A stretch of DNA of 21,302 bases from an uncultured Candidatus Saccharibacteria bacterium. Its GTDB lineage: Bacteria; Patescibacteriota; Saccharimonadia; CAILAD01; JADZBC01. The notes beneath the pieces are model-generated. The model saw nothing but the letters and a program-made list of their open reading frames with translations. It was not told the DNA's origin and made no database searches. A program made the translations under genes and the position numbers. This document shows, one piece after another, positions 1 through 21,302 of this stretch; the stretch's first letter is position 1, and the number at the start of each line of letters is the position of its first letter. The stretch spans positions 1 through 21,302 of the forward strand of contig CAZNJX010000005.1 of assembly GCA_964573585.1 (NCBI GenBank), read 5' to 3'.

Positions 1-552
1 CAGCTGGTAGAGATCAGTTGGAAGCTTGCTTAAGCCAAATAACACATCGTCAATGGCAGGCGAGCGTTTGGGCAGCCTTAGGTGAATTACCAGTGTGTCC
101 GCCTTTTGACGATAGCTGACGCTCAGCTGTGTAACACGCAACTCGCCACCAAGCGCACCAAGCACGAGGCAGAGGCCGTCAAAGGCCGACTCCCCTGCAA
201 CACAAGCCAGCGGCACTGTGTGTTGCCTTGGTGAGCTCATCCGCAAACCACTCGCTATGCTGGCCCGCGCCACTATATCGTCAATATGGGCTGTTTGCGC
301 CTTGCTCGTAGTACTGCGTTCGAGTTGTTTATGAAGCGCCACCACGCTACCGAGGACCTGCTGAGCACAACTCGCTGCCACTTGAGCGCTATGGCGCAGT
401 TCCTCTTGGCGGTCCTGAAACGACGCCTCAGCCAACAAATCAAGGTAGCCAGCCACAGCCGTAAGCGGACTCTGCAAATAATGCGACGTCCAGTGCAAAA
501 AAGCCGCCATAGAAGCAGTCGTGCTTAGTTGTGGTCTCACCCTCTTCTTCAT
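1..552 (-). CDS. Sensor histidine kinase-like protein, partial (C-terminus lies beyond window start). Start either ATG at 552 or in-frame ATG at 510.
   Basis: Open minus-strand frame from 552 to position 1 with no stops (my translation, not in ORF track because truncated). N-terminal segment SHYLQSPLTAVAGYLDLL matches the HisKA H-box consensus (sHELRTPLtaI.gy.elL). Start choice uncertain, no clear SD. Confidence 0.5.
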   Translation of the reverse strand, partial: MKKRVRPQLSTTASMAAFLHWTSHYLQSPLTAVAGYLDLLAEASFQDRQEELRHSAQVAASCAQQVLGSVVALHKQLERSTTSKAQTAHIDDIVARASIASGLRMSSPRQHTVPLACVAGESAFDGLCLVLGALGGELRVTQLSVSYRQKADTLVIHLRLPKRSPAIDDVLFGLSKLPTDLYQL

Positions 553-618
553 GTCTCTACGCTACGTGCTTTTGAGCCTGCCCGCAAGCATAAGCGCAAA
601 GAGAATTAAGCTTAGGCC

Positions 619-1386
619 TTACGGTACAAGCTTGGCAGTCTGCAGCATCTGTGCATATGCGTCGCTGTAGAGCTTATTGCTATCGGTTTGAATCAACATT
701 GTCTTATCGCGCAGTGGCACAATGGTGACCGTACCAACCGCTTCTTTGCTTTTTTCGTTAATCTTGCCGACGTACTGCACGCCCTTAATCCCCGACACGG
801 TTACGTCACTACGCTTTGAGCCGTTATTCTTCATATCGTTGTCGTAGCTCTTCTTGGTTGTCTCGTAGGGAGTATTAATCAAGGTAAAGCGCAGGGCTTG
901 CTCGGGTGAGGTCAGGGTAACAAAGCCAGGGTTAACAAAGCCGTCAACCGGCGTAGACGAGGTTGAATCAACCGACAAGCTCCAAGCCTTAGGAAAGCTT
1001 AGTTGGAAGCCGCCGTTAATAGTCGGTGCCTCGTAGGTGCGCGTGCTACTGGTTAGCTCCTTGTTAAAGGCTACGGTGTCATCTTCCTTCTGTTGCTTCT
1101 TGCCAGCCTCCAGGCCGTTGTTGTACTGCGAACTCGACTCAGCAGCTAGCTTTGATGACTTAGTCGCAAACACCAGCGTGGTAACGAGCAGAATAACCGC
1201 CAACGCACCCACGGCAACGGTGATGATCTGAAACAATTTAAGCTGCGAAGCCGCAGCGCCAGTCGAACGTTCAACTGGCATTGGCGGCATATCGAGCGGA
1301 TCCAGCCCAGCAGCGGGGTTGCTTATCGCAGGTTGGCTTTGGGGAGCGCTCGGCGCTTGGGTTTCTGGGCTATCTTGTGGAGGCAT
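619..1386 (-). CDS. Membrane-anchored hypothetical protein (Pro/Gln-rich N-terminus, one TM helix, Ser/Thr-rich extracytoplasmic domain)
   Basis: 255-aa ORF. Hydrophobic stretch IITVAVGALAVILLVTTLVFA. 10-nt gap to upstream peroxiredoxin gene suggests co-transcription. Confidence 0.7.
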   Translation of the reverse strand: MPPQDSPETQAPSAPQSQPAISNPAAGLDPLDMPPMPVERSTGAAASQLKLFQIITVAVGALAVILLVTTLVFATKSSKLAAESSSQYNNGLEAGKKQQKEDDTVAFNKELTSSTRTYEAPTINGGFQLSFPKAWSLSVDSTSSTPVDGFVNPGFVTLTSPEQALRFTLINTPYETTKKSYDNDMKNNGSKRSDVTVSGIKGVQYVGKINEKSKEAVGTVTIVPLRDKTMLIQTDSNKLYSDAYAQMLQTAKLVP

Positions 1387-1396
1387 TGCGACTCAA

Positions 1397-1918
1397 CTAT
1401 CCCTTCAGGGTTGCCTGACCAGGCTCCCAGTCAATTGGGCAAAGCCCACCAGTCTGCAAGGCCTTAACTACCCGTAGAGTTTCCTCAACACTTCGGCCAA
1501 CATTCCCATCAGAGAGCACTACATAGCGCAAGTCGCCTTCAGGATCAATGATAAAGGTACCGCGCTCGGCCGTGCCGTCGTTTTCGTTCAGAACCTCGTA
1601 ATCACGGGCCAAGCTGTGCGTCGTATCAGCTAGAACGGGGAACTTTACTTCCGCCAGATCACGCTCGAACCAAGCCTTGTGTGAGTGCACACTATCGGTT
1701 GAGGCCGCTAGAATAACCGTGTCAGCCTTAGCAAACTCTGCCTCGGCCTTAGCAAAGCCGCGGATCTCAGTTGGGCATACAAACGTAAAGTCACGTGGGT
1801 AAAAGAACAGTATAACCCACTTACCCTTGTAGTCTTTTAAACTAACTTCGGTAAAGTCCTTACCGGCCACGTATGCTGGCTGGGTAAAGTCTGGTGCTGG
1901 TTGATTGAGTTTTAACAT
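1397..1918 (-). CDS. Peroxiredoxin, typical 2-Cys (AhpC/TSA/Prx1 family)
   Basis: Motif FTFVCPTE (peroxidatic Cys) in a 173-aa thioredoxin-fold ORF. SD AAGGAG 7-8 nt upstream (aaaacaaggagacaagacATG). Confidence 0.9.
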   Translation of the reverse strand: MLKLNQPAPDFTQPAYVAGKDFTEVSLKDYKGKWVILFFYPRDFTFVCPTEIRGFAKAEAEFAKADTVILAASTDSVHSHKAWFERDLAEVKFPVLADTTHSLARDYEVLNENDGTAERGTFIIDPEGDLRYVVLSDGNVGRSVEETLRVVKALQTGGLCPIDWEPGQATLKG

Positions 1919-1942
1919 GTCTTGTCTCCTTGTTTTAATGTA

Positions 1943-2545
1943 TTATACTTCGTGATGCGCTACGCGCTTACTGACTTCCGACCAGTCAATCGCCGCCATG
2001 AACTGCTCGATGTAGTCCTTACGGGCAGTGCCGTAATCGATGAAGTAGGCGTGCTCGTAAACGTCCATAACCAGTGCAATCTCGGTGTCTACGATACTCC
2101 CCTGATTATGCGCGTCAAAAACATAATTGTCGAACCGGCCCAGAGCGTAATCATAGGCCAGTACGACCCAGCCACGCGCGGCAATACCTAGGGCAGCAAA
2201 CTGCTCTTGCCAAGCCTCAAAGCTCCCCCACTGTTTGGCCAGCAAGTCCTTCACCTTGCCTTCAACTGGCCGTGGTCTGTCGGTAAGATTAGCAAAGTAA
2301 AGCTCGTGCAGCTTAATGCCATTGAGCGCAAACGACTTCTCGACCATCAGCTCGCGCACATCGGAATACGTCGCATTGGCACTAGCCAGGTCAACACTCG
2401 CGAGCTTCTCCATGATCTCGTTATACTTTTTGACATAGCCAGCGTAGAGCACATCGTGGTGCTCGGCCAGCTGGCGCTCGCTTAGGCCGGGCACACTGGT
2501 ATATGTAAGTGGCTGCGGTTCTTTGGGGGTAAACTGATACGTCAT
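1943..2545 (-). CDS. sod: Fe/Mn-family superoxide dismutase
   Basis: 200 aa. C-terminal metal-ligand block DVYEHAYFIDYG (D-x-W/Y-E-H-A-Y-Y signature). SD GGAGG 5 nt upstream. Metal specificity not resolvable by eye. Confidence 0.9.
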   Translation of the reverse strand: MTYQFTPKEPQPLTYTSVPGLSERQLAEHHDVLYAGYVKKYNEIMEKLASVDLASANATYSDVRELMVEKSFALNGIKLHELYFANLTDRPRPVEGKVKDLLAKQWGSFEAWQEQFAALGIAARGWVVLAYDYALGRFDNYVFDAHNQGSIVDTEIALVMDVYEHAYFIDYGTARKDYIEQFMAAIDWSEVSKRVAHHEV

Positions 2546-2568
2546 AAGCCTCCGTTTCTCTTACTTCT

Positions 2569-2597
2569 ATTGTACAAATTTTAGCCTCTCAGGTCAA
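2569..2597 (-). promoter_or_regulatory. sigma70-type promoter for sod (minus strand TTGACC-17-TACAAT)
   Basis: Read on minus strand: ttgacc tgagaggctaaaatttg tacaat, about 25 nt upstream of sod ATG. Confidence 0.5.
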
Positions 2598-3076
2598 AGC
2601 TCGTAGACATAAGCGTTGTGGGTTTTATGCGTCTGTTTGAGACCACTAAACTCAAATACGTACGACACTACACGCGTGCCCGAGGTGCCATCGGCCTTAA
2701 GTTTGCGCTCCATCTTGTCCATCCACTTGGTGTGCAGATACAAAAACACAACGTCAGCTTGGGCAATGTCTGCGCGCCACATTGAGCGCAAATAGACCTT
2801 AGCCTGCCCGCGGTAAGCCCGTAAGCGCCACAGACTCAGTAGCCATAGGATTGGATTAATCTCATAGCCCGTCACCTGAGCGCCCCGTTTGGCAGCGGCA
2901 AGCAAGACCTTACCATCGCCACTGCCCAAATCAACAAACCGACTCCCCTCACCGACCTTACTTATGTTTAAAAGCCGATCCAAGTCACGACCAAACGCCG
3001 GCACGTAGGGCGCACCAAAGAACACGGCGTACAAGAAGCCGCTCAGCACCACCATCACCAGCCAGAACCATGTCAC
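2594..3076 (-). CDS. Class I SAM-dependent methyltransferase with N-terminal TM helix
   Basis: Motif I VDLGSGDG, then YEINP. Hydrophobic N-terminus WFWLVMVVLSGFLYAVFF. Confidence 0.65.
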   Translation of the reverse strand: MTWFWLVMVVLSGFLYAVFFGAPYVPAFGRDLDRLLNISKVGEGSRFVDLGSGDGKVLLAAAKRGAQVTGYEINPILWLLSLWRLRAYRGQAKVYLRSMWRADIAQADVVFLYLHTKWMDKMERKLKADGTSGTRVVSYVFEFSGLKQTHKTHNAYVYEL

Positions 3077-3089
3077 CCCTTACTCTACC

Positions 3090-3554
3090 CTACTTGTTAG
3101 CAGTCAGCCAGTTGCGCACATCTTCGACTTGGTGCAGGGGCTTAACCTTTGGCCACACCGCCAGCACGCGCACGTCAGGACCAATCAAGAAGCTTGAGCG
3201 CGTAATCACCATATACTTTTTGCCAAACATCGACTTTTCGCCAAAGGCACCAAACGCCTGCGTCATAGTCTTGTCTTCGTCAGCCAGGATGGTAAATGGT
3301 AGCTTGAACCTATCGGCAAAACCACGGTGGCTCTTTACGCTATCAGCGCTCACGCCAATTACCGTCACGCCGTCCGCCTTGAGTTCTTCTAAGTTATCGC
3401 GCAGTGCACAAGCCTGTGCTGTGCAACCCGGTGTGTTGTCCTTGGGGTAAAAATAAATGAGTGTGGTCTTGCCTTTAAGCTCAGCCTCGCTGTGCTCATT
3501 ACCGTCCTGATCACGGAGCTTATAGCTCGGTACCTTGTCGCCTACTTGTAACAT
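3090..3554 (-). CDS. bcp: Thioredoxin-dependent peroxiredoxin Bcp
   Basis: 154 aa, YFYPKDNTPGCTAQAC (Bcp/PrxQ active site with resolving Cys 5 residues later). RBS context aaaacgaggagacaagtATG almost identical to that of the 2-Cys Prx gene. Confidence 0.85.
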   Translation of the reverse strand: MLQVGDKVPSYKLRDQDGNEHSEAELKGKTTLIYFYPKDNTPGCTAQACALRDNLEELKADGVTVIGVSADSVKSHRGFADRFKLPFTILADEDKTMTQAFGAFGEKSMFGKKYMVITRSSFLIGPDVRVLAVWPKVKPLHQVEDVRNWLTANK

Positions 3555-3574
3555 ACTTGTCTCCTCGTTTTAAT

Positions 3575-4291
3575 CTACATCTTCACGTAGCGCTGCCAGT
3601 AGTCATAGAGCTTGGCTGTCGCCTTAATATCATCCATATTATACTTGGCTATCTCAAAGTAGCGGCCATCACGGTAAGCCTGTGGCACCTCGGCTCCGCT
3701 CATAGTCTCGCTCTTGGGGCTGGTAATGTTAAACGCCCTGCACCAGGCATGCAAGCTACCCTTGTACAAGCCAGTGCCATAAAAGTTCAAAAGCTCCGCC
3801 AAATCATAGTGAATTGCACCTGGTTGATGCGACGAATTATAGCGATTGCTTATGAGGTCCTTACTAGGCTTAATGCCGTTAATAGCCGAGCGAATCGCCA
3901 GGTATGGAGCGTCGCTACGACGACCAAAGAAGCTCACAAACTCATCGGTAATTTCTGCTAAAGCCCAGAACTTTACCAACATCTCGACTTCGGTCATAGC
4001 GGCGTACTTTATACCGTCCTCTTCACGATCTTCGGGGCTAGTATCGGCCGCGTCATAGTAGACAGCGCCCTTGTCCTCGGCTGGGTCATACACCCCAATG
4101 GCGATAATGCGGCTCAGGAGTGGCGAAAAGCTCATCTTGCGCTCAATCTCATTCATCTCTTTGGCATAGCCAACCGGATCGAGCTCTTTGTTGGGCAGGT
4201 TCCTACCCAAATCCTTTTGCGTCATCAGGTCAAGATCTTCATACTTTTCGGTAACAAATTCTAGGTCAAATACGAGTTGTTTCTTTTGCAT
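3575..4291 (-). CDS. RNase H-like 3'-5' exonuclease related to the family-B DNA polymerase exonuclease domain
   Basis: Exo I FDLEF (D-x-E), Exo II-like FFGRRSDAPYL, Exo III-like YNMDD. The ORF-track version (to 4435) runs into the tRNA-Gln gene and its promoter. I place the start at ATG 4291 (MQKKQLVFDLEF) so the DEDD motif sits at the N-terminus as in this family. Confidence 0.6.
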   Translation of the reverse strand: MQKKQLVFDLEFVTEKYEDLDLMTQKDLGRNLPNKELDPVGYAKEMNEIERKMSFSPLLSRIIAIGVYDPAEDKGAVYYDAADTSPEDREEDGIKYAAMTEVEMLVKFWALAEITDEFVSFFGRRSDAPYLAIRSAINGIKPSKDLISNRYNSSHQPGAIHYDLAELLNFYGTGLYKGSLHAWCRAFNITSPKSETMSGAEVPQAYRDGRYFEIAKYNMDDIKATAKLYDYWQRYVKM

Positions 4292-4297
4292 TAGTTC

Positions 4298-4303
4298 ATT
4301 ATA
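4298..4303 (-). promoter_or_regulatory. Candidate -10 (TATAAT) 6 nt upstream of ATG 4291, possible leaderless mRNA
   Basis: Minus strand reads ggTATAATgaactaATG. No convincing -35 and no SD, so a leaderless transcript is plausible. Confidence 0.3.
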
Positions 4304-4337
4304 CCTTATTTGCGACGTGTGTGCTCGCGGACCCAGG

Positions 4338-4366
4338 TTGAAAACCAACCCGTTTTCAGCTAAGAT
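4338..4366 (+). promoter_or_regulatory. Candidate tRNA-Gln promoter TTGAAA-17-TAAGAT
   Basis: ttgaaa accaacccgttttcagc taagat, ending about 25 nt upstream of the tRNA 5' end. Confidence 0.35.
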
Positions 4367-4390
4367 TGTTCTGTTATTCTCGTTCGATAC

Positions 4391-4465
4391 TGGGGCGTCG
4401 CCAAGTGGTAAGGCACCGGCTTTTGGTGCCGGCATTCGGGGGTTCGAATCCCTCCGCCCCAGCCA
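4391..4465 (+). tRNA. tRNA-Gln (anticodon UUG), CCA encoded
   Basis: Manual cloverleaf: acceptor UGGGGCG/CGCCCCA with U1-A72 and G73 (bacterial tRNA-Gln identity elements). D-arm GCC-AAGUGGUAA-GGC. Anticodon stem CCGGC/GCCGG with loop UUUUGGU (anticodon UUG). V-loop CAUUC. T-arm GGGGG-UUCGAAU-CCCUC. 3' CCA. Confidence 0.85.
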
Positions 4466-4497
4466 AGCATTTATACTAAATTAGTCCAACAGGTTAA

Positions 4498-4525
4498 AGA
4501 GCCCACTCGGAAGTGAGTGGGCTCT
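4498..4525. terminator. Hairpin agagcccactc-ggaagt-gagtgggctct downstream of tRNA-Gln, usable as terminator from either strand
   Basis: 11-bp perfect stem. On the minus strand it is followed by a U-rich run (uuuaaccuguugg). A degenerate copy occurs at 8035..8057. Confidence 0.5.
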
Positions 4526-4534
4526 CTGCGTAAA

Positions 4535-4590
4535 GTGATAATAACGTACTGCACCCCGGGACAAGTCCCGGGGGTGCGAATTGGTTAAGG
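4535..4590 (-). repeat. 3' element A, variant copy 0: GTGATAATAACG + GC hairpin gcaccccggga-caag-tcccgggggtgc
   Basis: Shares the 12-mer gtgataataacg with copies at 6372 and 8777. Hairpin sequence differs but position and tail are conserved, so on the gene strand it reads hairpin + aguaCGUUAUUAUCAC. Confidence 0.6.
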
Positions 4591-4639
4591 ACCCCATCGT
4601 CTGTGACGGTCGGCCGATGCGGGCCTTGCCGTCTTCGGC

Positions 4640-5665
4640 TCAGCGCTGGCGGTGATGCCAGCGATCCCTGCGGCGGCGGCCGATCATCTTCTGGAGTTCA
4701 GGCACTGAGTAGGTGCCCTCCTCCGGCTCGATACCATCCTTGGCAACCAGCGTCTTCACCATGATGCTCCCGTCGCGGTAGGCGGCGGCGGTGAAGGTGT
4801 ACTTCGTGCCGCCCTTGGCGACCACGAAGGGTTCTTCGATCTCCCCGAAGGAAGTCTGGAACATCGTGACGCCGCGAGCGACGTTGGCCGAGCGGGTCTC
4901 CGGCCCCTGGGTGGTGTGCCGCAGAGGGAAGTCCGAATCCGAGCAGTGCTTGCCAGTGCTGTAGCGCTTAACGTACGCGTCAAGCTTAGGCAGGTCGATG
5001 TGACCCCAATCCATGCCATAAGCCCCGATCGGGATGCCGTCGAGCATGTCTCGGATGCCGAGCTGGGCAAAGAGGGCACCGAGACTCTCTTCTGCAGGCA
5101 TGAGAGTATCGATGAACTCCTCATGCGCCTTGTGGGCCGCCGACTCGGCTTCCTGCTTGGCGATGAGCTCGTCGATAATCGGATGCGGAGAAATCTTGCC
5201 TTCCGCAACCAAACCCTTCAACTCGTGCACCGACACCTTGATGTCGCGATCGCGGACGATCGTCAGCATCGCCTCCAGCTCCTCGCTGGCCGGCACCGCG
5301 GCAAGGATCCCGGCACGGAGCGCGTCGAACGCCGCGCGGTCTCCGAACTCAGCCGCGAGCTCGTCGATGTGACGTTGGTCGCTCTGATGCGGATGTTCAG
5401 ATGCCGCGTACCAGCAGGCACACAGTGTACCGCTATTGATCTGCGGGGTGTGCTCCAGCAACTTCATGGCACGCCACGACTGGATGAGCATGTGCGGCAT
5501 CACGAGGCCCCAGATGGACCCACTGCCCTCGCTCGAGAGTTGATAGCCGACTCCGAATGAAGCGAACTCGCCTTCCCTGTCGGTTCCCGCAAACGGGATG
5601 ACCTCGTGCTCCTGGCCATCGATGACCTTGGTGCACGGATTTCCTTGGGCGACCAGAACGGTCAT
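4640..5665 (-). CDS. Hypothetical protein, about 65% GC (cargo 1). Weak suspicion of a DinB/MDMPI-like N-terminal domain (His-rich PHML...HTP...HPH).
   Basis: ORF-track ORF trimmed to the ATG at 5665, which lies 5 nt downstream of the conserved GAAAGGGG SD of leader L1. C-terminus ends in an Arg-rich tail GRRRRDRWHHRQR. No family recognised by eye. Confidence 0.7.
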   Translation of the reverse strand: MTVLVAQGNPCTKVIDGQEHEVIPFAGTDREGEFASFGVGYQLSSEGSGSIWGLVMPHMLIQSWRAMKLLEHTPQINSGTLCACWYAASEHPHQSDQRHIDELAAEFGDRAAFDALRAGILAAVPASEELEAMLTIVRDRDIKVSVHELKGLVAEGKISPHPIIDELIAKQEAESAAHKAHEEFIDTLMPAEESLGALFAQLGIRDMLDGIPIGAYGMDWGHIDLPKLDAYVKRYSTGKHCSDSDFPLRHTTQGPETRSANVARGVTMFQTSFGEIEEPFVVAKGGTKYTFTAAAYRDGSIMVKTLVAKDGIEPEEGTYSVPELQKMIGRRRRDRWHHRQR

Positions 5666-5707
5666 GTTGCACCCCTTTCTAAGGGCTCTTGTATCTAATA
5701 TTTCAAG
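5666..5707 (-). promoter_or_regulatory. Conserved 5' leader L1 (CTTGAAAT-N16-CCCTTAGAAAGGGG-N5-ATG)
   Basis: Homologous to leaders at 7813..7855 and 11504..11544. SD-like AAAGGGG sits 5 nt before the ATG in all three. Confidence 0.7.
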
Positions 5708-5753
5708 ATTGCAAATCGGGTAGTTTTGGAACTCCACCGAAAAGACAAATAAT

Positions 5754-5782
5754 ATTATACTACTTTTATGACATTCATGCAA
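5754..5782 (-). promoter_or_regulatory. sigma70-type promoter P1 (minus strand TTGCAT-17-TATAAT)
   Basis: Read on minus strand: ttgcat gaatgtcataaaagtag tataat. Positionally homologous promoters occur in modules 2 and 3. Confidence 0.6.
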
Positions 5783-5825
5783 GATAAAGATGCCCCAGAG
5801 CCCGCCATGCCCCACTTTGAGGCCA

Positions 5826-5862
5826 ATCGCAATCTAGACCACAGCGCTCAGCCAAGATAAAG
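5826..5862. repeat. Degenerate copy of the tRNA-Gln 3' end (cgctcagccaag vs cgccccagccaag)
   Basis: aatctagaccacagcgctcagccaagataaagcc aligns to the tRNA 3' end plus flank, and to the block at 7975..8000. Confidence 0.45.
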
Positions 5863-5904
5863 CCAAAGGTTACCCGAAAGGGTTCTTTTTGTTATAGTCT
5901 ATAT

Positions 5905-6300
5905 ATGAACAAATACAAAACCCTAGATGAATTCTTTGCAGACCAGTCAGAAGAGAAACGTATTCAAATAAAGATGCTTAGAAGGATTATCCTTGATGCA
6001 GAACCAGGTCTTATAGAGACTATCAAATGGAATGCACCGAATTATAGTTACAAAGGTGAGGACAGGCTTACATTCAACCTAGTGAATAAGCAAGGTCTAG
6101 TTAAGTTGGTTATACATATGGGGTCAGTAAAGAAAGAGAGTAAGAATACAAAGTCAGTCCTTGAAGAGGACGAAGGTATTGTTGAGTGGAATTCGAATAT
6201 CAGAGGTACTTTGAGTTTCGATGATATTGCAGATATTAAGAAAAAAGCTCAATTAGTTCAGAATGTCATTAAGAAGTGGCTCGCGATTAGTACTGAATAA
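5905..6300 (+). CDS. YdhG-like / DUF1801-family small protein, about 37% GC
   Basis: 131 aa. The segment TLDEFFADQSEEKRIQIKMLRRIILDAEPGLIETIKWNAPNY resembles the YdhG/DUF1801 N-terminal pattern. GC is much lower than both host and island cargo. Confidence 0.6.
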   Translation: MNKYKTLDEFFADQSEEKRIQIKMLRRIILDAEPGLIETIKWNAPNYSYKGEDRLTFNLVNKQGLVKLVIHMGSVKKESKNTKSVLEEDEGIVEWNSNIRGTLSFDDIADIKKKAQLVQNVIKKWLAISTE

Positions 6301-6331
6301 TCCAGATGCGACGCTCAGCCAATGTTCTTTC
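6296..6331. repeat. Second short degenerate tRNA-3'-end-like block (gacgctcagccaatg)
   Basis: tgaataatccagatgcgacgctcagccaatg vs tRNA cgaatccctccgccccagccaagc. Weaker than the other copies. Confidence 0.3.
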
Positions 6332-6371
6332 CAGTCTTAAGCCAATTATTTATAAACAGCTTCCGCAAAAA

Positions 6372-6477
6372 GTGATAATAACGAATTGGACCCCACGTTA
6401 CCGTGGGGTCCGAGATCTATGCCTCTGCTTGGTATGCCTTGGATCTCATTCCGGGCATGCAGCTGATGGGCTTGCTG
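6372..6477 (-). repeat. 3' element A copy 1 (106 bp): 3' UTR plus intrinsic-terminator-like hairpin ggaccccacg-ttac-cgtggggtcc and conserved tail
   Basis: About 95% identical to 8777..8880. Begins 6 nt after the stop codon of cargo 2. Contains an internal inverted repeat gagatc...gatctc enclosing a duplicated aggcata. Sharp homology boundary at gtgata. Confidence 0.8.
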
Positions 6478-6483
6478 TTCAGG

Positions 6484-11686: not shown

Positions 11687-13672
11687 CTACTTCTTCTCGA
11701 AGTTCCAGATACTTAAAGTGCCGGAATTAATCGTAACACTAAGCTTGCGGGTGGAAGTGCTAGCGGGTAGCTCAATACAGCTCGTGAAGCCACCGTAGGC
11801 AGCCGTTCTGGTAACTGGCGATACTTGGGCAGGGCTAACACTGATGGTGTAGCTTGCGTTGGTCTGAGTCCCCACAGAGCCAAGGAAGCAATAACGCCCT
11901 GGTGTCGAACTGGTGGTATCAACCGTAACCTTGAGCGGGTTGGTGGCTGGTGGGTTAGTAACAGGGTTGGCTGTACCGCTCCAATATCGCCCACCATTGG
12001 CTTTTTGGACTATGGTGCCCCCTGTGGTCGTAAAGTCAGCCGCCAGCCATTTTGTTTTATCGGGCGTCTGGTTCGAAGACTGGGGCTGAATGCCGGCCGT
12101 GGTAATGATGGCGTGATCATTGGCCTTCTGGTCACCGTTGAGGTCTTTGCCAAAGCTACGCCATTCGTTCCAGGATCGAGCCGCGCCATTAAACCCAAAG
12201 GCCATGTTGGTGGTGTAATGGTTGTAATCAATCGTGTAGTTACTCAAGTTACCGCCCTGGGCATTGTAGGCTGGGATTGAGGCAGCGATAGCCTGGTCGC
12301 CCGACTGGCGGATAACGTTGCTACGAATAATAACGTTGTTGGTTGGGTCTGGATAGTGCGGGTCGTCAATTAATAGGATGCCACGGCCGTTGTTGTAAAT
12401 GTAGTTATTTGCTATGGTAACGCCCTTGCCAGACGAAATACTGATAGCACCTTGGCTATCTTGAATAGCGTTGCCGCCACCAAGACTACCATGCACGCCG
12501 CCATTGCGCTGAATTAAATTGTTCGTAATGGTGGCTTTGAGGCTGATTTCGTGGAAAATACCGTTTTGAACATTGTCTTCAACCAGGTTGGCATCGAAGG
12601 TGATGTTGTCGTTAAAGCCATCCGCCCACAAGCCCGGTCCGATATTATGATGGACCCAGTTGTTACGAATTACGCTACCATTAGTGGCCCAGAACTTCGT
12701 GCCACCGGCCTCCCAGCCATAGTTAAAGTGGCTATTGTTGTTATACGCGATCTCGGTGTTATCGACCGTGACTTTATAAACAGCGTGCCCATAGTCGTTG
12801 TCGATGCCGTCGCCCCCATTCGCACCAACACCTATCTGGCCATTGCGAATAAACTTGGAGTACGTTACCCGTGGGTTGTTACCCAGCAGGGTGATGCCTT
12901 GGCCGGCGTTTAACTGCGAGGTGACGTTTTGGACCAACCAGCCATCGTTTGTTTGGATTGCCCCTTGCTGCGCCTGCTGAGCGTACTTTTCGATCGTTAG
13001 ATCACGCACCGTGACGTTGACTGCACCACCGGCTTGGCTAGGACCCGAACCTGGCCTGGCACCATCGAGTGCACGGCGCACAGCACCCACCTCGACCTTG
13101 TGCCCACTTGGATTTGTGGCAAAGTAAACCCTATTGGCAGCATGGTCAAAAAAGTACTTGCCCGCGCTGACAGCGCCAAGGCTAGTGGTGGCAACCTGCG
13201 GCACATCGTCGACATAGAGCAAGACCGGTTCTGTACAGGCTGGATAATCTGGGTCGCAGTAACCAGCAGCGCCTAGCTCTTGGGTTTGATTGCTTGCATA
13301 CCACAGACTGCCAGACTGGCCGAAGCTGCTAACCAAGTTTGAGCCGTTGAGATACGTTTTATCTTGCCCGCTACCGACGATAATATTGCCCGACTTGGGC
13401 CGCAGGGACTGCCCGCGGTAAACACCCTCTGCCAAGCAGATCGTGGTGTTGGCAGGGTTTGCGTCAATAGCCGCTTGGATATCACCGCCAACAGGCACAG
13501 ACACACCGCTACAAACCGGCACAGCAGCATATGTTAAATAAAGTATGACTGATCCCGTGAGGGCAACAACAAAAACAACAATTGCGAGGGTAATGACATT
13601 GATGCGTGGCGACTTATTAAGGATGGTCGAGAGCTTTGATCGGATTGGCTTAGTGGGCTTGTCTGTCGTCAT
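11687..13672 (-). CDS. Right-handed parallel beta-helix repeat protein (pectate-lyase fold) with N-terminal signal-anchor TM, probable surface protein
   Basis: 661 aa. N-terminal helix VITLAIVVFVVALTGSVILYLTY. Repeated NNxI/V..N turns (TITNNLIQRNGG, VTIANNYIYNNGRG, VIIRSNVIRQSGD). Host-like GC. Confidence 0.8.
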   Translation of the reverse strand: MTTDKPTKPIRSKLSTILNKSPRINVITLAIVVFVVALTGSVILYLTYAAVPVCSGVSVPVGGDIQAAIDANPANTTICLAEGVYRGQSLRPKSGNIIVGSGQDKTYLNGSNLVSSFGQSGSLWYASNQTQELGAAGYCDPDYPACTEPVLLYVDDVPQVATTSLGAVSAGKYFFDHAANRVYFATNPSGHKVEVGAVRRALDGARPGSGPSQAGGAVNVTVRDLTIEKYAQQAQQGAIQTNDGWLVQNVTSQLNAGQGITLLGNNPRVTYSKFIRNGQIGVGANGGDGIDNDYGHAVYKVTVDNTEIAYNNNSHFNYGWEAGGTKFWATNGSVIRNNWVHHNIGPGLWADGFNDNITFDANLVEDNVQNGIFHEISLKATITNNLIQRNGGVHGSLGGGNAIQDSQGAISISSGKGVTIANNYIYNNGRGILLIDDPHYPDPTNNVIIRSNVIRQSGDQAIAASIPAYNAQGGNLSNYTIDYNHYTTNMAFGFNGAARSWNEWRSFGKDLNGDQKANDHAIITTAGIQPQSSNQTPDKTKWLAADFTTTGGTIVQKANGGRYWSGTANPVTNPPATNPLKVTVDTTSSTPGRYCFLGSVGTQTNASYTISVSPAQVSPVTRTAAYGGFTSCIELPASTSTRKLSVTINSGTLSIWNFEKK

Positions 13673-13775
13673 GACTCGTTCCTGTGCGGCGATTAGGCGC
13701 TTATGTTGTGCTTAGTGTAACAATCGTAAGTATTATAAGTAAATGGCTAAATGACATAATTTATTGCTTCCTTGC

Positions 13776-14210
13776 CTACGTCGAAGCATGCATTGACTTC
13801 ATTGCGCGGTATGACCTGCGCAGAAGCTCCTTGAGAACCTCGAGGTCAACGTCGGCCAGCTTGCTTATATACAAGCAAGACACGCTGGTTTTGTGTTTGC
13901 CAAGTTTGGCGAGTAGATCCTTATAGCCATCAAAGCCGGGCATAATGTAGAGCGTGAGGCTTTGCTTCCTGGGCGAAAAAGCAATCAGCGGCCAGTCGCC
14001 CTCCTGGCTGCTCCGCTCAGACTTGTAATGATACATACCAAACCCGACTATGCTCGCACCCCACATCTTGGCTGGCTCACCAGTAATATCACCCAGGAGC
14101 TCTAAAAGCGTCAGGCTATCCCGCCTCTTTGTCTCCTCCGGGACAGCGTTGATAAATGCCATGACACTAGCATCATTGGGCAGCGTCTTTATCGTACTCA
14201 TGTAGGTCAT
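13776..14210 (-). CDS. DUF1801 domain protein
   Basis: 144 aa. MWGASIVGFGMYHYKSERSSQEGDWPLIAFSPRKQSLTLYIM matches the conserved GFG.YhY...G...GFSpRK..L.lY core of PF08818-type proteins (recalled, not searched). Confidence 0.65.
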   Translation of the reverse strand: MTYMSTIKTLPNDASVMAFINAVPEETKRRDSLTLLELLGDITGEPAKMWGASIVGFGMYHYKSERSSQEGDWPLIAFSPRKQSLTLYIMPGFDGYKDLLAKLGKHKTSVSCLYISKLADVDLEVLKELLRRSYRAMKSMHAST

Positions 14211-14394
14211 TATAGCAAATTACTAACCCCATACCAGGGCAGAATAACAAGCCCGCTAGCTTGTAAAGCTATGCTATAATGACCCTGTCAATAAGCCCAG
14301 ACATCAAAGTAGCCTTTAGTCCAAGGAATACCTACTTGGCTGGCAAACACATCCCCGGACACATCAACACAATATAACCAAAAGGAGTCGTGCT

Positions 14395-14556
14395 ATGGCA
14401 AAAATGACACCGCAAGAGGAGCTTGATTGGTACGAGCGCTCGCAGAAGCATTGGCGGGCGTGGGGCTCGTGGTTCAGTTGGGGCTCACCCGTCGGACTAA
14501 GCATTTTCTTGCTCAGTTTAGCCGTGAGTATCTGGATCATCGCCCAGGTTCGCTAG
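14395..14556 (+). CDS. Small (53 aa) Trp-rich protein with C-terminal TM helix, absent from the ORF track (below size cutoff)
   Basis: Strong SD aAAGGAGtcgtgctATG. Sequence MAKMTPQEELDWYERSQKHWRAWGSWFSWGSPVGLSIFLLSLAVSIWIIAQVR. Followed 15 nt later by a textbook terminator. Confidence 0.5.
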   Translation: MAKMTPQEELDWYERSQKHWRAWGSWFSWGSPVGLSIFLLSLAVSIWIIAQVR

Positions 14557-14570
14557 GTACCTACTCTGGT

Positions 14571-14602
14571 AAAACGAGGCCCCACAAAAGGGGCCTCGTT
14601 TT
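14571..14602. terminator. Bidirectional rho-independent terminator aaaacgaggcccc-acaaaa-ggggcctcgtttt
   Basis: 13-bp perfect stem flanked by A4/T4 runs. Sits between the convergent small ORF (+) and the DUF2200 gene (-). Confidence 0.8.
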
Positions 14603-14624
14603 AGTTACCTATTTCGTTGCTATA

Positions 14625-14984
14625 TCACTTCCGCAGTATCTTCTCGATTGCTTTACCTTTGGCCAGTTCATCAACCAACTTATCTAAATAGCGAATGTTC
14701 TGCATGGTCGGCTCCTTAATGTCCTCTACCCTAACTCCGCAGATAACTCCCGTAATCAGCCTTCGAGCCGGGTTCATGCTCGGCGCTTCGGCAAAGAAGG
14801 TTGCGACGTCTGTACTGTTCTTCAGCTGTGCTGCCATTTGTGCAGGGCTATAGCCCGTCAACCAGCAAATCACCTCATCGACCTCTGCCTTAGTGCGCCC
14901 CTTCCTCTCGGCCTTTGCGACATAGTGCGGGTACACGCTCGCAAAGCTAATCCGATAAATTCGATGTTCTGTAGCACTACTCAC
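14625..14984 (-). CDS. Conserved hypothetical protein (DUF2200-like)
   Basis: 119 aa. [38 protein letters not shown] resembles the DUF2200 N-terminal block (recalled). GTG start, 8 nt after the stop of the upstream VOC gene (translational coupling). Confidence 0.6.
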
Positions 14985-14992
14985 ACCAATAC

Positions 14993-15490
14993 CTATTTAG
15001 CAGCCCTAAAGGCTTCTTCCAATACAGTTGTTTCTAGTTTTATCATCGGCATCATAGCTTGCATCAAGGCTGTTTTTTGCTTCGCTGTCGCCCCGGGATC
15101 GCTCATCATCTGGCCGAGCGAGGTTGGGGTGATTTGCCAGGTAACACCAAATCTGTCCGTGATCCAGCCACACTGCTGTGGCGAGCCACCCTCCATCAAC
15201 TTACTCCAAGCAGCATCAATCTGCTGCTGGTCATCAAACTCAACGAGAAGCGAAATAGCACCTGTAAGCTCAAACTGCGCACCGCCATCGATACACATAA
15301 ACTCACGCCCCATTACCTCGAATATGCCAGTTAGGACTTTACCTTTGAGCCCAGCTTCGCCCGGTATGCCCTGATCGCCCGCGTAACGCTCAATTTCGAC
15401 GATCTTTGAATCCGGAAACACATCAGCATAAAAGTTCATTGCCTCCTCGGCATTACCCTGAAACCATATAAACGGTGTTATTTTTGACAT
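14993..15490 (-). CDS. VOC/glyoxalase-superfamily protein of the PhnB/3-demethylubiquinone-9 3-methyltransferase-domain type
   Basis: 165 aa. N-terminal [22 protein letters not shown] is typical of PF06983. Perfect SD gAAGGAGGactATG. Confidence 0.75.
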
Positions 15491-15609
15491 AGTCCTCCTT
15501 CACGTTGTTACCTAATGCTCATCATATTCGTTTAGGCTAAGCGGCGTCAACGGCTTCCACAAGTGCAAGGCTGCTCCCTCCTGCGTGACTAGTATGCGAT
15601 AATAGAGCT

Positions 15610-16434
15610 ATGCTTATCGGTCGAATCCGCAATATTCCTGGGATCATCCTTCATAAATGGCTCCGCTTGCCCTACAGGCTTCATGTTCGCAGTCTGCACC
15701 GTGAGAGAGCTGCAAAGACGACGGTCGTGTTTGTGCATGGTCTTGGCGCCACCGGCAAAATGTGGCAGCCTGTCATAAGCCAACTCCCCCACAGCACGAA
15801 CGCGGTGAGTGTTGATTTACTCGGCTTTGGTCGCTCCGCCAAGCCATACTGGGAGACGTACTCCGCGAAGCTACAAGCTCGCTCGCTACGCACCACGCTT
15901 TTACGGCTACGGCTGACGGGTCCTGTCATCCTAGTTGGCCATTCGCTTGGCTCCCTGGTCGCGATTGAGTTTGCCACCCGCTACCCCGAGCTCACCCAAT
16001 CACTCATACTCTGCAGCCCGCCCATATACCGCCACGATGACGCAACACCCAAGCTAAGTCCCGAGAAGTTCTTGCGCGCCTTTTACGAAAAGCTCCTGGC
16101 ATCACCCAAGACACTCATACGACTCTATAACCTTGGTCGCAGCACCAAAATCGACCCGAGCCTGGAGCTAACTGAGGACAACATGATGATGTTCGCAGCC
16201 TCCTTGCGGGCAAGCATTATCAATCAAACCGCCATCGATGACGTAACGCGACTTCACATCCCAGTCGACATTATTCACGGCATGCTTGACCCACTCGTAG
16301 TTCGATCTAATCTGGTTGGTCTGGTAAAGCACTCGCCGACCATCAGCTTTGCCTCGGTTCGCGCCTCCCACCCGCTTAACCACGCCTATGTTAAAAAGAT
16401 TGTCAGCACACTTCAGACGCGGGCGACCCACTAG
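15610..16434 (+). CDS. Alpha/beta hydrolase fold protein
   Basis: 274 aa. HGLGATGKMW oxyanion region and nucleophile elbow GHSLGS. No SD upstream of the ATG, so the start is less certain. Confidence 0.8.
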   Translation: MLIGRIRNIPGIILHKWLRLPYRLHVRSLHRERAAKTTVVFVHGLGATGKMWQPVISQLPHSTNAVSVDLLGFGRSAKPYWETYSAKLQARSLRTTLLRLRLTGPVILVGHSLGSLVAIEFATRYPELTQSLILCSPPIYRHDDATPKLSPEKFLRAFYEKLLASPKTLIRLYNLGRSTKIDPSLELTEDNMMMFAASLRASIINQTAIDDVTRLHIPVDIIHGMLDPLVVRSNLVGLVKHSPTISFASVRASHPLNHAYVKKIVSTLQTRATH

Positions 16435-16451
16435 TACCTTTTTTGCCACAA

Positions 16452-16472
16452 GCCCCGAGCGGGGCATATTTT
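16452..16472 (+). terminator. Intrinsic terminator gccccgagcggggc + auauuuu after the hydrolase gene
   Basis: 5-bp GC stem with 4-nt loop and U-rich tail 18 nt after the stop. Confidence 0.5.
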
Positions 16473-16485
16473 ACGCACTTAGGTC

Positions 16486-16514
16486 TTGATCTATGGCATT
16501 AAAAATGGTATTAT
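16486..16514 (+). promoter_or_regulatory. Strong sigma70 promoter TTGATC-17-(TGg)TATTAT with extended -10
   Basis: ttgatc tatggcattaaaaatgg tattat. The TG is 1 nt upstream of the -10. Confidence 0.6.
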
Positions 16515-16525
16515 GTATCAGCATT

Positions 16526-16547
16526 TTGACAAACACCTCTTTGTCAA
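16526..16547 (+). promoter_or_regulatory. Operator-like perfect palindrome TTGACAAA-cacctc-TTTGTCAA at about +5..+26 of the promoter. A third half-site tttgac follows at 16551.
   Basis: 8-bp perfect inverted arms with a 6-bp spacer, directly downstream of the -10 and upstream of the high-GC ORF. Confidence 0.5.
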
Positions 16548-16612
16548 CCATTTGACGAGAGCAAAAAAGCCATCACGGTCACACCGTGAACGATCCAACG
16601 AGAAAGCAGGCG

Positions 16613-17425
16613 ATGAGAATGAATACGGAAAATGACTATGACGATATCTTCGTCGGAGACACAACCGCGATGGTGCCAGCCAGACCCTTGTTCCGCGACA
16701 TGTTCATTCACCCGGAAGCCCAGGTGGAGAACGTTCGCCGATGGAGCTTCGGGCGAGGCACGGGATTCGCGGCGCGTGACATCGACAAGGTGGCGGACCA
16801 ACTCGCCGAACTGGACTGGCCCCAAGGCCGCCTGACGGTGCTGACCTTGGTCCCGTACCTCCCGACGGTGCAGCAAACCGTCGAGGCGCTGTGGGCCTGT
16901 GCTCGGCAGGCTCAACCGAGCGGCCTGCTGCTCGGCAACATCAAGACCGACCCCAAGCGTCTCTGGCTGGCCAAGGGCATTGAGCACCAGCCAGGGCTTA
17001 GGTGGGAGATCATCAATCTCGGCGCTTACCAGGCTGACGGTAGAGGGGTCAGTCCGATCGAGTGTCGGGATACCAACTCGGCCCACGCCGGTGTACTGGC
17101 AGCAGCGGCTCACTTTCCGCTCTGGGTACAGGCAATGGCGGGCAATGATGTCCCGCCCGTCTGGATCCCGGGCTACCAGGTGCGTACGGGGTCGTTCGGC
17201 GACCTTACTCGCACCATACACTTGGGTTGGCGACCGCTCTGGGGCTCGGGCGGCGACAACGAGCCCAGCCCCTGGGGCATCACGCTCGACGCCAGCTTGT
17301 CTGACGCTCGAACACCCCCTTGGGCAGGCCCGATCATCACCTGGTCCGGTCCATTGGTTAAGCCCACGTCAGCCCCTCGGGAACTGAATGCGGGCAATCG
17401 GGCCAAGCTAGCCCTGTCGGCTTAA
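16613..17425 (+). CDS. Hypothetical protein, about 65% GC, isolated foreign-looking gene. Start ambiguous (GTG 16586, ATG 16613 or ATG 16619).
   Basis: 279-aa ORF chosen over the overlapping antisense 225-aa ORF because it is longer and bracketed by a promoter/operator and a terminator on the + strand. No family recognised. No good SD. Confidence 0.6.
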   Translation: MRMNTENDYDDIFVGDTTAMVPARPLFRDMFIHPEAQVENVRRWSFGRGTGFAARDIDKVADQLAELDWPQGRLTVLTLVPYLPTVQQTVEALWACARQAQPSGLLLGNIKTDPKRLWLAKGIEHQPGLRWEIINLGAYQADGRGVSPIECRDTNSAHAGVLAAAAHFPLWVQAMAGNDVPPVWIPGYQVRTGSFGDLTRTIHLGWRPLWGSGGDNEPSPWGITLDASLSDARTPPWAGPIITWSGPLVKPTSAPRELNAGNRAKLALSA

Positions 17426-17466
17426 GCGGCTCAGGAGTAACCCCGATACACATTCGGGTCCTGCTC

Positions 17467-17487
17467 CGCCCCTCGGGGCGTTTCTTT
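17467..17487 (+). terminator. Intrinsic terminator cgcccc-tc-ggggcg + uuucuuu
   Basis: GC stem followed by a U-rich tail 40 nt after the stop of the high-GC ORF. Confidence 0.55.
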
Positions 17488-17564
17488 ACCAGCGCGCAAG
17501 CGAAGGTTGAAGAAGCGCCCCTTCTTCATCAAAGCTTTTATTATCTTACTGAGCGCTATATAAC

Positions 17565-19187
17565 CTAGCCAACGGGCTGCAGCTGAGGAACGCCATATGG
17601 TAGCGGGGCTTGAGGCAAGAAGTGACCAACTTGCTGCGGAGACTGGGCGCGTAGATCTCTAGCCCACTGATGATTCCACGCAAACTGCGGCTGTGACAGC
17701 ACGACGCTGCTTAAATGTAGCCAGTTAAGCGCATTTGGGATGGTAGTGTATTCATAATTAAAAGTTTTGGCTAAGTGTTTGGTTTGCGCGCGCATGTGCT
17801 CATAATAAACATCATTGGTCATCAGCTCACAGATGCGCTCGGCCCAGGTGCTTATGTCCTCTGGGTCGATCACGAACCCGGAGCGCTCACTAACAATCTG
17901 CAGGGGTATGCCGCCACGACGTGAGCCGATAACGGGCTTGCCCTGCAAAATAGCATCTGTCACTCGGGACTCGAAGCCTTCTTTGGTAGACGGCTGTATG
18001 ACCAGCTTGCTGTTGCGCACGACTGCGTTGATCGCAATGTCGTTGTGGGGTACGCGGGCGACTTTGATGTCGGCCATGATGTGACGATAGGTAGTCCTGC
18101 GCAGTCGCATGATCTCTCTAAGCACTGGCACGCCGTCCGGATCATCAGCCGAGCCATTGCCGACTATGACCAGCTGCGGAATACGCAGCATAGCCAAGCC
18201 GCGGCGCAGCATTTTTTCCCGAGCAAGCGCATAGGCAGCCATAGCATTGGGCATGCCCTTAGATGGATCAAAGCGCGCCACCAGAGCCACGTACGGTCTC
18301 ATACTGCTCAATGCCGACTGATGCTCGTTCTCGGCTAACTGCTGGTTAATAAAAGCCAACCCGGCTCTATTCTCGCTCTCACTCAACGGTCGGTTAAGAT
18401 CATCAAGCGGGTCGCTAGCAGCTGGCACAAACACGACTTTGCGGTCCGGTACATCGGGTGGTACGAACTCTGGCTTAGGGTGCACAACAAAGACATCTGA
18501 GGCACAAACCTGGTTATGCTGCCATATATAGTCCCACGTCAGGTGCTGAGGCGTGCCAGGAGTACTCATGAGCTTACCTTCGGTCTGAATATGGTCTCTA
18601 AAGATGATCTTTGCTGCCGGATTGAGGCCCGGGCGGCCACCAAAGCCCTTGATGTAAGGAATAAGCCCTGATGGCTGCCAGTCGTCAATCACAATAACAT
18701 CGGCAGTACTGATTGGGTCAGCCAGCGCCTCGGCGTTTTGCTTAATCCACGCTTCATAAATGGCCTTATCCCTGGCGGTCAGTTCTACCCCATCACCAGC
18801 TACATTCTGCAAAACATTATGAAACTTGCGTTTGGTCACTAAAAACGCCGCTTCACTGGGTTTAAGCACATACCAGTGGGCATCGACGCCGACTGATCGC
18901 AAAAGCGCGATGAGTGGCGCGCGCATAATAGCCACCCCGCCACCCTCATAGGTTGCGTTTATAAAGATAATGCGCTTGCCTTTGAGTGCTGCACTATAGG
19001 CGCGTAGCACCTCAATATCGCTCGGAGATCCAACTGCGCCATAGTCGCTCGCAGTCAGCCGACTTAAAACATGCACCTCGCGCGTAGCTTCGTTGAGTCG
19101 CTTACTAAAAGCTGGCGGGTTGTCAGTCTGCCGACCCGTGGCACTAGCCGCTGTAGCTTGTGATGCGTGATAGTTGTGCGCGTGCAT
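17565..19187 (-). CDS. GT4-family glycosyltransferase, TreT-like (trehalose/sugar nucleotide glycosyltransferase fold)
   Basis: N-terminal domain INATYEGGGVA (TreT-like GGGV motif). C-terminal E-x7-E region STKEGFESRVTDAILQGKPVIGSRRGGIPLQI. Start set at ATG 19187 (MHAHNY). The track's longer form starts at a TTG. Confidence 0.75.
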   Translation of the reverse strand: MHAHNYHASQATAASATGRQTDNPPAFSKRLNEATREVHVLSRLTASDYGAVGSPSDIEVLRAYSAALKGKRIIFINATYEGGGVAIMRAPLIALLRSVGVDAHWYVLKPSEAAFLVTKRKFHNVLQNVAGDGVELTARDKAIYEAWIKQNAEALADPISTADVIVIDDWQPSGLIPYIKGFGGRPGLNPAAKIIFRDHIQTEGKLMSTPGTPQHLTWDYIWQHNQVCASDVFVVHPKPEFVPPDVPDRKVVFVPAASDPLDDLNRPLSESENRAGLAFINQQLAENEHQSALSSMRPYVALVARFDPSKGMPNAMAAYALAREKMLRRGLAMLRIPQLVIVGNGSADDPDGVPVLREIMRLRRTTYRHIMADIKVARVPHNDIAINAVVRNSKLVIQPSTKEGFESRVTDAILQGKPVIGSRRGGIPLQIVSERSGFVIDPEDISTWAERICELMTNDVYYEHMRAQTKHLAKTFNYEYTTIPNALNWLHLSSVVLSQPQFAWNHQWARDLRAQSPQQVGHFLPQAPLPYGVPQLQPVG

Positions 19188-19286
19188 GTTTGTTTTTGTC
19201 TTATTACTTATGTTTATAATACGCCCGCGCGCAAGAGTTAGCAAGTAAGCCTACACCATGCCGCTTATGTTAATATAAGGCAAGAT

Positions 19287-20498
19287 ATGGCGACTACGAA
19301 AAAACTTAGCCGAAGTCTCGGGCTACCCGTGGTAGCCCTCTACGGCTTGGGCAATATCCTGGGTGCCGGCATCTATGTCCTAGTCGGCAAGGTAGCTGGC
19401 GAGGCGGGACACAGCACTATCCTCGCCTTTTTAATTGCCATGGTCATAGCCGGTCTAACTGCTTTTTCGTACATGGAGCTCTCAGGCCGTTATCCGGCGA
19501 GTGCTAGCGTGTCGGTGTACTTGCACAAAGCCTTTGGTAAACGCTGGCTCTCTATTGGTATCGGCCTCGCCATGGTGGCCGCCGGCATCACGTCAGCCGC
19601 TACATTGGCAAAGGGCTTTGCGGGTTATTTACAGGTTGTATTCCCCACGCCTGAGCTGCTTGCTGCCATTGGGCTACTTGCACTACTAGGGATGGTCGCG
19701 GCCAGAGGAATTGGCCAGTCAGCAGCTCTGGCGGGCGCCTTTACCCTTGTTGAGATAGCCGGACTGGCATTAGTAATCTACGCCGGTCGTAATTCGCTTG
19801 CGACCTTCGATGCCGGCCGACTGCTGACTGTCGACCCGGCGGTTGGGCTGAGTGGTATAATCGGCGGTGCGTTTTTGGCATTTTACGCCTTCATTGGCTT
19901 TGAAGACATGGTCAACGTAGCCGAAGAAACAAAGCGTCCAGCGCGCACTATGCCGCTCGCCATACTGATCTCTCTAGCGGTCTCAACCGTGCTGTATTTG
20001 CTCGTGGCCGCAGTCGCCATAACAACGGTCAGCCCCACCGAGCTGGCCAACAGCAGTGCCCCACTCTCACTTGTCTATGCCCGCGAAACTGGTGGCAGTG
20101 CTTTGTTTTTAACCATTATTGGTATTTCTGCGGCCATCAATGGCGTCATCGTACAGATTATTATGGGTTCGCGCGTCCTCTATGGCCTCTCACGCCAGGG
20201 CTGGCTTGATAGCCGCCTGTCCAGCGTTGACACAAAAACCAAAACACCACTCCTGGCAACCATGCTCGTCGTTGGACTGATGGTGATTGGAGTGGTCTTT
20301 TTGCCACTCGTGTCGCTCGCACGGCTAACAAGCTTGATCGTACTGAGTATATTCACGCTTGTAAACGCGTCGCTTATTCTCATTAAGCGTCAACGCAAGC
20401 AGCACGAAGGCGCTATTACCGTGCCTCGCTGGGTGCCCTACCTGGGAGCCTCGAGTGCAGCACTCATTATCCTCTACGAGCTGCGCGGGATTCTCTAG
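19287..20498 (+). CDS. APC-superfamily amino acid permease (12 predicted TM)
   Basis: 403 aa, hydrophobic throughout. N-terminal LGLPVVALYGLGNILGAGIYVLVG is typical of the APC/AAT permease consensus. Confidence 0.8.
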   Translation: MATTKKLSRSLGLPVVALYGLGNILGAGIYVLVGKVAGEAGHSTILAFLIAMVIAGLTAFSYMELSGRYPASASVSVYLHKAFGKRWLSIGIGLAMVAAGITSAATLAKGFAGYLQVVFPTPELLAAIGLLALLGMVAARGIGQSAALAGAFTLVEIAGLALVIYAGRNSLATFDAGRLLTVDPAVGLSGIIGGAFLAFYAFIGFEDMVNVAEETKRPARTMPLAILISLAVSTVLYLLVAAVAITTVSPTELANSSAPLSLVYARETGGSALFLTIIGISAAINGVIVQIIMGSRVLYGLSRQGWLDSRLSSVDTKTKTPLLATMLVVGLMVIGVVFLPLVSLARLTSLIVLSIFTLVNASLILIKRQRKQHEGAITVPRWVPYLGASSAALIILYELRGIL

Positions 20499-20557
20499 AA
20501 AACCTGCTTGGGGGACTTGCACGCTCGGCGTATAATAGAAGTATAAGGAGTACTGCC

Positions 20558-21061
20558 ATGAAACTTCCCAATACCTACACAAACAAAAACGAAACGGGTT
20601 GCTGCGCTGTGCCAAACATTCAGGACTGGGACGAACAAGCAGTTAGCTTTGAAGGCAAGAAGTTTATTCGCATGTATACGAGGAACTTCCTATACATCCC
20701 CTTAAATATGGCAAAGGTCATGACTCGCTTGCAACAGTCGGTAGCAGCGGCAGGGGCCGAAATGCCGCCTCAGCAGGGCATGATACTCAGCCATGACCTA
20801 TCGCCGTGGAAGGCAGAGCACCTTTACGCTGTCTCGAAAAACGTGCCTGGAGCCGAGAATGTTGAACTTAGTGGTGACTTTTTAACCAAAGTGTTTGAGG
20901 GACCGTTTCAGGATGCCAAAAAGTGGTATGCGTCACTCTTGGCGTTCGCTAAAGCCAAAGGCATGACGGCAAAGGAAGTTTACTTCTTCTACACCACCTG
21001 CCCAAAGTGTGCCAAGCACTACGGCAAAAACTACACCATTGGCCTTGCCAAGGTTAGCTAA
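20558..21061 (+). CDS. Hypothetical protein (Cys-containing, 167 aa)
   Basis: Good SD tAAGGAGtactgccATG. No family recognised. Confidence 0.65.
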   Translation: MKLPNTYTNKNETGCCAVPNIQDWDEQAVSFEGKKFIRMYTRNFLYIPLNMAKVMTRLQQSVAAAGAEMPPQQGMILSHDLSPWKAEHLYAVSKNVPGAENVELSGDFLTKVFEGPFQDAKKWYASLLAFAKAKGMTAKEVYFFYTTCPKCAKHYGKNYTIGLAKVS

Positions 21062-21063
21062 GC

Positions 21064-21302
21064 CTAGAACCAGCCAAGAATAGTCTTCCAGATATTAACG
21101 AAGAATGCGCCTATGCGGGCTAGTAAGCCTCCTGGCGTGGGTGTGGGCTGGGAATCTGCCGACTCGCCTTCATTACCAGGTTTAGTTGAGGTTTTGCGTT
21201 GGGCGCTAACGTCTTGACCACCACTACCACCTACGCTCACCGCCTGAGGCTGCCCGGCGGATGTGGTCGAAGTGTTCGTGTTGCTTGCAGAGCTACTACT
21301 AC
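21064..21302 (-). CDS. C-terminal part of a Ser/Thr/Gly/Pro-rich protein with hydrophobic C-terminal tail (N-terminus beyond window end)
   Basis: Open minus-strand frame from 21302 down to TAG at 21064..21066 (my translation: ...SADSQPTPTPGGLLARIGAFFVNIWKTILGWF*). Confidence 0.4.
   Translation of the reverse strand, partial: SSSSASNTNTSTTSAGQPQAVSVGGSGGQDVSAQRKTSTKPGNEGESADSQPTPTPGGLLARIGAFFVNIWKTILGWF

Follow-up and report, generated by a model that had tools for sequence, protein, structure and literature searches.

A putative structured 3'-UTR repeat downstream of unrelated GC3-rich accessory genes, including a vault-protein homologue, in a Saccharibacteria lineage

Small RNAs (sRNAs) derived from 3' untranslated regions (UTRs) include s-SodF of Streptomyces and CpxQ and SroC of enterobacteria. 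The PeSLs (promoter-early stem-loops) of T4-like phages are small conserved intergenic modules, composite terminator/promoter cassettes consisting of a G/C-rich stem-loop and a sigma-70-like promoter, which flank non-essential variable ORFs and for which promoter and terminator activity as well as mini-circles have been shown experimentally (PMC2839356, PMC4122927). The stretch of DNA analysed here (21,302 nucleotides from an uncultured Candidatus Saccharibacteria bacterium, hereafter the window) carries a repeat which, judged from its sequence, is a structured RNA segment of ~115 nt located 3' of unrelated GC-rich accessory genes in a small group of Saccharibacteria. We regard it as a regulatory or terminator module, new though narrow in distribution, and not as a transposon.

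Gene regulation and genome plasticity in Saccharibacteria and other Patescibacteria are, to our knowledge, almost uncharted, and a literature search on transcriptome, terminator or noncoding RNA listed nothing mentioning Saccharibacteria. One of the accessory genes encodes a homologue of the major vault protein (MVP); literature searches on MVP in Patescibacteria or the candidate phyla radiation found no papers.

Copies of the repeat and the genes they follow

The genes c1, c2 and c3, their neighbours and the copies of the element in the window are as follows; R1 denotes a covariance model built from five copies.

4391..4465, plus strand: tRNA-Gln(UUG) (ARAGORN, Rfam)
4526..4635, minus strand: diverged copy of the element after c1 (R1 23.3 bits, E=0.0098)
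4640..5671, minus strand: c1, 343 aa, no family match, GC3 0.79
6363..6486, minus strand: full 3'-UTR element copy after c2, which takes in the stop codon, ends shortly beyond the tail and forms one arm of the 105-nt repeat D1 (R1 142.8 bits, E=7.6e-31)
6484..7812, minus strand: c2, 442-aa membrane protein, GC3 0.71
8137..8673, minus strand: MaoC-like dehydratase unit with its own promoter (8757-8729) and terminator (8112-8091)
8769..8886, minus strand: full copy after the MVP homologue c3 (R1 134.5 bits, E=6.8e-29)
8882..11503, minus strand: c3, 873-aa MVP homologue with MVP_shoulder and Vault_3 domains, GC3 0.65

The direct repeat comprises 105 nt at 96% identity (6370-6474 and 8775-8879, both on the minus, or gene, strand), which bears out a 105-bp, 95%-identical repeat proposed earlier by a sequence-only reading of the window (6372..6477 and 8777..8880), and 92 of 94 positions are identical in the aligned core of the c2 and c3 copies. 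Both copies lie directly 3' of stop codons on the minus strand, as had also been proposed (c2 TGA at 6484-6486; MVP TAA at 8882-8884, which lines up with the first bases of the element when the copies are aligned). R1 detected both at E-values of ~1e-29 to 1e-31, far past chance.

Beyond these two, three further full copies and four partial copies consisting of hairpin plus tail were identified across the window and two related Saccharibacteria metagenome-assembled genomes (MAGs). The five full copies thus come from the only three MAGs in which the element is known. The other full copies follow the MVP orthologue and a 106-aa gene in locus L018 and a DUF1360 gene in L008/L032, those after the 106-aa and DUF1360 genes beginning at the stop codon itself (TGAAGAACAAG). 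The c3 copy is orthologous to L018:12608-12727, which is located after a 77%-identical MVP gene. Element copies are 96-98% identical within a genome and 82-90% between genomes. Every copy follows a gene with GC3 of 0.65-0.92, against a background of ~0.5, and hairpin plus tail occurs 2-4 times per 15-21 kb locus, only after GC3-rich genes: the tail is carried by all four GC3-rich units in L032 and by none of ~14 other genes there, by both such units in L018, and by c1, c2 and c3 in the window.

A third site at 4535-4590, said earlier to combine a different hairpin with the same tail, is indeed present behind c1. The c1 3' UTR retains the lead, has lost the stem-loop P1 described below, and consists of a remnant (GGGGUCC..AAUUCG), a new hairpin (4551-4577) and the tail CGUUAUUAUCAC (4535-4546). 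Its orthologue at L032:11178-11285 has a covarying hairpin, the base of which shows a G-C to A-U change between the window and L032. Among all fetched loci, the 11-mer AAUGAGAUCCA of the P1 loop was found outside the copies only in the MVP 3' UTR of L020, where it pairs with a downstream AUCUU.

By the searches made here, the repeat is not a known REP, MITE or Rfam family. In Rfam gathering mode only the tRNA scored above threshold in the window, and none of the hammerhead, twister, pistol and hatchet ribozyme families did. E-value mode was applied to the region as well as to the isolated element; its top match was the sodF sRNA at 13.9 bits, against a gathering threshold of 46. Phage and plasmid blastn gave no match, and two metagenome scans recovered no element copy (zero matches in the first; five in the second, all to unrelated sequence). 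Matches to viral contigs were attributed to chance and those to other genome contigs, from Melainabacteria and similar genomes, to coding-sequence coincidence. A REP or MITE identity was rejected: a 21-mer spanning tail and P3 (the GC hairpin defined below) occurs once per genome in two related scanned genomes and is thus not high copy, its ends (UGAACAGCAAG... and ...GUUAUUAUCAC) show no complementarity to each other, and the c2 and c3 flanks share no duplication. A DGR TR/VR pair was likewise rejected, the differences not being adenine-specific, both copies being non-coding and there being no reverse transcriptase.

Structure, strand and conservation of the element

Five parts can be distinguished. 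A short single-stranded lead comes first, followed by P1, which is a bulged stem-loop, and P2, a pairing of GAGAUC with GAUCUC that may form a pseudoknot; P3, a GC hairpin of 10 bp, and the invariant tail AAUUCGUUAUNAUCAC complete the element. Their positions are:

6372..6387, minus strand: tail of the c2 copy, invariant and single-stranded, AAUUCGUUAUUAUCAC (15-16 of 16 positions identical in all five full copies)
6388..6411, minus strand: P3 of the c2 copy, 10-bp GC hairpin GGACCCCACG-GUAA-CGUGGGGUCC (inverted repeat I2; terminator-like in the scan)
6412..6417, minus strand: 3' arm GAUCUC of the candidate pseudoknot P2, c2 copy; partner GAGAUC at 6442-6447 in the P1 loop
6425..6462, minus strand: P1 of the c2 copy, bulged stem-loop CUGCAUGCC-C-GGA-AUGAGA-UCC-AA-GGCAU-ACCAA-GCAG (RNAalifold consensus)
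c3 copy, minus strand: P1 8830-8867; P2 arms 8817-8822 and 8847-8852; P3 8793-8816; tail 8777-8792

All copies folded better than their own shuffles (z from -2.4 to -5.4). P1, of which the c2 copy is 92-97% identical to one of the L018 copies (L018a) and to L008, varies at pairs 32-56 (A-U, G·U or G-C), 33-55 (U-A or U·G) and 34-54 (G-C or G·U). P2 pairs in 30 of 30 cells, with a single U·G change in L008, and appears in the minimum-free-energy fold of the second L018 copy (L018b). The internal features listed by the sequence-only reading (GAGAUC...GAUCUC, GCAUGC and AGGCAUA-N8-AGGCAUA) are all present in the window, but the orthologous copies do not keep the second AGGCAUA. P3 has 8 GC pairs in 10 bp. 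Across copies, an A-U pair has once become G-C by compensatory change and a G·U has arisen once, and a stable stem-loop is present in all of them; the predicted hairpin stands at 6388-6411 and 8793-8816 and is followed by the tail AAUUCGUUAU(U/C)AUCAC. More generally, CGTTATNATCAC follows a GC hairpin at nine sites, at a spacing of four or five nt at eight and zero nt at L018b, and four distinct hairpin sequences occur upstream of the tail across these nine sites.

Pairing was maintained in 123 of 124 cells on the gene strand versus 119 of 124 on the opposite strand, and all five one-sided changes are G·U on the gene strand. The A to G substitution at 6390/8795, previously described as structure-preserving, does not fit this description: it gives G·U only in a plus-strand transcript, while on the gene strand, to which the earlier reading referred, the U to C change leaves an A·C mismatch in P3 of the c3 copy. 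Two compensatory pairs were found among the five full copies, and P2 showed no double changes. The search for additional copies and covariation was modestly rewarded, in that five full copies in three genomes are now available, but covariation did not reach significance (79 of 500 shuffles attained the observed score, with five sequences representing about three independent lineages).

Between the window and L018, 35 of 38 P1 positions and 15-16 of 16 tail positions are identical, compared with 74% identity for the MVP coding sequence (CDS) and 71% for the MVP leader. Between lineages, P1 is 92-97% and the tail 94-100% identical, while the 8-nt linker retains 2 of 8 positions. The 5' leaders are ~64-65% identical, in agreement with the earlier figure of ~65%. 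A function beyond termination, as had been suggested, is supported by conservation above that of the adjacent coding sequence, by stems that fit the gene strand and by a separate downstream terminator in most copies.

Cassette junctions, flank exchange and competing explanations

The junctions between the genes contain the following further features:

4499..4525, no strand: terminator T, canonical bidirectional hairpin GAGCCCACUC-N6-GAGUGGGCUC, between the c1 tail and tRNA-Gln (read from the sequence)
5833..5853, minus strand: junction motif GGCTGAGCGCTGTGGTCTAGA upstream of the c1 promoter
6303..6326, minus strand: degenerate junction motif TTGGCTGAGCGTCGCATCTGGAT, 45 nt downstream of the c2 tail (found by eye)
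7981..8001, minus strand: junction motif GACTGAGCGTTGCGGTCTGGA upstream of the c2 promoter

The terminator T hairpin, flanked by A and U runs, follows the tail at two sites in L018 and four in L032, and a canonical A-run/hairpin/U-run terminator stands 9 nt past the tail at six of the nine sites that carry a tail. Terminator T is missing at c2 and c3, where hairpin and tail alone are retained. TTGACT-16-TATAAG occurs after hairpin, tail and terminator T at c1 (in weaker form), at two L018 sites and at four L032 sites. Junction motif GACTGAGCGTTGCGGTCTGGA has five occurrences in L032 and two in L018, all of them on the strand of the cassettes, and same-strand copies of motif TTGGCTGAGCGTTGTGGTCTAGAT bracket each cassette. 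At the array end, the reverse complement of the tRNA-Gln 3' end (TTGGCTGGGGCGG) sits where the 24-nt junction motif stands at other cassette ends, and homology to the L032 c1 cassette begins at 4471. The MaoC promoter region begins right after the c3 tail, and a degenerate tail with terminator T lies on the far side of the MaoC unit at 8035-8075.

Homology ends at GTGAT in the c2/c3 comparison, between the window MVP and L018 MVP regions, and at the MaoC-unit junction. The sharp GTGAT boundary, cited earlier for the possibility that the element is the recombination end of a cassette, is real and recurs. The repeat at the cassette junctions is made up of the tail, terminator T, the promoter-like P2 and the 24-nt motif, and most of it falls outside the 105-mer. 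Orthologues of c2 in L019 and L022 have a different, short 5' leader and an unrelated 3' UTR; in these two and in a further orthologue, in L023, that other 3' UTR contains a hammerhead-like core. Since the c2 orthologues elsewhere carry another leader and 3' UTR, c2 of the window has acquired MVP-type flanks. The element showed no significant similarity to the hammerhead-like UTR of these orthologues, and a hammerhead or other ribozyme within the element was rejected, the hammerhead pattern CTGATGAG-N8-30-CGAAA being absent from the window. Whole cassettes also turn over: L018 and L032 share gene order at 95-98% identity until a single break point, after which L018 has MVP and L032 an 83-aa gene and c1; L018 and L008 differ by a ~560-nt insertion bounded by two motif copies; and the c1 cassette forms an 85.6% conserved block in different genomic contexts, conserved from the motif to the promoter-like P2. 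NCBIfam and PADLOC gave no match for c1, c2, the MVP homologue, the high-GC gene at 16586-17425 or the L008 and L018 ORFs.

From these comparisons we put at about an even chance that the element acts in cis as a 3'-UTR module and has spread through recombination of cassette flanks, akin to phage PeSLs. The repeat would then be the transcribed 3' UTR, ~115 nt long, of minus-strand mRNAs, starting at the stop codon or a few bases past it. Hairpin and 16-nt tail would be the common 3'-end signature of GC3-rich accessory cassettes in this Saccharibacteria lineage, forming or protecting the mRNA 3' end either as a weak intrinsic terminator or as an exonuclease barrier ahead of the canonical back-up terminator. 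The P1/P2 domain, an extra and sequence-constrained part on a subset of cassettes only (the MVP gene, c2, the 106-aa gene and the DUF1360 operon), may be where a trans-acting factor docks to co-regulate or stabilise the transcripts. Cassette-flank recombination, presumably the same process that swaps whole cassettes between close genomes, would have copied onto c2 first the MVP-type 5' leader and later the MVP-type 3' UTR, which would explain the near identity of the two window copies. The comparisons show the copies and where they lie, their strand preference and conservation, the exchange of the c2 flanks and the turnover of cassettes; that the element is transcribed, has a part in 3'-end formation or stability and binds a partner is what we infer from them. 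The search for a candidate binding protein or target RNA yielded none, and RNAduplex energies for pairing between 5' leader and 3' UTR were no better than those of shuffles.

A wider interpretation, which we regard as possible though rather unlikely, takes the 105-mer as the tip of an undescribed Saccharibacteria cassette system, in which GC3-rich single-gene units, the MVP gene being one and each having a promoter, leader, ORF and structured 3' UTR to itself, would be inserted, swapped and arrayed at hot spots including the tRNA-Gln 3' end, with hairpin plus tail or the motif as the recombination site and P1/P2 marking a vault-associated regulon. As part of the same tentative interpretation, the units would be bracketed by a conserved junction of ~150 nt composed of GC hairpin, invariant tail, bidirectional terminator, promoter and 24-nt motif. 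If true, an ultra-small bacterium would possess on its chromosome a counterpart to integrons or phage PeSLs.

We consider it improbable that the element is an intrinsic terminator with neutral hitch-hiking sequence, its identity stemming from recent gene conversion and P1 being functionless. Its position directly after stop codons, the terminator-like score of the c2 hairpin and tail in the scan, and the lack of terminator T at the c2 and c3 copies, which would leave P3 as the sole terminator for c2, all fit termination alone, and the higher identity within than between genomes (96-98% versus 82-90%) shows recent copying. Against this, P1 and tail are 92-100% identical where the MVP CDS is at 74% and the intervening linker is free to vary (2 of 8), the varying P1 pairs change yet stay paired, and most copies have a strong canonical terminator 9 nt later. 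The tail is, moreover, conserved base for base, which exceeds what a U-tract needs. The sequence after the stem (AAUUCGUUAU) has 3-6 U in its first nine bases depending on the copy and is only moderately U-rich; the scan flagged c2 and not c3. The tail contains a good -10 hexamer TATNAT, the sole variable base being hexamer position 4, and this pattern hints at a promoter role at the DNA level instead. These features of the tail also weigh against the favoured cis-acting module, as do the non-significant covariation, the A·C mismatch in P3 of c3 and the restriction of known copies to three MAGs. Were the element no more than termination and gene conversion, it would be a useful annotation and not a discovery.

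Equally doubtful is a trans-acting 3'-UTR-derived sRNA of ~100-140 nt (P1, P3 and terminator), released by cleavage in the lead or from an internal promoter, whose unpaired segments ACCAAGCAG and AAUGAGAUCCAAGG and tail would pair with other mRNAs. The 3' UTR is more conserved than the CDS, single-stranded segments included; a 5' stem-loop followed by a terminal hairpin is the known layout of 3'-UTR sRNAs (the sodF near-match, at E=5, is non-significant); and multiple copies per genome would raise the RNA dose. The window, however, holds no complementary target, the tail complement occurring only in the elements themselves, and no conserved promoter lies 5' of P1.

Somewhat less probable still is that a putative recombinase recognises hairpin plus tail, or else the entire junction, as a recombination site in the DNA, possibly acting on folded single-stranded DNA, by which single-gene cassettes would be inserted, excised and swapped with tRNA-Gln as an anchor, functionally like integron attC or a tRNA-targeting island element. 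This would account for the recurrence of ATCAC break points (at the end of the c2/c3 repeat and of window-MVP versus L018-MVP homology, 8775/12720), for the start of the MaoC unit at the c3 tail with a degenerate tail and terminator T on its other side, for the insertion of the new c1 hairpin inside the tail, between AATTCG and CGTTAT, and for the same-strand TTGGCTGAGCGTTGTGGTCTAGAT copies that bracket each cassette, with tRNA-Gln TTGGCTGGGGCGG at the array end. Cassette differences at one site between genomes of 95-98% identity, the ~560-nt L018/L008 insertion and the 85.6% conserved c1 block in varying contexts point the same way. Plain homologous recombination would nevertheless also give break points at conserved repeats, the tRNA and the motif have only ~8-10 nt in common, and neither the window nor the examined 15-21 kb loci encode an integrase, HUH nuclease or transposase, nor was there any integron integrase or other recombinase domain in window ORFs or called genes of the L018 and L032 loci. 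The form of the element speaks against it as well, and an attC identity was rejected: R''/R' cores (RYYYAAC, GTTRRRY) are unmatched at the element ends on either strand, and there is no end-to-end palindrome, the stems being internal only. The G·U pattern favours a gene-strand RNA over an element that acts purely as DNA, although folded DNA would also tolerate G·T.

A functional plus strand, giving either an antisense RNA from the GATAAT-like tail or an encoded peptide or read-through extension, is highly improbable: the c3 substitution is G·U on that strand, which also folds slightly better (z = -3.55 versus -3.04), and the frame stays open for 46 codons past the c2 UGA with a 15-codon ATG ORF on the plus strand, but the five wobble changes turn into C·A mismatches, no -35 box is conserved, the variable base of the hexamer is at a critical position, and the frames are unconserved (c3, which ends in UAA, and L018a use other frames, L018a has a 1-nt insertion and no ATG, and L008 has an in-frame stop after 11 codons). 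Coding or read-through was accordingly rejected on the differing post-stop frames, the stops or indels and the missing start codon of the L018 plus-strand mini-ORF, and an antisense promoter at GATAAT on the absence of a conserved -35 box and a strand test in favour of the gene strand.

Comparison with described systems

As a conserved structured 3'-UTR module on unrelated accessory genes, the element would be among the first cis-regulatory RNA candidates for Saccharibacteria or Patescibacteria, and it offers a concrete probe for RNA-seq, Term-seq and pull-down. The architecture suggests how reduced genomes may gain and express foreign or mobile genes, with distinct ORFs, differing between near-identical genomes, placed in reusable shells of promoter and leader on one side and UTR and terminator on the other.

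REP/BIME, MITE and Correia repeats are likewise short structured repeats located after genes that can terminate or stabilise mRNA; the present element differs in its low copy number, its lack of terminal inverted repeats or target-site duplication and its association with one compositional class of genes. With attC arrays it has in common repeats of 60-140 nt 3' of each ORF, an array in the same orientation, unrelated single-gene cassettes, high similarity of copies within a genome and hairpin potential, whereas R''/R' cores, a spanning imperfect palindrome and a nearby IntI are lacking and each cassette has its own promoter and leader.

The 3'-UTR sRNAs resemble it in a UTR more conserved than the CDS, a stem-loop followed by a terminal hairpin and conserved unpaired segments; here, one UTR stands on several unrelated genes and the match to sodF is non-significant. 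Intrinsic terminators share the GC-rich 10-bp hairpin 3' of a stop codon followed by a U/A-rich stretch, and a hairpin kept by compensatory change or, in c1, by substitution with a different hairpin. They differ from the present element in that its post-hairpin sequence is fixed base for base and makes a poor U-tract, a second canonical terminator is usual, and ~60 nt of conserved structure lie 5' of the hairpin.

The PeSLs provide a close comparison for the favoured cis-acting module. The Saccharibacteria junctions are distinct in lying on a Patescibacteria chromosome, in their GC3-rich ORFs, P1/P2 RNA domain, invariant tail and 24-nt motif, and recombination at the modules is deduced here from genome comparisons, whereas for PeSLs it was shown through mini-circles. 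Notwithstanding these differences, both combine a stem-loop with a sigma-70-like promoter module (here hairpin, tail, terminator T and TTGACT-16-TATAAG), and both flank variable ORFs in hot spots where relatives differ by insertion, deletion or replacement and homology ends within the modules.

The 3'-UTR repeat and its distribution

Our repeat search returned a direct repeat of 105 nt with 96% identity (6370-6474 and 8775-8879), both copies of which lie on the minus strand directly 3' of stop codons, as follows:

4640-5671, minus strand, cassette gene c1, whose 3' site has another hairpin but the same CGUUAUUAUCAC
6484-7812, minus strand, cassette gene c2, a 442-aa membrane protein (TGA 6484-6486), full repeat copy downstream
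8882-11503, minus strand, cassette gene c3, 873 aa with MVP_shoulder and Vault_3 (TAA 8882-8884), full repeat copy downstream
6388-6411, minus strand, 10-bp P3 hairpin of the c2 copy
8793-8816, minus strand, 10-bp P3 hairpin of the c3 copy

The hairpin described in the sequence-only reading is present in both copies and is followed, as claimed, by a tail, AAUUCGUUAU(U/C)AUCAC; the GAGAUC/GAUCUC repeat and GCAUGC palindrome were also found, and the proposed third site, with a new hairpin and the same tail, was borne out after c1. The stem substitution held to turn A-U into G-U did not stand, being G·U on the plus strand only and an A·C mismatch on the gene strand.

A degenerate 21-mer across the tail and P3, scanned against one genome per species, gave genuine matches in two MAGs, one of Candidatus Saccharibacteria (L001; locus L018) and one labelled "Patescibacteria group" (L008; locus L032); the remaining genome matches were coding-sequence coincidences. 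Nothing relevant came from viral contigs or from phage and plasmid records, and two metagenome scans recovered no copy. In L018 the element lies downstream of an orthologue of the major vault protein (MVP) gene with 77% amino-acid identity to c3; a second copy, 1.5 kb from the first, follows a 106-aa gene that is unrelated. The L008/L032 copy lies downstream of a DUF1360-like gene. The ORFs ahead of this copy and of the second L018 copy are unrelated, yet the two copies are alike from the first nucleotide past the stop codon (TGAAGAACAAGTCCACC). R1, a covariance model made from the five full copies, further picked up diverged or partial versions:

window, c1 3' UTR, diverged/partial
L032, 3' UTR of the c1 orthologue, diverged/partial
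after an 83-aa gene, P3 and tail only
after a flavodoxin-like gene, other hairpins with CGTTATAATCAC

MVP orthologues at 64-69% identity (L019, L020, L021) and c2 orthologues (L019, L022, L024) were without the element. Rfam gave no match to it, and the literature searched did not contain it. The element is real, conserved and plausibly structured, and its known distribution is narrow.

Tail, junctions and GC3-rich cassettes

The tail tracks whichever GC hairpin precedes it, at a spacing of four or five nt at 8/9 sites and zero nt at the second L018 copy; its sole variable base gives TATNAT, the conservation of which may reflect constraint either on the RNA or on a promoter-like DNA site. The two window copies after c2 and c3 break off exactly after ATCAC, followed 3' of the c3 tail by the MaoC gene's own promoter and 3' of the c2 tail by unrelated sequence with a degenerate 24-nt motif. 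Our preferred reading of the element is a cis-acting 3'-UTR RNA module of the gene strand; a rival reading is a DNA recombination site.

A second rival is a plain terminator. However, a canonical bidirectional terminator T (AAAAAGCCCACUC-N6-GAGUGGGCUUUUU) lies 9 nt past the tail at six of the nine tail-bearing sites, which counts against termination alone. T is followed by a good sigma-70-like promoter (promoter P2, TTGACT-16-TATAAG) and then by the 24-nt motif TTGGCTGAGCGTTGTGGTCTAGAT:

window 5833-5853, 7981-8001 and 6303-6326, minus strand, motif TTGGCTGAGCGTTGTGGTCTAGAT, always on the cassette strand and bracketing cassettes
L018:12840-12863 and 14816-14839, and five sites in L032, motif TTGGCTGAGCGTTGTGGTCTAGAT, always on the cassette strand
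window 4499-4525 and 8035-8057; L018:12727-12760, 14197-14230 and 8532-8615; four or more sites in L032, terminator-promoter module (A-run, GCCCACTC-N6-GAGTGGGC, T-run, TTGACT-16-TATAAG)

The motif opens with 7-10 nt identical to the reverse-complemented 3' end of tRNA-Gln and two further bases, and two motif copies flank a ~560-nt insertion that distinguishes L018 and L008. The terminator-promoter module is a general intergenic repeat of the lineage, since ordinary low-GC3 genes have it between them as well.

All units with hairpin and tail have a GC3 of 0.65-0.92, other genes in these genomes having ~0.45-0.6; they comprise c1, c2 and c3 in the window, 2/2 GC3-rich units in L018, and 4/4 GC3-rich units but 0/~14 other genes in L032. 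High GC3 in c2 and MVP homologues holds in AT-richer relatives (L024 c2, 0.77 vs ~0.4; L020 MVP, 0.49 vs ~0.33). L018 and L032 share synteny at 95-98% identity as far as L018:9467 / L032:9412, past which L018 has the MVP unit and L032 an 83-aa unit plus c1. Taken from motif to promoter P2, the c1 unit shows 85.6% conservation between the window and L032 in differing surroundings; in the window it adjoins tRNA-Gln, whose reverse-complemented 3' end fills the motif position.

More broadly, a gene class with GC3 0.65-0.93 in genomes of GC3 0.35-0.6 includes window c1, c2, MaoC, MVP and 16586-17425, and genes of L018, L019, L024 and L032. A second promoter module, ...AAAAATGGTATTATG (window 16478-16515, plus strand; L018:13556-13592), is common to the 279-aa gene 16586-17425 and the L018 38-aa + 106-aa operon, both GC3-rich. 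Of two DUF1801 genes in the window (5905-6300, plus; 13776-14210, minus), the former has a GC3 of 0.37, well under the rest of the contig, and is inverted relative to the c1 and c2 cassettes that lie on either side of it, its start almost leaderless after TATAGT. Between the synteny break and the MVP promoter, ~400 nt of GC-rich sequence (L018:9468-9860) opens with a promoter-like TTGACA-17-TATGAT, has an unconvincing longest ORF of 54 aa, gave nothing in Rfam at gathering thresholds, and may be an unannotated RNA.

RNA structure, strand and conservation

RNAalifold and manual pair counts gave four helices:

P1, gene strand, outer stem CUGC/GCAG and middle stem RUGCC/GGYRY
inner stem GGA/UCC, or alternatively candidate pseudoknot P2, GAGAUC/GRUCUC (loop pairs downstream)
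P3, gene strand, 10-bp hairpin

The third rival is that the element is a source of 3'-UTR-derived small RNA; the least likely is that it is antisense or coding. On the gene strand 123/124 cells pair, versus 119/124 on the opposite strand. The five one-sided changes are all G·U on the gene strand and C·A mismatches on the opposite strand, two changes in element copies are double (compensatory), and the c1-type hairpin covaries between the window and L032. The gene-strand structure is plausible but not proven, because the shuffle control of covariation (79/500) was not significant with so few sequences.

Identity between lineages is 92-97% in P1 and 94-100% in the tail, the 8-nt linker matches at 2/8 positions, and the MVP coding sequence and leader are 74% and 71% identical; such uneven conservation suggests constraint. 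The only occurrences of the 11-mer AAUGAGAUCCA among all fetched loci are in these elements and, in the more distant L020, in the MVP 3' UTR, where a complement further downstream again pairs with it.

The vault-protein homologue and a reading of the element

The c3 product is a full-length MVP homologue (MVP_shoulder E=9.5e-24, plus Vault_3) with 5715 matches at E<=1e-10, one labelled Parcubacteria group and several annotated "major vault protein"; our literature searches for MVP together with Patescibacteria or the candidate phyla radiation yielded no papers. In its neighbourhood in relatives, a tmRNA gene precedes the MVP gene by ~1.5 kb (L020:8166-8556; L021:7963-8354), and in L021 an 85-aa RRM_1 RNA-binding protein is encoded two genes downstream of MVP (L021:13776-14033), a possible lead to an RNA-binding partner of MVP-region transcripts. 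A group I intron (L024:8685-8888, 68.6 bits) lies ~1.1 kb upstream of a c2 homologue.

Both flanks of window c2 are MVP-type, the leader at ~65% and the 3' UTR at 96-98% identity, whereas in L019 and L022 its orthologues carry a short leader of another kind and a different 3' UTR with no significant resemblance to the element. The simplest account is that c2 was set in an MVP-type shell by recombination between the flanks of cassettes, with recent homogenisation of the 3' part. The c2-orthologue 3' UTR holds a textbook minimal hammerhead core (type III), GCCUAU-U|CUGC-AUA-GCAG-CUGAUGAG-ACCCA..UGGGU-CGAAA-UAGGC, at these sites:

L019:1-178, minus strand
L022:2199-2345
L023:~2150-2300

Between L019 and L022, stems II and III differ by compensatory changes; among the fetched loci the pattern is confined to these sites, and Rfam models did not report the candidate. 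Unrelated cassette genes also have a promoter and 5' leader in common (TTGAnT-17-TAGAAT, AAATCGTCTTTTCGG, CCTTGAAAT):

window 5672-5800, 7813-7930 and 11504-11620, minus strand
L018:9880-10000

The leader hairpin CCCUUAGAAAGGGG adjoins the start codon and would half-sequester the Shine-Dalgarno sequence; between the MVP genes of the window and L018 the leader is conserved.

In the favoured cis-acting module, the hairpin and tail would be a 3'-end-forming or protecting unit general to the cassette class, P1 and pseudoknot P2 would add a docking domain on a subset of cassettes, and recombination between conserved flanks would spread both parts and keep copies alike. The main interest lies in the cassette architecture and its link to a bacterial vault-protein gene, the function of the element being putative. 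Among described systems the closest analogue is the PeSL of T4-like phages, a composite terminator/promoter cassette that flanks variable ORFs and through which modules are shuffled (PMC2839356, PMC4122927).
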